Source of the DNA: Plasmodiophora brassicae
Taxonomy: Eukaryota
Assembly: GCA_036867785.1 (NCBI GenBank)
Contig: CP145421.1
Span: forward strand, 186,001-250,000
Direction: 5' to 3'
Length of the DNA stretch: 64,000 nt
Part shown: piece after piece, positions 1 to 64,000 of the stretch
How the letters are laid out: each line of letters begins with the position of its first letter
Position numbering within the stretch: the stretch's first letter is position 1
The notes under the pieces: model-generated
The model's input: only the letters and a program-made list of their open reading frames with translations
Database searches by the model: none
Told to the model about the DNA's origin: nothing
Translations under genes and position numbers: made by a program

Positions 1-268
1 CCTTGAGATCCCGGTCTGCGTCCGTCGTTTCCAGCTGCCTGGCATCGAGGTGCGGGGCGCCCCAGATGATCTTGCCGAACATGGTCTGCCGCTCCACCGT
101 ACGATACCACGATTCGGCAACGGCGAACGCGTCAATCAGGTGCAAGGGCCACGCGTCCGTCAGCAGCTCATGGGCGGCATCCTGATCGGGATCGTGCCCT
201 GGCTGGACATACGTCGACACGGCGTGCACAATGTGCCCGACGAACGTCGACAGCGACATTGCCATCAT
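1..268 (-). CDS. 5' part of a hypothetical protein running off the left edge of the window
   Basis: Uninterrupted minus-strand frame MMAMSLSTFVGHIVHAVSTYVQPGHDPDQDAAHELLTDAWPLHLIDAFAVAESWYRTVERQTMFGKIIWGAPHLD... with no stop before position 1; divergent from EXO5. No family recognised. Confidence 0.45.
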   Translation of the reverse strand, partial: MMAMSLSTFVGHIVHAVSTYVQPGHDPDQDAAHELLTDAWPLHLIDAFAVAESWYRTVERQTMFGKIIWGAPHLDARQLETTDADRDLK

Positions 269-655
269 CCCGCCGTTTGATTGCGTGCAATCGACGGCCG
301 GCGGACGTCCGATGGACCGATGGACCGACGCTGGGAGGCGCAGGAACACCGGTCAACGCTGCCGGGCTGCATCCCGCCGGTCGCGTGACGCTTCGCCGCG
401 GCTGTTGTACGGCGGCACCTGAGCAACTGCAGCAGATGCGCGGGGCAGTCGCGCACAGCCGTGTCTGCACACATGAGCTGCACTCGCGGCCAGTCGGAGC
501 TGCACGTGAGCTGTAGGTAGTCGCAGTGGGCCGGAGCTGCACATGAGCGGCGGTGGGCTGCAATCGCGGCACGTGGGAGCCCGGCCCGGTGCACCACTGC
601 ACGTCTGCACCCGACGTCACGGACGCCGTACCGTCGCGTCATTGCGCCGAACGTG

Positions 656-1939
656 ATGAGCGATGAGGACATCGAGGACGTGTTGCGCCTGAGGCCGCCG
701 ATCGACCGGTTCCGATCGTCGCGAACGCTGTCGGTGACGGATGTCGCCAGCCAGGCCTGGTGCGAGATGCAGACAGGTGCGAACAGCTGCGGCTACCTGG
801 GCGGCAGCCCGTTTTCAACATCGCGACAGCGTTCGGTTTGGAGCATCGGCGCGTACGAACGGCCGCGATGAGAGCCGGGGCGCGACGTCATAACGAACTG
901 GAGCTCGAACTCCACAAGGTTCACAGGATCAATGTTGTAACTGCTGCCGACGTGTGGGCCGTTCGGCTTCTGGTACGTTGCCCCACGACACGCTATCGCT
1001 GCGCTAATCCATTCCCTGCAGAACGTCATGTTTGGCCTGGGTGCGCTCACTGCTCTATCGCGCCGTTATCTTGGCCGTTTCTGATTGAACCCGTAGAGGA
1101 GCTCGTTCAGCAAGGTCGTACGCGAGAGTTGCCTGTGTTCGGCTCGTTGCAGTCGTTAAGGAACCTGCCGAGGGAGTCGCCTAGCGACCCGCTCTGGGCG
1201 ATCGGTGTCATCGACCTGGTCGAATTCGGCGGTACGCCGCCCAGACCGGCAATCGTCGACACGAAAACGAGAACGGTGCCGTCGATGCCCGGATTCGCCC
1301 AGAAACGCTCGTCCCGCCTCCAAGTCGCCATCTACAAGGTCCTCTTCGATGGCCTGGCCAGCCATGATGCCGTGGCCTGGGCGCCGTCCATGCTGGCGTG
1401 GCACGATGTCGACCCGTTCACGCGACAGTTCAGCCACGACGTTGCCGATCAGTTACAACGACGCGATCTGCAAGGTTGCTCCTTGCTGGAGGTCGTGCAT
1501 GTCGCTCTGCAAATGTTCCGGGCGCTCGGGCCGAGCGGTGAGGAACTCAAGGTCGGTCGACTGTATTCTGCTCGTTCAGCTACCTAATTGACTTGTTTAG
1601 GTCGTGTATGAACACCAGAGCGATCGCCGCCTGCTTGGCGAAGATAATTGGCGGTTCAATAAGAACCATGTCGTATGTCGCACGAGAAACGTGAATCGTT
1701 TGCTCACCGTTGGACACGACTGTGTCGTAGGTTGGCGACACGTCATATTTCCTCGAGTTCTGGGAGGGGCTGCGACCCCCTGATGTTGTCCTGTGGGTCA
1801 CTCACAGAGCGGATTCGCTGTTGACGGTCTTGTGATGGCGCTGTTCAGGTCGGGAGAATCGTGGAAGTGCCGGATGTGTCAGTTCAGAGAAATGTGCCCG
1901 CACAGCCCGCTGGAAGACATGCGGCAGGACACTCCCTGA
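656..1939 (+). CDS. EXO5: Exonuclease V (EXO5/Dem1 family, Fe-S cluster exonuclease), multi-exon
   Basis: N-terminal LSVTDVASQAWCEMQ motif, RELPVFG...GVIDLV...IVDTKTR nuclease core, LQVAIYK, and a final exon encoding WKCRMCQFREMC (Fe-S ligands), ending TGA at 1937-1939. Confidence 0.88.
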
Positions 1940-2108
1940 CGCGGGAACTTGCGCTCTGCGAGTTCACACACACCGATCGCGCTGCACGACGCCCCTGTCG
2001 GCAGCGGGCGTGCTCCGTTGCATTGCCTAGCCACTGTTTCGCTGCGTTTGGCATTGAAGTTTGCTAACTTGAATGAAGGGAGCACGGTGCTTGGAACTGG
2101 GAACAATT

Positions 2109-3755
2109 TTAATATTCTTGTAGTTCGAGGTGGAACCCGCCCTGATTTACGACGTTGGTCAGGGCGGCCGCCAGGATAGGTGTTAGCACCGGCATCGACG
2201 ACCCGTCCGGCGCTTGTTTCGTAGTCAGGATCACGCGCCACGATTCTTGCAATGCACCCGACACGATCCCATCCCGATCGTCGATGGTTCGCAGTGAGAC
2301 GGTCGTCCCGATCAGCCGCCCCAGACACGACAGCGGGTCACGACACACTCTGTAATCGCCCAGCACCTACACAGAACGACGACGATCAGGGAGCCACACA
2401 GCTGACGACGGCTGACCCAGGTACCTCATGTATCCGCTCGACAACGGCGCTGCATCGAGATGATAGTCGTCGCGCCTCCGCCTCGCTTTCGCTGAGAATG
2501 GCACCCATCAACCGGGGCAGGTCAGCCCCGGTGCACTCTTCGATTTCGCGACGATTCCGAGCGCGTCGCCGTTCGCCCAGCAACTGCATCGTGGACGTCG
2601 ACGACGCCCGAGGCCGTTTGGCCACCGGCGTGGGGACGATGTCCGGCAGGATCTCCAGCGGCCGCTTGGCAATCGGCGCGGCCAGCGACAGTTGCTTCGG
2701 TAGCTGACCAGGGTCGCTGCGCGCGAACACACTCAGCAATGGGACGTGACGAGGACGAGACGACCCGGTACCATGGGTGCTGGGCCAGTTGCTGCGACTG
2801 CTGTGCCTTGGAGCGCCACTTCTTGGGCCGGTTCAGCACCTTACGAATGGACTGGATGTTGGCGGGTAGCTCGGGGGTGACGAACACGCCTTTCGGGCGC
2901 TTCAGCCAGCGACGCAGCTGGGTCAGAGCGTTCGTGATGGCGTCGTCGAAGTCGTGGGCTGTGGAGATCATCGACAGGTTTGCGCTGAGGATGAGCTTGA
3001 ACGGCGGTGGGCAGCTGTCCGGATGGATCAGCGTTTCGATCTTGCCGGACGCGCGAACGATCCCGCCCATCAGCAACGGCAGGAGGACAACGCTGAAGAC
3101 CGACGGGATCACGCCCAGGAGGCCGGTCGTGTACGCGTTCTTGATGAAAATCTTGGTCTGTCCGTCGTCATCGCGTTCCACGTCGAGGTCCAGATTCGTG
3201 TTCGACGACAACGTGAAGCAGCAGATGCCAGGGAATGGCCCGTTGTGGAGTTGGGCCGTGTACGGTTCGTACGCTTCGCAGAATCGCGAGTGCTCCGTCA
3301 CGAAACACTCCAGATTGCCGATCCACTGGAACACGGCCGCCTGCGGCACTAGGCCCAGATCGTCAAACGCCTGCGAAATCATTGGTGAACATTCGCTGCG
3401 ATTGAAAGTCCGCTGGCACAGCAGACCTGGCGTGACACGCGGACCGATTCCAGGTCGGCCGGCTGCGTTAGGTCCGGCAATGGTTGCTCTAGAACCTCTA
3501 GTTCAGCAACGTCCAGCTCCGGCTCTTGCTCGACGTCGTTCGTTTCAAGGATATATCCATGACGGATTTCGTCCAGTTCAATTTCACAGTCCAGAATCTC
3601 TTCTTCGAAGTCGCCGTTCTCATCAAACAGCTCCTCGCCGTCAAAGAACCTGACCTACCGCGTTAGTGCTCCGGAACAAGAACCGAGTACGCCATCGGTA
3701 ATTACAGGTCGTCCAGTTCCTCGAACTGATCCGGCATATACTGACTCATGAGCAT
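2109..3755 (-). CDS. Hypothetical protein with acidic N-terminus and a possible HIRAN-like segment, multi-exon
   Basis: Exon MLMSQYMPDQFEELDDL splices (GTAATT...CTAAC...CAG) in frame to FFDGEELFDENGDFEEE..., then to the 286-aa ORF 2522..3382 and ORFs 2386..2739 and 2109..2366. The 3' end is uncertain. Confidence 0.55.
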
Positions 3756-3990
3756 GGCTTGGTCGTGGACCGACAACCGACTGCCTACCGCTGTTGTCGC
3801 CCTCTCCGCGTCGGTCGGGTACCTTCCGCCGAGCGGAGCAGCGGAAGTCGTATTGGGCTGTAAGTCCGTCGCGGACTCCGTCGCGGATTGCCACGGGCCG
3901 CCGCGCCGCTGAGCCGGCCCGATTGCCTGTCGTCCGAACCTTGTTACGCACCGACACTTCCTGACGATGACGCGCGTTGGCCGTCGTCGT

Positions 3991-4876
3991 TTATGACGTG
4001 GGTTTCGCGATGGGGTTGAAGCTGACGTTGACGTGAAGGTAGAGCGGTTTGACGGAGTGCAGGTGGACGCGTTTCCGGGTCCAGTCCGTGGGCTTGCGAT
4101 ACAGTTCGAGGACTTTGCCGCCCTCGGTGATCTCGTCGGTCTCCATGAACGCATAGCAACGCGTGGAGGTCTTCTTCTTGGCTTCCTTGAAGTGCTTGAA
4201 CTCGAAGAAGATGGCGGCGTCCTGCGGGATGTCCTCCAGTGGCGTGCGCAGAACCATGGCCTCGTTGAACAGCAGGTGAAGGTTGTCCAGCCCTTTGGCC
4301 GCGGCCGTCTGCCGCGTACTCTCAACGGCCCTCCCGTTCTGCTGCGAAATAGTGACTGCAATGTGAGGCCTGACGTACATTGGCGCGTCCTTCAGGCCGA
4401 TCTTCACGATCTCGAGCTGGATCTGCCTCTGCAGTTGAGCGTGTCGTTTGGACAGGCCCGCCGAAGATGTAGCCGTTGCACCTCGGCTGGAGCCCGAGCC
4501 CTCTGCGTTGGAGAACAGCCCTTCGACGATCGGGACCAGCGCCTTCATATCCCTGACACGAAGCGATGATGCCCCGCCGTCCAGCACGGCCAGTCGTTTG
4601 ACGACCGATTCATGAAGACGGTCGACATCGCCCTGCGCCCGAGGAAATGAGATGGTAACAATGGGTAGCCCGAATGGTAGGTGCGTGCACCTCTTCACTG
4701 GTGCTGAGCTCGAGAGCCTGCCTGGAGCTGGACAGCAGCTCAGCGAACTGCCTATAGGCACTGATCGCCTCGATAGTCTGCCCCCATTCGTCCGCATCGA
4801 CCGCCTCCTTCAGCAGGCGCATCCATCGCGCCTTCACGCCGCGACGCCTCTCATCGATCAGACAACCTTCCGACAT
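3991..4876 (-). CDS. AIDA: AIDA (axin interactor, dorsalization-associated) homologue with C2 domain
   Basis: N-terminal AVDADEWGQTIEAISAY and C2-domain motif AAIFFEFKHFKEAKKKTSTRCYAFME...LELYRKPTD, both characteristic of AIDA; one intron near 4635-4690. Confidence 0.85.
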
Positions 4877-5124
4877 CACTGTAGTACATCATCGGCGCCT
4901 CCAGTCACAATCCCATGACTGCCACGTATAGCTGCCCAGTCATCGACTCGTACAAAACACCGGGTGCGCGAAAACCCCGGGTTTGCCACTGGGGCCTCCG
5001 TTTGCAGCTTCTCCGTGGAAAAGCCGAGCCGCGCGCTGATGGGCTCCGGCCCATGTAGCAGTCGACGGGTGTCCGAACCTGGGTGCGGCCTCTCCTGGTA
5101 ACGCAGACGAGGGCAGGACGAGAT

Positions 5125-6639
5125 ATGGCGGGGCGGTTGGTATCGCGCGTGGCGGAAGGCGCCGGAGGCGTCGATGCGATCCGGGCGCTGCAGGCGTCCA
5201 TGGACGACGACCTGGCGAGGGCGTCGTTGCGGGCGCTGCTGAAGCGGGCGGTTGACGGGAGGGAGCAGGAGCGGTTGGCGGCAGTGTCATGTCTGGCGGA
5301 CCATGTTCTAGCGCGGTTGACGCCGGATGAGTACATGCCGTTGGTGATGCCCGTGGTCGCGTACCGCACCGGGAAGGAGACCGCTGAGTCGGTTCGCCTC
5401 GCGTTGCTGCGCCTGGTACAGCCGGTTGCGATCCTCGGCACGTCGTCTCACTGGACGCCCGACGTCGCATCACACCTGATCCAGACCGTCTCCGACCCCG
5501 AACCCGACGTCGTCGTCGAGTCGCTTCGCCTGCTGACGACGCAAGCGGATCGGCGCTCGGGACGTTGCCGTGTCGACGCGCTGCTCGCGAAACGGGTCAT
5601 CGCTGACGCCGCGGATCGCGTTCGCCACCGACACAGCCGGGTCCGAATCGCAGCCGTGAAATGCATTGAGTCGTGGATGTATATTCCTGGCGCGGCCGAA
5701 TCCATTCGGGACCTGGCCGCCTTCCGCGAGTCGAACGTGATCCCAATCAGCGACTTCTACGGGACGTCGCCGGCCAGAACGAACACGTTCGCCTTGCTGG
5801 TCGCCGACGGAAACACAAGCGTCCGCGCCGCGTTCTTCGCAATGATGGCGCGCTGGATGACGTCTCTGCCCGACCGGTACGACTACGAGGCGCTGCTGAC
5901 GCCGTACCTCCTGTCGGCACTAATCGACGCGTCGGACGCCATCGTGCAGCGGGGCATCGACGCCGTCGACGCCGTCGGCCGGCTCTACGAGGAAGACCAC
6001 GCGGACGACCTGTACGACCGGCAGCGGTTCGACGGCGAGCTGCAGCAGTGGAAACCGGCGCAACCCGTCCTGGCCGGGCCGATCCGGCGCAGGCCCGCAC
6101 TCGGCGCGCGCATTGTCGTGGCCGCCCAACTTCCGCGACTGCTTCCCGCAATTCTTGGTACGCGCGACGACGCCGCCGATGCTGTCACGTCGGCCCTGAC
6201 GGTTGCTGATGGGGTGGCAGTGGAGCTGGGCGATTGGCAGGAAGGGACGAGGAGGTCGGCGTTGTCGTTGTTGAGGGTGCTGCTGGTCTACGCCGAGGCG
6301 AAGGCGGCCGTGCACGCCTGGCCGATCCTTCGGGGGCTGATCCGCGCCGGGGATGGCGGCGGCGAGATGGGCGCCGATTGCGCGCGCCTGATTGGGCACC
6401 ATGTTCGGCCGGAGGCCTGGATCGTCGACATGGCCCTGTACGTGAAGGCGCACGACGAGGAGCGCGAGCAGGTCGTGCGCGTCGCCGAGCATTGCCTGGC
6501 GGCTGTGACGTCTCTTTCCGACCTAGCGGGCCACGTTGCGGATGTCAACGCGATTCTCAACGAGGTCCCCGACGATGACAGGTCCCTCGTCTGGGCCGAC
6601 CTGCAGCAATGGCTGACCGCCGAGGAGCAGCAAATATAA
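5125..6639 (+). CDS. DNAAF5: HEAT-repeat dynein axonemal assembly factor 5 (HEATR2)-like protein
   Basis: Helical repeats with LPDRYDYEALLTPYLLSALID and RPALGARIVV...LLPAIL.ELGDWQEGTR, matching HEATR2 motifs; probable in-frame intron near 6158-6220. Confidence 0.72.
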   Translation: MAGRLVSRVAEGAGGVDAIRALQASMDDDLARASLRALLKRAVDGREQERLAAVSCLADHVLARLTPDEYMPLVMPVVAYRTGKETAESVRLALLRLVQPVAILGTSSHWTPDVASHLIQTVSDPEPDVVVESLRLLTTQADRRSGRCRVDALLAKRVIADAADRVRHRHSRVRIAAVKCIESWMYIPGAAESIRDLAAFRESNVIPISDFYGTSPARTNTFALLVADGNTSVRAAFFAMMARWMTSLPDRYDYEALLTPYLLSALIDASDAIVQRGIDAVDAVGRLYEEDHADDLYDRQRFDGELQQWKPAQPVLAGPIRRRPALGARIVVAAQLPRLLPAILGTRDDAADAVTSALTVADGVAVELGDWQEGTRRSALSLLRVLLVYAEAKAAVHAWPILRGLIRAGDGGGEMGADCARLIGHHVRPEAWIVDMALYVKAHDEEREQVVRVAEHCLAAVTSLSDLAGHVADVNAILNEVPDDDRSLVWADLQQWLTAEEQQI

Positions 6640-7072
6640 CAGGGTGCGCGTGTCTGATTGTGTATTCAGGAGGCCTTCGACGACAACTGCCGACGGCGCG
6701 TCTGCAGGGCCATCTTGAGGAGGACGAGCCGGCGAAGCGACTGCCGACGGCGAATCGCACGCGAGCGCCCCCGGGTGCGCTTGGCAGCAATTGTCGGGAC
6801 CGGGCGCGAATCCATCTGGCCGACGGCGGCGGCGGGTGCAGGCTCCGGCTTGTCGAGATCGCGTAGGTCCATCGGCGGGAACAGTTACGGCGCTAGTCTC
6901 CTTTTAACAATGGTCGAGCCGGCCGGGTCGCTACATCGGGGGGGCGCGGCCGTCGACGACAGATTGATCCGACCCACCAATCTCTCGGTAGCATTTGTAC
7001 CCCACAACAACATCGGTTTAGTCACTTGGCATTATGTAATAGACACACGAAACGGTAATGCAGATTAGACGG

Positions 7073-8297
7073 TCAGTGGATGACGAGCGACGAAGACGGT
7101 GCCATGACGCGGATCAGGGACCTGGACAGGTCCCACTGCTCGAGGGCGTCCTGGAGCCGCGTATCGGACAGGATCTGGTCGAGGATGCCCTGGGCCTTCG
7201 GGTGCCCTTGCTGGATCGCCTGCCGCAGGTAGTGGCACCCGGCAAGGATGTTCTGCTCCGTGCCGATCCCTTCCAGGTACATGATCGCCACGATGAACGA
7301 GGCCGTCCCGTTGTCGCTTTCGTCAGCGAATCGCGCCGCCCTGCAGGTCGCCTCAGCTCTGATCCATGTAAAGCAAAGGGTAGCAGCAGCATTACCTTAA
7401 GCACCACATGAATCCCGTATCTGGGTCCTTGCGCAGGCCAGCTTCACCCGAATTGTACATCTTGCCGAGATCGAGTTGGGCGCGCGCGTGTCCCCCATGG
7501 GCGGCTTTGTGCATGTACGCGACCCCATCCACTTCCGCCTTCTCTTGGATTAGCAGCGACCCGGATATGTACTGGGCCTCACGCAGGCCTGCGTCTGCCG
7601 CTGCCCGGAAGCAGCGCAGGGCGCGCTCCTTATCGACAGGGACACCGGGCATGCCCTGCACGTATATGCCACCGAGCAGCAGCATCGCATCGGGCAGGCC
7701 TTGATCGGCCGATGATTGCAGGAGGTCCATGGCCCCGGGGACATCCTGTGGGCAGCCTCTGCCAAGCAGCAGGCAGCGCCCCGCTTGGTACTGGCCGATG
7801 CGGTCGCCCGATTTGGCAGCCATCAGGGAGTAACGGAACGACGATTCCGGCTGGGTCGATGCGTACAGAGCGGATAGGGCGAGCTGGGACTGAAGGTGCC
7901 CAGCGTCCGCCGCGCTCTGTATCCATTTTAAGGCCTCGCCCTGGTCGTCGGACATGGTCGACAGGAGTAGCATGGATTCGACATGGCCCTTGTCGGCGAG
8001 GCGCTCCAGGAGGGTGCTCGACGAATGACGCCGCGCGATCAGATAGAGATCGTCATGGCGCGCGGGTGAATTATCCACAAGCGGCAGTGCGTGCTCAACG
8101 GCTCTCTCGCCGGATGCATACAGCGTCGCCATTGCCAGGCGGTCGTCATCCGTCAGCTCGCCGGGTAACGTCGACAAATGCAGGTCGAGCAGCGAGTCGA
8201 TATCAGCGGCATCTACCGGAACGGCGTCAGGGGATCGGTTGGGGACGAACGACAGCACAGTAGGTACCTGCGCCGGACGCCCGTAGTTCAAACGCAT
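7073..8297 (-). CDS. Sel1-like (SLR) repeat protein
   Basis: Multiple A..G...A...LG..Y..G..V..D...A..W...AA repeats in ORFs 7392..8297 and 7073..7291. The true start may lie further upstream. Confidence 0.85.
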
Positions 8298-8702
8298 CCC
8301 TAATGGCGCCTTTCGGCCTGGGGCCGTGCTGCAGATCGTCGACGGTCATCGTGCCTACCTCTACTGGCAACGCTGCACTGCGGCCGGGGCGGAGGCAGCA
8401 ACGTCACGGACTCCGCGACGGTGTCCGATCTGGATCCCTCGTAACCTGCCCACACAACATACCGTACGTTGTCGGATGTGCTGTGGATTGGTGGCCAGCA
8501 TCCGCTTGTAGACGAGATTTCGGCAGTCGAGCCGCACGCCGGGCCGTGACGCCAGCGCGTCCAAGCGTTCACCGATATGGGCGACGTCTCTGATACCCGA
8601 TCCGTCAATTGCGGTGCCCCGGGACTCAGTGTCGTCGTTCCCCGGAATCTTCTGCGTTTGCCGCAATGTCGGTCGATTCCGGTGTCGGAAGCGACGTGAT
8701 CG

Positions 8703-8775
8703 GCTCCTGTGGCCCAATGGTCAAGGCGCGTGCCTACGGAGCACGAGATTCCGAGTTCGAATCTCGGCAGGGGCT
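8703..8775 (+). tRNA. tRNA-Arg (anticodon ACG)
   Basis: Acceptor GCTCCTG/CAGGGGC, D-arm TGGCCCAATGGTCAAGGC, anticodon arm CGTGC-CTACGGA-GCACG, T-arm CCGAG-TTCGAAT-CTCGG; T-run Pol III terminator at about 8789-8793. Confidence 0.95.
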
Positions 8776-9113
8776 AGACGCACAATTATTTTTGGTTCTG
8801 CAGGACCCCATGAATGTGATCCGGCCGATTTCTCTATACACCTTGCCGATCGGCGCCATCTCTCGTGGGATGCGCTACTCCATGTACGCCACGATCGCTA
8901 ATCCTGCTACACCCTGATCGGGGACGTCAGCAGGGGCACTGTCGTCATCCTGCGTCGAGTCAAGCGCCTGCCCTCTCAGCTCGATCACTGGGTCGCAGGT
9001 TCGATTCATCCCATGGCTGGCGGTTACGGCATGCCCGGGATAGCTATTTGACCCGCGCTCATGGAGGTTAAGGCGGATGGTATCTTTATGCCCCTCGCTG
9101 CGACTATGCGCCT

Positions 9114-11849
9114 TTACGGCGGGAGCCGGCATATGCACTTGTCGTTCGGTGCGCCTGGTGGCACGCAAGACGCGTACGGTGAGTATTGGGAGACGCGTGT
9201 GGTTGTTACGATGTCCCAATGCGTCGTCAGGAAGTCGTCGGGCACCTTCGAGGCGCCCAGGACGACAATCTAAAGTTAAAACCCGCCGATTAGTACAGCA
9301 ACCGCGCACCAGAAGACGGAGCCGACCTGGGCAACGCCTTCCAGCCGGGACGATTCCTCGTCTGACACCAGGAACGTCCAGCGCCCAACGCTCAGGAACG
9401 TGTGGGCAGCCGTCACCGTTGATAAAGATGTCGTCCACTAGACCTTAGCTTAGCGCCGCCAGCCGATAAACGTGCGCCCTTTCACTTACGTTGCCTTGGA
9501 CCACCGTCTTCTGGGAGAACGCAACGTTTCCGTCCTGGTCGATGAACTTGTACCGGATATACCGTGTCGCCGTTAATAACGTGGCGTTCCACCCGATCTG
9601 GATTCCTGCGTCCGTTGTCTCACCAGCAAGGTACTGTGCACCGGGCGGCCTAGTTTACCCAAGGTCTTCGGGGACCCGTACAGGACGAACGGTCGACTGC
9701 TCGTGTTGTTGTCCATCGACCAGATCTTGATCGACGTGACGAATCGCTCGTCCGGGTTCGGCCTCTGCCACGTGACGCGGCTCATGATCTCGAACTGGAA
9801 CTGCTCGATCGCCGCAATGCCGTCGGCGCGAACCTCGGCGGACACCTGGAACAGCTGCCCCTCCGGCTCCAATTCGTCCACCTTCAGCGACCCGCGTATA
9901 TGATGGATCCGAGTCAGGCGATGCAACTCCAGCAGCAGGCAGCCCGTTGCTCGCCATGGCGCCGTTGCGCCGTTGATCGTACGGACGAGCTCCCGGCCTG
10001 TGCGACAACGCCGGAGCTCAGCGCCGTCGGAGCCGCCACCTGCGCAGTCCAGATGCAGTTACCGATGAGCTTCCACAGAGGATCGTCAGGGTTCTCTTGC
10101 GTGTAGACACTGCAGCTGCAGCGGTTCGACGGGATGCCTTGCTCCTTGCAGCTTCGGTCGGGGATTGGTTCGCGGAACGCCGACCGGCCCCGCGTCCAGG
10201 ACAGCTCGACCCGATTGCTGGGCAGCGGCGGTGCGATCAGGTCGACCTGGTCGACAGTCAGTGCGTTGCCGAAGGAATGACGCGCATTGCGCCCCCCCCT
10301 ACGAGTGTGGCGTGGACGTCCACGCCCGTAATCAGTTTATGTCGGTTGACGGCCAGGTTGGCTGCTGTTGCTGCCGACAGGTCCCGTCTGGGGACCCACA
10401 GGAACAGCGCTGGCAGGTTGTACTCGATCGTCAACGTCATCGTCTCCGACAGGTCTCCGTACCCTTGCACATGAACATCAGGGCCAGCCGGCGTGCGTAT
10501 TCTCATCCGCCTACCGATTCCGTGGTCGCCTGCCACAATGACGGTCGTATCGTCATCAACCGAGTTCAGGAACGCGGCCAACGCAGGATCCAACTGCGTT
10601 ACACGAAGGTACGTCTTTTCGTGCGCCTCATTCGTCTTCATGATCGTAAACGTACTCCGGCCACGCTCCTTCCCATTGGCGTCACTAACCGGCAGTACAT
10701 TCCGCAGGCAATGGTCGTACCTTGTAGACCGACCTGACCTGCGCCATGTAGTCGAACAGGTAATGATGCATGTGCCGACCCGCATAGCATATCTGGTTGA
10801 CCGTCGACTGCGAGAAGAAGTCGAGGACGTGCATGTGGTCCATGATGTCGCACATTACGTTCCCGACGGTATGGTCCGACATTGCCGCGTACGTCTTCTG
10901 GAAGTCGACGACTTCGTCCGGCGTCAGCTCTTCCTTGACCTTCTTCCTCAGTATGCGCCCCATTGATCCCGTGTTCTTGATGCACGCTTCTTCGATGAAC
11001 GCTGTCACGTATCCGGCCCGACGGTACCGTTCCGAGATAGTCAGCATGGTGTTGTTCGTGTCGTCCGTGAACTCTTTCGACGACACGCCCATCATGACCG
11101 GCGTGAAATTCATCTTGGTGCCCTTGCCGACCGCGTTGAACCGCGTGAAATCTACCAAGGCGTGCGACATCGAATGCGATAGGGCCTGGATTGTTTGCGG
11201 TAGTGCTCGCAGGGCGTGTTCCCTCGTCAGCGAGTCGACCAGGATATAGATGACGTGACGGGTTCGCCCTGCACTCGCAGGCTGGCTGTCCTTCTTCGGG
11301 ACCACCCGCAGATGCCAGTCGTGGGATACGTTCTGACGCCCGAATCGACATTCAACGAACACGTTCTCGGACGTCGTATCTACAGGCACTTGATCTAGTC
11401 CCTGGCCGGGGCATTAGCACGAACCAGATAATGGCAGAGCGCCCACGAACCAATCGCTTCTTTGCTGACGAACGGATACCGTCCGTAGTCCAATAGGTTA
11501 GGTTGCCACTAGAGCAGGCGCCCGGGATCGCCTGAAGCAACCCCGATCGCGTCAGGCGGCTGGCTCTGGCCGCTGTATGACTCGGGCAGGGTGCGATCTG
11601 GTCCGGACGTTTCCACAGCTGGGCGAACGTGGCGTCGGGCTCCGACGGTATCGTCACCGGGCAGGGCCCATCACGGAGGTCGGCATGCGCCCAGATCGAT
11701 CGCGGCACCGGATCCCGATCCAGGTCAGCGATCCAGGTCGGCGACCCCGACGTCAGGTAGAACTCCCACGACAATCGCGTGATGGTGAACGCGAACACGA
11801 CGAACGCGACCGTGGCCAGCGCCGGCCGGATCGTCCACCCGCGCCACAT
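9114..11849 (-). CDS. DUF229 family (alkaline phosphatase/sulfatase-like) type II membrane protein, multi-exon
   Basis: N-terminal TM anchor; VIYILVDSLTREHALRALPQT, FNAVGKGTKMN, GYVTAFIEE, LDPALAAFL...VIVAGDHG and EYNLPALFLWVP motifs; last exon ends ...SCVPPGAPNDKCICRLPP* at 9114. Confidence 0.8.
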
Positions 11850-12232
11850 TGGAAGATACCGCCGCCGTGATTGTACAACGGCGATCGAGTATCGTACGCA
11901 CGGACGTTCAGATTCTGCAGCGCGCCCATACTTCGTCGCGCTTGACCTCGGATGCCGTTACTGGACGCTTGACCCGGTTCGGGATCAGGTACGTACCTTC
12001 CAGGGTGGCCACCGCCGCTCGTACAGCTCAAGTCGCGCATTGGGAGCTGCACACCGGGTAAACCGTCACGGGGCAGCGCCGATCAGGGGCACACGTTGCG
12101 CAGTGGGAGCTGCACTGCAGGCGCGCGACTGCGTTCCCGAGTCGGGCCGCACTATTTCTGGGCAGGACGTCCACTGTGGGACTGGTCGGGGATCCGGGGT
12201 ATGGGTTGGCTCGGCGTCGCCAAATTGGAACG

Positions 12233-13594
12233 ATGCTGTTGGCGACGTGGCGCCGGCATGTGTCGTCGTCGGCGATGCGGTACGCGCAGATGATGTCGAG
12301 CGGCGGATACATGCATTCCGGGTACTCGCAGCCGGAGTCGGAAACGACCACCAGGGTGCTGGTCACCGGGGCCGGCGGCCAGATCGGCGCGGAACTCGTC
12401 GGCGCGTTTTCTGCCATCTGGGGCGCCGACAACGTCATCGCCAGCGATATCAAGATGCCCAGGACGAACGATTCCCAGTTCGTCTACCTTGACGGTAGGT
12501 CCCCGACACGTGTGGGAGAATGGCAGACCGACAACTCCTTTGACTGCCTCAGTGCTCCGCTTCGACGATATGGCCAGAATCGTCGCCGAGAACCGCATCA
12601 CAATGGTTGTCCATTTAGCATCGCTCCTGTCGGCGGTCGGCGAGCGGAACCCGCAGCTGGCTCTGAAACTGAACGTTCGCGGCACCGAGCACGTCCTCGA
12701 ACTGGTAATGCCCTCGCGGCGGCCCCGCCGTCGCGTTGCTGAAGCCCGGCGCATAGGCTCGCGCCAACGACCTGAAGGTGTTCATTCCATCGTCGATTGC
12801 CGCGTTCGGTGCAACGACGCCTCGGGAGATGACCCCGGACGAGACGATCACGAGGCCGAACACGGTGTACGGTATCACGAAGGTCTACTCGGAGATGCTG
12901 GGCGATTATTACGCGCGCCGTTACGATGTCGACTTCCGCTCGCTTCGGTACCCAGGTCCCCGTGTCATGCACCCAACGCTGTCGTTTGCTGCTGCTGAAA
13001 TCCGCACCGGTCAGGAATCATCTCCCCCAGTCCTCCTGGTGGTGGCACAACAGACTGTACGCCCTGACGCGTCGTTCCTCGTACGGGTGGCTAACAATGC
13101 TCCAGATGCCGTCGACATCTACTTTGCGGCGCTGAAAACCGGCAAGTACACGTGCTTCCTGAAACCGGACACGGAGCGTAAGGTTTTGTCAGTCGCGCCA
13201 GCTGCTCGACCGTACTGACTGCCTCGTGTGCCAGTCCCAATGCTCTACATGCCCGACTGCGTCATGGTACGTTGCGCTCTTCGAGACACCCACGAGGTCT
13301 GACGCCCCGCAGGGGACATGCCAGCTGCTGCAGGCGCCCAAGGAGGCGTTGACGAGGACGACATACAACATGACGGGGATGTCATTCACGCCGGCCACGC
13401 TGGCCGCGTCGATCCAGAAAGTCCTCCCGGGGTTCCAGATCGAGTACGCGCCCGACTTCCGCCAGGCGATCGCCGACACGTGGCCGCGATCGATCGACGA
13501 TTCGCTGGCCCGACGCGACTGGCAGTGGACGCCGAACTTCGACCTCGACCGCATGACGTGCGACATGCTCGAACAGATTAAGCGGCTTCTGTAA
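12233..13594 (+). CDS. TDH: L-threonine 3-dehydrogenase (SDR type), probably mitochondrial, multi-exon
   Basis: RVLVTGAGGQIGAEL, NVIASDIK, HLASLLSAVGE, FIPSSIAAFG, YGITK catalytic motif, DFRQAIADTWPRSIDDS; Arg/Ser-containing, acid-free N-terminal presequence. Confidence 0.9.
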
Positions 13595-13753
13595 AATGCG
13601 GGATGATGGACCCTTCGGATCCAGTGCAGGGCGCAAAAATCTATTATAAGAAAAGCGTGGCGGACTTGTTGTTTTGGAGGGGGGCGCAGTTTGCTGCGGG
13701 GCGCCCCGTGGGTCGCTTCCGAAGCCTGATCAATTGATCATTCGGGTAATGTC

Positions 13754-14989
13754 ATGTCGGGTGGAAGGGGCGACGCGATCACGTTCCCGGAGCTGGATGG
13801 CGAGTACGAGGTCCTCCGTGTGGTATCGCGTGGGACGTTCTCGACCGTGTACCTGGCGCGGCTGCGCGCCCACCCGGACCGGCATGTCGCGCTGAAGCGG
13901 GTCATGAGGACGTCCGCCCCGGAGCGGACGGCCAACGAGGTCGAATGCCTGATCATGGCCGGTGGCCGGTGCAATGTCTGCCCGATACTTCACGCGAACC
14001 GGTGCGTTCTGGTAGAAACCATGCCCACCGGTCTCGTGATGCGTCCTTCTCAGGTTCGAGGACCAGGTCACGCTCGTTCTGCAGTACTTCCCGCATGACG
14101 ACTTCAAGGATTACTTCGAGTGTGGCCATTCTACTGGTTCGGTGGTCATTACTAACCGGCTATGTGCAGCGTCATGACCCTGGACGAGATTCAAGCGTAC
14201 ATGTGGTCGCTGTTCGAAGCCCTGGAATGCGTTCATTCCCTGGGCATAATTCATCGGTCCGCGCGCATCCCCTCAGCAATGCAACACAAAGCAGTGTGTC
14301 TGACTGTTTGACAACGCAGAGATGTGAAGCCGTCGAACTTCTTGTACAATCGCGATGCGGGGCGGTTTCAGCTGATAGACTTCGGGTTGGCCCAGCAAGT
14401 TAGCAAGCTTCGCGAGAAAGGCGATCGTCGTGCTGCTGACCCTGGCGGGCCACGAGTGCCGCTAGGTGCAGTAGATCGCGCAGGTACGCGCGGGTTCCGG
14501 GCCCCTGAGGTCCTTCTCCTCGTGAAGCACCAGACGGTTGCCATTGACATATGGTCTGCTGGAGCTATTCTGCTTTGCATTATTACCGGACGGTACCCGT
14601 TCTTTCAGTCTGCCGACGACATGACCGCCATTGCGGAGGTATCCCTGCTCCTGTTTGCAAAGCGCATCGATCTCAGGCCGCTGCTGCACAGATGGCAGCA
14701 ATATTCGGATCGACGCGCCTACGTGAAGCGGCCGCAAGCTTGAACCGGTCGATATCTCTGCCGGAGCGCATACCCGCCCGGTCATGGAGAGATCTGCGGC
14801 AGTTCTTGGATGGCGGCTCGAGAGACGACCTGCCGGACACGCTCTTCGATCTCCTGGACAGATGCTTAGGTCGGGATGGCCTGACGATGCTGTTGTCGCA
14901 TTTGTATTCATCTGAAACCCGCAGAACCGAAACCGGGTTCCAGGATCACCGCTGCGGAAGCCCTGAAACATCCCTTCTTCAATACGTAG
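13754..14989 (+). CDS. CDC7: Cell division cycle 7 (CDC7) protein kinase, multi-exon
   Basis: GTFSTVYLA, VALKRVMRTSAPERTANEVECL..AGG, DVKPSNFL, DFGLA, RAGTRGFRAPEVL, QTVAIDIWSAG, GRYPFF, RITAAEALKHPFF. Confidence 0.9.
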
Positions 14990-15345
14990 AATATCTCAAA
15001 AGAACCCCCATTATTATTGCATCGCTTGATGGGCCCAACCGAAGGCCTGTGCACCCATTCGCGATCCACGTGCGTCCCATCTGGAATCCTGTTCGATAAG
15101 CTTGGACGAATCGCGTCTGTTTACATGATGCGCAGACCCAGGAATATGGAATTGTATAATACACGCTCTTGTCATGAAGGCTGTATAATACAGGTAATTC
15201 GGTCCGGATCCAAACCAATGTCCTGAACTAACTCATTCCCCTTCAATTGTTCGGGAAGCTGTCTCCGTCCCCCATCACGTTTGTTCTTTTCCGCCGATGT
15301 CGATGCAGACCAAAGGCCAAGCGTCGACGTGTGACAGACAACTGG

Positions 15346-15819
15346 GTCGGACGTGCTAGAGCAAGGAGCATCCCTGGCGGACCTGCAAGAAGGCCCGAGC
15401 ATGCTCGGGGAGTACACGTGCGGTGCAGCAGCGGCGAGCTGGCAAGCGGGACGAGCGAGGCGCCGGTGCGCAATCCAGGGAAGGGCGAGCGGCTCCGGGT
15501 ACCTGTCAAGATCGACCTCAATGAGTGCGATAAGGATCCGTGGGAAGATCGCGAGGCGGTGAAGACCTGACTGAACGAGCCATGTCGCTGGTCCGACGCG
15601 TGGACGCGAGTCGGGAGGACGCGGAGAACAACGTGCTGTCCAAGTACATGCACCCGGCCCAGCGGGGGCACGCCGGGGCGTCGACCTGGCTGTTCCCGAC
15701 CGAGTCGTTCGTGCAAGTGCTCGTGGACGCACGCGAATACCTCTTGGACAAGGAGGCGCGGATACGGCGGCCAAATCCCTCAAGCAGGGGGATGGCGAGA
15801 CCCTGACGGCCGTCCTGCC
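15346..15819 (+). mobile_element. Degenerate retroelement gag-like fragment(s)
   Basis: 15346-15393 recurs at about 18386-18433; 15778-15819 (LKQGDGETLTA) recurs inverted at about 18657-18698. Contains frameshifts and stops and is fused directly to a Copia integrase fragment. Confidence 0.5.
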
Positions 15820-17287
15820 TGTTACTTACGGAACCGCAGCAGCAGCAGGGCTCTGGACGTCGGAGTGACCCCGTACGAGAAGGTGCACAATGCCAAGCCG
15901 GACGTGGCACACCTGCGGATGTGGGGTTGCAGGGCCATGTATAAGGACGGCAAGGCCAGGAAGCTGGACTCGAAGGCGCGCAGAGGCATCTTCGTCGGAT
16001 ACCCGGAAGCGACCAAAGGCTACCGAGTCTACGACCCAGTAGTACGGTCCAAGGTCGCTATAACGAGAGACGTCGTGTTCTACGAAGACCAATTCGGCGA
16101 CGATGATGATGACGAAGTACCAGATCTGGTGTCGGAATCGGAAGATGATCAGGATGATGACGGTGGTAAGGAGCAGGAGGAGACCCAGGAACGACGTTCG
16201 GAACGAGAACGGAAGGCGCCTGTCCGGTATGGGCTCGACGAGTATGCCGGGATGGCGGTCGAGGAAACACTCCTGACGGCCCAAGGAGATCCGAGAACGA
16301 GGCTGGAGGCGCTAGAGTCGGCGAATGCACAAGAGTGGCAAGTCGCGATCGATGACGAGCTGCGAGCCCTGAACAAGAACCAGATCTGGGAGCTGTGCCC
16401 AAGACCAGCTGAACGGAAGGTCATCGACGGCCGTTGGGTGTTCAAACTGAAACAGGACCAGGATGGCAACCCATCTCGGTGCAAAGCTCGCTACGTTGCA
16501 CGAGGGTTCACTCAAGTCCCTGGAACGGATTTCGTGGACACCTACGCGCCGGTGGCATCAACGACAATGCAGAGGGCTCTATTGTCTATGGCTGCCATGA
16601 ACGACCTTGAGATCTACCAGCTCGATATTGAAACGAGTTTTCAACACCAGGATGTGCGCGAGGAGCTCTACATCGAGTTGCCGGAAGGGTATGTTTTCCC
16701 AGAAGGAACAAGCCGGAAGACACACTGCGGGAGGCTACAAAAGGCGCTGTACGGGCTCAAGCAGGCGGCGTTCGAGCTTGATCGAAAGATTCGAGACGTC
16801 CTGACGAAGGCGGGGTACACCTTCAGCAGAGAAGATCCGTGCGTATTCTACCGTGTGTACAAGGGCAACTATCTGGTCTGCACAATTCATATCGACGACT
16901 TGTGCGTGGCGACGACGGTAAGGCTGATCATGTACGAGGATTTGAAGCAAGCGCTGGAAAAGGAGTTTCCTGTCAAGGATCTAGGCGATGTCAACTTCCT
17001 GCTAGGTTGCAAGATCGAACGAGACCGGAAGCGAAGGACATTGGCATTGAGCCAACAGGCGTACGCGAAGCGAGCGGTGGAGCGCTTCAACATGCACGAT
17101 GCAAAACCGGCCGCTACTCCAAGCTCGACCTCGATGCAGCTAAAGAAGGGGCCAGCGGTCGACAGCGGGTTCCCGTACCGTGAGGCGGTCGGGACGTTGA
17201 TGTATTTGGCGGTCATGACGCGGCCGGATATCATGGAGGCGGTCAGCGCTGTCGCTAGGTTTGTCGAATGCCCAACCGCAGAACACG
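15820..17287 (+). mobile_element. Truncated Ty1/Copia LTR-retrotransposon pol (integrase C-terminus + reverse transcriptase)
   Basis: YLRNRSSSRAL..TPYEK..KPDVAHLRMWGC, KLDSKARRGIFVGY, RWVFKLK, KARYVARGFTQ, QLDIETSF, LQKALYGLKQA, HIDD, KDLG, YREAVGTLMYL..TRPDI; no gag, protease or LTR recognised. Confidence 0.95.
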
Positions 17288-18135
17288 CCACCGCTCCTCC
17301 GTTCAGCGGCATGAGCATGCCCGAGACCGACCTGCGATCGTCAGGGTCTTGCGCCCACGTCGCGTCCCCATACACCCGTAGACCGTTCTCTATTCCGAAC
17401 ACGATCCCGTGCTCGATCGTCCTCTTGACGTACCGGAGAATGCGCTTCACAGCGGTTACGTGTTCTGCGGTTGGGCATTCGACAAACCTAGCGACAGCGC
17501 TGACCGCCTCCATGATATCCGGCCGCGTCATGACCGCCAAATACATCAACGTCCCGACCGCCTCACGGTACGGGAACCCGCTGTCGACCGCTGGCCCCTT
17601 CTTTAGCTGCATCGAGGTCGAGCTTGGAGTAGCGGCCGGTTTTGCATCGTGCATGTTGAAGCGCTCCACCGCTCGCTTCGCGTACGCCTGTTGGCTCAAT
17701 GCCAATGTCCTTCGCTTCCGGTCTCGTTCGATCTTGCAACCTAGCAGGAAGTTGACATCGCCTAGATCCTTGACAGGAAACTCCTTTTCCAGCGCTTGCT
17801 TCAAATCCTCGTACATGATCAGCCTTACCGTCGTCGCCACGCACAAGTCGTCGATATGAATTGCGCAGACCAGATAGTTGCCCTTGTACACACGGTAGAA
17901 TACGCACGGATCTTCTCTGCTGAAGGTGTACCCCGCCTTCGTCAGGACGTCTCGAATCTTTCAATCAAGCTCGAACGCCGCAGGTGTCCACGAATCCGTT
18001 CCAGGGACTTGAGCGAACCCTCGTGCAACGTAGCGAGCTTTGTACCGAGATGGGTTGCCGTCCTGGTCCCGTCTCAGTTTGAAACACCCAACGGCCGTCG
18101 ATGACCTTCCGTTCAGCTGGTCTTGGGCACAGCTC
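17288..18135 (-). mobile_element. Second, inverted and internally deleted copy of the same Copia RT region, reaching the start of RNase H
   Basis: 17459-17981 is the reverse complement of 16765-17287, and 17982-18135 is the reverse complement of 16390-16543. 17288-17458 continues in frame on the minus strand (AVKRILRYVK...YGDATWAQDPDDRRSVSG). Confidence 0.95.
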
Positions 18136-18643
18136 GCGCTAGGAGTACTGGGGGAACGGCCCCGATCACGCACAGGACAACGAGGTCTATGACATCTACC
18201 TGGCGTCGCTCAACACGCAGGACGTGCGCAACAAGCTCGAGACAAAGCACATGCTCTGGGAGCATCTGGAGACTTGGCGGACGTACCGCGGGAAGATCGC
18301 GTTCATACGCGAATGCCTGTACGAGGAACGCAATGCTGAAGCCGACGAAGATGGCGGTCGTCGGCGCGGTCGGCAAGACAGTGCGTCGGACGTGCCAGAG
18401 CAAGGAGCATTCCTGGCGGACCTGCAAGAAGGCTTGGCGTCGTCTGCGTTGCGCTCCTCGTAGAGGCATTCGCGTATGAACCCGATCTTCTCCCGGTAGG
18501 TCCGTCGCGTCTCCAGATGCTCCCAGAGCATGTGTTTGATCTCGAGATGGCCGCGCACCTGCGTGTTGAGCGACGCCAGGTAGATGTCATAGACCTCGTT
18601 GTCCTGTGCGTGACCGGGGCCGTTCTCCCGGTACTCCTAGCGC
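18136..18643. repeat. Inverted repeat of a gag-like fragment (arms about 18136-18339 and 18443-18643)
   Basis: The outer 86 bp of the arms differ at 3 positions; the inner parts encode diverged paralogous peptides (KHMLWEHLET.RTYR.KI.FIRECLYEERNA). Confidence 0.9.
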
Positions 18644-19551
18644 CGCCTCGAGCCGGGGCAGGAAGGCCGTCAGGGTCTCGCCATCCCCCTGCTTGAGGAC
18701 CTCCTTGGCTGCGAGAGGACCATCGCCCTGGAGTCGTCCAGATCCAGTCCGAGTGTCGCGATCTCTCCCCTCTGCTGGATTCGTTCCTCGTCCTGGACCT
18801 TCAAGTGCGCGATGGTCGACCCCAACATGGTGCGCATCTCGTCCAAGTTCTCCGCCTTGACTGTGATCGCCGCACCCGTCGACGCATCGTCCGCCGAAAT
18901 GGTTCACCCCGTTTCTGCAAACGGTTGTGTGTGCTGGACACACGCCGCGGGGATTGCTTTTGGGCACGTGCAGCCGATATTCAGACTCCACACCTGCGTA
19001 GACCGCTCGAATACAACCGTTTGTAGAATACAGACATTCGGGGCCAGGTGCTCTCGACGCCGTGACTGGGTGGTACTCGCCACCAACGCCAACCAGCAAA
19101 CGCAGGGCCTCTCCTGCCGTGGACGCTGCTTCACGACTCTGACAAGCACGTCCGTCCCAAGTTTCCCGTCGACGACGTCACAGATGCGTCCATTATCATC
19201 GCGCATTGCCCCATTATTCGATGTTGAACAACTTCGATGTCGGCAGGTGTCGGTGCGTACTTCATGCAGGACGCACCTTTACGAAGAAGTTTCTCCCGTG
19301 TCGCGCGTCGAAAGTGCGCGTGTGACGACCAGACAGGACCAGACCATGCATCGCTGACGGTCGTTGAACTCCGGACGCGACGGACGCCTGTCCCGCCCGC
19401 GGGGTCCGCACGAACATCGCTGCGACGCAATCTATTTCTGGCGATTCCGCGGCTCTACCTGTAGCTACAGTCGCCTGCTTGCCAAAATCCTGTCTGGCGT
19501 GGATCGCGCGGACAGTCTGCAGACCCTCCAACGACAGCTTCAGCAGCGGCA

Positions 19552-20571
19552 ATGAAGGCGACCACGTTCGCTCCAGTTCTGGTGGTACTGGCGGCGCTAG
19601 CGGGTGCGGACCACTTCCAGTTCGGCGTTGGCCAGCGCGAACGTTGCGTCGAGCGCGCCTGCCGCGGCGCCGGCAGCTCGATGACGAGCGTGACGGTAAC
19701 GAGTTGCACCCAGCTCAATGCATTGGGGAAACACATCAAGCAAGTTCCGAATCTCGTGTCGATTATATTCATTGGCGAGTGGACCCCGAGATGCTCCGTC
19801 CGCAACGTTGGATCGCTCATTCACAAGATCGACGCGTCGCGAACGCCGACGTCGGACATCAGTGCCCTGTTGCACCTCACCGATCTTGTCGACCTGGACC
19901 TGTCCCACAGCCACGTCTCGGGCAGCGTCGATGTCGCCAAGTTGTCGAGCCTTGTTCAGCTGGACTTATCGCATACCGCCATCACGTCACTGACGGGGCT
20001 GGGCGACCTGAAGAATGTGAACTACCTCGATGCTTCGTACACGCCGCTGACGAGTGTTTCCGGGCTCGACCAGCTGGATCGCTTGGTCGTCCTGGACCTG
20101 TCCCACACGAAATTGCGGTTTCTGAGGAGAGTTGAGACACTACCGAATCTGGCCTACGTGGACCTGTCTCACACACGGCTTCGGAGCGCCTCCGGTTTGC
20201 TTTCTGACGCGCATCTTCTGTCATTCCTAAACTTGGACGAGACGTCAATACCAGAACGCGACACGGTGCCGCCGGGAGCTGGAGCGCCGCAAACCCTGAA
20301 GGACGACCTGGAGCTGGAAATCCTTGCCATGGAAGCGCTGGACGTGTCCGGGGGAGCGATGGTCACGAAGTGGAGCGCGCTGCTGAAGGAATCGAAACGC
20401 GTACTGGACGACTGCGAGTCGGGCGTGTTCCTGAAGGAAGTGGAGGACAGCGGGAGCTACGAGAACAAGGCCGACATGACGGAACAGGCTCGTCGTGACA
20501 ATGATGCTCGCGCACGCAAAGCCTTAGTGATGATCAAGGAGTGCTACCTGCACCTACTGGATGACAATTGA
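19552..20571 (+). CDS. Secreted leucine-rich repeat protein (candidate effector), single exon
   Basis: Signal peptide MKATTFAPVLVVLAALAGA; about 6 LxxLDLSHTxL repeats; helical C-terminal domain. Confidence 0.88.
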   Translation: MKATTFAPVLVVLAALAGADHFQFGVGQRERCVERACRGAGSSMTSVTVTSCTQLNALGKHIKQVPNLVSIIFIGEWTPRCSVRNVGSLIHKIDASRTPTSDISALLHLTDLVDLDLSHSHVSGSVDVAKLSSLVQLDLSHTAITSLTGLGDLKNVNYLDASYTPLTSVSGLDQLDRLVVLDLSHTKLRFLRRVETLPNLAYVDLSHTRLRSASGLLSDAHLLSFLNLDETSIPERDTVPPGAGAPQTLKDDLELEILAMEALDVSGGAMVTKWSALLKESKRVLDDCESGVFLKEVEDSGSYENKADMTEQARRDNDARARKALVMIKECYLHLLDDN

Positions 20572-20623
20572 GCGGCATGACGACGTCCACACGATCCTTG
20601 CATGTAAATTCACGTGTATCTTC

Positions 20624-22313
20624 TCATGACCGTAGGAAGGGCATCTTGCCCCCGTACAGAGGAGCAGGGCTGTGGCACAACGAGTCAGCCATGCACGGAT
20701 CGTGGAAATGCGATGCGACCGAGCACCTCACGAATGGAATAATCGACGCGTAGCGGGGCAGAGTTCGTTTCCACACGCTGTCAACGTCCTCTTGTACAGG
20801 GACGCCGTCCAGTCGCGTCCCGCTCGCAGCCGGGCGCTCCATCGGAACGACAACGCCGAGTTCCCAGTTGGTAACTTTGAAACTGCCGCTGCTTAGGAGG
20901 TGTCCCCATGCCGCGCTGGACACATTGTGGCTGCCGTGGTAAATCCATCCGACGGGGCCCTCATCAGAGTCGCGTCGCGCCAGAATCACCTGCCCTCACA
21001 TGTTATCCACGTACAAAGGCGAACATGACGCGACGTACCTTGGCGTGCATCAGCGAGTGTGGGCATCGCGAGCTGATGCTGTCTCGAAGGATGCCTCTCG
21101 GGAACGACGGCGACTGATACTTCGCTCTCGTGAAGAACAACGATCCCCCTTGCTGAATCGAGGACGCGACCGTATCTGCGGTAGGGAATACGACGGCGAT
21201 CGGAGGTGGATTGACAGCACCCTTCGCAGACGGAGTCGTTGGCGAAAGCCCTGACGCGAACTTGTAGAAGTCATGCATCCAGTGCGTCGTGAGCGCTCCC
21301 AGGGACGACGTCGAGCATTCCAGCTTGAGCAGGCGCTGCGATACATCAGGCGCCGTGGCTCCAATGGCCTTGACCGCCCGTGATAGCGCGCGTAAACCGT
21401 AATCCGGATCGGTTCTGGCGTGCGTTCCCGGTCGAGACGCCACGATGCGCGCCTACAGCGACGTGTAAGCGCGCGCACCATTGCAGGCACGTCGGTGCCA
21501 GACCTTTGCACCTGCGAATTCGTACCGATCGAATTCACTGACCACATCCGACGGCGCGTTTAGCGCGACGATGAACGAGCGAAGGTCGTTGTAGAAGGCG
21601 TTGTTCGCGTTGCTCGAGGACGGTCGCAGTGGGAAATCCTGAACAAACACAATGTTCTTCTAGGCGTAAGCACCATCCGGGCGACGTGCCAGAACCATGA
21701 CGAGCCCGACCTCGTAACCGCCGTAGTCCACAGGGACCAGGTTCCCGGAGCTGATCACGACCCGCAGGAAGCCGTCGTACGAGAGCAGCATCAGCTTGGC
21801 GTGCATGCAGCTGAACGCGGGCTTTGGAGGATGCAATATTCGCCACTGGTCACGCCGTCTGACCCCTGCCTGGACATAACAGCGCGTGTTAGAGAGCGAT
21901 AAGTCCATACAGACTGGGGAGTGTACCCTGTCTCCGTCCGCCGCCTGCCAATGCAAGGCAATGCAAACATCTGGAACGGACGCGAGCTTCTCGCGCAACC
22001 ACTCCTCGTCAATGATGTACGTCGTCAGGAACGCGCGTTTCAGCCTCGGCGCATCGATCAAATCGTCAAAGGCGATCCCGTTGCCGCCCCGGTACTCCTC
22101 CAGCGGCACCTCGGTCAGGATCGACTCGCCCGTCGCGAACCGCAGCGTCGGTCGTTTCGCGCGCGGCTCGCCCCCGCCGCCGTCGACCTGCAGCGCCCGC
22201 TTCCTCGCCAGACGCTCCCTCTCCATCTCCGCCCGCGATGGCACCGGCGCCGACACCGACGCTGCTATCGCGCGCGCCATCGCATCCTTGCCGGACCCGT
22301 CGTCGGTCGTCAT
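20624..22313 (-). CDS. TDP1: Tyrosyl-DNA phosphodiesterase 1, multi-exon
   Basis: Two HxK...N motifs: MHAKLMLL..DGFLRVVISSGNL and MHAK...WIYHGSHNVSSAAWG; NWELGVV. Confidence 0.92.
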
Positions 22314-22707
22314 CGACGATCAACCCGTGTGCAGTCGCGGCAGTTCCGCAAAAAGGACGCGTCGCCACGACGACGACGTCCCGATCATGTTCCCGCGCAC
22401 GTCTCTGCCAGCAGGTGCCATGCCCATCGGTGGCGTAGTGCGTCGCGGCAATCGATTAACAGCGGCGCCCCAGGGCGTGGTTGCCTTCAGCGGACGAACC
22501 GATTTCTGGGTCATACCCAGTGGTGCGTTTCGGCAGGTGGGCGCACAGGTATCTGCATAGTGTGGTTATTGATGGCCGTCCAGCAGAGAGGACCCTCCCA
22601 GTCGTGCAACACCTGTATCGCGAACGTACGATCAACAGGGGCGGGCAGGACGCCGCGCGGTGCAGCCGAGCGCCTCCAATCTGCGCCACGCAGGGCGACG
22701 CCAGGTC

Positions 22708-24076
22708 ATGCAGGGCGATTATCGGAAGGGCGCGGCCGGGAAGAGAGGTCACGGTCGCGGCGGTGCTCGACGGGAGCCGGATGGGCGTGCGCGCCGCCCG
22801 TCGCCGTCGACGCCGCCGCCCCCGACGATCGCACCGAGGAAGATCCTGGTGAAGCCGGCGGCCGAGCCGGCGCTGACCCTGCGACCGGCGACGCCTGTGC
22901 TGCTTCGGCCGGCTCGGCGTACCGTTCCCGTCCCGAAGCAGGTCGTGTCGATATTGGACGCGCAGCTTCGCCCCCAGAGGAACGTCGAGGAGGTTCGTGG
23001 GCCAGGTTCCTTCCGGGCGCGGGCGACGAATACTAACGCAGCCGCGCCAGATGCTCGTGGACGCCCCGGCGGTACCGTTCTCGGTCTGCGGCGCGATCGG
23101 AAGCGTCGCATCTGGGAAGTCGACGTTGCTGTCGGCGCTGTCGAGGTTCCTGTTGCCGTCGTTAGACGCGGCGACCGCGTTTAACGCGCACAGCGAGGCG
23201 TCGCTGGCGAACGGATCGACCGTGACGTCCGGTGTCGATGCCATCTTCTGTGAGCAGCACGTCGTCGTCGACTGCCAGGTGATGCAACCAGTGGTCTGCC
23301 CCCCGCCGCCGTGCGCTCGCTTACGACGTACGTCGTCAACAGGCACTGAATCCGTTGGTCCTCGGGGGCAATGCTCACAGCCTGCAGATGCAGTCGACGG
23401 AAGTCGCCATGTTCGCCCTGTCCGTCTGCAATATCCTTCTTGTGGTGCAGGACGCCTTCTGCGAGGATTCCATCCTGCACACGCTCGCGTCGGCTGCGAT
23501 GCTAAAGCGCGCTGGTACGTCCCGTTCTGTAAGCCTGGCCGACCTCGCCTACATCGGAATGCAGGTGCGCCTGGAGATTCGTCGTCGTTCCCCAGCATGC
23601 AGCACTGCGCCCGCTGTGTCTTCGTGTACAACAAGGTCCCGCTGGATCGTTTCACGCCCAGTGTGCGGGACAGTTTGCATGACCGTCTGCGCGCGTTCCT
23701 TGACCCGGCCGCGTTCCCATCGACGTCGCAGCCGGTGCTCAACGACCTGCTGACGGGAGACGAAAGGCGGGACCCAGGCCTGGACCTATTCCTAGTCCCA
23801 TGCAGCGAGACCGCGACGCGGGCGCACCGCTTGACTATGGACGAGCTGTGGGGAAAGGTTGGCCAATTGTGCCAGGACGCCACCGCGTCCGCAAACCCGT
23901 CCGGGTCGTTCGGCACTTGGTCAGGTTGCGCGTGAAGCTGTGCAATCCGTGTCCGTATCTGACGACATCATCGTGGCAGGTTCGCCGACGGTTCCCGGGT
24001 CGCTGACGACATCCGCAATTCGAGGCTCGTCTCCGTGTTCAGCAAGGCTGTCCACTCCCAGCGGCTCTTTGAATGA
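22708..24076 (+). CDS. SMG9: Nonsense-mediated decay factor SMG9-like P-loop protein, multi-exon
   Basis: VCGAIGSVASGKSTLLS, TSGVDAI, MQSTEVAMFALSVCNILLVVQD and VFVYNK motifs; low-complexity N-terminus. Confidence 0.78.
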
Positions 24077-24286
24077 AGGACGGCCATGGACTCGTATATA
24101 TGACCGGACGCCCTTGTGCCACCCGTGGGAATCACGCAGCGGCGGTATGTACATAGGTGGGGCGCGTTCGTACAGAGCAGCGGGCCCCGCGTAAAAATAG
24201 ACCATGGCGGCCGGTCGCCTCCTCGTCGACGCGGCCAAGTCCGTGGCGGCAGTTCCAAGTCGGTGCACGGACAGACGACGACGACG

Positions 24287-26047
24287 ATGGCGGTCGACGC
24301 GGCACCAGCGCCGGCGACCGGCGACAAATTCGCGGGCGGCGAGAAGGGCAAGGATGTGCGCGCGTCCAACATGTTCGCGGCCAAGGCCGTTGCCGACTGC
24401 GTGCGCACGTCGCTCGGCCCGCGCGGCATGGACAAAATGATCACGTCCAGCACCGGCGACGTTGTCATCACGAACGACGGCGCCACGATCCTGAACAAGC
24501 TGGAAGTCGCGCACCCAGCTGCGCGCATGCTTGTCGACGTGTCGAAGTCGCAGGTACCCGGGGACGCCGTGCGCCTCGATATTCGTTGCTCAATGGTCGA
24601 TCCAGGATGTGGAGGCCGGTGACGGTACGACATCGGTGACCGTGATCTGCGGCGGGCTGCTTGCCGCCGCCCAGCAGCTGATGGAGAAGGGCATCCACCC
24701 GTCGGTCATCTCCGAGGCGTTCGGCCTGGCCGCGCTGGAGAGCGAACGCATCCTCAAGTCGATCGCAACGCGCGTCGACCTCGCCGACCGTGAATCGCTG
24801 ATCCAGTCGGCGACGACGTCGCTGAACTCGAAGGTCGTCTCGGCTCATTCGGCCAGGCTGGCCCCGCTGGCCGTCGACGCCGTCTTCAGCGTCATCGACG
24901 TCAACACGGCGACCAACGTCGACCTCCGCGACATTAAAGTCGTGCAGAAACTCGGGGGCACCGTTGACGACACGGTAGGGGCGCGGCGGCACGCGAGACC
25001 CCTGTTCGCGGCTCTGATTCGCGTGTAGGAGTTGGTGCACGGCCTGGTGTTCCCGCAGAACGCGCACCATGCGGCCGGCGGGCCGACGCGCGTCACCAAC
25101 GCGAGCATCGCGCTGATCCAGTTCCAGCTGTCGGCCCCGAAGACGGACATGGAGAACTCGGTGCTGATCAGCGACTACCAGCAGATGGATCGGGTGCTGC
25201 GCGAGGAGCGCAAGTACATCCTCGGCATGGTCAAGGTCATCGTCAAGTCCGGCTGCAACGTCCTGCTGATCCAGAAGTCCATCCTGCGCGACGCCGTCTC
25301 GGACCTGTCCCTGCACTTCCTGGCCAAGAAGGGCATCATGGTCGTCACCGACGTCGAGCGCGAGGACGTCGAGTTCATCTCCAAGACGCTGGGCCTGTCG
25401 CCCATTGCGAACGTCGACAGCTTCACGCCCGACAAGATGGGATCCGCCGAGCTCGTCGAAGAGGTGCTGTATTGGTTGTCGCTGTCTGTTGAACCCTGAA
25501 TTGCTAATCGCAGTAACCACAGCTGTCGACCCCCGACGGGAAGATCGTGAAGATCACCGGCGTTCGCCATCCTGGGCGCACCGTTTCCATCCTCGTGCGC
25601 GGGTCGAACCACCTGATGGTCGAGGAAGCGGAACGATCCGTCCACGATGCGCTGTGTGTGATCCGGTGCCTGGTCAAGCAGCGGTACATGGTCGCGGGCG
25701 GCAGCGCCCCCGAGGTCGAGGTCAGCATGCGCCTCGCGAAGCACGCGCAGACGCTGACGGGCATGGCGTCGTACTGTGTGCGGGAGTTCGCCAACGCGCT
25801 CGAGATCATCCCGTTCACGCTCGCCGAGAACGCGGGCCTGAACCCGATGGAGATCGTCACCGAGCTCAAGGCCCGCCATGCGAACGGGCAGACGACCGCC
25901 GGCATCAACGTCCGCAAGGGGTGCATCACCGACATCCTCGAGGAGAACGTCGTCCAGCCGCTGCTGGTCACAACGAGCGCCATCAACCTCGCGACCGAAT
26001 GCGTCCGGATGCTGCTCAAGATCGACGACATTGTCGCCGTTCGCTGA
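24287..26047 (+). CDS. CCT4: T-complex protein 1 subunit delta (chaperonin CCT4)
   Basis: [61 protein letters not shown]; three introns. Confidence 0.97.
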
Positions 26048-26804
26048 TGTGCCCGCCCGGATGTCGCCTAACGTCTCCGATTACTACACTACATGCTCGC
26101 GAGGTTGCAATGTTGTCACCGGGTTCGTTGTGCACACGGATGCTGGTCCCCCGCGCTGCTTCTACTGAGGTATCTGCCTGTGGTGGTGCTCACAGGTGCC
26201 GTTCGCCCACCCTCCGTAGGCCCTACGAAACGGTACTTGTGTCGTCTGTGCTCACAGACGCCCGCCCCTCGACAGTTTGCAGCATCTGTCCCGAGTCCCG
26301 ACGATCGTGAGGAGATTGCATCGGGCGTGCGATGCCTGCGCGTTCGCGTCCCCGTCGCGCTTGCAGCCGACATTCCCGGCAGTGGTGACTCTATCGTTCG
26401 CTCGTGCCGGTGCAGTAGCGACTTCGGCCGCATTCCTTGCGAACATTCCTAAGATACGTGAATGTTCGATGCTTCCGCACTGGCCCTCGACGTGTGATGA
26501 CAGTACGCTCAACATTGTCAAATCGGTCGTAAAATTCTGGCGAGACCAACGTCCCCTATGGTAACGGAAGTCCAGTTTCGTGGGTGTGTTCAGCTGACGG
26601 ATCGTCATGCTGTGACCGCTGTCGGTCTAGCGCATCTGGAAGGAACACGCTCCATGTACGATGATGACAGGGCGGGCACCAGCCAGGGTACATTGTTCTC
26701 ACGTTGCTCTTCCCCGAACTATTCCGATCCACGGGAACCGGTCGGGGCGCGCAGTCTGAGAGTATTGGATTTGTTTTCGAGGGTCGCGTCTGAGCTGCAG
26801 CGCG

Positions 26805-26878
26805 GATCTCGTGGTGTAGTTGGTTATCACATCTGTCTAACACACAGGAGGTCCCCAGTTCGAACCTGGGCGAGATCA
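26805..26878 (+). tRNA. tRNA-Val (anticodon AAC)
   Basis: Acceptor GATCTCG/CGAGATC, D-arm TGGTGTAGTTGGTTATCAC, anticodon arm TCTGT-CTAACAC-ACAGG, T-arm CCCAG-TTCGAAC-CTGGG; TTTTT terminator at 26881-26885. Confidence 0.95.
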
Positions 26879-27342
26879 TGTTTTTGCGCTCTCCTTTTGG
26901 TGTGCGTTGCGGCTGCCTGCCTGCCGATCTTCCGGGTCGGCCCCCTCCGCTTTTACCTACTGGCTGCGCGGCTCGAAGGCCCTATTCTATCCATCGCTTG
27001 CGTGAGCACCCGTGTCGTTAGTTAGTAATGGTATCCGCACTCGGATGACGCGCGGGCTGGTCATTCAGCCGGCAATATTCGAAGACGCGTCAGACACTAC
27101 GTTGTGGAATAGCGCAATTGCAGAAGCCTCCTAAACGACGACTTTCGGGTTCATTTCGATCCGACGTTCCTCCTCCAGCGCCCAATTACCCCTTCAGCCG
27201 CCAGCATGATCCGATTCCAGGTCCGCTTGAAAGGAACCGCTGACACCCTCCTCCCCCTCGCATTCGTCGAGCGAGCAGGCACGTGAGAATGTGGCAAGCG
27301 GACGTCACGCCCTCCATGTTAGGTAAGGCTCGTTCTCACTGG

Positions 27343-27878
27343 TCAGGTTTCAGGGGGGACGGGGGTGTCCGTACACTCGGCCGAACGAATTGAGTGCCCT
27401 GGATCCGATCCGAAGCCGATTCCTGACCGGCCGGGACGCACGGTGACAGAGATGGGGGTAACCATACCGCTGGAGGCGTGGCCTGCGTGCCATAACAGCA
27501 TATGAGGCCCAGGCGCATAACACTGCCTACGAACGGTTCGTTACCTAGGCCAGAACCAGCAGTCCAACCCATTTTCCGCAGGATACGATGCCCGACGTTG
27601 CAGCTGGGGATCTCCTGCTCCTGCTGCACGTCGAACGAAACGTTCCCGTGTGCACCAGGCTCGCGGGCAGGCGACCGCCGCTGCCGAAAGCGCCGCCATC
27701 GCCCGCCTGTGGCCGCCGCCGTCTTCACCTCCAGCGATAACGACGGCGGCGGCATCGGAAAATCGTCGGCCATGTCCTCCTCGACAGGCGCGCTGGTCGG
27801 GCACGTGGCCGTGTCCGACGGGAATCGCTGCGCGATGTCCTTCCAGACGTCCTGGACGCTGTCAGCCGTGTCCTGCAT
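27343..27878 (-). CDS. Small G-patch domain protein
   Basis: IPSCNVGHRILRKMGWTAGSGLG, continuing after an intron as ...GMVTPISVTVRPGRSGIG. The start is uncertain. Confidence 0.75.
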
Positions 27879-28059
27879 CGGCCTGTAGGAGGTACGCGAT
27901 GCGGCGCCGTCGACGGACTCCGTGGCGGCGCTGTCGCGATGATGATCCGACGGGGTCTAGCGGTGAATTGGCGGTCGACATCGGCGGCTGTGGGCTTGCG
28001 CAGGTACTCTGCTCCACACCGTCGAACGATCTCAGAGTTGAAACGCTACAGACAACTGT

Positions 28060-28335
28060 TAGCCTCATCATACGCGATGATTTGTTCACGGCCCTTGAAG
28101 GATTCAAGGGCCGTACGTGCTCTCCCCGATCTTGATATACTCGTCGAGCTCGTCGCCCGGTAACCCGTAGCACAGCATGCGGTTCGCTGCTGTACACGTC
28201 TGGATTGTAGACAGGCCTGGTACACCCAACACATCGACTCGTTGAATGACCTGACCTGTCGTCATTTCAAAGTGTACAGCAGCGAACCGCGTGCTTTGGT
28301 AGGGGTTTCCGCCCGGCGCGCTCGACGAGTATACT
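28060..28335. mobile_element. PIF/Harbinger-type transposase relics, two copies in inverted orientation
   Basis: The minus strand reads LGVPGLSTIQTCTAANRMLCYGLPGDELDEYIKIGEST, matching the GLS..QKCTAA.RMLAYG...D..DEY.RIGEST motif of Harbinger (Plant_tran-like) transposases. The plus-strand copy reads KCTAANRVLW*GFPPGALDEY. Confidence 0.75.
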
Positions 28336-28727
28336 ATAAGTACCTACAGTGTACCTATGGAGAACGAGAGACAGGACCGTTCTACAAACCCCAAACGTGG
28401 CGTAGCTCGTTCGTGGATTTGGTCCCGTGCCCAGAGTCGGCGGCCGTCCCTGCGAGGCTGAGTAGGTGGCTCTTGGACGGTGAACGGGTTCGCGAAGAAC
28501 GCGCGAGTGAATTGCCCCTCGACATGACTCAGAGCGTCGGCCTGGAGCTCCACATCCGGCAGCCGAGGCAAGCTTGTAAGACAAGCCGCCTGCAGGCGAT
28601 CGGAGGGACGAACAAGATCCCCGTTCTCATATGGCTTTCGCGCAACGGGTTCTAGGAGAAGGTGGTATCCTGCCTGGGAAGGTCGTGCCAGGCGGTCTGA
28701 CTTACGCTTGTAACATTCTCGACCGGA

Positions 28728-30634
28728 ATGGGAGCGGCCCTCCTGGATGATAATGTTGGGCCTCCCGTCATTCGCGGCCCTGTCGTCCCGGGAATGGAGG
28801 TGTTTCCGCCGCGGGCCGTCCTCCAGCAATTGGACCTTGTCCCGCTGGGCACCCTGATCGTCATCTACGGTTCCTGGTTACGCGCTGACACCGCCTCTGC
28901 ATTCCCTGATACTCGCGCGCGTAGTGTACTTCCTGTGCGTCGCATCGTCAATCCTGTCCCGCGGATGCAACATGCTCCTCCAGATCTACGGTCCAGGCGT
29001 CATTGGCGGTCTGGTTATCCCAATGCTCGGTCAGTATCGGGCGTGTACAGCGGTCGTTGCCACCCCGGTCGGGTAACATCGGTCCTGCGGCAGGTGCCAT
29101 CCCGGACGGCGTCCTGATCCTGATATCGGGGATGGGGACCGGCAGTACGCACGACATCCAGAAGGACATGGCAGTGGGGATCGGCACCCTGACCGGGTCC
29201 AGCATCATGCTGATCACGATCCCGTGGGCGGCGGGCGTCTGGCTCGGCAGGCGCGATATCCACCCGGCCACCGGCCTGGCCATGAGCACGGTCGTCAACG
29301 GCACTGTGCGACCAATGTACACGAAGTTCACCTGGACGATGACGGGCGTCACCGCGTTCCACGAGATCGCCTACCTCGCCAAGACGATGATGGCGACCGC
29401 CCTGCTGTACCTCGTCATCCAGATCCCGGCCATGTTCTTCCGACAGGACCAACAGGCGGGCGACGAGGAGCGAATGTACGCCATCCTCGGGTTCTGCGGC
29501 TCCATGGCCGCCTTCGTCGCCTACAGCGTCGTCCAGCTTCGCAGCGTCGAAGGCCACGAGATGCAGAGGCAGCGGCAGAAGTCGACGAAGCGGAGGCACT
29601 GGGAGAAGACGCTGGCGCGGCAGCTGACGCCCGGCAAGAGCCTGCGCCTGGTCTTCAAGACGTTCGACCTCGACGACGACGAGTTCATCGACCGGCCCGA
29701 GCTGGTCCGGTGCCTGAACTCGCTCGGCCTGGACGCCGACCGGCGCGACGTCAACGCGATCCTGAAGGAGATGGACGGCGGCGGCCTGCGCCGGCAAAGT
29801 ACGCACGTTGACTGCACGGGGAACATTCGCTCGCCCGCACTCTCCGCTGACTGCGCGACTGCCGACGCAGATTCCGACGAGCGCATCTCGTACCGCGAGT
29901 TCGAGCAGTTCTTCACGCGCGCCATCACGCTGGACGACAAGCGGCGATCGCGCACGGATCGCCCGTCGATGGCGACGGGCCTGCTGGACGCGTCCGTTGA
30001 CGGCGTGCCCGACGCCGACGACTGGGACGACGACTGCGACGAGGAGGAGCGCATGTACGTGCACCTGTCGGATGCGCAGATCCAGTGGAAGGCGCTGCGG
30101 ACGCTGACGTTCGGCGCCGCCCTCGTCACGCTGTTCTCGTTCCCGCTCGTGACGACCATGGCCGTGTTCGCCGACAAGGTCGGCGTCAGCGCGTTCTACG
30201 TCAGCTTCGTGGTCGCCCCGTTCGCCAGCAACGCCAGCGAGGTCATGGCCGCGCTGCAATTCGCCACCAAACGCAACTCGAAGGGCGTGTCGCTCATGTT
30301 CGGGTCGCTGTACGGCTCGGCGAACATGAATGTAGGGTGGTGTCGGCCGCACGGAATGCCGACATTGACGACGACGCTGACGTTGTGCCAGAACACGTTC
30401 GCGCTATCCATCTTCCTGGGCCTGGTCGCGTTCCGCGGCCTGCAATGGCTGTTCACTGCCGAGGTCGTCGTCATCCTGTTCGTCACGTTCGCGGTCGGCA
30501 TGCAGGGGCGGCGCCGGACGGTCCGCATGTACCAGGCGGCGCTGGTCGCCGCCCTGTACCCGTTCAGCATCATGGCCATCTACGGCCTGAAGCGCCTGGG
30601 CCTGGACAAGGGGTACCACCGCACGCCGACATGA
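28728..30634 (+). CDS. EF-hand-containing Na+/Ca2+ exchanger-like protein (NCL/EFCAX type)
   Basis: GPGVIGGLVIPMLGAIPD, VGIGTLTGSSIMLITIPW, EF hands DLDDDEFIDRPEL and DSDERISYREF, FYVSFVVAPFASNASE. Confidence 0.88.
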
Positions 30635-30727
30635 CGCCGAATAGACCAGCAACAACACTACCGGATGAGGATATCGTAGCCGTTCATTGTTGTCCCAGAT
30701 CGGCGCGGGGCGCGTGCCCCTGTCGCC

Positions 30728-31732
30728 ATGTCCCCCAACCATGCCGCCGCCGTTGTCGTCGTCGTCGTCGTTGTCCTGGCGTCCGATACGTCGTCGGCGA
30801 TCGGTATCGCCAAGCGTCACGCGTACGGGAACGCGGGCATCACGAGCACAGAGCTGGCGCGGTCGGGCGTCCTGCAGCGGTTGCAGGACGACGCCGGCAT
30901 TGTTGTCGGCGAGTTGCTGGGCGGCGGCGGGTCCGGCAGCGTGTTCGCCGCCCCGCCCGACCTCGCCGTCAAGTTCGCCCGCCTGCTGACCGACGCCGAC
31001 CGCCGGCAATGGGCGCAGGAATGCCAGACGAACGGCGAGATCGCGCGCCTGCCGCCTGGCGACCGGGCGCACCTGGCGACCGCCCTGTCCTGCACGACGG
31101 TCGGCGACTTTGGCGTCCTGGTCATGCCCCGGTACGCGACGCCGCTCGCCAGCGTCGTCGCCACCCTGTCCGTCGATGACGTGCACCGGGTCGCGCGGGA
31201 CGTCGCCACCGCGCTCGACGTCCTGCACACGCGGGTCGGGGTCGTCCACCTCGACGTCAAGGTCGGCAACGTGGTCCTGGACGGGGACGGGCGCGCCCTG
31301 CTCATCGATTTCGGCGTGGTCGCGCGCGTCGGCGCCCCCACATTACGGCAGCGAGGCACGCGCGGCAGCATCGCCCCCGAACTGTTGCTGGCGGGCGACG
31401 CGCCGCCGCCGATCGCGACGCCTGCCGCCGATATGTACGGGTTCGGCGTGCTGTTGTACCATCTGGTCGGGCGGCGCCCCGATCCCGACCCGGCGCTGCT
31501 GGGGTACGCGCTCGGCATGGGGCCCCGGCCGACGCTGACCGATCGGGAGTGCCGAGCGACGGCCCTGCTGTGCCCGTTGATATCCGCCTGCATGTCGTTG
31601 CGGGCGGAGGAGCGCCCGACGCCTCGCCAGGCGATCAACGCCCTGCTGCCCGGCACGTCGGCACCGCTCGTCGTGATGGTCGCGGCGATCGCCCTCGTGG
31701 TCGTCCTGTCGCGCACGAACAGGAAACAGTGA
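30728..31732 (+). CDS. Protein kinase with N-terminal signal peptide and C-terminal TM helix
   Basis: AAAVVVVVVVVLA signal; GGGGSG, AVK, HLDVKVGN, DFG, APE, DMYGFG; C-terminal LVVMVAAIALVVVL; single exon. Confidence 0.88.
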   Translation: MSPNHAAAVVVVVVVVLASDTSSAIGIAKRHAYGNAGITSTELARSGVLQRLQDDAGIVVGELLGGGGSGSVFAAPPDLAVKFARLLTDADRRQWAQECQTNGEIARLPPGDRAHLATALSCTTVGDFGVLVMPRYATPLASVVATLSVDDVHRVARDVATALDVLHTRVGVVHLDVKVGNVVLDGDGRALLIDFGVVARVGAPTLRQRGTRGSIAPELLLAGDAPPPIATPAADMYGFGVLLYHLVGRRPDPDPALLGYALGMGPRPTLTDRECRATALLCPLISACMSLRAEERPTPRQAINALLPGTSAPLVVMVAAIALVVVLSRTNRKQ

Positions 31733-31789
31733 TACATCGGCCTGGCAGGCGCCATGGTTTATTGGACACGCAGGGACGGGACAGGTGGA

Positions 31790-32908
31790 TCAGGCCAGGG
31801 CGGCGAAGGCGCAGGCAACGACGGCACCGACCGAGACGATGGCGCCGGTGGCGGACGACGTCGCCTGGTCGACCTCAGGCGGCGTCTGCGCCGGCTTCTC
31901 CTGCAGGCCCAGCGTCTGGAGGCCCGCGTTGGCGACGTTCTTGGCCTTCTCGACGGCCTTGTTCCAGCCCTTCGCCAGGTCGTTCTCCGTGTAAGCAAAG
32001 TACCCGATGGTACCGGCGCCGGCGGCCGCAGTCGTAGCGGCGACCGCACCGGCAACCTTACCGACCGTCATCGGGGTCGAACGCGGCTCAGGAGAAGGAA
32101 CTGGCCCCGCCGGCACCTTGGACAGAGACTTGCCCAGGTAGGCGATCGCCTTGTTCCAGCCCTTCTTCAGGCTCGACTTCTTCTTGTACGCATAGAGCCC
32201 GACGGTACCGGCGATCGCAGCCGTAGCGACGACCGGTGCGGCACCCATCGTCATCGCACTACCTGACATGGTCTTAGGATCAGGGCCGCCTGGCGCTTCC
32301 TTCTCTTGGACATGCGAGGCCTCCGCCTTCTTCCCGGGCGTCGTGGTCTTGCCGTTCGATGAACCAGCGCCAGGCACAGTGACTGGGATGCTAGTGCCCT
32401 CCTCGTTGTCGCTCTCCTCCCCGGTGCCACGAGACTCCTTCTCCTGTCCCCGGAGAGCCGTATCCACGATTTCCCTCTTCAGCTTCTCAACTTCTTCATA
32501 CATGTCAACCAGGCGGTCCCTGATTTCTCCTGTGATAAGCCGAACAGGTTCCCGCTCTTCGTCACCCTCGTCGGTTTCGTCTCCCGGCGTCTCCATCTCC
32601 GTCTGTTTCGGGAAGGAGTCGATCACCTTGATGAATTCCTCCAGACTGGTGGTGGCCTTGAGTTGGCGCTTGTGGTCCCGGGTGAACCCGTCCAGATCGA
32701 TTTCATCGATCGCCTTGTGGATCTCCTCCAACCTGCGTTCCTTCGCCTCGACTTTCTGCGCGAGCTTGTGCTTCATCTCCCGGGCTTCCTCGCTGGCTGC
32801 GTCTCCTTGGCCCCGGGTTGGGCTGTCTGCTGCCATTGCCAGCGCGGCCATGACGACGACGACGACGACGACGACGGATGCAGCGGCGCGCGACATACTC
32901 GACAACAT
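31790..32908 (-). CDS. Secreted/surface coiled-coil protein with duplicated hydrophobic-amphipathic motif and hydrophobic C-terminus
   Basis: Signal VVVVVVVVMAALAMAA; E/K-rich helical domain; two AGT.G..AY......KGWNKA repeats; ends AIVSVGAVVACAFAALA*. Confidence 0.75.
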   Translation of the reverse strand: MLSSMSRAAASVVVVVVVVMAALAMAADSPTRGQGDAASEEAREMKHKLAQKVEAKERRLEEIHKAIDEIDLDGFTRDHKRQLKATTSLEEFIKVIDSFPKQTEMETPGDETDEGDEEREPVRLITGEIRDRLVDMYEEVEKLKREIVDTALRGQEKESRGTGEESDNEEGTSIPVTVPGAGSSNGKTTTPGKKAEASHVQEKEAPGGPDPKTMSGSAMTMGAAPVVATAAIAGTVGLYAYKKKSSLKKGWNKAIAYLGKSLSKVPAGPVPSPEPRSTPMTVGKVAGAVAATTAAAGAGTIGYFAYTENDLAKGWNKAVEKAKNVANAGLQTLGLQEKPAQTPPEVDQATSSATGAIVSVGAVVACAFAALA

Positions 32909-33160
32909 CGACAGGCGAACCGACCGGTTGCAGAATGACCGGCGGGGGGCCCGCAATCAGCGGTGCGCCCCGCCCTCTCCGTGCAGCTCGCAGTCGCGCT
33001 GCGGCCTCCGGGGAGAGCCCGATTTGGCGCCTCGCCCACGTCCGCCCCCCCGCCGACGTGACCGCGCCGCCTATATTTAGGTCGACGACGGTCGAGGTAT
33101 ACGTTTCGAGCATCGTGCGTTGTATGGATATATAGGGCGAGCGTGTTGCAGGGGGGCGAA

Positions 33161-33978
33161 TCAGGCGGCGGCACAGAACCCGGTGAGGCAGTTGACTGTG
33201 AGCGGCAGCGTGTACAGCCAGGTCTGCAGCTGCAGGTTGGCGACGACGCTGCCGGTGGCGTCCGGCGGCGAGAAGTTGAACGTCAGCGGGTTCCGGTCCG
33301 CGTTCAGCAGCGACACGAACAGGTTCAGGATCGCGTACCCGCAGTTGTCGCAGGCAAGGCATTTCTACCAATACATCATCAGCCATTGCGCGCGCGTTGA
33401 TCACCGCTTGTCGCCCACCTTCTTCGAGCATGATAGGACGTCGCCGGAGGGCGACGGCTGGAGCAGGCACTGGCTGAACGTGCACTCCAGTAGGGTCTGT
33501 ACGTCGCCGCAGACGCTGCCTCCACGGTTCAAACGGGTCTGCGCCTGGAACGTGACGATGTCGTTGGCCAGGTCGACGTGCAGGCTGCTGCGCTGGTCGA
33601 TCAGGTTCAGGATCTTGCTCTGGTCGCTGTAGACGACGCTGCACTCCATCTGTCCGTCGCCTCCTCTCGGCACCGCCTTCATGGTCTGGTTCGCGGGGCA
33701 CGCCGTCGCGTTCACGACGAAGTTGCAAGCGGCGCCCCCGTACCCTGCACGCACTCAGCGGCGTGCGCGGGCCGGGTGCGACCGCACGTACCTGGCGGAC
33801 AGGTGCACCTTGTCGTACGGTCCCATCCGTAGCTTGAGCATGGTTTCGTAGCGCAGGCGGTGTCGTCAATGTACCCACGGGCGCATTGAAGGCCCGCTGA
33901 CGGGCACGTTGTCAGTTGTGTTGCCGCCGCCGCCGCCGTCAGCGCCATGATGACCAGGACCGCACTTGATACCGACAT
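33161..33978 (-). CDS. Secreted cysteine-rich protein with EGF-like motif, three exons
   Basis: Signal MSVSSAVLVIMALTAAAAA; the spliced product contains CTCPPGYGGAAC and ends LTVNCLTGFCAAA*. Confidence 0.78.
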
Positions 33979-34157
33979 CGTGCTTTGTTGCAATGGACGC
34001 CCGGGGATGCTGGACCTCCGCACCCACCGGGTCGACGACCGTACCCAAATCTGGACGGTCGGGTCGTTGTCATCTCCCCGGATATCGGCGCCGGGACGCT
34101 GGTCACGCGGCGACGAAGGCTCGTGGTGCGTGCGAACAGGAAGCACTGGTGCGCACG

Positions 34158-34792
34158 ATGTCCAGTGCCGACGTACTGGTCGCTGCCGTTCTCGGCATTG
34201 CTGCCTGGTTCGCGTTGAACCCGTACGTGCCACCTCGCGGGTACGTGATCGATTACCCGGGTCTCAAACTGGGCCATCTGTATAGGTTGCGTGTCATGGG
34301 ACTGCCCGAATCATTGTTCGTGCCTGGTCCGACTCCTTGTCGGCGAGCGTTGAGCGGTTTGTGGGCACAGAACCGTTGCGGTCAACTGGATGGCGGCCGC
34401 GTCGGCTGGGATCTACTGGAGTCCGCTCATTGTTAGGCAGAGTGAACAGTTCCTCGGTCAAGGTGACGTTGGCACGAAGAATGTGGCCCGAATCTGCAAC
34501 TCACTTGGGTAGGCCAGACAACGGGGCGACGCTGGACCGGCAACCGCCCTGGAGGACGTTCCTGGTGGTAGTTGGCGCATCAGCCCTGAAGATCAACGAG
34601 TTCGACAACGTCGACCTGACCGGGTTCGTCATCGTTGCCGCGTTGTGCCTGCGACTCTGCCCAGTGCGTGCGTCGCGACGCGCGTCCCATTTGTCGTCCA
34701 GCCATTCGCCCTCGGAATCGTGCGACCACACGAGCGCCTCCCGGGTTCGACATCCAGCCAGCCAAGCGCAGTCCTGTCGAACAATATAGTTT
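34158..34792 (+). CDS. Possible small membrane protein; exon structure unresolved
   Basis: MSSADVLVAAVLGIAAWFALNP followed by a GTACGT donor, with hydrophobic segments downstream; reading frame after the introns is ambiguous. Confidence 0.3.
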
Positions 34793-34918
34793 AGCAGAGG
34801 ACGCCCGACTTATGTGCGATCATGCGCCGCACCGAGTCGTCACGGGGCGAACCGGCGGACTCACGAGGCGCACCCCAAACCGAATCGGTACCGATTTTGC
34901 GTTGCGGGTTGCCGGACG

Positions 34919-35674
34919 ATGTCTCCAGCCGTCGACAGCGTTGCCGACGGCGGACGCGGGCGCTTGCCGCACGAGTCGACGTCGTGCGCGTCGCGAATCT
35001 GGGATGCGCCCGTCGCGCTCTGGGGATCGGTCGCGCTCGCGATCATTCGCCTGGCGCCGCATTACCCGAACATGACGCCGCTGACCGCCCTCGGCGTGTA
35101 CGCCGGGGCGCGGCTCCGGTTCTGGACGAGCCTCGCGATCGTGTTCCCGGCGCTGATTGTGACGGACGTCGTTATCGGGTGCATGGACCTGAATGCGCCA
35201 TGGAACGGCACGCGTTCGTTCACTGCGTTCTCGTGGGCGACCCCGTTCGTCTACCTGACCGTTGCGATCAACGTCGCGCTCTCCGGATTGGTTCTCCGGC
35301 GATTCCACCCGCTGAAGCTCGTCCCCGTGTGCCTATTCGGAAGCCTACAGTTCTTCGTGGTCACGAATTTCGCCGCCTGGCTCGTCGGATCCATGTACGT
35401 ATGCGCCGCCGGTGTCTCTGCGGGTACCGATGGAATGGCGCGGCGCTGACACCGAGTGTCCAGGTACCCGCACACGTTCGACGGCCTAGTCGTCTGCTAC
35501 GCGATGGGGCTCCCGTTCCTCGGGAACCAGATCCTCGGCGACCTGTGCTACACGGGCGCCATCTTTGCTGTCCATGCGGTGGTCACCCAGTACGCGCGAT
35601 TCAGTAGCGAGCGCTTCTCGAGCAAGCCCTCCGCCGCAGCAGGCGACGCGACGGCGACCGAATCCTTGTGTTGA
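34919..35674 (+). CDS. DUF6580-like putative transport protein (bacterial-type, ECF S-component-like), one intron at 35395-35463
   Basis: RLAPHYPNMTPLTALGVYAGA, TDVVIG, GSLQFFVVTNFAAW..GSMYPHTFDGLVVCYAMGLPFLGNQILGDLCY; about 6 TM helices; splicing restores the MYP motif. Confidence 0.78.
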
Positions 35675-35775
35675 TTCTAAACTGGCCCCCTCGGTCGAGT
35701 GACCGATCCGCAAACCGCGTTGGACAGTGCAACGGTCAGGCAGGTACCCCTGGCAAGGTTATACACATTTTAGGA

Positions 35776-36538
35776 TTATGGCCCCACAGGCACCTCGTAG
35801 CAGTGTATGTCGAGGTCTGCGGGTTCGTCTATTTCGTCCAGGTGCCCGTGGCCGTCGTCCGCGAAGTACGAGCATCTCCGGTACCCGCCGAGCTCGCTAT
35901 ACGTTCCCAGGCTCAGATAACCGTGTCCCGTTGGACGATGGCGGATGCCTACGCAGAGTACGGCGGGACGAGCAGGTCGATCATCGCCGAGTGCTGACGG
36001 GCCTTCAGTCGGTGTACGTTGCCGGACGTCGGCGTCAGGTACCAGGTCGGAGACGACGGGTCTTTGACGGCGTCGGTCTTGACAGCAGTCTGCCCAGACA
36101 GGGCGCTGCCAACACGGTTACCGATCGAGCACAATGCAGGGTTGCTGCTGTCCCGTACCCGTTGTCGTTAACGGCCGGCGCGCCCTCCACCCAGTCCAGG
36201 CTGCAGATGTGGACGGCGCCCTGGATGACGCGCGTGAACACGGTCATGTTCGGGTGGTTGTGATACGGCAGCACGCTGTCGGGCGGCAGCACGAAGATGC
36301 CCAGGTCGAACTCGTCGGACCGGACCAGGTCCAGGTACGCGATGCCGGGGCACTTCACGACCGGCAGGTCGGCGGGCCTCAGATCGAGGGCATCGAACGC
36401 CTGGCAGATGCGCCGGATGGCGTCGGGCGCGACGTCGCCCTCGCGGAACGACGTCGACGGCAACGCCAGCACGTTCCGGACGACGTCCCTGACGTGGCGC
36501 AGCTGTTGCAGGGCGCGCGGCGACATCTGGCTTCGCAT
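35776..36538 (-). CDS. Cysteamine dioxygenase / plant cysteine oxidase (PCO_ADO) family thiol dioxygenase
   Basis: LGIFVLPPDSVLPYHNHPNMTVFTRVIQGAVHICSLDWV, GNVHRLKA, AMIDLLVPPY and RRCSYF motifs. Confidence 0.9.
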
Positions 36539-37024
36539 TTGCAGCGGACGCGCGCGCGCCGAGCCACGACACCCGCTGCCTGCCCAGCGTGGTTGCCGAT
36601 CCCCAGCGGACACCGTGCTGGCCGGCGTGCCAGTTTGCACCCGTTCCGCGCCCGCGCCTCGCGCCCAGTTCACACACGCACACACACTCCGCCTGTGCGA
36701 GTTATTTCTGATTCTGCCGTTCCGATCCCACGCGGCCCACGTTGCCATTTTCAGATGGGTATACCCGCGCGCCCGCCCGTTAGCGCGGCGGCGGCACCCC
36801 TCGACGGTATACCATATCGTTCCATCAAGCCATGTCGCGAACGCGAGTATCTCTGTACGCAGGTGCCGCCGTCGTCGCCTTGTCGCTGCCGGCGTGTGCC
36901 GCTGAGATATTGCAGGCCGTGACGCCTGGCGCTGTCGAACTCGTCCATCGTGTGACGACTGCACACGTTCGCTGGCGGGCGTTGGGTCGTCGCGACGTCC
37001 GGGTGCCTGCGGACGACCTGCCCC

Positions 37025-38158
37025 ATGATTGCACTGCTGCTGCTGCTGCTGCTCGGCGTGTTCGCGACGGGGATCGCGCGCCGATCCGACGAGAAGGACA
37101 TCGACATGGACGAGCTCGTCGCCAAGGGCGTTGCCGATGCGGTCGAGCGGCACCACGGGGTCGTCATTGGCGAACACCTGGGGAGCGGCGGGTTCGGCAG
37201 CGCGTTCACGGCGACGTCGACGAGCGACCCGTCCGACCGGTACGCGGTGAAGTTCGTGCGCGCCGTCGACGACCACGACCGCAAGAACTTTGATGACGAA
37301 TGCGCCAGCAACATGGCGATCACGGCGTACGTGGAGAACGCGGGGCCCGGCCAGCACCTGGCGACGTGCCGCTCCTGCTTCGTGCTGAATGGCTACGGCG
37401 TCCTGATCATGCGGTTGTACCCGGGCACGCTTCGCGACATCGTCAAGAACCTGACGACGCCCGAGGTGTACCGCATCGGCGCTGAGATCGCGCGCGCCCT
37501 CGATACGTTGCATGCGCGGCTCGCCATCGTCCACCTGGATCTGAAGGTGTCCAACGTGTTCCTCGACGAGGACCACGGCGTGCACCTCGCCGATTTCGGC
37601 GTCTCCGTGCGCCTGGACCGACCCGACCAGCGGGTGCGCATGCCCAAGGAGCGATCGGCGCCGGGCACCAGAGGGTACAAAGCGCCCGAAGTGCTGCTCA
37701 AGTCGGACCAGGTCGGGACGCCGGCCGACATGTACGGGTTCGGCGCCCTGCTGCACAACATCCTCCTGCGACGCACGTCCTGGGCGCGCTCGTCCACCGA
37801 GCTCGACCAGTGGGTCAACTATGGCCGTAAACGCGACCACGCTCGCAAGCCGCGTCTACCCGAGGTCCTCTGCATCGACACCGGCCTATGCCCGCTCATC
37901 GAGCAATGCCTGTCGTGGGACCCGGACCAGCGACCCACCGCACGCGAAGCGGCCGCGACGCTCGAGGCGCTCGCCAACCCGAGTCGCGAGGTGCTGGCAA
38001 CCGCGCCCACGAGCTCCTGGATGCAGCTCGCCGTTCTCAACATCGTCCTGGCGCTCACCATGGTCGTCGTCGCGCTTGTCACCAGAGCGTATCGCGCCCT
38101 GGTGACCGCCAAGGGCCTGCGAGGCAGACGGCGGACGAGCGCAATCAAATTCTTCTAG
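37025..38158 (+). CDS. Protein kinase with N-terminal signal peptide and C-terminal TM helix (paralogue of 30728..31732)
   Basis: MIALLLLLLLGVFATG signal; GSGGFG, AVK, HLDLKVSN, DFG, APE, DMYGFG; C-terminal LAVLNIVLALTMVVVALV; single exon. Confidence 0.9.
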   Translation: MIALLLLLLLGVFATGIARRSDEKDIDMDELVAKGVADAVERHHGVVIGEHLGSGGFGSAFTATSTSDPSDRYAVKFVRAVDDHDRKNFDDECASNMAITAYVENAGPGQHLATCRSCFVLNGYGVLIMRLYPGTLRDIVKNLTTPEVYRIGAEIARALDTLHARLAIVHLDLKVSNVFLDEDHGVHLADFGVSVRLDRPDQRVRMPKERSAPGTRGYKAPEVLLKSDQVGTPADMYGFGALLHNILLRRTSWARSSTELDQWVNYGRKRDHARKPRLPEVLCIDTGLCPLIEQCLSWDPDQRPTAREAAATLEALANPSREVLATAPTSSWMQLAVLNIVLALTMVVVALVTRAYRALVTAKGLRGRRRTSAIKFF

Positions 38159-38242
38159 ACGCCCGACCGTTTCGAAACGCCAGTAACATCTACTACAGCG
38201 TGATGGTAACACGCAACGTGCGCTGCTCGTGTCATGGGTGCG

Positions 38243-38421
38243 GCAGCGTGCAGTGCAGGAGCTGCAGCGTACAGTGCAGGAGCTGCAGCGTGCAGTGCAG
38301 GAGCTGCAGCGTACAGTGCAGGAGCTGCAGCGTGCAGTGCAGGAGCTGCAGCGTGCAGTGCAGGAGCTGCAGCGTGCAGTGCAGGAGCTGCAGCGTGCAG
38401 TGCAGGAGCTGCAGCGTGCAG
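38243..38421. repeat. 21-bp minisatellite, 8.5 copies
   Basis: Unit GCAGCGT(G/A)CAGTGCAGGAGCT; only copies 2 and 4 carry the A variant. Confidence 0.97.
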
Positions 38422-38488
38422 CTGCCAGTGCCGCGTTTTGTGCAGGCTGCGGCGTCGTCGGGGTCGTCATTTTGAATTCGGGGAGGGC

Positions 38489-41400
38489 ATGGCCGTGGAT
38501 GTGATAGTCGGCGACGACGTGCCGCTGTCCGAGGTGTACGAGCGGGCGCCATCGCTGCTGGAGTCGTCGACGACGTCGGCGAAGGCGGTGCGGGCGCTGG
38601 TTGACCGGGCGGCGGCGCTGTACGCCGAGGAGCGCGTCGCGCAGGCCGAGGCCGTTGTTCGCCTGGTCGCGTCGTACGCGATCCCGGGGCGCAGTGCAAC
38701 GAAGGCGCTGCTGGACCTGGCGTCGCATGTTGACACGGCGGCGATCTGCGTCGTGGAGAACATCGCGTCGGTCTGCGACCCGGACAACGCCGACTTCGTT
38801 GTCGACCGACTGCAGGACATGCTACAGTCGGATCGTTCGCTTCTGGTCCCGATTCTTGCTGCGCTGGCAGCGTTGCCGCTCCCGCAAGATACCCGATCGG
38901 AAGCGACCGTCCTGGCTCGCGATGCGCTTGCCATTGTCGACCAGAACGACCTTCCTGCTGTGGTCCGCGCATTGCTTCTGCCGGCTGCGAACAAGACGGC
39001 CATGTCGCAGATTATTGCATCCATTCGTCGCCATACGTCCGACGTCGACAACGAGCTATTATTCCCTCTGCTGCAGATTATTGTGGCACAATGCAAGTCG
39101 TTTCATGCGATTGCGAAGGGGTTCCTGTCGCAGATCGCTGCAGCGAAATCGCCGTCGCCGCTTGACCTGCTGACCATTATCGCGCTGCTGGGGCATCGCC
39201 AGTCCCGTCAGGCTGCATTCGATGCTCTGCGTGCTTCGCTGTCAGCGACAAACATGAAGTCGATGGACGGGATTCTGCATTTGCTTGATACCTGCTCCCA
39301 GACGTGTGAATCTTATGGGTCCTGTCTGTTGACGCTTTCGCGTCTGCTTCTGCATTCTCCACCTGTCACCACAGACAAGGCAGAGGGTGCCTGTACATTG
39401 CTGAAAGCAATCATCGTCCACATGACGACGGTGCGCGATGATGCGTTAAGGCTACTGCTGTCTTCCGTGTCAACGTCATCGTCACAGGTTGCTTCGTGCG
39501 CCGCCGCCCATAGTCTGCTGCTGCTGGCCGAAAGCGACGCGTTTCTGTTGCATCCGTTTTCGCAACACCTTCTCGACGCACTACATCATTCAGAACACCT
39601 GCTGCCTGCGGTCCTGCATGATCTCGCGGAAACGGTTGCCCTGACCATCGCGACTAATCCTTCGCTCGTTACATCCTGCATACTCTTCTGCCAGAAGACG
39701 ATTTTTTCTGGGATTGACGTCCATGTTCGCACCGGCCTCGTCCTTGCAAGTCATCTGCTTGCTTCGGCCGATTTGCCGACTGCCGACCGCGATGACCTGA
39801 TGATTTGGTACATTGGAGTTCTGCGTACTCGGAGAAAACGTGTCGATTAACCTGTCCTGCACAGGGTGCTGCGTATCGATGCGGAACGGAACTCACAGTC
39901 GTCATCCGTGTCAGTTTGGTTACTCTGCTCATGCTTACCGCGGTTACTTACGATGCTCTGGCCGCAGGTGGTTCCTTGACCTTTTGTATAACGTCGCTCG
40001 GACACTGTCGCTCGATGAAGCACAGCACATTCTCTCTGTGCACCTCCTCCCACAGGTACAGCCGCTATTTATTGACGGCAAATTGGGTGACCTGCAAGAC
40101 GACGACCTGCTGAATGCCATTTTGCTATGGCATAGTACGTCCGTTGTTGCACACCGCTGCGCGGTTCCGTTTCCCAGTCAATCTTTGCATGATCTCATTG
40201 AGGCTTTTGATGGCGACCTGTCTCCCTGCCAAAGTGTGCTTGCTCTGTTCATCCTATGCAGTCATGTCGCCGGAATTGAACTTAATGATGATGCTCTGTT
40301 TCAATGGTGTGTACGTGTTCTTGCTCTACACGTGGGTGCAACGTCTGATCGTGTCTGTAGTGTCGTGAAACGGTGCATAGATTTGCTGGAGGCAACTGGA
40401 GATATCAGTTCCCCTGTCACCACCAGGGCTCTTCCCCTTCCTCTTGATTGCGTCTTGCGGTCACTGAAATCGTCTTCCAATGGCCTTTCACCTCACCATC
40501 TTGTCGTTCTACTTCGTCGTCTTTCGCGCGGTCTAGAGTCCAAAGGTAACGTGAGACACTTTGGCGGGATCGTGCATCTAAATGTTTCAGTTAGAACCTG
40601 CCAAGGTGTCTGTGCTATCTATGTTCATCGATCGGCTTGATGTCGTCTTCTGTCCCGCCATGCGGTCGAGCCGCTCCCCAGCATGTCAGCCGGTACTGGA
40701 TGCCGATATGATGTCATGGCTGACGTCTGCACTACTTGGTTGGCACGAAACACCCCGTTCTGACGACTGCAGGCCACTTGCCCTTGCTCTTCATATTGTT
40801 GGCATTACGGTGCATTCAGACAATATCGATCCGCAGCGACTCTCGTCGCTCTACGAATCGTATCTGTCATTGTTCGAATCTTGTAAGTTCAGGGGTGTAA
40901 TCCGTGTTGTCGACCTCGCTGACGAGACAAGGTAGGTGGCGAGTCCACATGTGCGCTACTGGCCATGAATGTCATTCATCGATTGACAGCTGGCCGCCAA
41001 CAATCTCGAGCAGTTGGCAAGCTCTGTTTAGAAGTAAGCTTCGTACCTTGAAAGTGTATCCAATCTCCTTTATGATGGGATTCTGTGCAGACAGCTATGC
41101 GCAAAGTCTTTCAATGCATGGACGCAGGAGCCTCTCATCTCGACGTACTAAGGCCAATCAAAGTATCGGAATGTGCCAAATCATGCTTTCTGTCTCCTGC
41201 GACCTGCACTTCACTGTTCAGGGCGTCGCGTGAAGCCATTCTGAGCCAGGTTGTTTCGAAACGCGTTCCACCCGATGCCGCATCTTTCATGCATCTATAC
41301 TGGGCTGCGTTAGCCTTAGCGCCCTCACGAGCGATCTTTCCGTCGCTGATAGAACTCGTCGACGGTCTCAGTAATCTTGCTGCTGATGCGAGCGTTCGTT

Positions 41401-42387
41401 GCCATCGCAGTATTCCCTCGATTACCCAGACGACACTACCAGCGCTGACCGAGTTTGCTTTGGTGAGGAATACGGGACGCGAACGATCTGACACTGCTGA
41501 TTTGCCACGTTGGCTCAGAGAATTTCCCTTGCGGCAACGTTCCGGGCGGATCATCGTCGTCGTAGTCGAGGGGACCTCTGCGAGACGCTCGAGGCTCTCG
41601 CTGTCGTTTGTCGCATCATATCGACCTGCGCCTCAGCTGTCACTGTCGCTGCCTTGAACCGCACTCTGTCTGTTCTGCCAAGTCTGATTGACCACTGTGT
41701 TGATGTTTGTTCGAGCACCCGTTCGAGCATTCCAAAATCCAGCTTAGCCCCCGTCCTGGCTGCATCGGTCGCGATTAACGACGCTATTCGCCGTATAGCA
41801 GTGTCGATGCGCACCTCCCAGTCAAGGAAAAAGGGTTCGATCGTTGGACGCCGTTTGGATAGGTTCCGACTGACAACCGCCACAGGACGTGTGAGGCCGG
41901 TGCGAGCTTTGCCTACTCTATACCGCCGCTTGGAAGAGTCTGAGGCCCACACGGCTGCAACCGTTGAGCGTCTGTCCTTCGAAGTCGGGGAGTTCGACGC
42001 AGACGCTGTCATCGATGCGTTCATGCGATCGCTTCGTCAGGACGTGCGTTTGGCAATTGTCACTGCATCGGTACCGCCCGCTGAGATACGACCGCAGGTG
42101 GATGGGGAACAATCAGATGATGCCGAAACAAACGGTGTCGACCTTGGTCATTCCGAATGCGACGAGGTGGGATCTGCGTGACGTTTCCTCCGCGTTGCCG
42201 GCCGCATGATTCGTCTGGCCATGTCCTCTAGGTACTCATTGACGACGCCGCTGGTGACGAGGACGACGATAAGTTCATGCAGCGTTTCTATCAAGACAGC
42301 GGAGATGATGACGACGACGATGCTGAAGGCGAGGATCGTTCGTGTTACAGTGGCGCCAGCTCTCGTAAACGATCCGCACCTGAGTGA
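38489..42387 (+). CDS. FANCD2-like alpha-solenoid protein, multi-exon
   Basis: LQDMLQSDRSLLVPILAALAALPL...DLPAVVRALL resembles FANCD2 L..LL..N.SLTVPILD.LS.L.L...DLPVIIKFIL; CILFCQKTIFS may align with the LVIRKQLSS ubiquitination-site helix; acidic C-terminal exon. Confidence 0.6.
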
Positions 42388-42552
42388 TGGTACCGTTTGA
42401 GGACTGCCCACCGCCAGACCGTATAGGCGGGACAGGCAACACCTCATGTTTTACCATTACACTGATCCGTTTATTTGTTCGTTGCTGCAGAGGGCGGGGG
42501 GTATCATCCCACCGAGCCCGGACGGATGCCAGTCCACATTACGCTGCGTTCT

Positions 42553-44032
42553 CTATTGGTGGTCTGTCATCACCGGCCGCTTCACGATGTCGAGGATGGC
42601 GGCGCCCAGTCGCTCAAAGTCGGCCTCGTCGTTGTACATCTGAACGCTGATACGAATGCCGGGCCGTCGGCACTCGATCACGACCGGCATGCACTCGATG
42701 TGGTACTCGTCGAGCAGGACCCGGTGCAGAACCACCAGGGCCGACTGCAGCAGCCCGGGTTGCAGGTCGCCGCCGACCCTGAATGGGAACAGCCCATGAG
42801 GCAGCTCGACGACGCACATCGATCCCGCCCGGCAGGCGTCATCGTCCGTGATCAACGTCGTGTTCCACCTGTCGGCCAGCGTCCCGGCCGCCTTCACGCA
42901 CACGTCGTGGTTGCGCTGCATGAGCGCCCGCCCGCCCATGCGGTCGTGGAACTCGATGCACGCCGGCACCGCCAGCCAGGCGCTGAAATCCATCGTGCCG
43001 GTCCAGGAGAACTCGGCCAGGAACCCCTGCCGGTGCCCATGGCTAACCGCTGTTGGGCGCATCTGTCCGCGTTTCAATCGGCCAACCTGCCGTGGACGGG
43101 CAGCATGACGAGCCCCCCGCCCACCTTCGAGCGCACCGCCGCGTCGCGTACGAACAGGAACGAGACCGACTTGGGCGCCATCATCCACTTGTGGAAGTTC
43201 GACACGTAGAAATCCGGCCGCATCGCCTTCAGGTCGATCGGGACCTGCCCGACGGCGTGCGCCCCGTCGACCAGCACCTGGACGCCCCGCTCATGGCACA
43301 GGGCGACAATCTCCTGCGGAAACGAGAGGGGGCGCGCTAGTCAGAGGCGATGGTGCGTTCCCGGCGGTCGCTCTATACGTGAACAGGCAGCACGAGAGCG
43401 GTCGCGCTCGTGATGTGATCGACGACGACCAGGTCCACACGGTCGTACGACGCGATCGCCTGTTCGACAGCGGCAGCGATCGCCTGCGACGTGTACGGCG
43501 CCCTGGTGGCCGCGACGTGGTGTCGGGCGCCGGTGCGATCGACGATCTCGCTGATCGCGTTCCTGACGGCGTTGTACCCGAGGTCCAGCGACACGATGAC
43601 GCTGGACGCGTTGAACGGCAGCGACCGGAGGACGCAGGCGGTCGCCGAGGTCGCATTGCTCGTCAGCGCAATCTGCCCGGGGGCGTCCGCGTTGACGTAC
43701 GCGGCGACGCGGCGCACCACGTCGACGATGCGCGGGCCAACGTCGTGGAAGAACGCGACCGGCTGCTTCTCCATCATGTCCTGGTAGGCGCGCTGCACGT
43801 CGAGGATCGGCCGGGGGCAGGCGCCGTAGCTCCCGTGGTTCAGGAACGTGACGTCGGCGTCGATGGCGAACAGCGCGCGCTTCGCCTCGGCGCCGAACTG
43901 GACGCCGCCCGGCGGCAACGCCACCGGCACCGCCGCCGGCGACGCATACGCCAGCGACCCGTCCACCATGTCCTGCACCGCCCTGTACGGGTTCCCGGGC
44001 ATCGCCTCCGGCGGCGGCAGCGTCAGCACCAT
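42553..44032 (-). CDS. Class V PLP-dependent enzyme (L-cysteine desulfhydrase / Egt2 / isopenicillin N epimerase-like)
   Basis: FLNHGSYGACP, NATSA, VVDHITSATALVLP, VLVDGAHAVGQ, DFYVSNFHKW (PLP lysine), WTGTMDFSAWL, IRISVQMYN. Confidence 0.9.
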
Positions 44033-44338
44033 CGTGGCGCCCGCTGTACCTTCCCGGGGTTGTATGCGACTCGGCAGGGCGCACGGCTGTGACCAACAGC
44101 GGCGGGCGCTCCTGTGCAAAACGCCACCGAAACGACCCCACAGCAGAACGTTCGTCGACAAATCTGGCGTGTCGGGAACGTCACGGTTTGGCCTTCCGCG
44201 AATAAAAAGACGCGCAACGGGCGCGACTCGGAACTGGCCGCGTTTATTGGAGCAGCATAATCGACGGGCCGAGAAAGTTCCCGTCGGGCGCGCGTCGCAA
44301 AAAAGGCCATTGGTCATTGAGGTTGGGTGCGGGTCGCG

Positions 44339-45454
44339 ATGGACGACAGCGTCGTGGAGGGTCGGGGCGGGGCGGCCGGCCCCAGCGAGACGTTCACGAT
44401 GGACGAGCTGGACCGGCGCATGAAGCAGCTGCTGGAGGTGCAGAAGCAGCTGGCGGTGCGGGACCCGCGCGAGGAGATCGGCACGGCCATCCTGCTGGAC
44501 CGGGCGCACAAGGTCCAGCAGATCCTGGACGGCAACCCGGAGCTGGCGTCCGAGTACACGCCCGCCGTCCTGTTCGCCTCCGCCCTGTCCGGTAAGCCCA
44601 ACATCCTGAAGCTGGCGCTCCAGCTGGGCGCCGATGTCAACACGCCCGCCAAGGACGGCATGCCGACGCTCGTCTCGGCCTGCAGGACGCGGAGCACGAC
44701 GAACCCGGAGATCTGGAAGACGCTGCTGGACAAGGGCGTCGACGTGCACAAGGGCGACGGGCACTTCTCGCCGCTGCAGAAGGCGATCAACAACGAGGAC
44801 GCCGACCTGATCAAGGCGCTGATCGACCACGGCGTGGACCCGAACGCCGCCGACGACAAGGGCACGGCGCTGTACTTCGCCCTGCACATGAACTGCATAT
44901 CGTCGTTCTACACGCTGCTGAAGGCGGGCGCCGACCCGTCCATCACGCACCGCGGCCAGACCCTGCTGCACTACGTGCCGCAGCACCGGGAGATCAAGGA
45001 GGGCGCCGCCGTCTGCGAGGCGCTGCTCGAGGCCGGCGCCGAGATCGACGCCCTGGACAAGAAGGGCCTGACGCCGTTCCTCGTCGCCGTGTCGTACGGG
45101 CGCCTCGACCTGATGAAGCTGTTCGTGCAGCGCGGGGCGAACCTGGGCGCCGTCGACTCGTCGGGCGGCAACGCGCTCTGGGTGTTCGTCAACAGCGCCA
45201 TCGGCGTGCACCACCCGGAATGCGCGCAGTGGCTGCTGGAGCAGGGCGTCGACAAGGACCAGAAGGTCGGCAAGTACGAGACGCCCGTCAGCCGCCTGCA
45301 CAAGTTCGTCAGCGGCGTCAGCGACTCGGATGTCTACGCCAACATCGCCAAGATCTTCAAGGCGTTCGGCGCGCGCTTCGAGGACGACGACGACGCCGAG
45401 GACGGATCAGCGCCTGCCGACGCCAGCGCTGCTGGTGGTGGCGAACCGCACTGA
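44339..45454 (+). CDS. Ankyrin-repeat protein, single exon
   Basis: Repeated G.TPL..A......LIK.LL..GADVN-type units (about 6-7); no signal peptide. Confidence 0.92.
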   Translation: MDDSVVEGRGGAAGPSETFTMDELDRRMKQLLEVQKQLAVRDPREEIGTAILLDRAHKVQQILDGNPELASEYTPAVLFASALSGKPNILKLALQLGADVNTPAKDGMPTLVSACRTRSTTNPEIWKTLLDKGVDVHKGDGHFSPLQKAINNEDADLIKALIDHGVDPNAADDKGTALYFALHMNCISSFYTLLKAGADPSITHRGQTLLHYVPQHREIKEGAAVCEALLEAGAEIDALDKKGLTPFLVAVSYGRLDLMKLFVQRGANLGAVDSSGGNALWVFVNSAIGVHHPECAQWLLEQGVDKDQKVGKYETPVSRLHKFVSGVSDSDVYANIAKIFKAFGARFEDDDDAEDGSAPADASAAGGGEPH

Positions 45455-45583
45455 CCTCCCCCCGTCGTCGTCCGGCTGCTAAACGCTCCACGATTGCTCC
45501 ACAAGGCCGCCGTGTGACACAACAACGCGATCGGAGTGTATTGAAGGGCTATCTGCCCTCTCCAGCTACGGGGAGCGCCTCGT

Positions 45584-46682
45584 TCAGTAGTGGCGGCGCT
45601 CGTACGTCGGCGCGCTGTAGTAGCCCGTCTTCGTCGGGGCGCTGTACGAGTCCGTCGTCGGGGCGCTGTACGAGTCCGACGTCGAGGCGCTGTACGAGTC
45701 CGTCGTCGAGGCGCTGTACGAGTCCGTCGTCGAGGCGCTGTACGAGTCCGTCGTTGGGGCGCTGTACGAGTCCGTCTTGGACGACTCGGCGTAGGCGTCC
45801 GTGGACGATGGGGCGCTGTACGATTCCGTCTTGGACGACTCGGCGTAGGCGTCCGTGTACGATGGGGCGCTGTCGGTGCTGGACGACTCCGTGTACGCGT
45901 TCGAGTTGTGGTACGAGTCCGTCTTGGCGTACGCGTCCGTGTTGGCGTACGAGTCCGTCTTGGCGTACGCGTCCGTGTTGGCGTACGCGTCCGAGTTGCG
46001 GTACGAGTCCGTCTTGGCGTACGCGTCCGTGTTGGCGTTCGAGTCCGTCTTGTACGAGTCCGTCTTGGCGTACGCGTCCGTGTTGCGGTACGAGTCGGCC
46101 TTGTAGATCGGCACGCGGACGTACGACTCCTGCTTGTACGAGTCCGTCTGCTGGTACGCGTCGGACGACGACGACTCCGTCTTCTCGTACGGGTTGTACG
46201 ACGGCTCGCTGTAGCCGGACGACGACGACGACGACTCCGTCTTCTCGTACGGGTTGTACGACGCGCTGTCGGTGTAGCGAGGCTCGCTGACGTACGAGTC
46301 GTCGTGGCTGCGCTCGTAGTCGTTGCTGGCTTCGCCCGAGTACCCGTGGTTGTACTCGTCGGACGACGACGACGACGACTCGTCAGCGTAGAACGACGGG
46401 GCCGAGACGTGGTACTCGCTCATCGGAAGACGGACGCATCCCTTCGGGGCGCATCCCTCAGAGCAGTGCTCGATCGGGCAGAACGATGGGACGTTGTGGC
46501 CTGTGCAACCGGGGCGATCGTCAGGCAACGGTACCGGGGACCGACGACGACGACACATTCGTACAGTTTTCCAAGCACCACTTCTTGGAGGCGACCTTGC
46601 TCAGGGCGCGGCACTCCTGACGCGCCTCGCCAATGGCGACGACGGCCACGACGACGGCCAGGATGACGACCTTGGTGTTCAT
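45584..46682 (-). CDS. Secreted protein: small Cys-rich domain plus long Tyr/Ser/Thr/Asp tandem-repeat tail; intron at 46501-46564
   Basis: Signal MNTKVVILAVVVAVVAIGEA; spliced CRALSKVASKKWCLENCHNVPSFCPIEHCSEGC; TDAYAK/TDSY and TDSYSA(S/P)T repeats. Confidence 0.85.
45640..46265 (-). repeat. Coding tandem repeats (27-bp, 18-bp and about 57-60-bp units)
   Basis: GCGCTGTACGAGTCCGTCGTCGAG-type 27-mers at about 45640-45775; 18-mers at about 45910-46095; duplicated SYNPYEKTESSSS block. Confidence 0.9.
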
Positions 46683-47104
46683 GTCTAAACGCGCTGTTGT
46701 TCCTTGGCCTGAGACGACAATATCGAAGTGATTGGGACGGATCGCTCGACGCCCGCCACATCGCCCGTTGCTTGCGTCGCCCCTGGGCCTGGGGTACCCC
46801 GCGCCCCGCCCCGGGGCAACGTTAACGCACCCCGGCCCCGTTTGAATAATATCTTCCCCGTCTGTGACGACGCGCCGACCCAGTCGCACCGCGCGCGCCT
46901 TCGCTCGCCCACCGCGTCGTTGTTCCACACGCAGCTGACGTTACGCGGCCGGGCCGTTCGTCGGTCCCCGCTGGGAACGGCGGCACGCGAGGCGGCGCGG
47001 CCAGGCGCGTGCGAGGCGTCTAATGCCCGGGCAGCCGGCAATACACAATGTTCGCCGCGCTCGTCATCACCACCCTGCTGGGCGCGTTGTGGTAGCGCGT
47101 GCTG

Positions 47105-48852
47105 CTAGACGTTTATGGACGATTGCAGGTCGCGCAGGGCGTGCACGATTCGTAACCGGCGGGCGGCGTCATCGGGCTGGGCGGCGGCGGGCCCGGCAGG
47201 GCGCGGGGTCGGCGCGTCCCGGCACGTGACGGTGCGCAGGCGCTGCACCAGGTCGAGCTTGGCGTCCAGCTGCCTGCGCGCGCTGTCCTGTCGCCTGGGG
47301 ACGCGGGCCGGCGACCCGGGCCGCCACACCGCGAACTGCGGGCCTGTCTCCCGCAGGTCCTTCCTCAGCCGGCGGATGTCCCGGTCGAGGACGTCGAGCA
47401 CCTCCGACACCGGGACGTCGGGCGACCCGGCCGTCGTTTTCTTCTTCTTCGTCGTCGTCGTCGTCGTCGTCTTCTTCCGCGTCCCGGTCGCCGCTGCCTT
47501 CCTCGGCGCCGGCACCGACAACAGGTCGTACACCAGGTCCCTCATGCCGGCGAGCTTCTCGTTCAGGGCGGCGACCTCGGCGCGGGCCGACGCGGCCGTC
47601 CGGTCGGCGGCGTCGGCGCGGCGCTGCTCGGCGCCCGCCTCGGCCTGCAGGGCTTGCACCGTCGACGACGCGTCCGACTCGGCGCGGGCCCGACTCGCCT
47701 CCAGGGCGGAAACGCGCGCCTCCGCCCGGTCCAGCGCCGCCTGCACGGCCGCCAGGCGCGCCTGCGCCGTGCTGGCCCCCACCTGTGACGCACCCACGGT
47801 CACGCACCCGGCAACGTGTGTGCGTGCGCGCCACGCACCTCGCCGTCGCGCGCCCGGCGCTGCAGCGCGTCGTTCGCGCTCGTCTGGGCGGCCAGCGCCG
47901 ACTGGGCCTCGTGCAGGCGCCGGTCGGCGTCGGCCAGGGCGGCGGCGAGTCGGTCGCGGTCGCGGCGCACGTCGTCGCCGGCGACGCGCAGCTCGCCGGC
48001 CTGGTCGCCGACGGCGGCGGCGGCGCGCCTCGCCTCGTCGACCTGGGCGCGCAGCTCGACGATCCTGTTGCGGTCGGCCTGGAGCGTCTCGCGCAGCTCC
48101 CCGATCGTCACCTGCGCCTGGGCGAGCGCCTTGGCGTCGGCGTCGCCCTGGTCGGCGCGGCGCGACAGCTGGGCGACCCGGTCGCGCAGCGCCCGGACGT
48201 CGGCGTCCAGGTGCGTCTTCTCCGCCTGGACCAGGGCCTCCTTCAGCGCGTCCTCCGCCTTGCGTTTGGCGACCTCGTTGCCCAGCAGGTCGCAGCGCTG
48301 CTGCAGGTCGCGGGCCTGCCTGGCGGCCGCGTTCCGGGCGCCGGTCACCGTCGCCAGCTGCTCCTTCAGGGTGCAGACGAGCGCGCGCTGCTCGTCGGCG
48401 CCCGCCTCCGCCGCCTTCATCGCCGCCTGCAGCTCGCGGTTCGTCTCCTTCAGGCTGGGGACGACGTCGCGCAGGGCCCGGTCGAGGTCGCGTCGCAGGT
48501 CGGCGCCGGCCCCCTCGAGCTGTTCCGTGTGCCTCTTCGCCGCCAGGTGCGCCGCCTTCCACCGCTGCACCTCGCCGCGCAGCGCCCCGAGCGCCTCGGT
48601 CGACGTGCGCAGCTGGCCGTCCCTGCGGTCCAGGTCGGCGGCCAGCGCCGACGCGCGCGCCCGCGCCTGGTCCCGGTCGTTCTCCGCCTGGCGCAACGCG
48701 TGCGCCGCCTCGGCCGCCGCCCGGGCGTGCACCGCCCGCTCCGTCTCCAGTCGGGCGTGCAGCTCCGTGTGCGCCAGGCGCAGCGCCACCAGGTCGTTGC
48801 GGTCGGCGTCCGGCGCGCCGCCCCTCCCCAGCGACGACGTCGTCCTCGCCAT
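47105..48852 (-). CDS. Long coiled-coil protein (possibly centrosomal/ciliary), two exons
   Basis: A/R/L/E-rich heptads in ORF 47800..49026 starting at MARTTSS, spliced to VGASTAQARLAAVQAALDRAE... Confidence 0.75.
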
Positions 48853-48934
48853 CCCGACTGACGGTACGCCAAACGATCCGCTATGTAGGTATGTCGGCCC
48901 AGGCCCACCTGGCGCCACCACCGGGGGTGGGTGC

Positions 48935-49021
48935 CCCGACTGCGTGGCTGCAGCTCCGCACGTTTCCCGACTGCGCCGCTGCAGCTCCGCAAATTTCCCG
49001 ACTGCGTGGCTGCAACGCGCA
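48935..49021. repeat. 31-bp intergenic tandem repeat, about 2.8 copies
   Basis: CCCGACTGCG(TG/CC)GCTGCAGCTCCGCA(CG/AA)TTT starting at 48935, 48966 and 48997. Confidence 0.9.
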
Positions 49022-49060
49022 GTCACGCCTCGCTATTTCCGTCGTCGTCGCGCGTATGCT

Positions 49061-50173
49061 TTATGCATTCGCGGGCGCGTCGATGCCGATCCAGACGGAC
49101 TTGCTGAGGACGGAGACGACGATCCATTCGTCGTGGCGCCGGACGAGCCACTGGCCGTCGCGTCGGACGGGGCGGCCGTCGGCGCCGACCACGACGACGG
49201 GTCGGCCGCGCTCGTCGGTGGCGACCCGGCCCGGGAAGGTTTCGCTGCGCAGCCGGATGCCGACCGTCATGATGCCGACCTTCATCATCAGGTCGCCGGG
49301 GCGCACCGCCGCCAGGCGCCCGTGGTCGTCGATCGTCACCTGGACCTGTCGCTTCAGCAGCAGGCGCCGCGCCTCCTTCGCCCGTTTCCGTATCTTGCCG
49401 TTGCCGTCGACGACGTACGTGTCGGGCGCCTCGACGTCGATCACGGCCCGGTCCTCGCCACCGCCGATTAGGTCGACGACGGCGACGCCCTTGTCGACGC
49501 GGGCACCCTGGAACACGTTCGTCGACACGACCGTCACGCCCAGCTTGGCCGCAAACCGTCGCACGACATCGTCGACCTGCTTCCCCGTGTACGCCCGCGA
49601 CCGCCCGTCCTGTAACGCCCTCATCGCATCCCACGCCGCCGCCTCCTTCACCGCGCTGCTGCGCTTGCTCGCTTCCTGGGCCTGGGCCGGTTGGACCTCG
49701 GCCGGTGCTGGTGGTGGTGGTCCGGGTTCAGCCTCCACAGCTGGCGTGCGTCCGGCCGTCAACGTCGTCGCCGACGCAGCCGGCCACCAGGCACGTGGTG
49801 GGACGGGGTCGTGCACCGGCACCGTCAGGGCGGTTCGCGGCGCCGACCTGGGCGCAGGGCGTCGGGTGAACCGGGCGTACGGGCGCAGGCACCGTTGCAT
49901 GATGCATCCGAACCGCCCCTGCAGGCCAGGCAGGGCGCTGGACACGACGGACACGCCGACGACCCTGTCGAGGTCGTCGACGGCGGCCAGGCCGGCAGCG
50001 CCGACCTGCACGACAGTGCCGTCGGGCACGCCGACGTACGAGAAGTACGGCCAGACGCAGCAGACGACGGTGCGGCACATGAGGACCGCCTGGCCGTTGG
50101 CGGCCACGACGAAGCGCTCGCCGCGGGCCGCGATCAGCGGTCGCTCCTCGTCGTCGTCGTCGTCGTCGGCCAT
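49061..50173 (-). CDS. Hypothetical protein
   Basis: 370-aa ORF with an ATG start, GC3-rich codons and a Pro/Ala linker between two Val-rich regions; no family recognised. Confidence 0.65.
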   Translation of the reverse strand: MADDDDDDEERPLIAARGERFVVAANGQAVLMCRTVVCCVWPYFSYVGVPDGTVVQVGAAGLAAVDDLDRVVGVSVVSSALPGLQGRFGCIMQRCLRPYARFTRRPAPRSAPRTALTVPVHDPVPPRAWWPAASATTLTAGRTPAVEAEPGPPPPAPAEVQPAQAQEASKRSSAVKEAAAWDAMRALQDGRSRAYTGKQVDDVVRRFAAKLGVTVVSTNVFQGARVDKGVAVVDLIGGGEDRAVIDVEAPDTYVVDGNGKIRKRAKEARRLLLKRQVQVTIDDHGRLAAVRPGDLMMKVGIMTVGIRLRSETFPGRVATDERGRPVVVVGADGRPVRRDGQWLVRRHDEWIVVSVLSKSVWIGIDAPANA

Positions 50174-50443
50174 CGTGTTTGCGCCCGATGATGATGGGCG
50201 CGCGAGTCGACGTGGTGGTAGCCGCCCGTCCCAGCAGTGCAGTGGGCTCGGCTACCAACCATTCGACGTTGCATGTAGGATCCTAGTCGCATGCCCTGCA
50301 AGTCGCACGGAAGAAGTCGACGACGAAGACGGGGTCCTTAGCAAGCAGGGCACCAGGGGGCTCGACAACCCGAAACAGAGCCGTTGCATCGTTCTCGTCG
50401 TGTACTACTTATATATTGTACGAGTATTAACATGGCGCGCGCC

Positions 50444-52280
<1,837 letters not shown>

Positions 52281-52372
52281 CGCAACAGTCCCAGAGGAGG
52301 AGGCCTCCCGTTCGCAGACGCGCAGCCTTTGGGCATCACGATCCCCTTTACAAACGCTGATGTATATTGCTA

Positions 52373-55300
52373 CTACTCCTGCTGTATGGTCGGCACGTCG
52401 TCCATGGCGATGCTGCCGTCCAGCAGGCCGAAGCAGGCGTCGCAGACGCGCTGCACCTTCCTGGGGCTGCGCGCGTCCAGCGAATCCACGGGCAGCTCCA
52501 GGCGATGTGTGGAGCAGGCCGAGCAGACCGCCTGCGAGCACCACGCGCAGGTCACCTGTGGGCACACGTCAGATCGGATCCCGCCTACCTATGTAGGGGG
52601 ACAGCAAGCAACGCCATCATCAGCAGACCCAGCACCGACCTTGCGACGCAGCAGGGAGAAGTCGCGAATGCAGAAGCGGCAGCCGCGCGGCGAGTGCTGC
52701 CCGTGCGGCCCCTTGGTCCGGCCGAGGAAGCTGGACATTAGGGCGGCGCGGTTCTGCGCCGTCGCCGAGTCCTGCGTCGCGCTGTACTCGGGCGGCGCGT
52801 CCGACGCGGCGGCGCTCTCGTCCTTCGTCGTCGTCGTCGTCGCCTCCGACAGCGACTGCGCGTGGTCCTTGGGCAGCTGGCGGGTGGCCTCGACCCAGTG
52901 CTTGTGGCGGTAGTAGCAGACCTCGATCTGCTTCTCGATGTCGGCCATCCACGCCTTCTTCTCCTGGGCGTTGGGCGCCATCACCGTGAACGTCTTCTGC
53001 GGCGACACGATCTTGAAGGCGTGCCGCAGCGTCGGCTGCGACTGGGCGTCCGCCGACAGCGGCCGGTCGACGATGTCGGTCAGGCGGCACATGGACAGGT
53101 GGACGACCTTGTGCAGCTTCAGCTTCTGGAACTGTTCGCGCGCGTACAGGATCAGGTCGGTGAACAGGAAGAACCGGTAGATCTGCTGCTTGTTCGCCGA
53201 CGACAGCTTCGTCAGGTGCCCTTCGCGGACGAACGTGCGCTCCGGGTCGACCAGGAGGACCTCGTCGCTGAACTCGCCCTGGATGTTCATCAGCACGGCC
53301 TGGTCGCGCTCGAACACCAGGTGCCGCTTGGTGCGGTTGGCCACCTGGATGATGGCGTGCACCGCCTTCTTGCTGCGGTTGCCGACCAGGAGCTTGAAGT
53401 CGGAGACCCAGTTCTGCGACATGTGCTCGCCGGCCACGACGTTCTTGCGGATCTGGGCCGGCGCCAGCGTCACCCTCGACTGCTCGATGTACGTGATCTT
53501 GGCCAGGATGCCGGTGAACGCCTCCAGCTCCTCCTGGGCGTTCGCCGCCAGCGCGATGACGGACGCGAACTTGAGCGCGTCGATGCAGGCGGACTTGACC
53601 TCGACGTCAAAGTCGCAGTCCTTCTCGAGGACGGTCGTCAGCGCCTGCAGCAGCACGGGGAAGATGACCTCGAACATGCCCTTGACGATGTGCTTCGAGT
53701 CGGTCGACATGAAGCGGCGCGGGCGGATCGACGACGACTTCAGCCAGGCGAGGCCCTGGCGGCAGAACAGCTCGCACTCGCTCCTGAAGTGCGTCTCGGT
53801 CGCCGACGTCGACGACTTGGGCGGGCCCAGCTCGGTCGGCCCCGACTGGTACGACGCCGACACGATCGCGCTCGAGTCGTCCTTGGCCGTCTGCCACTCG
53901 ATCGACTTGGCGGCGATCCCGTCGAACAACGAGCTCAGCAGCTGCGTCGGCAGGGCCGCGTTCGCGTCCGCGCTCTGCACGTTGCGGATGAACTGTGCCT
54001 TCGTCATCGGCGGGCGCGCGTGCTTCCCCGCCCGCAGCCGGGGGTCGTGGATGTCCGTGTTCAGCATGATCAGGGCGAACGCGACGAGGTAGACGGTCTC
54101 CGTCGACGGGAACACGCCCGGGTTGTCGCGCACGTACGCGTCGGCGAACGTCTGGATCAGGCGGTCGACCTTCTGCGCCTCGCCGGGCAGGCGGAACCCG
54201 GAGTGCACGAGGAAGTGGCGCAGGGCGGAGTCCAGGTCGAGCGACGTGAAGTCGATCAGCGACATGAACGCGCGGCGCAGGGCGACGAACTGGCCGGGCG
54301 TCATGTTGCGCGTGTAGTCGGTGGCCAGGAACTCGCCGATCTCGCTCTTGTCCAGCTGGTGGGCGTGCACGCTGAGGAACAGGGCGGTCTCCTCGGCGTC
54401 GAACAGGCCGCGCCGCGCGTTCAGCATGGCCACGGCCGACTTGAGCGATTCGGACCGGGCCAGGGCGATCGCCTCCGCGTACAGCATCTGCGCCTTCTTC
54501 TGCTGCATGTGCCTCGACACCCACGTCGACGACCGTATCCGACGGTCGCGCGTCTCCGCCTTCTTGTCTTCGGCGGCGTCGTGCGTGTCGACGTCGCAGA
54601 GCGACTGGGCACGCTTGTGCGGCGCCTGGGCAGGCAACGGCGTCTCCTCGGTGTCGAGGACGGCCATGGGCGACACCGACGACGACGACGCCGACACGGG
54701 CGTGGCCGCAGAGAACAGCTCGCCGAACGACGACTGCTTGGCGATGCCCTTCGGCGACAGCGACATCAGCGTCTCGAGCATGTGCGGCGAGATGATCGAC
54801 GACGACCGGGACAGGTTCCCGTTCGAGATCTCGTTCAGCGTGATGTTGGGCGGCGACACGAACTGCGCCAGCGACTCCAGGAAGGCGACGACCGTCGTCA
54901 GCGCCGTCCGCTGCAGGTTGATCTGGCTGGCGTTGCCCTCGTTGGCCGACATCAGGAACGCGGCGTGGATCGGGTGCTGGTGCTGCTGCTGCTGAGCCGG
55001 GCTCGTCGCCGGGCTCCGCACCGTTCGGTAGGCGGCGGCGCCCCTGGACAGCTTGCCCTCGCTGAGCTCGCAGAGCGACCGGACCAGGCCGCCGAACAGG
55101 TTGCGCCGCAGGATGTCGTTGTCGTAGTTGTAGAACAGCTCGATCTGGGACTCGGCGGACGAGAAGATGGAGGCGATGGCCTCGATCAGGTCGATCTTCT
55201 GCTCCGGCCAGCAGTTCGGGCTCTGGATCATGCCCAGCAGGACGGCGTCCATGATGACGCCCAGCTCGGTCTTGAGCAGGTGCCGGTACCGGCCCCACAG

Positions 55301-57121
55301 CTCGGAGAACAGGGCCAGGACGAGCTTGAAGATGGCCGGCACGACGGTGACGCACGACTCGAGCAGCGACACGCAGACGAACCGGCGCAGGATCAGCAGC
55401 GGCGAGCGCGACGTGAACAGCGACACGGCGGACGGGTGCGACACGATCCGCAGGATCAGCGTCAGCGCGTGGATCTTCCGCATGATGGATTCGGATTTCG
55501 CCGACAGCCGGAACGACGTCGGGTACGAGGCGACTTTGCAGGCGGTCAGCAGCAGGCCGACGATCAGGCGCTGGATGTGCGCGTTCTGCCCCGGCATCAG
55601 CCGGACGAGCAGGCGCCCGGTCCTGGCGCGGAACGCAGCGTTGATGTCGCGCAGGCGCTGGAACTCGTTGACGTCGCGCTGCGTCGTCTTGTGGAGGGCG
55701 ACGGTCTCGCCCAGGCCCACCAGCAGGTCGTTACGGATCCAGGTCCGAATCAGGTCGCCTTCGTCGCGCACCTCGATCGTCAGCGACAGGCGCCGCGGTC
55801 GCTCCGAGGCGCCGGCCGCGTCGTTGCTGGGCGACGCGGCCGGGTCGGTACGCGACGTGGCGGGCGTCGTGCCGGCGGCGCAATCGTCGGTCTGGACGAA
55901 CAGGAAGTCGGCGATCTGCAGCGAGGCGCATTCGCGGCGGTCCTTGTGCCGCTCGAAGAAGAACGTCTCGTAGACGCGCAGCACGGTCTCGATGTCCAGG
56001 TCGTACACGTACCGGATGAAAGCGTCGAGCAGCACCTGGACGTTCAGCGCCTGGATCGCCCGCGAGAAGTGCGACCGCCCGATGACCTGCGAGTCGCAGA
56101 TCGCGTGGAACACCCGGTTGAGCAGCGGGCCGCCGAGCGTCACGTTGAGGCCGTTCGCCAGCAGGACGAACTCGTGCAGCGCTTTCAGCGCCTGGACGAC
56201 GACCTCCTCCTTGGGCGAGAACAGGCACGCGCAGAGGAGCGCCGCGGTCGACGCCCACCTCTGGTCCAGGCCCGTCCGGAATTGCAACACCAGCGGCCGC
56301 ACGTCGAGGCGGAAGCACAGGTACACCTCGCTGCCCGCCTTGCAGAGGCTGCACAGGTCGGCGGGGTCGTCCTCGGGCGTCTTCGCCAGGCGATGGAACC
56401 CGGGCGGGACGGCCTCCTTGCGCGACTCGAACAGCAGCGCGAGTTCGCAGATGGGCGGGCCGGTGCCCCGCGACGAGCACAGGAACATCCGCTGCGACCC
56501 GGCGCCTTGCGACAGGTCCGCGTTGCGACCTTCCACCGTCTGCTCGATCTTGACGAACCCCATCGGCGGCTCCTGCTGGTGGTCGTCGTAGACGACGACC
56601 AGCGCCGTCAGCGGCGGGACGGACGCTCGCCGTATGGCGCATAGCTGGATAACGCGCCCGCTGCCGCTGCGCTTGTTGATGTCGCCGTCCTGGCCCGATA
56701 TCGACCGGAGGACCTCGAAATCGGCGGGCGCGGATTCGCCGCTGTCGATCAGGACGACCTGGACGTCGGTGACCGCGCCCGGCACGGTCGCATTGTCGAA
56801 CGCCGACCAGGCGCGGTCGTAGTCACCGTCGAGGATCGCCTCGCACATGGGTAGGACGGGCAGGCCGGCGGCGTGCACGGCCAGCACGTCCCTAAGGTTG
56901 CCGATCTCGAACTTCGCAATGCCATCGCCGTCGGCGGCCGAGATCTGCCGTCGCAGGCCGAACCTGGCGGCCGCATCGGGCGACAGCGCGACCACGTCCG
57001 CCATGGACTTCGACGCGTCGACGTCGTCCGCCGCGCTCGGCGACGCCTTCTCCTGCAGCAGGCCATCGTCGCCGACCTTGTCCTTGTCGAGGCGGTCGCC
57101 GACGGTCACCTCCAAGCTCAT
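52373..57121 (-). CDS. Large ArfGEF: MABP-like N-terminus, HUS/Sec7_N, Sec7, PH and FYVE domains
   Basis: ELFYNYDND (HUS box), [35 protein letters not shown]...[10 protein letters not shown]...EKKAWM (PH), [24 protein letters not shown]...RVCDAC (FYVE). Confidence 0.92.
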
Positions 57122-57532
57122 CGCGGCTTACGGAGCGGTCAGCGCAACCATATGCGCGCGCGCCTGGTCGCGTCGCGTCGGTCGTCGGCCCCGCGTGCCA
57201 GCAGCACCTGCAGCAGGACAGCGCCCACGCCCCCCAAACGCGCACGAATGACTGTGGGCCCTCCCCCTCAAATGCCCGAGGCGTGCGCCGACTCTGTCGA
57301 CGGACGGACAGGCAGAGCGGCCAGGGCAATTTTTGGGGGCGGTGCACCAAAATCGGACGCCCGGCCCTGGACGGACAGACAGACGCGCAACCGCTCTCCC
57401 TTGTGGCCGACGACCTCCTCCTACCAACGTACCTACGCGTACTGACGGTTCCGCCGAGCCGCATCATCGTTCCCACCGGATAGCAAGTCCTGTATTGGCG
57501 AACGGACGGGGGTCGCCGGCCCTCCCCCCGGT

Positions 57533-59550
57533 CTACAGGCGGGATGGTTTGGCGCGCGTCGTGATGTACTTGTAGCAGACCAGGGTGAGGAAGTCGGCGA
57601 TCTGCGCGTCGAGGACGAGGTGGCGGTAGACGTCGGCGGCGAGGTCGAATTTCGACTGCGCGAATTTGGCGCCTTGCTCCGATTTGATCGACGCGACGAC
57701 GGCGTCGAGCTCGCTGGAAATGAGGCCGGGCGTGACGCGCGTCCCGTCCGACAGGGAGACACCTGTCGGTGTGTTGCCCGTGAGCTGTCGCTGCCCCACA
57801 CATCCTGGTCACCCGAACCCTACCATGGTGAAGCCATTGCCAGAGCTGCGAGCGACTGATTTCCGCTGTGGCGGCATCCTCCATCTTGTTGTGGATTGGC
57901 ACACACCCGATGCCACGCAGCCAGGCCTGTTCCAAAACGCGTCACTTGGACGCCGGCCGGTGGGTGTGCCCGGATAAGCCATACCTCAACGTAGCGTAGA
58001 CCGACGTCAAGGTTGTCGCGAAGGCCGGCGCGCGTGATCGACCCGCCTTTACCGATGTCTGACCAACCCACCAGTGAGCTGATCAGTACGAGAAGCAGCA
58101 GGCACGCCACGATCGGACCAAGCAGATCGGCAGCAGTGATCGGGCGCTCGTACTTGGGGTGGACATCCAATTGGTTCTTGCCCCGCATGTGCTCATTGAA
58201 CGCCTTCTTAGCAATCTCGATCAGCCCCGGATGAGCGACCTGCACCGTTTACGTGAGGGCCCGCCCATGAACGTGAAACACACGTCCCCGACCCAAGTGC
58301 CATCGTGCCCGGCCTTGACTTCGCGCAGCTTATCGGCGCGAACCTTCGCCATGGCTTTGGCATTAGCTTCGGCGTTGTCCTTGATCGGAATCTGTAGCAG
58401 ACGGTGAGATGGGGGGCAACACGGCACCAACTCATTAGTAAGGGACCTGTGCCGCCATACCACCCTAGAACCGTTGGAGCGGTCAGACCCGACCATGTGC
58501 GATCAGCAGGCGGGTCTCGTACCATCGCATGGACCCCGCGGCGATGACAGGTCTGGATGAGGAGACGGACGTACGCATCCATGAACGGGCGCGTCATGCC
58601 GACCTCATCGCGGTCGGGAAGCACAAACTGCTTGTGCTCCTTGAGCTTCTTGATCAGGCTGAAGATGTAGTCCCATCGACCGCAGTTGAGGCCGATCGAG
58701 TGGTCGCGCAGCTCGTATATGATCTCGTCCATTTCGAACGCCGCCAGTATTGTCTCGATGAGCACGGTTGCCCGAATCGTTCCTTGTGGAATGCCGCGCG
58801 CACTCTGAGAGAACACGAACACGTCGTTCCACAGGCGCGCCTCGCGGTGAGACTCCATCTTGGGCAAGTAGAAATACGGGCCGCTGCCATTCTGCAGTAG
58901 GCGATGCGCATTGTGGAAAAAGTACAGCCCAAAGTCGAACAAGGCGCCTGTCGCGCGCGCACGCGTTCACCAACGGGCTGTACAGATGGCGGAACGCGTC
59001 GAAACGTACCAGAGACGGGAGCGCCATCGACTCGGAAGTGCTCCTCGTTCAGGTGCCAACCACGTGGGCGCACCAACAGCGTCGCGACCTTCTCCTTCAG
59101 CTTGTAACGCTTCCCGCCCGATTCGAGACTGATCGTGCCGGCGATGGCATCGCGCAGGTTGACCTGCCCGTTCAGAAGGTTCTCCCACGTGGGCGCAAGC
59201 GAGTCCTCAAAATCGGCCATGAAGACGTTCGCCCCGGAATTCAAAGCGTTGATCACCATCTTGCGATCGGGAGGGCCGGTGATCTCCACGCGGCGTTCTT
59301 CCAGATCCGCTGGCGGTGGCGGGCACCGCCACGATCCCGATCGAACCCACTCCGTCTCCTTCAGGAACGTCGGCAGCGCACCGGCGTCGAGCCGCGACTG
59401 GCGGGCCTTGCGCGCGTCCAGCAGGGCCAACCGGCGCCCGTCGAACCGACGGTGCAGTTCGGCGACGAACGCGACCGCATCGGGAGACAGGACCCAGCGG
59501 GCGCCAGCGGGCACCGCTCCCTCAATGCTGACACCGTCCACACGCGCCAT
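57533..59550 (-). CDS. Malate synthase A, peroxisomal/glyoxysomal, multi-exon
   Basis: [69 protein letters not shown]-terminal PTS1-type SRL*. Confidence 0.96.
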
Positions 59551-59955
59551 CGCCAATGTTGTACAACGACCGACCCCGCGTCCCGGCTCACGTTCCACAA
59601 CTCACGTCGAATGAATGATGATCGATTTTTTGGACGGTGGCGGGCCGGGCCGGCCGGACCTCAACCACCCCACCATCAAGGTCGCTTCGCCCACAAGGCA
59701 ATGAGGACGTACTAACAACGTCAACACGGGTTCCCATTGCTTGTCACCCAGATCTGAAACAAGGGGGATGGCGCCCCTTCTCGGGCGTGTACGTACACGT
59801 CATCGGAGACTACAACTACCAGACGCCTAAGGGTGCAGGAGAGCATTCCGATTTCGCATTGCGTCGAACCCGCCATTCTGATGCCGCCGATTGAAAGGAA
59901 ACCATATCGGACAAAGACGCTGTGCAGATATACAAATAGGCGTACATTCGGGAGG

Positions 59956-62032
59956 TCACAGATCGATGGATTTGAAGTCCGGGTGGAACAGGTCGCCGGT
60001 CGGGTCGTTGGACTGTGCCTCGCTCCAGCCCAGCGTGGCAGAATCGGCGACGTCGAGTTCGGCGCGATGCGGCCGATGCCGCCAGCAGGCGGACACGATG
60101 AACGCGCCGGCGCCGGCAATCGAAACGATCAGGACGATGATCGTGCCGACGTTACGACTGAACGTGTTGTTGTTGGCAGGGTCGGGTTTGGACGATTGCA
60201 CCGCCGACTCTGGAACGTGGGCGGTCGAACTGGAACGCCCGTTCTCTGCATTTCTTTCCCACTGGTTGTCCAAGGCCGGGCTGGGCGTGCCCTGGTTAGC
60301 ACTGTTCGCTTCGCGTGCATTCGCCGCCTCTGGCTCACTTTGACGTCTGATGTCATTGCCAGGGACATGTCCCAGGTTGGCCTCATCTGTCTCTGCTTCC
60401 GCCTGCATCAGGTGCGGATCATCGAACGAGATCGGGAGGTCAGGACCGCCCTCAGTCCCTGACACGGGTGTGGAATTCTGTTGAACAGGCACTGGCGAAT
60501 CACCACCATCTACATAGTCGTCAATAGGCGAATCCAGAATAAAAGGGTCCGTCCCGGCAATGTCATCAATGTCGATGTCGCCTTCAACAGGTGATGATGC
60601 TGCTGTGCCAGCACCTCCATCTGCAACAACGGTTTCGCGGGTGTCGTTCGGCGCGATAACGACATCTGAGCCAGCAGGCAGTTGTTCACGTTGCGCGCCT
60701 CCCTGATCAGATTCAACTGCGTCTTTGTTGGCAGCCTCCTGTGTTGCATCGCCGCGTGCACGAGAGCCCGGCGACGGTAACGATTCGATTTGAGCATCAG
60801 ACGTCGACGCAAGTTCGGTATCAGATGTGGGCAATGGCGAAGCAGCATCGACGCCAGATGTGGACGGCGATGCAGCGTCAATGCCAGCGCTATTCGGCTC
60901 GTCGACAGGAACACACGTGATCGAACCGACACCAGCTGTCGTATAGCCATGCGGGCACGGCGTACAGTTTGGACCGAAACCGAGGGTGATGGCATTCACA
61001 GACCCAACAGGACAGGGGACGCAATCGTCAACCGGAGGCGTCACAATCGCGAGACGTATCCCAGCCCAGGCCGCCGGTTTGGGTGGAACGCAGGTGATCG
61101 CGGATGATTCCACGTTGATGATCGCAGCAACACGGGAACTGTCGCTGAGCGCTCGACGTCGCAGCCATTGGTCAAGTGCCGCCATGGGTACTTCAAGCAC
61201 CCCGGCGCCTGAAAGGCTCCTAGAAGCACCATCTCTTAATTTCGGGGTTCAACACCAGTGTCTCGGATGCGCATACAGCCAGTCAAGGTTAGGCAGTGAT
61301 GCCAGTGATTGTTCTCCCAGCGTGAAAGGCGCGTGCGCCTTTCTGTAATACAGGAACCCATGTCGGAGGCTGCCTGTGAACAAAGGGCGATGCCCGACTT
61401 ACATGTCCAGACCAGCTGCCTGGGATGTGAAACCGGGCAATGACGAGAAGGCCGGCCGTGACAGGTCACTAGTCGCACTAATGAGCTGAAGTAACACCTG
61501 GCATGGTCTCAAACGTACATGTTCAGCAAATCAGGCAACGACGCGAACGCGTCTTCGTCAATTTCTGGGCTTTGAATCAACCTGGCTCCACGTAATTCAG
61601 CAGGGTTCCCGCAAGGCGCTTTTACTGCCTACGTGACACCGCCCAGGTTGGGAGTATCCTTGAAACAGTCGGCCGTGATCCGGTTTGTATCCTCAGCATG
61701 CCAGTGAACCGTGCTTCATACGCCCGTGCTCAGACCAAGCAATCCAACTGCAATACCCGGCGACGTTACAGATCAGCAGCAGTACTGCACCCGGATAGCC
61801 ACTCCCACGACATCTGTTTCACGTTGCATAATCTACAAGCCGAGCGTGAGCACACACACGCCATCGCGTCGCGTCTCCCGCAGCGAACCGACATATCAAC
61901 GAGCCCATTCGCATCGGCCGTGCACGAGCACTCTGGCACATCGGTCCGGCACGCCCTGCAGTCATCGGCGGCAGCATCGACCGCCAGCCGCGCCGCGAGC
62001 ACGCATACCGCTGCCACCAGGACGCGCCCCAT
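59956..62032 (-). CDS. Type I membrane protein: signal peptide, Cys-rich cap, LRR-like exons, CxxCPxG repeats, acidic Ser/Pro stalk, TM helix, short tail
   Basis: MGRVLVAAVCVLAA signal; AFASLPDL-type LRR pieces; CVPCPVGS/CTPCPHGY; TM IIVLIVSIAGAGAFIVSACW. Middle exon boundaries are uncertain. Confidence 0.7.
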
Positions 62033-62542
62033 GATCCCAAGTCGACCAAATACTAATGGCCCTCATGTAACCCACCACGAGGTGACCCCCGTCCCAGATC
62101 GATCATATCCGGCAAAATTGGCGTCGTAGTTTGCAAAACAGAATCGGCGGCCCGCCCAGTCCCACTGTCGCACCCGTCGAGATCATGGACAGTGCCGCCT
62201 GCAGACAAGGCGCGTGCGGCGACATGTTACCTACCTACCTCTCCGCACTCGACAGAGCGTTACTTACTCTCACCCACACAGTACTGCTCTGTGCACCGAA
62301 TGGGCTCGATGAGGACCAGGCCACGCGCTCGAGTGGATTCCGCCACGGGCGATTCTCTCTCTCTCTCTGCTGCGTTGTCCGTGCGGCCAGACTGCCGCGC
62401 GCGTCGCCCGTCGGCGTGCGTGCGTGCTAAATCAGCATCGGTAGGGCGGCGGCTTCTATTTTCGGGTAGCGGGGGGCCTTGCCCTCGCTTGCCGCTGTCA
62501 GCCAATTGGCCATTGTCAGTTCGTTCGGGTTCCAGAGGGGCG

Positions 62543-64000
62543 ATGCACGACCTCCTCGCCCTGCTCGGGGCGCTCCAGTCGCCGTCGGCGCCCGACCGGC
62601 AGGCCGCCGAGCGCCGCCTGCAGAGCGCCGCGCAATCGCCCGATCTCCTCGTCGCCCTCGTGGTATTCGCATCACCTTCGACACACAAATGTGCTTGCTC
62701 TAATTCGTTCTACGATTCCCAGGGCGTTGTCGCGAACGCTGGCAACGCATACGACCATCGCCTGCTGGCCGTTGTCCTGTTCAAGAATTACGTGACGCCC
62801 CTGTGGCCGTCTGTCCCTCCTGCCCTGAAGGATTCCTTACGAAGGCGTATGCTGTGTTCGTGTATTCGTACCAGGGCCTTATGCTGACGCGAGCGCGACG
62901 ATGCAGAATTGCTGTCCATGTGCCTGGACAGCTCGGCGGCTGGGCGCCTGCATTCCCAGCTGATGGTCATCGTCGCCGACCTCGTCGCTGCTGAATGGTC
63001 GTCGTGTCGCGACGGCACCCTGCTAACCGCCGTTCTCAACACGCTGAGGGCACGGGCGCATCGGGCCGTTGGCATCGACATCCTACACCAGATCTGCCGG
63101 TCGTCTGTGGACAACCCGAACGGAAAGCGCTGGTTCCCAGGCTTTGCTGGTCAGCGGGATCGCAAACCACTCGTTTCGTATCGTTGATGTTGAATAATCG
63201 TTCAGGTGCCGTTGCAGTGCCCGTTTGGGGGGTGTTCCAAACAAGCATCGGCGAGGGAGGACTATCTCCCGAGTCCATGCATGCCTTGGCGGCCAGCACG
63301 CGTCTAGTCATCGCCGAAGTCGATCTTCAGGTACCGGTTCCTGTGGCCCCGCCGGAATATTCTACGTGTCTTACCCGAATGCTGACAGGAACTTGGCGGG
63401 AGCGTCGCGGTGCTGACCTATTTGAGGGACCTGCTGGCATCACTGGTGTCCGGCAATGAATGGTCGCTGTCCCAGTTCCTTGTTGAAATCGTCGGAATGC
63501 TCAACGACGCCACCGTGCGGCGGCCGCTGGTCGACATCGAACCGTTCGCCGTCCCTGTACTGGAGATAATCATCGCCGGCCTGTCCGCCTGCCCAGACGA
63601 CGTTCTTCTCGTCGGCTCGGCCCCGTTTATCACGTGGTCGCTCGCCGGTTCCCGGCAGCTGTGCCTGTCGTTCAACCTTCGCTCTGCAATCAAATGCGAT
63701 CCAGAGCTGGCGCAGGTAACCCGATTCGCATCGTCATCGTTGCCCCCATGGAGCTTAGGAACTCCCATAGGCGTTCATTGCACGGCGGGACCAGTTCTTC
63801 ACGTTCCCTCGCTGTCTGTCGTTCGTGCAGAGCCTCCTGGAGCGATACGTCATGCACAGGCGCGACGAGATCGAATGCTGGGGCGAATCGACGATGTCGC
63901 AAGCGTCCCCACATCGCACCGCCGTCGAATCCATTCTCAGGGCGCTGTCCCGCTGCTACCCGTCCATGGTTCGCGAGGTCACCCACCAAATCCTGCACGG
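62543..64000 (+). CDS. Importin-beta family (IBN_N domain) HEAT protein, runs off the right edge
   Basis: LLGALQSPSAPDRQAAERRLQ...RLLAVVLFKNYV..LW...KDSLR and IVADLVAAEW motifs; many short introns. Confidence 0.75.

Follow-up and report, generated by a model that had tools for sequence, protein, structure and literature searches.

A retroelement mosaic between two genes of the clubroot parasite

How did retroelement fragments come to be folded into two adjoining hairpins between two genes of Plasmodiophora brassicae, and could such a locus feed RNA silencing? The mosaic occupies ~3.5 kb (15343-18894) of the window, that is, of the whole 64-kb stretch of DNA that we analysed, and lies between a kinase gene and a leucine-rich repeat (LRR) gene, both on the + strand. 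Upstream is a protein-kinase exon (14312-14740, + strand; Pkinase, E 4e-19) and downstream an LRR gene ORF (19465-20568, + strand; LRR_4, E 1.7e-12). Both neighbours had been named in a first-pass annotation; of the CDC7 label given to the upstream gene, the protein-kinase domain was the sole part verified by domain search. Its description of the locus as a patchwork of gag-like and Copia pol fragments without LTRs was borne out: RVT_2 was found at E 4e-52, gag-like sequence was recognized by homology, and no LTR-like direct repeat of at least 30 nt was present in 14500-19500 except for a 52-nt gag piece. No tandem repeats were found, and an Rfam search gave a single match, a tRNA at 8703-8775. 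Other transposable element (TE) domains were detected neither in the 100 ORFs of at least 170 aa outside 10-30 kb of the window nor in the 35 ORFs from 10-15 kb and 19-30 kb, locus excluded.

Numbering the gag pieces on the protein P0131 and the pol pieces on P0004, a 1310-aa Copia relative, we obtained a map that shows at least six fragments, derived from two retroelement families (Ty1/Copia and a CCHC gag-like family), in a dead mosaic without LTRs. Read along the + strand, it starts with F1 (15343-15402, + strand; weak tblastn match, E 5e-4), a short gag-like piece of the first CCHC zinc-knuckle region (aa ~338-360) that contains the 52-nt direct repeat 15343-15394. F2 (15400-15819, + strand; tblastn E 9e-36) is gag-like as well, covering aa 117-252 with two frameshifts. 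Domain and homology matches identify F3 (15820-17287, + strand) as Copia pol copy A, aa 606-1111, which is 5'-truncated at 15820, takes in the SH3-like domain of the integrase C terminus and a complete RVT_2 domain, and provides the left arm of hairpin 1. F4 (17285-18135, - strand; homology and base-by-base alignment) is pol copy B, aa 813-1166, inverted so that it reads 1166-813 on the + strand; it has lost 221 nt internally and carries two 1-nt indels. At its 3' end, it continues into RNase H for 165 nt beyond the limit of copy A, and the added stretch (17288-17458) makes up the 'loop' of hairpin 1. In F5 (18136-18437, + strand; aa ~257-362, 76% identity over aa 260-324), which forms the left arm and loop of hairpin 2, gag resumes just 13 nt past the point where F2 stops. 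F6 (18438-18894, - strand; homology), again gag-like but inverted, carries aa 3-62 and then 236-333, with aa ~63-235 deleted, and thus appears on the + strand as 333-236 and 62-3; it comprises the right arm of hairpin 2 and the 42-nt piece 18657-18698. Just right of F6, contig depth and loose ends mark a further piece of a repeated family (18929-18992), with raised depth and loose ends on both sides in run X9 and a bin depth of ~3x single copy in runs X1 and X4; it may be what remains of the 5' UTR or LTR belonging to the inverted gag element. An open frame of 762 codons (15571-17859) crosses the centre of hairpin 1 and could be miscalled as a reverse transcriptase gene in annotation.

Two short pieces had been reported to recur out of order, and both do so at the positions given: 15343-15394 is repeated directly at 18382-18433 (52 nt, 94%), and the final 42 nt of F2 (15778-15819) are found again inverted at 18657-18698 (98%). 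They are not extra captured pieces, however, as the same part of gag is covered by several fragments; the repeats are no more than places where gag fragments overlap.

Identity of the two families

The Copia label was confirmed by the RVT_2 match, which covers positions 1-242 of 244 in copy A (E 4e-52) and 133-242 in copy B, and by a retroviral SH3-like domain (E 3e-24). Compared with P0004, the pol fragments lack the protease and the integrase core, and RNase H is represented by its start only. Both the full gag-PR-INT-RT-RH polyprotein and the flanking LTRs of an intact Ty1/Copia element are absent. The closest full-length Copia proteins were just 53-54% identical (among 3516 of 8000 candidates at E<=0.001), and a metagenome scan for the family returned 22 loci, all at most 45% identical and left out of the analysis. 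Near-identical copies were seen in sequencing contigs, which showed 0-1 differences over 330-566 nt and continued past the fragment ends, with bin depths of 2-5x single copy. Loose contig ends beyond 15820, 17285 and 18881 correspond to canonical family copies reading on, and their letters, once translated, give the integrase and RNase H sequence expected next. The Copia family thus looks young and multi-copy, with other copies at least 99% identical.

For the gag-like pieces, the earlier label is backed through homology to P. brassicae CCHC proteins only; no piece matched a Pfam gag or zf-CCHC model at E<=0.1. Their match, P0131, bears the NCBI name 'CCHC-type domain-containing protein [P. 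brassicae]', and two CX2CX4HX4C motifs can be read in it by eye. When the gag portions of two Copia relatives, P0004 and P0005, served as tblastn queries, neither 15343-15820 nor 18136-18900 gave a match; the pieces are unlike the gag of these relatives and therefore probably stem from another family. A gag-pol fusion for the gag-like family was absent among the longer proteins, which is weak evidence. The pieces are assigned to a Plasmodiophora-specific CCHC gag-like family.

Two abutting inverted repeats

The two abutting inverted repeats described in the first-pass annotation were recovered, and their positions agree with those it gave to within a few bases. Hairpin 1 (16390-18135), delineated by repeat search, alignment and predicted fold, initially appeared as 16765-17295 paired with 17451-17981 (531 nt, 99% complementary) and 16390-16546 paired with 17979-18135 (158 nt, 95%). 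Base-by-base alignment placed the true main arms at 16765-17287 and 17459-17981, with 2 mismatches in 523 nt (99.6% identity), around a centre with a 3-nt overlap (ACG, 17285-17287) and a 171-nt spacer. The right arm lacks left-arm positions 16544-16764 (221 nt) and carries two 1-nt indels, and 5 mismatches fall in an 89-nt block (16441-16529). At 3 of the 7 differing sites (16454, 16464 and 16882), the letter of copy B is that of another family contig. The predicted fold contains 677-680 arm-to-arm base pairs, with a longest uninterrupted helix of 405 bp in the + RNA and, counting G-U pairs, 522 bp in the - RNA. The longest exact inverted match in 15343-18881 was 405 nt, as against a mean of 12.4 and a maximum of 16 in 100 dinucleotide shuffles, and four of the five inverted pairs in the whole window (at least 60 nt, within 5 kb of each other) lie in the mosaic. 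We note that the 99.6% identity of the main arms could equally reflect duplication in place by fold-back or the capture of copies of a young family, and that arm-to-arm gene conversion could likewise account for the uneven divergence.

Hairpin 2 (18136-18643; alignment and predicted fold) pairs 18136-18344 with 18438-18643. Its outer 86 nt are 97% complementary and its inner 121 nt 83%, with a 3-nt indel; the predicted fold has 184 arm-to-arm base pairs and a minimum free energy of -416.9 kcal/mol (z = -31 against 100 shuffles). Between the arms there are 23 substitutions, 12 at third codon positions, and a 3-nt indel that keeps the frame; the arms therefore represent diverged family members rather than a local duplication. 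A RIP-like or deamination bias between the arms was rejected, the substitution spectrum being mixed.

Support from independent sequencing runs

Contigs at single-copy depth and 100% identity in runs X1 (study P1) and X4 (study P2) covered 15000-15807, 16413-16745, 17933-18112, 18192-18587 and 18669-18973. The first of these intervals lies in a 7062-nt single-copy contig in both runs, 17933-18112 spans the deletion junction of copy B in both, and the centre of hairpin 2 falls in 18192-18587. At 18881, family copies diverge from the locus, whose sequence the contig over 18669-18973 follows. Six sequencing runs contain 0.81-0.88 of the sampled locus words; runs X12-X16, under the same species label, hold a share of ~0.25 and might lack the mosaic. 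The assembly may itself derive from one of these two DNA studies. Bin 17679-17819 is uncovered in X1 and X4, most likely as contigs were placed on the mirror arm, and we do not regard this as a finding.

Abutting palindromes are a known type of artefact, and the junctions 15819/15820, 17285-17287 and 18135/18136 were not among the matches listed (29 of 131 contig pieces), so that the centre of hairpin 1 has no direct confirmation by independent data. Nonetheless, a chimera of assembly or amplification, for instance a palindromic artefact of long reads, is unlikely, and we give it very little weight: the arms are asymmetric (221-nt deletion, indels, divergence), short-read contigs of both studies contain arm-specific junctions and the hairpin 2 centre, with 100% identity and the depth of a single copy, and the six runs share most of the locus words.

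Origin of the mosaic

Several internal fragments, not collinear and of mixed orientation, lie together here with no element ends, as would be expected of a break-repair patch. At a probability of about 60%, we favour a two-family mosaic made by such repair, with the inverted repeats as by-products and a potential to yield hairpin RNA. Ty1 cDNA patches are known at double-strand breaks in yeast. The anatomy suggests that a break took up retroelement cDNA or ectopic copies by end joining or, by an alternative route, that a repair polymerase switched templates and strands several times. The fragments would then not be ordinary integrations, and their alternating orientations would have left two long inverted repeats as a by-product. 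F2 and F5 being contiguous in gag bar 13 nt, the pol palindrome looks as if patched into a break in a gag fragment. A 3-nt overlap is seen at the junction 17285-17287; for the other junctions, both parental sequences are lacking. Capture of retroelement sequences at breaks is reported for the mouse zygote (PMC4516963) and for yeast (PMC11372161).

Two other origins have to be weighed against break-repair capture. Hairpin 1 could have been made in place by fold-back priming: a break in a resident Copia fragment is resected, the 3' end folds back to anneal, through 3 nt of homology, at a site 171 nt upstream, where it copies its own strand, and the deletions and replacement in the right arm come later. 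The 3-nt central overlap with its 171-nt spacer, the mere 2 mismatches in 523 nt and the 42-nt gag piece beside copy A that is found inverted right of the palindrome would all fit, and inverted insertions templated by fold-back at breaks are documented (PMC11724301). However, this route needs further changes in the right arm (loss of 221 nt, two indels and the gag palindrome in place of 570 nt), 5 mismatches are clustered in 89 nt, and three of the seven differences are alleles of other family copies. Moreover, the inverted 42-nt piece is more simply part of the separate inverted gag fragment F6, and hairpin 2, with arms 3-17% diverged and an in-frame indel, would be left unexplained. We therefore consider fold-back priming doubtful; the allele pattern suggests instead that the hairpin arms derive from different source copies. 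Nested insertion of whole elements in opposite orientations, later whittled by deletions, is a poorer candidate still. Insertion of TEs into TEs is common, and more than half of the structural variants of P. brassicae overlap TEs according to a preprint (10.64898/2026.10.14.759018), but this history would demand at least 3-4 full insertions and at least 6 deletions, with all LTRs lost and 3.5 kb left. In addition, every fragment end is internal, and the rest of the window is devoid of TE domains (0/100 and 0/35 ORFs).

Potential for RNA silencing

In a 2026 paper (PMC13547706), P. brassicae is described as having two AGOs, no Dicer and a Drosha-like RNase III required for small RNA biogenesis, and its AGO-dependent, Drosha-like-dependent 21-nt small RNAs come in some cases from a palindromic region. 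A transcript across the mosaic, most simply read-through from the kinase gene (+ strand), would fold back on itself into one stem of ~680 bp and another of 184 bp. This dsRNA should be cut by the Drosha-like RNase III (PbDRL) into 21-nt RNAs that are loaded on PbAGO1/2, and these would be matched by the near-identical Copia copies, in their RT region, and by the gag family. Hairpin-RNA production from the locus is thus plausible. We put detectable 21-nt RNAs at just short of an even chance, and doubt that they matter for TE control. None of the 24 runs listed for the locus is on record as RNA. Runs X9 and X19, of uncertain and possibly RNA type, gave 8 and 5 contig pieces, those listed being internal to one fragment or loose ends of the canonical family type; they have no bearing on expression.

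The first-pass annotation had likened the locus to the maize Mu killer, and in structure alone the comparison holds: inverted TE fragments that can form long dsRNA lie downstream of a co-directional gene, and near-identical target copies exist elsewhere. Going further, the locus might be a working trans-silencer, its 21-nt siRNAs holding down active Copia and gag families and its arrangement under selection. A near-perfect predicted stem of 405-522 bp against the RT of a family with other copies at least 99% identical speaks for this, as do a co-directional upstream gene as in Mu killer (PMC3440606) and the RNAi processing of a palindromic locus reported for this species (PMC13547706). Yet a repair accident fully explains the structure, the Copia family is still young-looking and multi-copy (raised depth, near-identical copies), which does not suggest effective silencing, and signs of conservation are limited to two studies (X1 and X4 contigs), X2, X3, X5 and X6 holding 0.81-0.87 of the words. 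We regard a selected silencer as unlikely. More speculative again, and a long shot, is that TE control in this Dicer-less rhizarian is seeded by long hairpin loci that break repair puts together from retroelement cDNA, this one acting as a two-family killer through 21-nt products of PbDRL, with its presence or absence among isolates tracking TE load; differences in TE load have been reported between clubroot lineages.

That the genome as a whole has evolved to store TE fragments in fold-back arrays, keeping a memory for silencing, had been proposed from the claim that both TE loci in the window, the mosaic and a Harbinger relic at 28 kb, form hairpins. The inverted pair at 28 kb exists (28136-28197 with 28272-28333, 62 nt, 85%), but the Harbinger label is unsupported: none of 14 ORFs of at least 50 aa in 27496-29114 matched a DDE transposase at E<=1, and none of seven ORFs of at least 130 aa between 27339 and 30403 contained a transposase domain. 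The element is a 198-nt MITE-like fold-back, whose inverted ends would be intrinsic, and the argument from two hairpin-forming TE loci falls with the Harbinger signature. What is left for the memory idea is the mosaic alone and the distribution of small RNA loci in P. brassicae, reported as mostly intergenic and then in TEs (PMC13547706). Against it, the mosaic is the single retroelement relic in the window and the second 'TE hairpin' a MITE-like fold-back without transposase, making such a memory very improbable.

Should the hairpins be transcribed and diced, no TE-derived hairpin RNA (hpRNA) locus would have been described in Rhizaria before this one, which would be a natural substrate for the unusual Drosha-like, Dicer-free RNAi pathway of that lineage and a concrete case of a genome first 'learning' to silence a retrotransposon family. 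If not, it is an ordinary scrambled TE relic, yet a clean example of multi-fragment, two-family capture.

Comparison with known systems

Animal hpRNA and endo-siRNA loci, such as Drosophila hpRNAs and the inverted-repeat loci of mouse oocytes, give folded single-strand transcripts that are diced into trans-acting siRNAs. Like them, the P. brassicae locus consists of long genomic inverted repeats; they are defined by small-RNA data, whereas it is known from DNA only. The predicted hairpin 1 stem (at least 405 bp, perfect) lies at what we take to be the long end of the animal hpRNA range. Closer at hand, the palindromic region in Fig. 2G of PMC13547706 belongs to the same species; it is intergenic, yields phased 21-nt RNAs and has its products named miRNAs by the paper, which does not imply a link to the mosaic.

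Mu killer (PMC3440606) likewise consists of part of a TE coding sequence, duplicated in inverted form and lacking functional ends, and a host gene of the same direction lies upstream of it, so that read-through would produce a long hairpin RNA matching active copies. It arose from one MuDR fragment duplicated in place, in a plant with RdDM, and has a demonstrated transcript, siRNAs and heritable silencing. In contrast, the P. brassicae locus, for which DNA is the sole source, combines two families and six fragments, with one hairpin whose arms come from diverged copies, in a Dicer-less rhizarian. An inverted TE duplication that starts silencing is also described for Ac/Ds (preprint 10.1101/2020.01.07.897926).

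Experimental patches at breaks usually comprise one or two short fragments, whereas the mosaic, seen in its filled state only, has six fragments from two families over 3.5 kb. With break-captured DNA (PMC4516963, PMC11372161 and PMC11724301), in which junctions have 0-3 nt of homology, it shares LTR-less internal fragments, several per site and in either orientation.

Fragment composition of the locus

The retroelement mosaic at 15343-18894 lies between a protein-kinase exon (14312-14740, + strand) and an LRR ORF (19465-20568, + strand). Homology mapping confirmed and refined its anatomy, which reads as a six-fragment mosaic (F1-F6) of two families. When the left arm of hairpin 2, the inverted gag-like repeat, was searched with phmmer against 1.84 billion representatives, four matches had E ≤ 0.001, the top one being P0131 (396 aa, 77% identical), named at NCBI 'CCHC-type domain-containing protein [Plasmodiophora brassicae]'. 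P0131 has no Pfam match, and two CX2CX4HX4C knuckles can be recognized in it by eye. The gag-like pieces have their nearest relatives among NCBI P. brassicae proteins, and this homology to CCHC proteins supports the gag-like content reported in the first-pass annotation.

With P0131 as tblastn query, four gag-like fragments were placed: F1 (around 15343-15402; aa ∼338-360), F2 (15400-15820; aa 117-252) and F5 (18143-18452; aa 260-362) on the + strand, and F6 on the − strand, running from 18894 to 18688 (aa 3-62) and then from about 18720 to 18421 (aa 236-333). As F5 resumes gag only 13 nt beyond the end of F2, the pol palindrome at 15820-18135 is a patch inside a + strand gag fragment. The same placement explains two seemingly out-of-order repeats: a 52-nt direct repeat (15343-15394, again at 18382-18433, 94%) is the gag part common to F1 and F5, and a 42-nt inverted repeat (15778-15819, again at 18657-18698, 98%) the part common to F2 and inverted F6. 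Directly right of F6, a short piece of another repeated family (18929-18992) stands out in the contigs by its raised depth and a loose end at either side; it may be a 5′ UTR or LTR remnant of the inverted gag element.

The pol content is Copia, as had been proposed. An open frame of 762 codons (15571-17859, + strand) contains a retroviral SH3-like domain (E 3e-24) and a complete RVT_2 domain (E 4e-52), the C-terminal half of RVT_2 recurs in an inverted frame (17960-16887), and both copies map to P0004, their closest full-length relative (1310 aa, 54% identical). Copy A (F3; 15772-17295, + strand) corresponds to P0004 aa 606-1111 and copy B (F4; 18123-17286, − strand) to aa 813-1166. The copies stand tail to tail, and the apparent loop of hairpin 1, the inverted Copia pol repeat (16390-18135), is due to copy B, which reaches 165 nt deeper into RNase H. 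Gag sequences of the Copia relatives had no match in the gag-like stretches of the locus, so that two families are probably involved. The 762-codon frame starts in a gag fragment, spans the Copia RT and the hairpin centre and ends antisense to the other arm; it is accidental, and a gene caller could label it as a reverse-transcriptase gene.

Inverted repeats and predicted fold

Two abutting inverted repeats and short recurring pieces had been described, and all are present. Hairpin 1 consists of a main arm pair (16765-17295/17451-17981; 531 nt, 99%) and a second pair (16390-16546/17979-18135; 158 nt, 95%). Hairpin 2 (18136-18344/18438-18643) is 97% identical in its outer 86 nt and 83% in its diverged inner 121 nt (18224-18344/18438-18558). 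Within 15343-18881, exact inverted matches reach 405 nt, versus a mean of 12.4 and a maximum of 16 in 100 dinucleotide shuffles, and four of the five inverted pairs in the entire window (≥60 nt, ≤5 kb apart) fall within the locus. ViennaRNA folding of 15343-18881 predicted, on either strand, 677-680 arm-to-arm pairs for hairpin 1, 184 for hairpin 2 and pairing of the two 42-nt pieces into a closing stem of 41 bp. Without interruption, the helix of hairpin 1 ran for up to 405 bp in the + RNA and 522 bp in the − RNA; hairpin 2 folded alone gave −416.9 kcal/mol (z = −31).

Independent contigs and origin of the mosaic

Among 24 sequencing runs listed, none on record as RNA, six contained a share of 0.81-0.88 of the sampled words; study P1 contributed three of these, labelled plant metagenome, and study P2, which may be the source of the assembly itself, the other three, labelled 'organism A'. 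We compared the locus with Logan contigs of X1 (P1), X4 (P2), X9 and X19. Among the pieces listed, X1 and X4 contigs matched at 100% identity and single-copy depth across 15000-15807 (within a 7062-nt contig), 16413-16745 (a block private to copy A), 17933-18112 (the copy B deletion junction), 18192-18587 (the hairpin 2 centre, including the F5/F6 junction) and 18669-18973 (the right boundary). The junctions at 15819/20, 17285-7 and 18135/6 were absent among the 29 of 131 contig pieces listed. Contigs had loose ends at 15820, 17285 and 18881, where other family copies continue; once translated, the loose letters give integrase and RNase H running on as expected, which marks these positions as true truncation points. 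That the locus is an artefact is, on these comparisons, very improbable. The pol parts had 2-5 times single-copy depth, and in other runs pieces 330-566 nt long showed 0-1 differences, indicating a young, multi-copy Copia family. Runs X9-X11 and X18 (labelled organism B, guessed to be RNA) contained near-identical canonical Copia pieces without the locus-specific parts; if they are really RNA, the family is expressed.

No LTR-like direct repeat was found at the locus, and the fragments all begin and end inside genes. Insertion of whole elements into one another would demand many deletions and is an improbable history. A purely local fold-back is a more serious, still doubtful, source of hairpin 1. 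Its main arms mismatch at 2 of 523 positions, and 5 mismatches fall in the 89-nt block 16441-16529. Base-by-base alignment showed that copy B lacks 221 nt (16544-16764 of A) and carries two 1-nt indels, and that copy A follows the canonical sequence up to 17287. Copy B does so as far as 17285, and the two thus overlap by 3 nt (ACG) where they meet at the hairpin centre. Of the seven differences between A and B, three (16454, 16464, 16882) have in B the letter of another family contig, which separate donors or gene conversion would fit better than mutation after local duplication. Between the two arms of hairpin 2 there are 23 substitutions, of which 12 fall at third codon positions, and one in-frame indel of 3 nt; the spectrum is mixed, with no RIP-like bias, and these arms had diverged as coding copies prior to joining. 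Together, the missing LTR, internal ends, diverged arms and letters shared with another family contig make one or more break-repair events the most economical history. Such repair would have picked up, or used as template, parts of retroelement cDNA or of dispersed copies and switched strands on the way. Capture of Ty1 cDNA is reportedly known from classic yeast work. A perfect 16-nt palindrome (15394-15409; chance expectation estimated at ∼0.05 per 3.5 kb) lies right at the F1/F2 junction and may have been left by a small snap-back as the break was repaired. Capture of retroelement sequence at breaks (PMC4516963, PMC11372161) and templated insertions of fold-back type (PMC11724301) have been reported.

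Genomic setting and the 28-kb fold-back

The remainder of the window is gene-dense, with no TE domain in any of 100 ORFs of ≥170 aa outside 10-30 kb or of 35 ORFs in 10-15 kb and 19-30 kb, locus excluded. The sole Rfam match of the window is a tRNA gene (8703-8775, + strand, 60.2 bits), and a 569-aa ORF (28925-30631) shares 90% identity with a Plasmodiophora brassicae protein at NCBI and 56% with a Spongospora protein. This ORF and the relatives of the gag-like pieces point to P. brassicae or a very near relative as the source of the window. At 47000-50500, G+C reaches 71-76% and both strands have very long open frames (≤1140 codons) with no Pfam domain. The first-pass annotation had placed a Harbinger inverted pair at 28 kb. 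The pair is real (within 28136-28333; arms 62 nt, 85%); the Harbinger assignment is unsupported, as no transposase domain or coding signal was found around it, and the pair does not qualify as another 'captured' TE relic. Its predicted RNA is a hairpin of 198 nt (MFE −126.3 kcal/mol, z = −12.5), and its 14-nt ends are unique to the site except for one 1-mismatch chance site. It resembles a MITE-type fold-back or small hairpin locus. Palindromic regions in this species are reported to give 21-nt RNAs, and the fold-back could itself be a small hairpin-RNA precursor.

Comparison with known hairpin-RNA loci

PMC13547706 describes P. brassicae small RNAs as 21-nt in 90%, phased and with a 5′ C bias, from loci that are chiefly intergenic, with TEs next; a palindromic region yields products its authors term miRNAs (Fig. 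2G legend). The same paper gives two AGOs, no Dicer and a Drosha-like RNase III required in small-RNA biogenesis, and Table S5 counts 286 Copia (0.96% of the genome), 983 Gypsy and 30 PIF_Harbinger elements. The proposal of a genome-wide 'silencing memory' is unsupported; that of a 'transposon killer' locus is partly supported, in that the organism has RNAi and the mosaic is a candidate source of hpRNA. The locus belongs to a known class, TE-derived inverted-repeat loci. For the hairpin RNA of Mu killer, PMC3440606 proposes read-through of a flanking gene as the source. The predicted fold, RNAi in P. brassicae and this geometry of flanking gene and hairpin, which is the same here as at Mu killer, make hairpin-RNA production by the locus a reasonable hypothesis.
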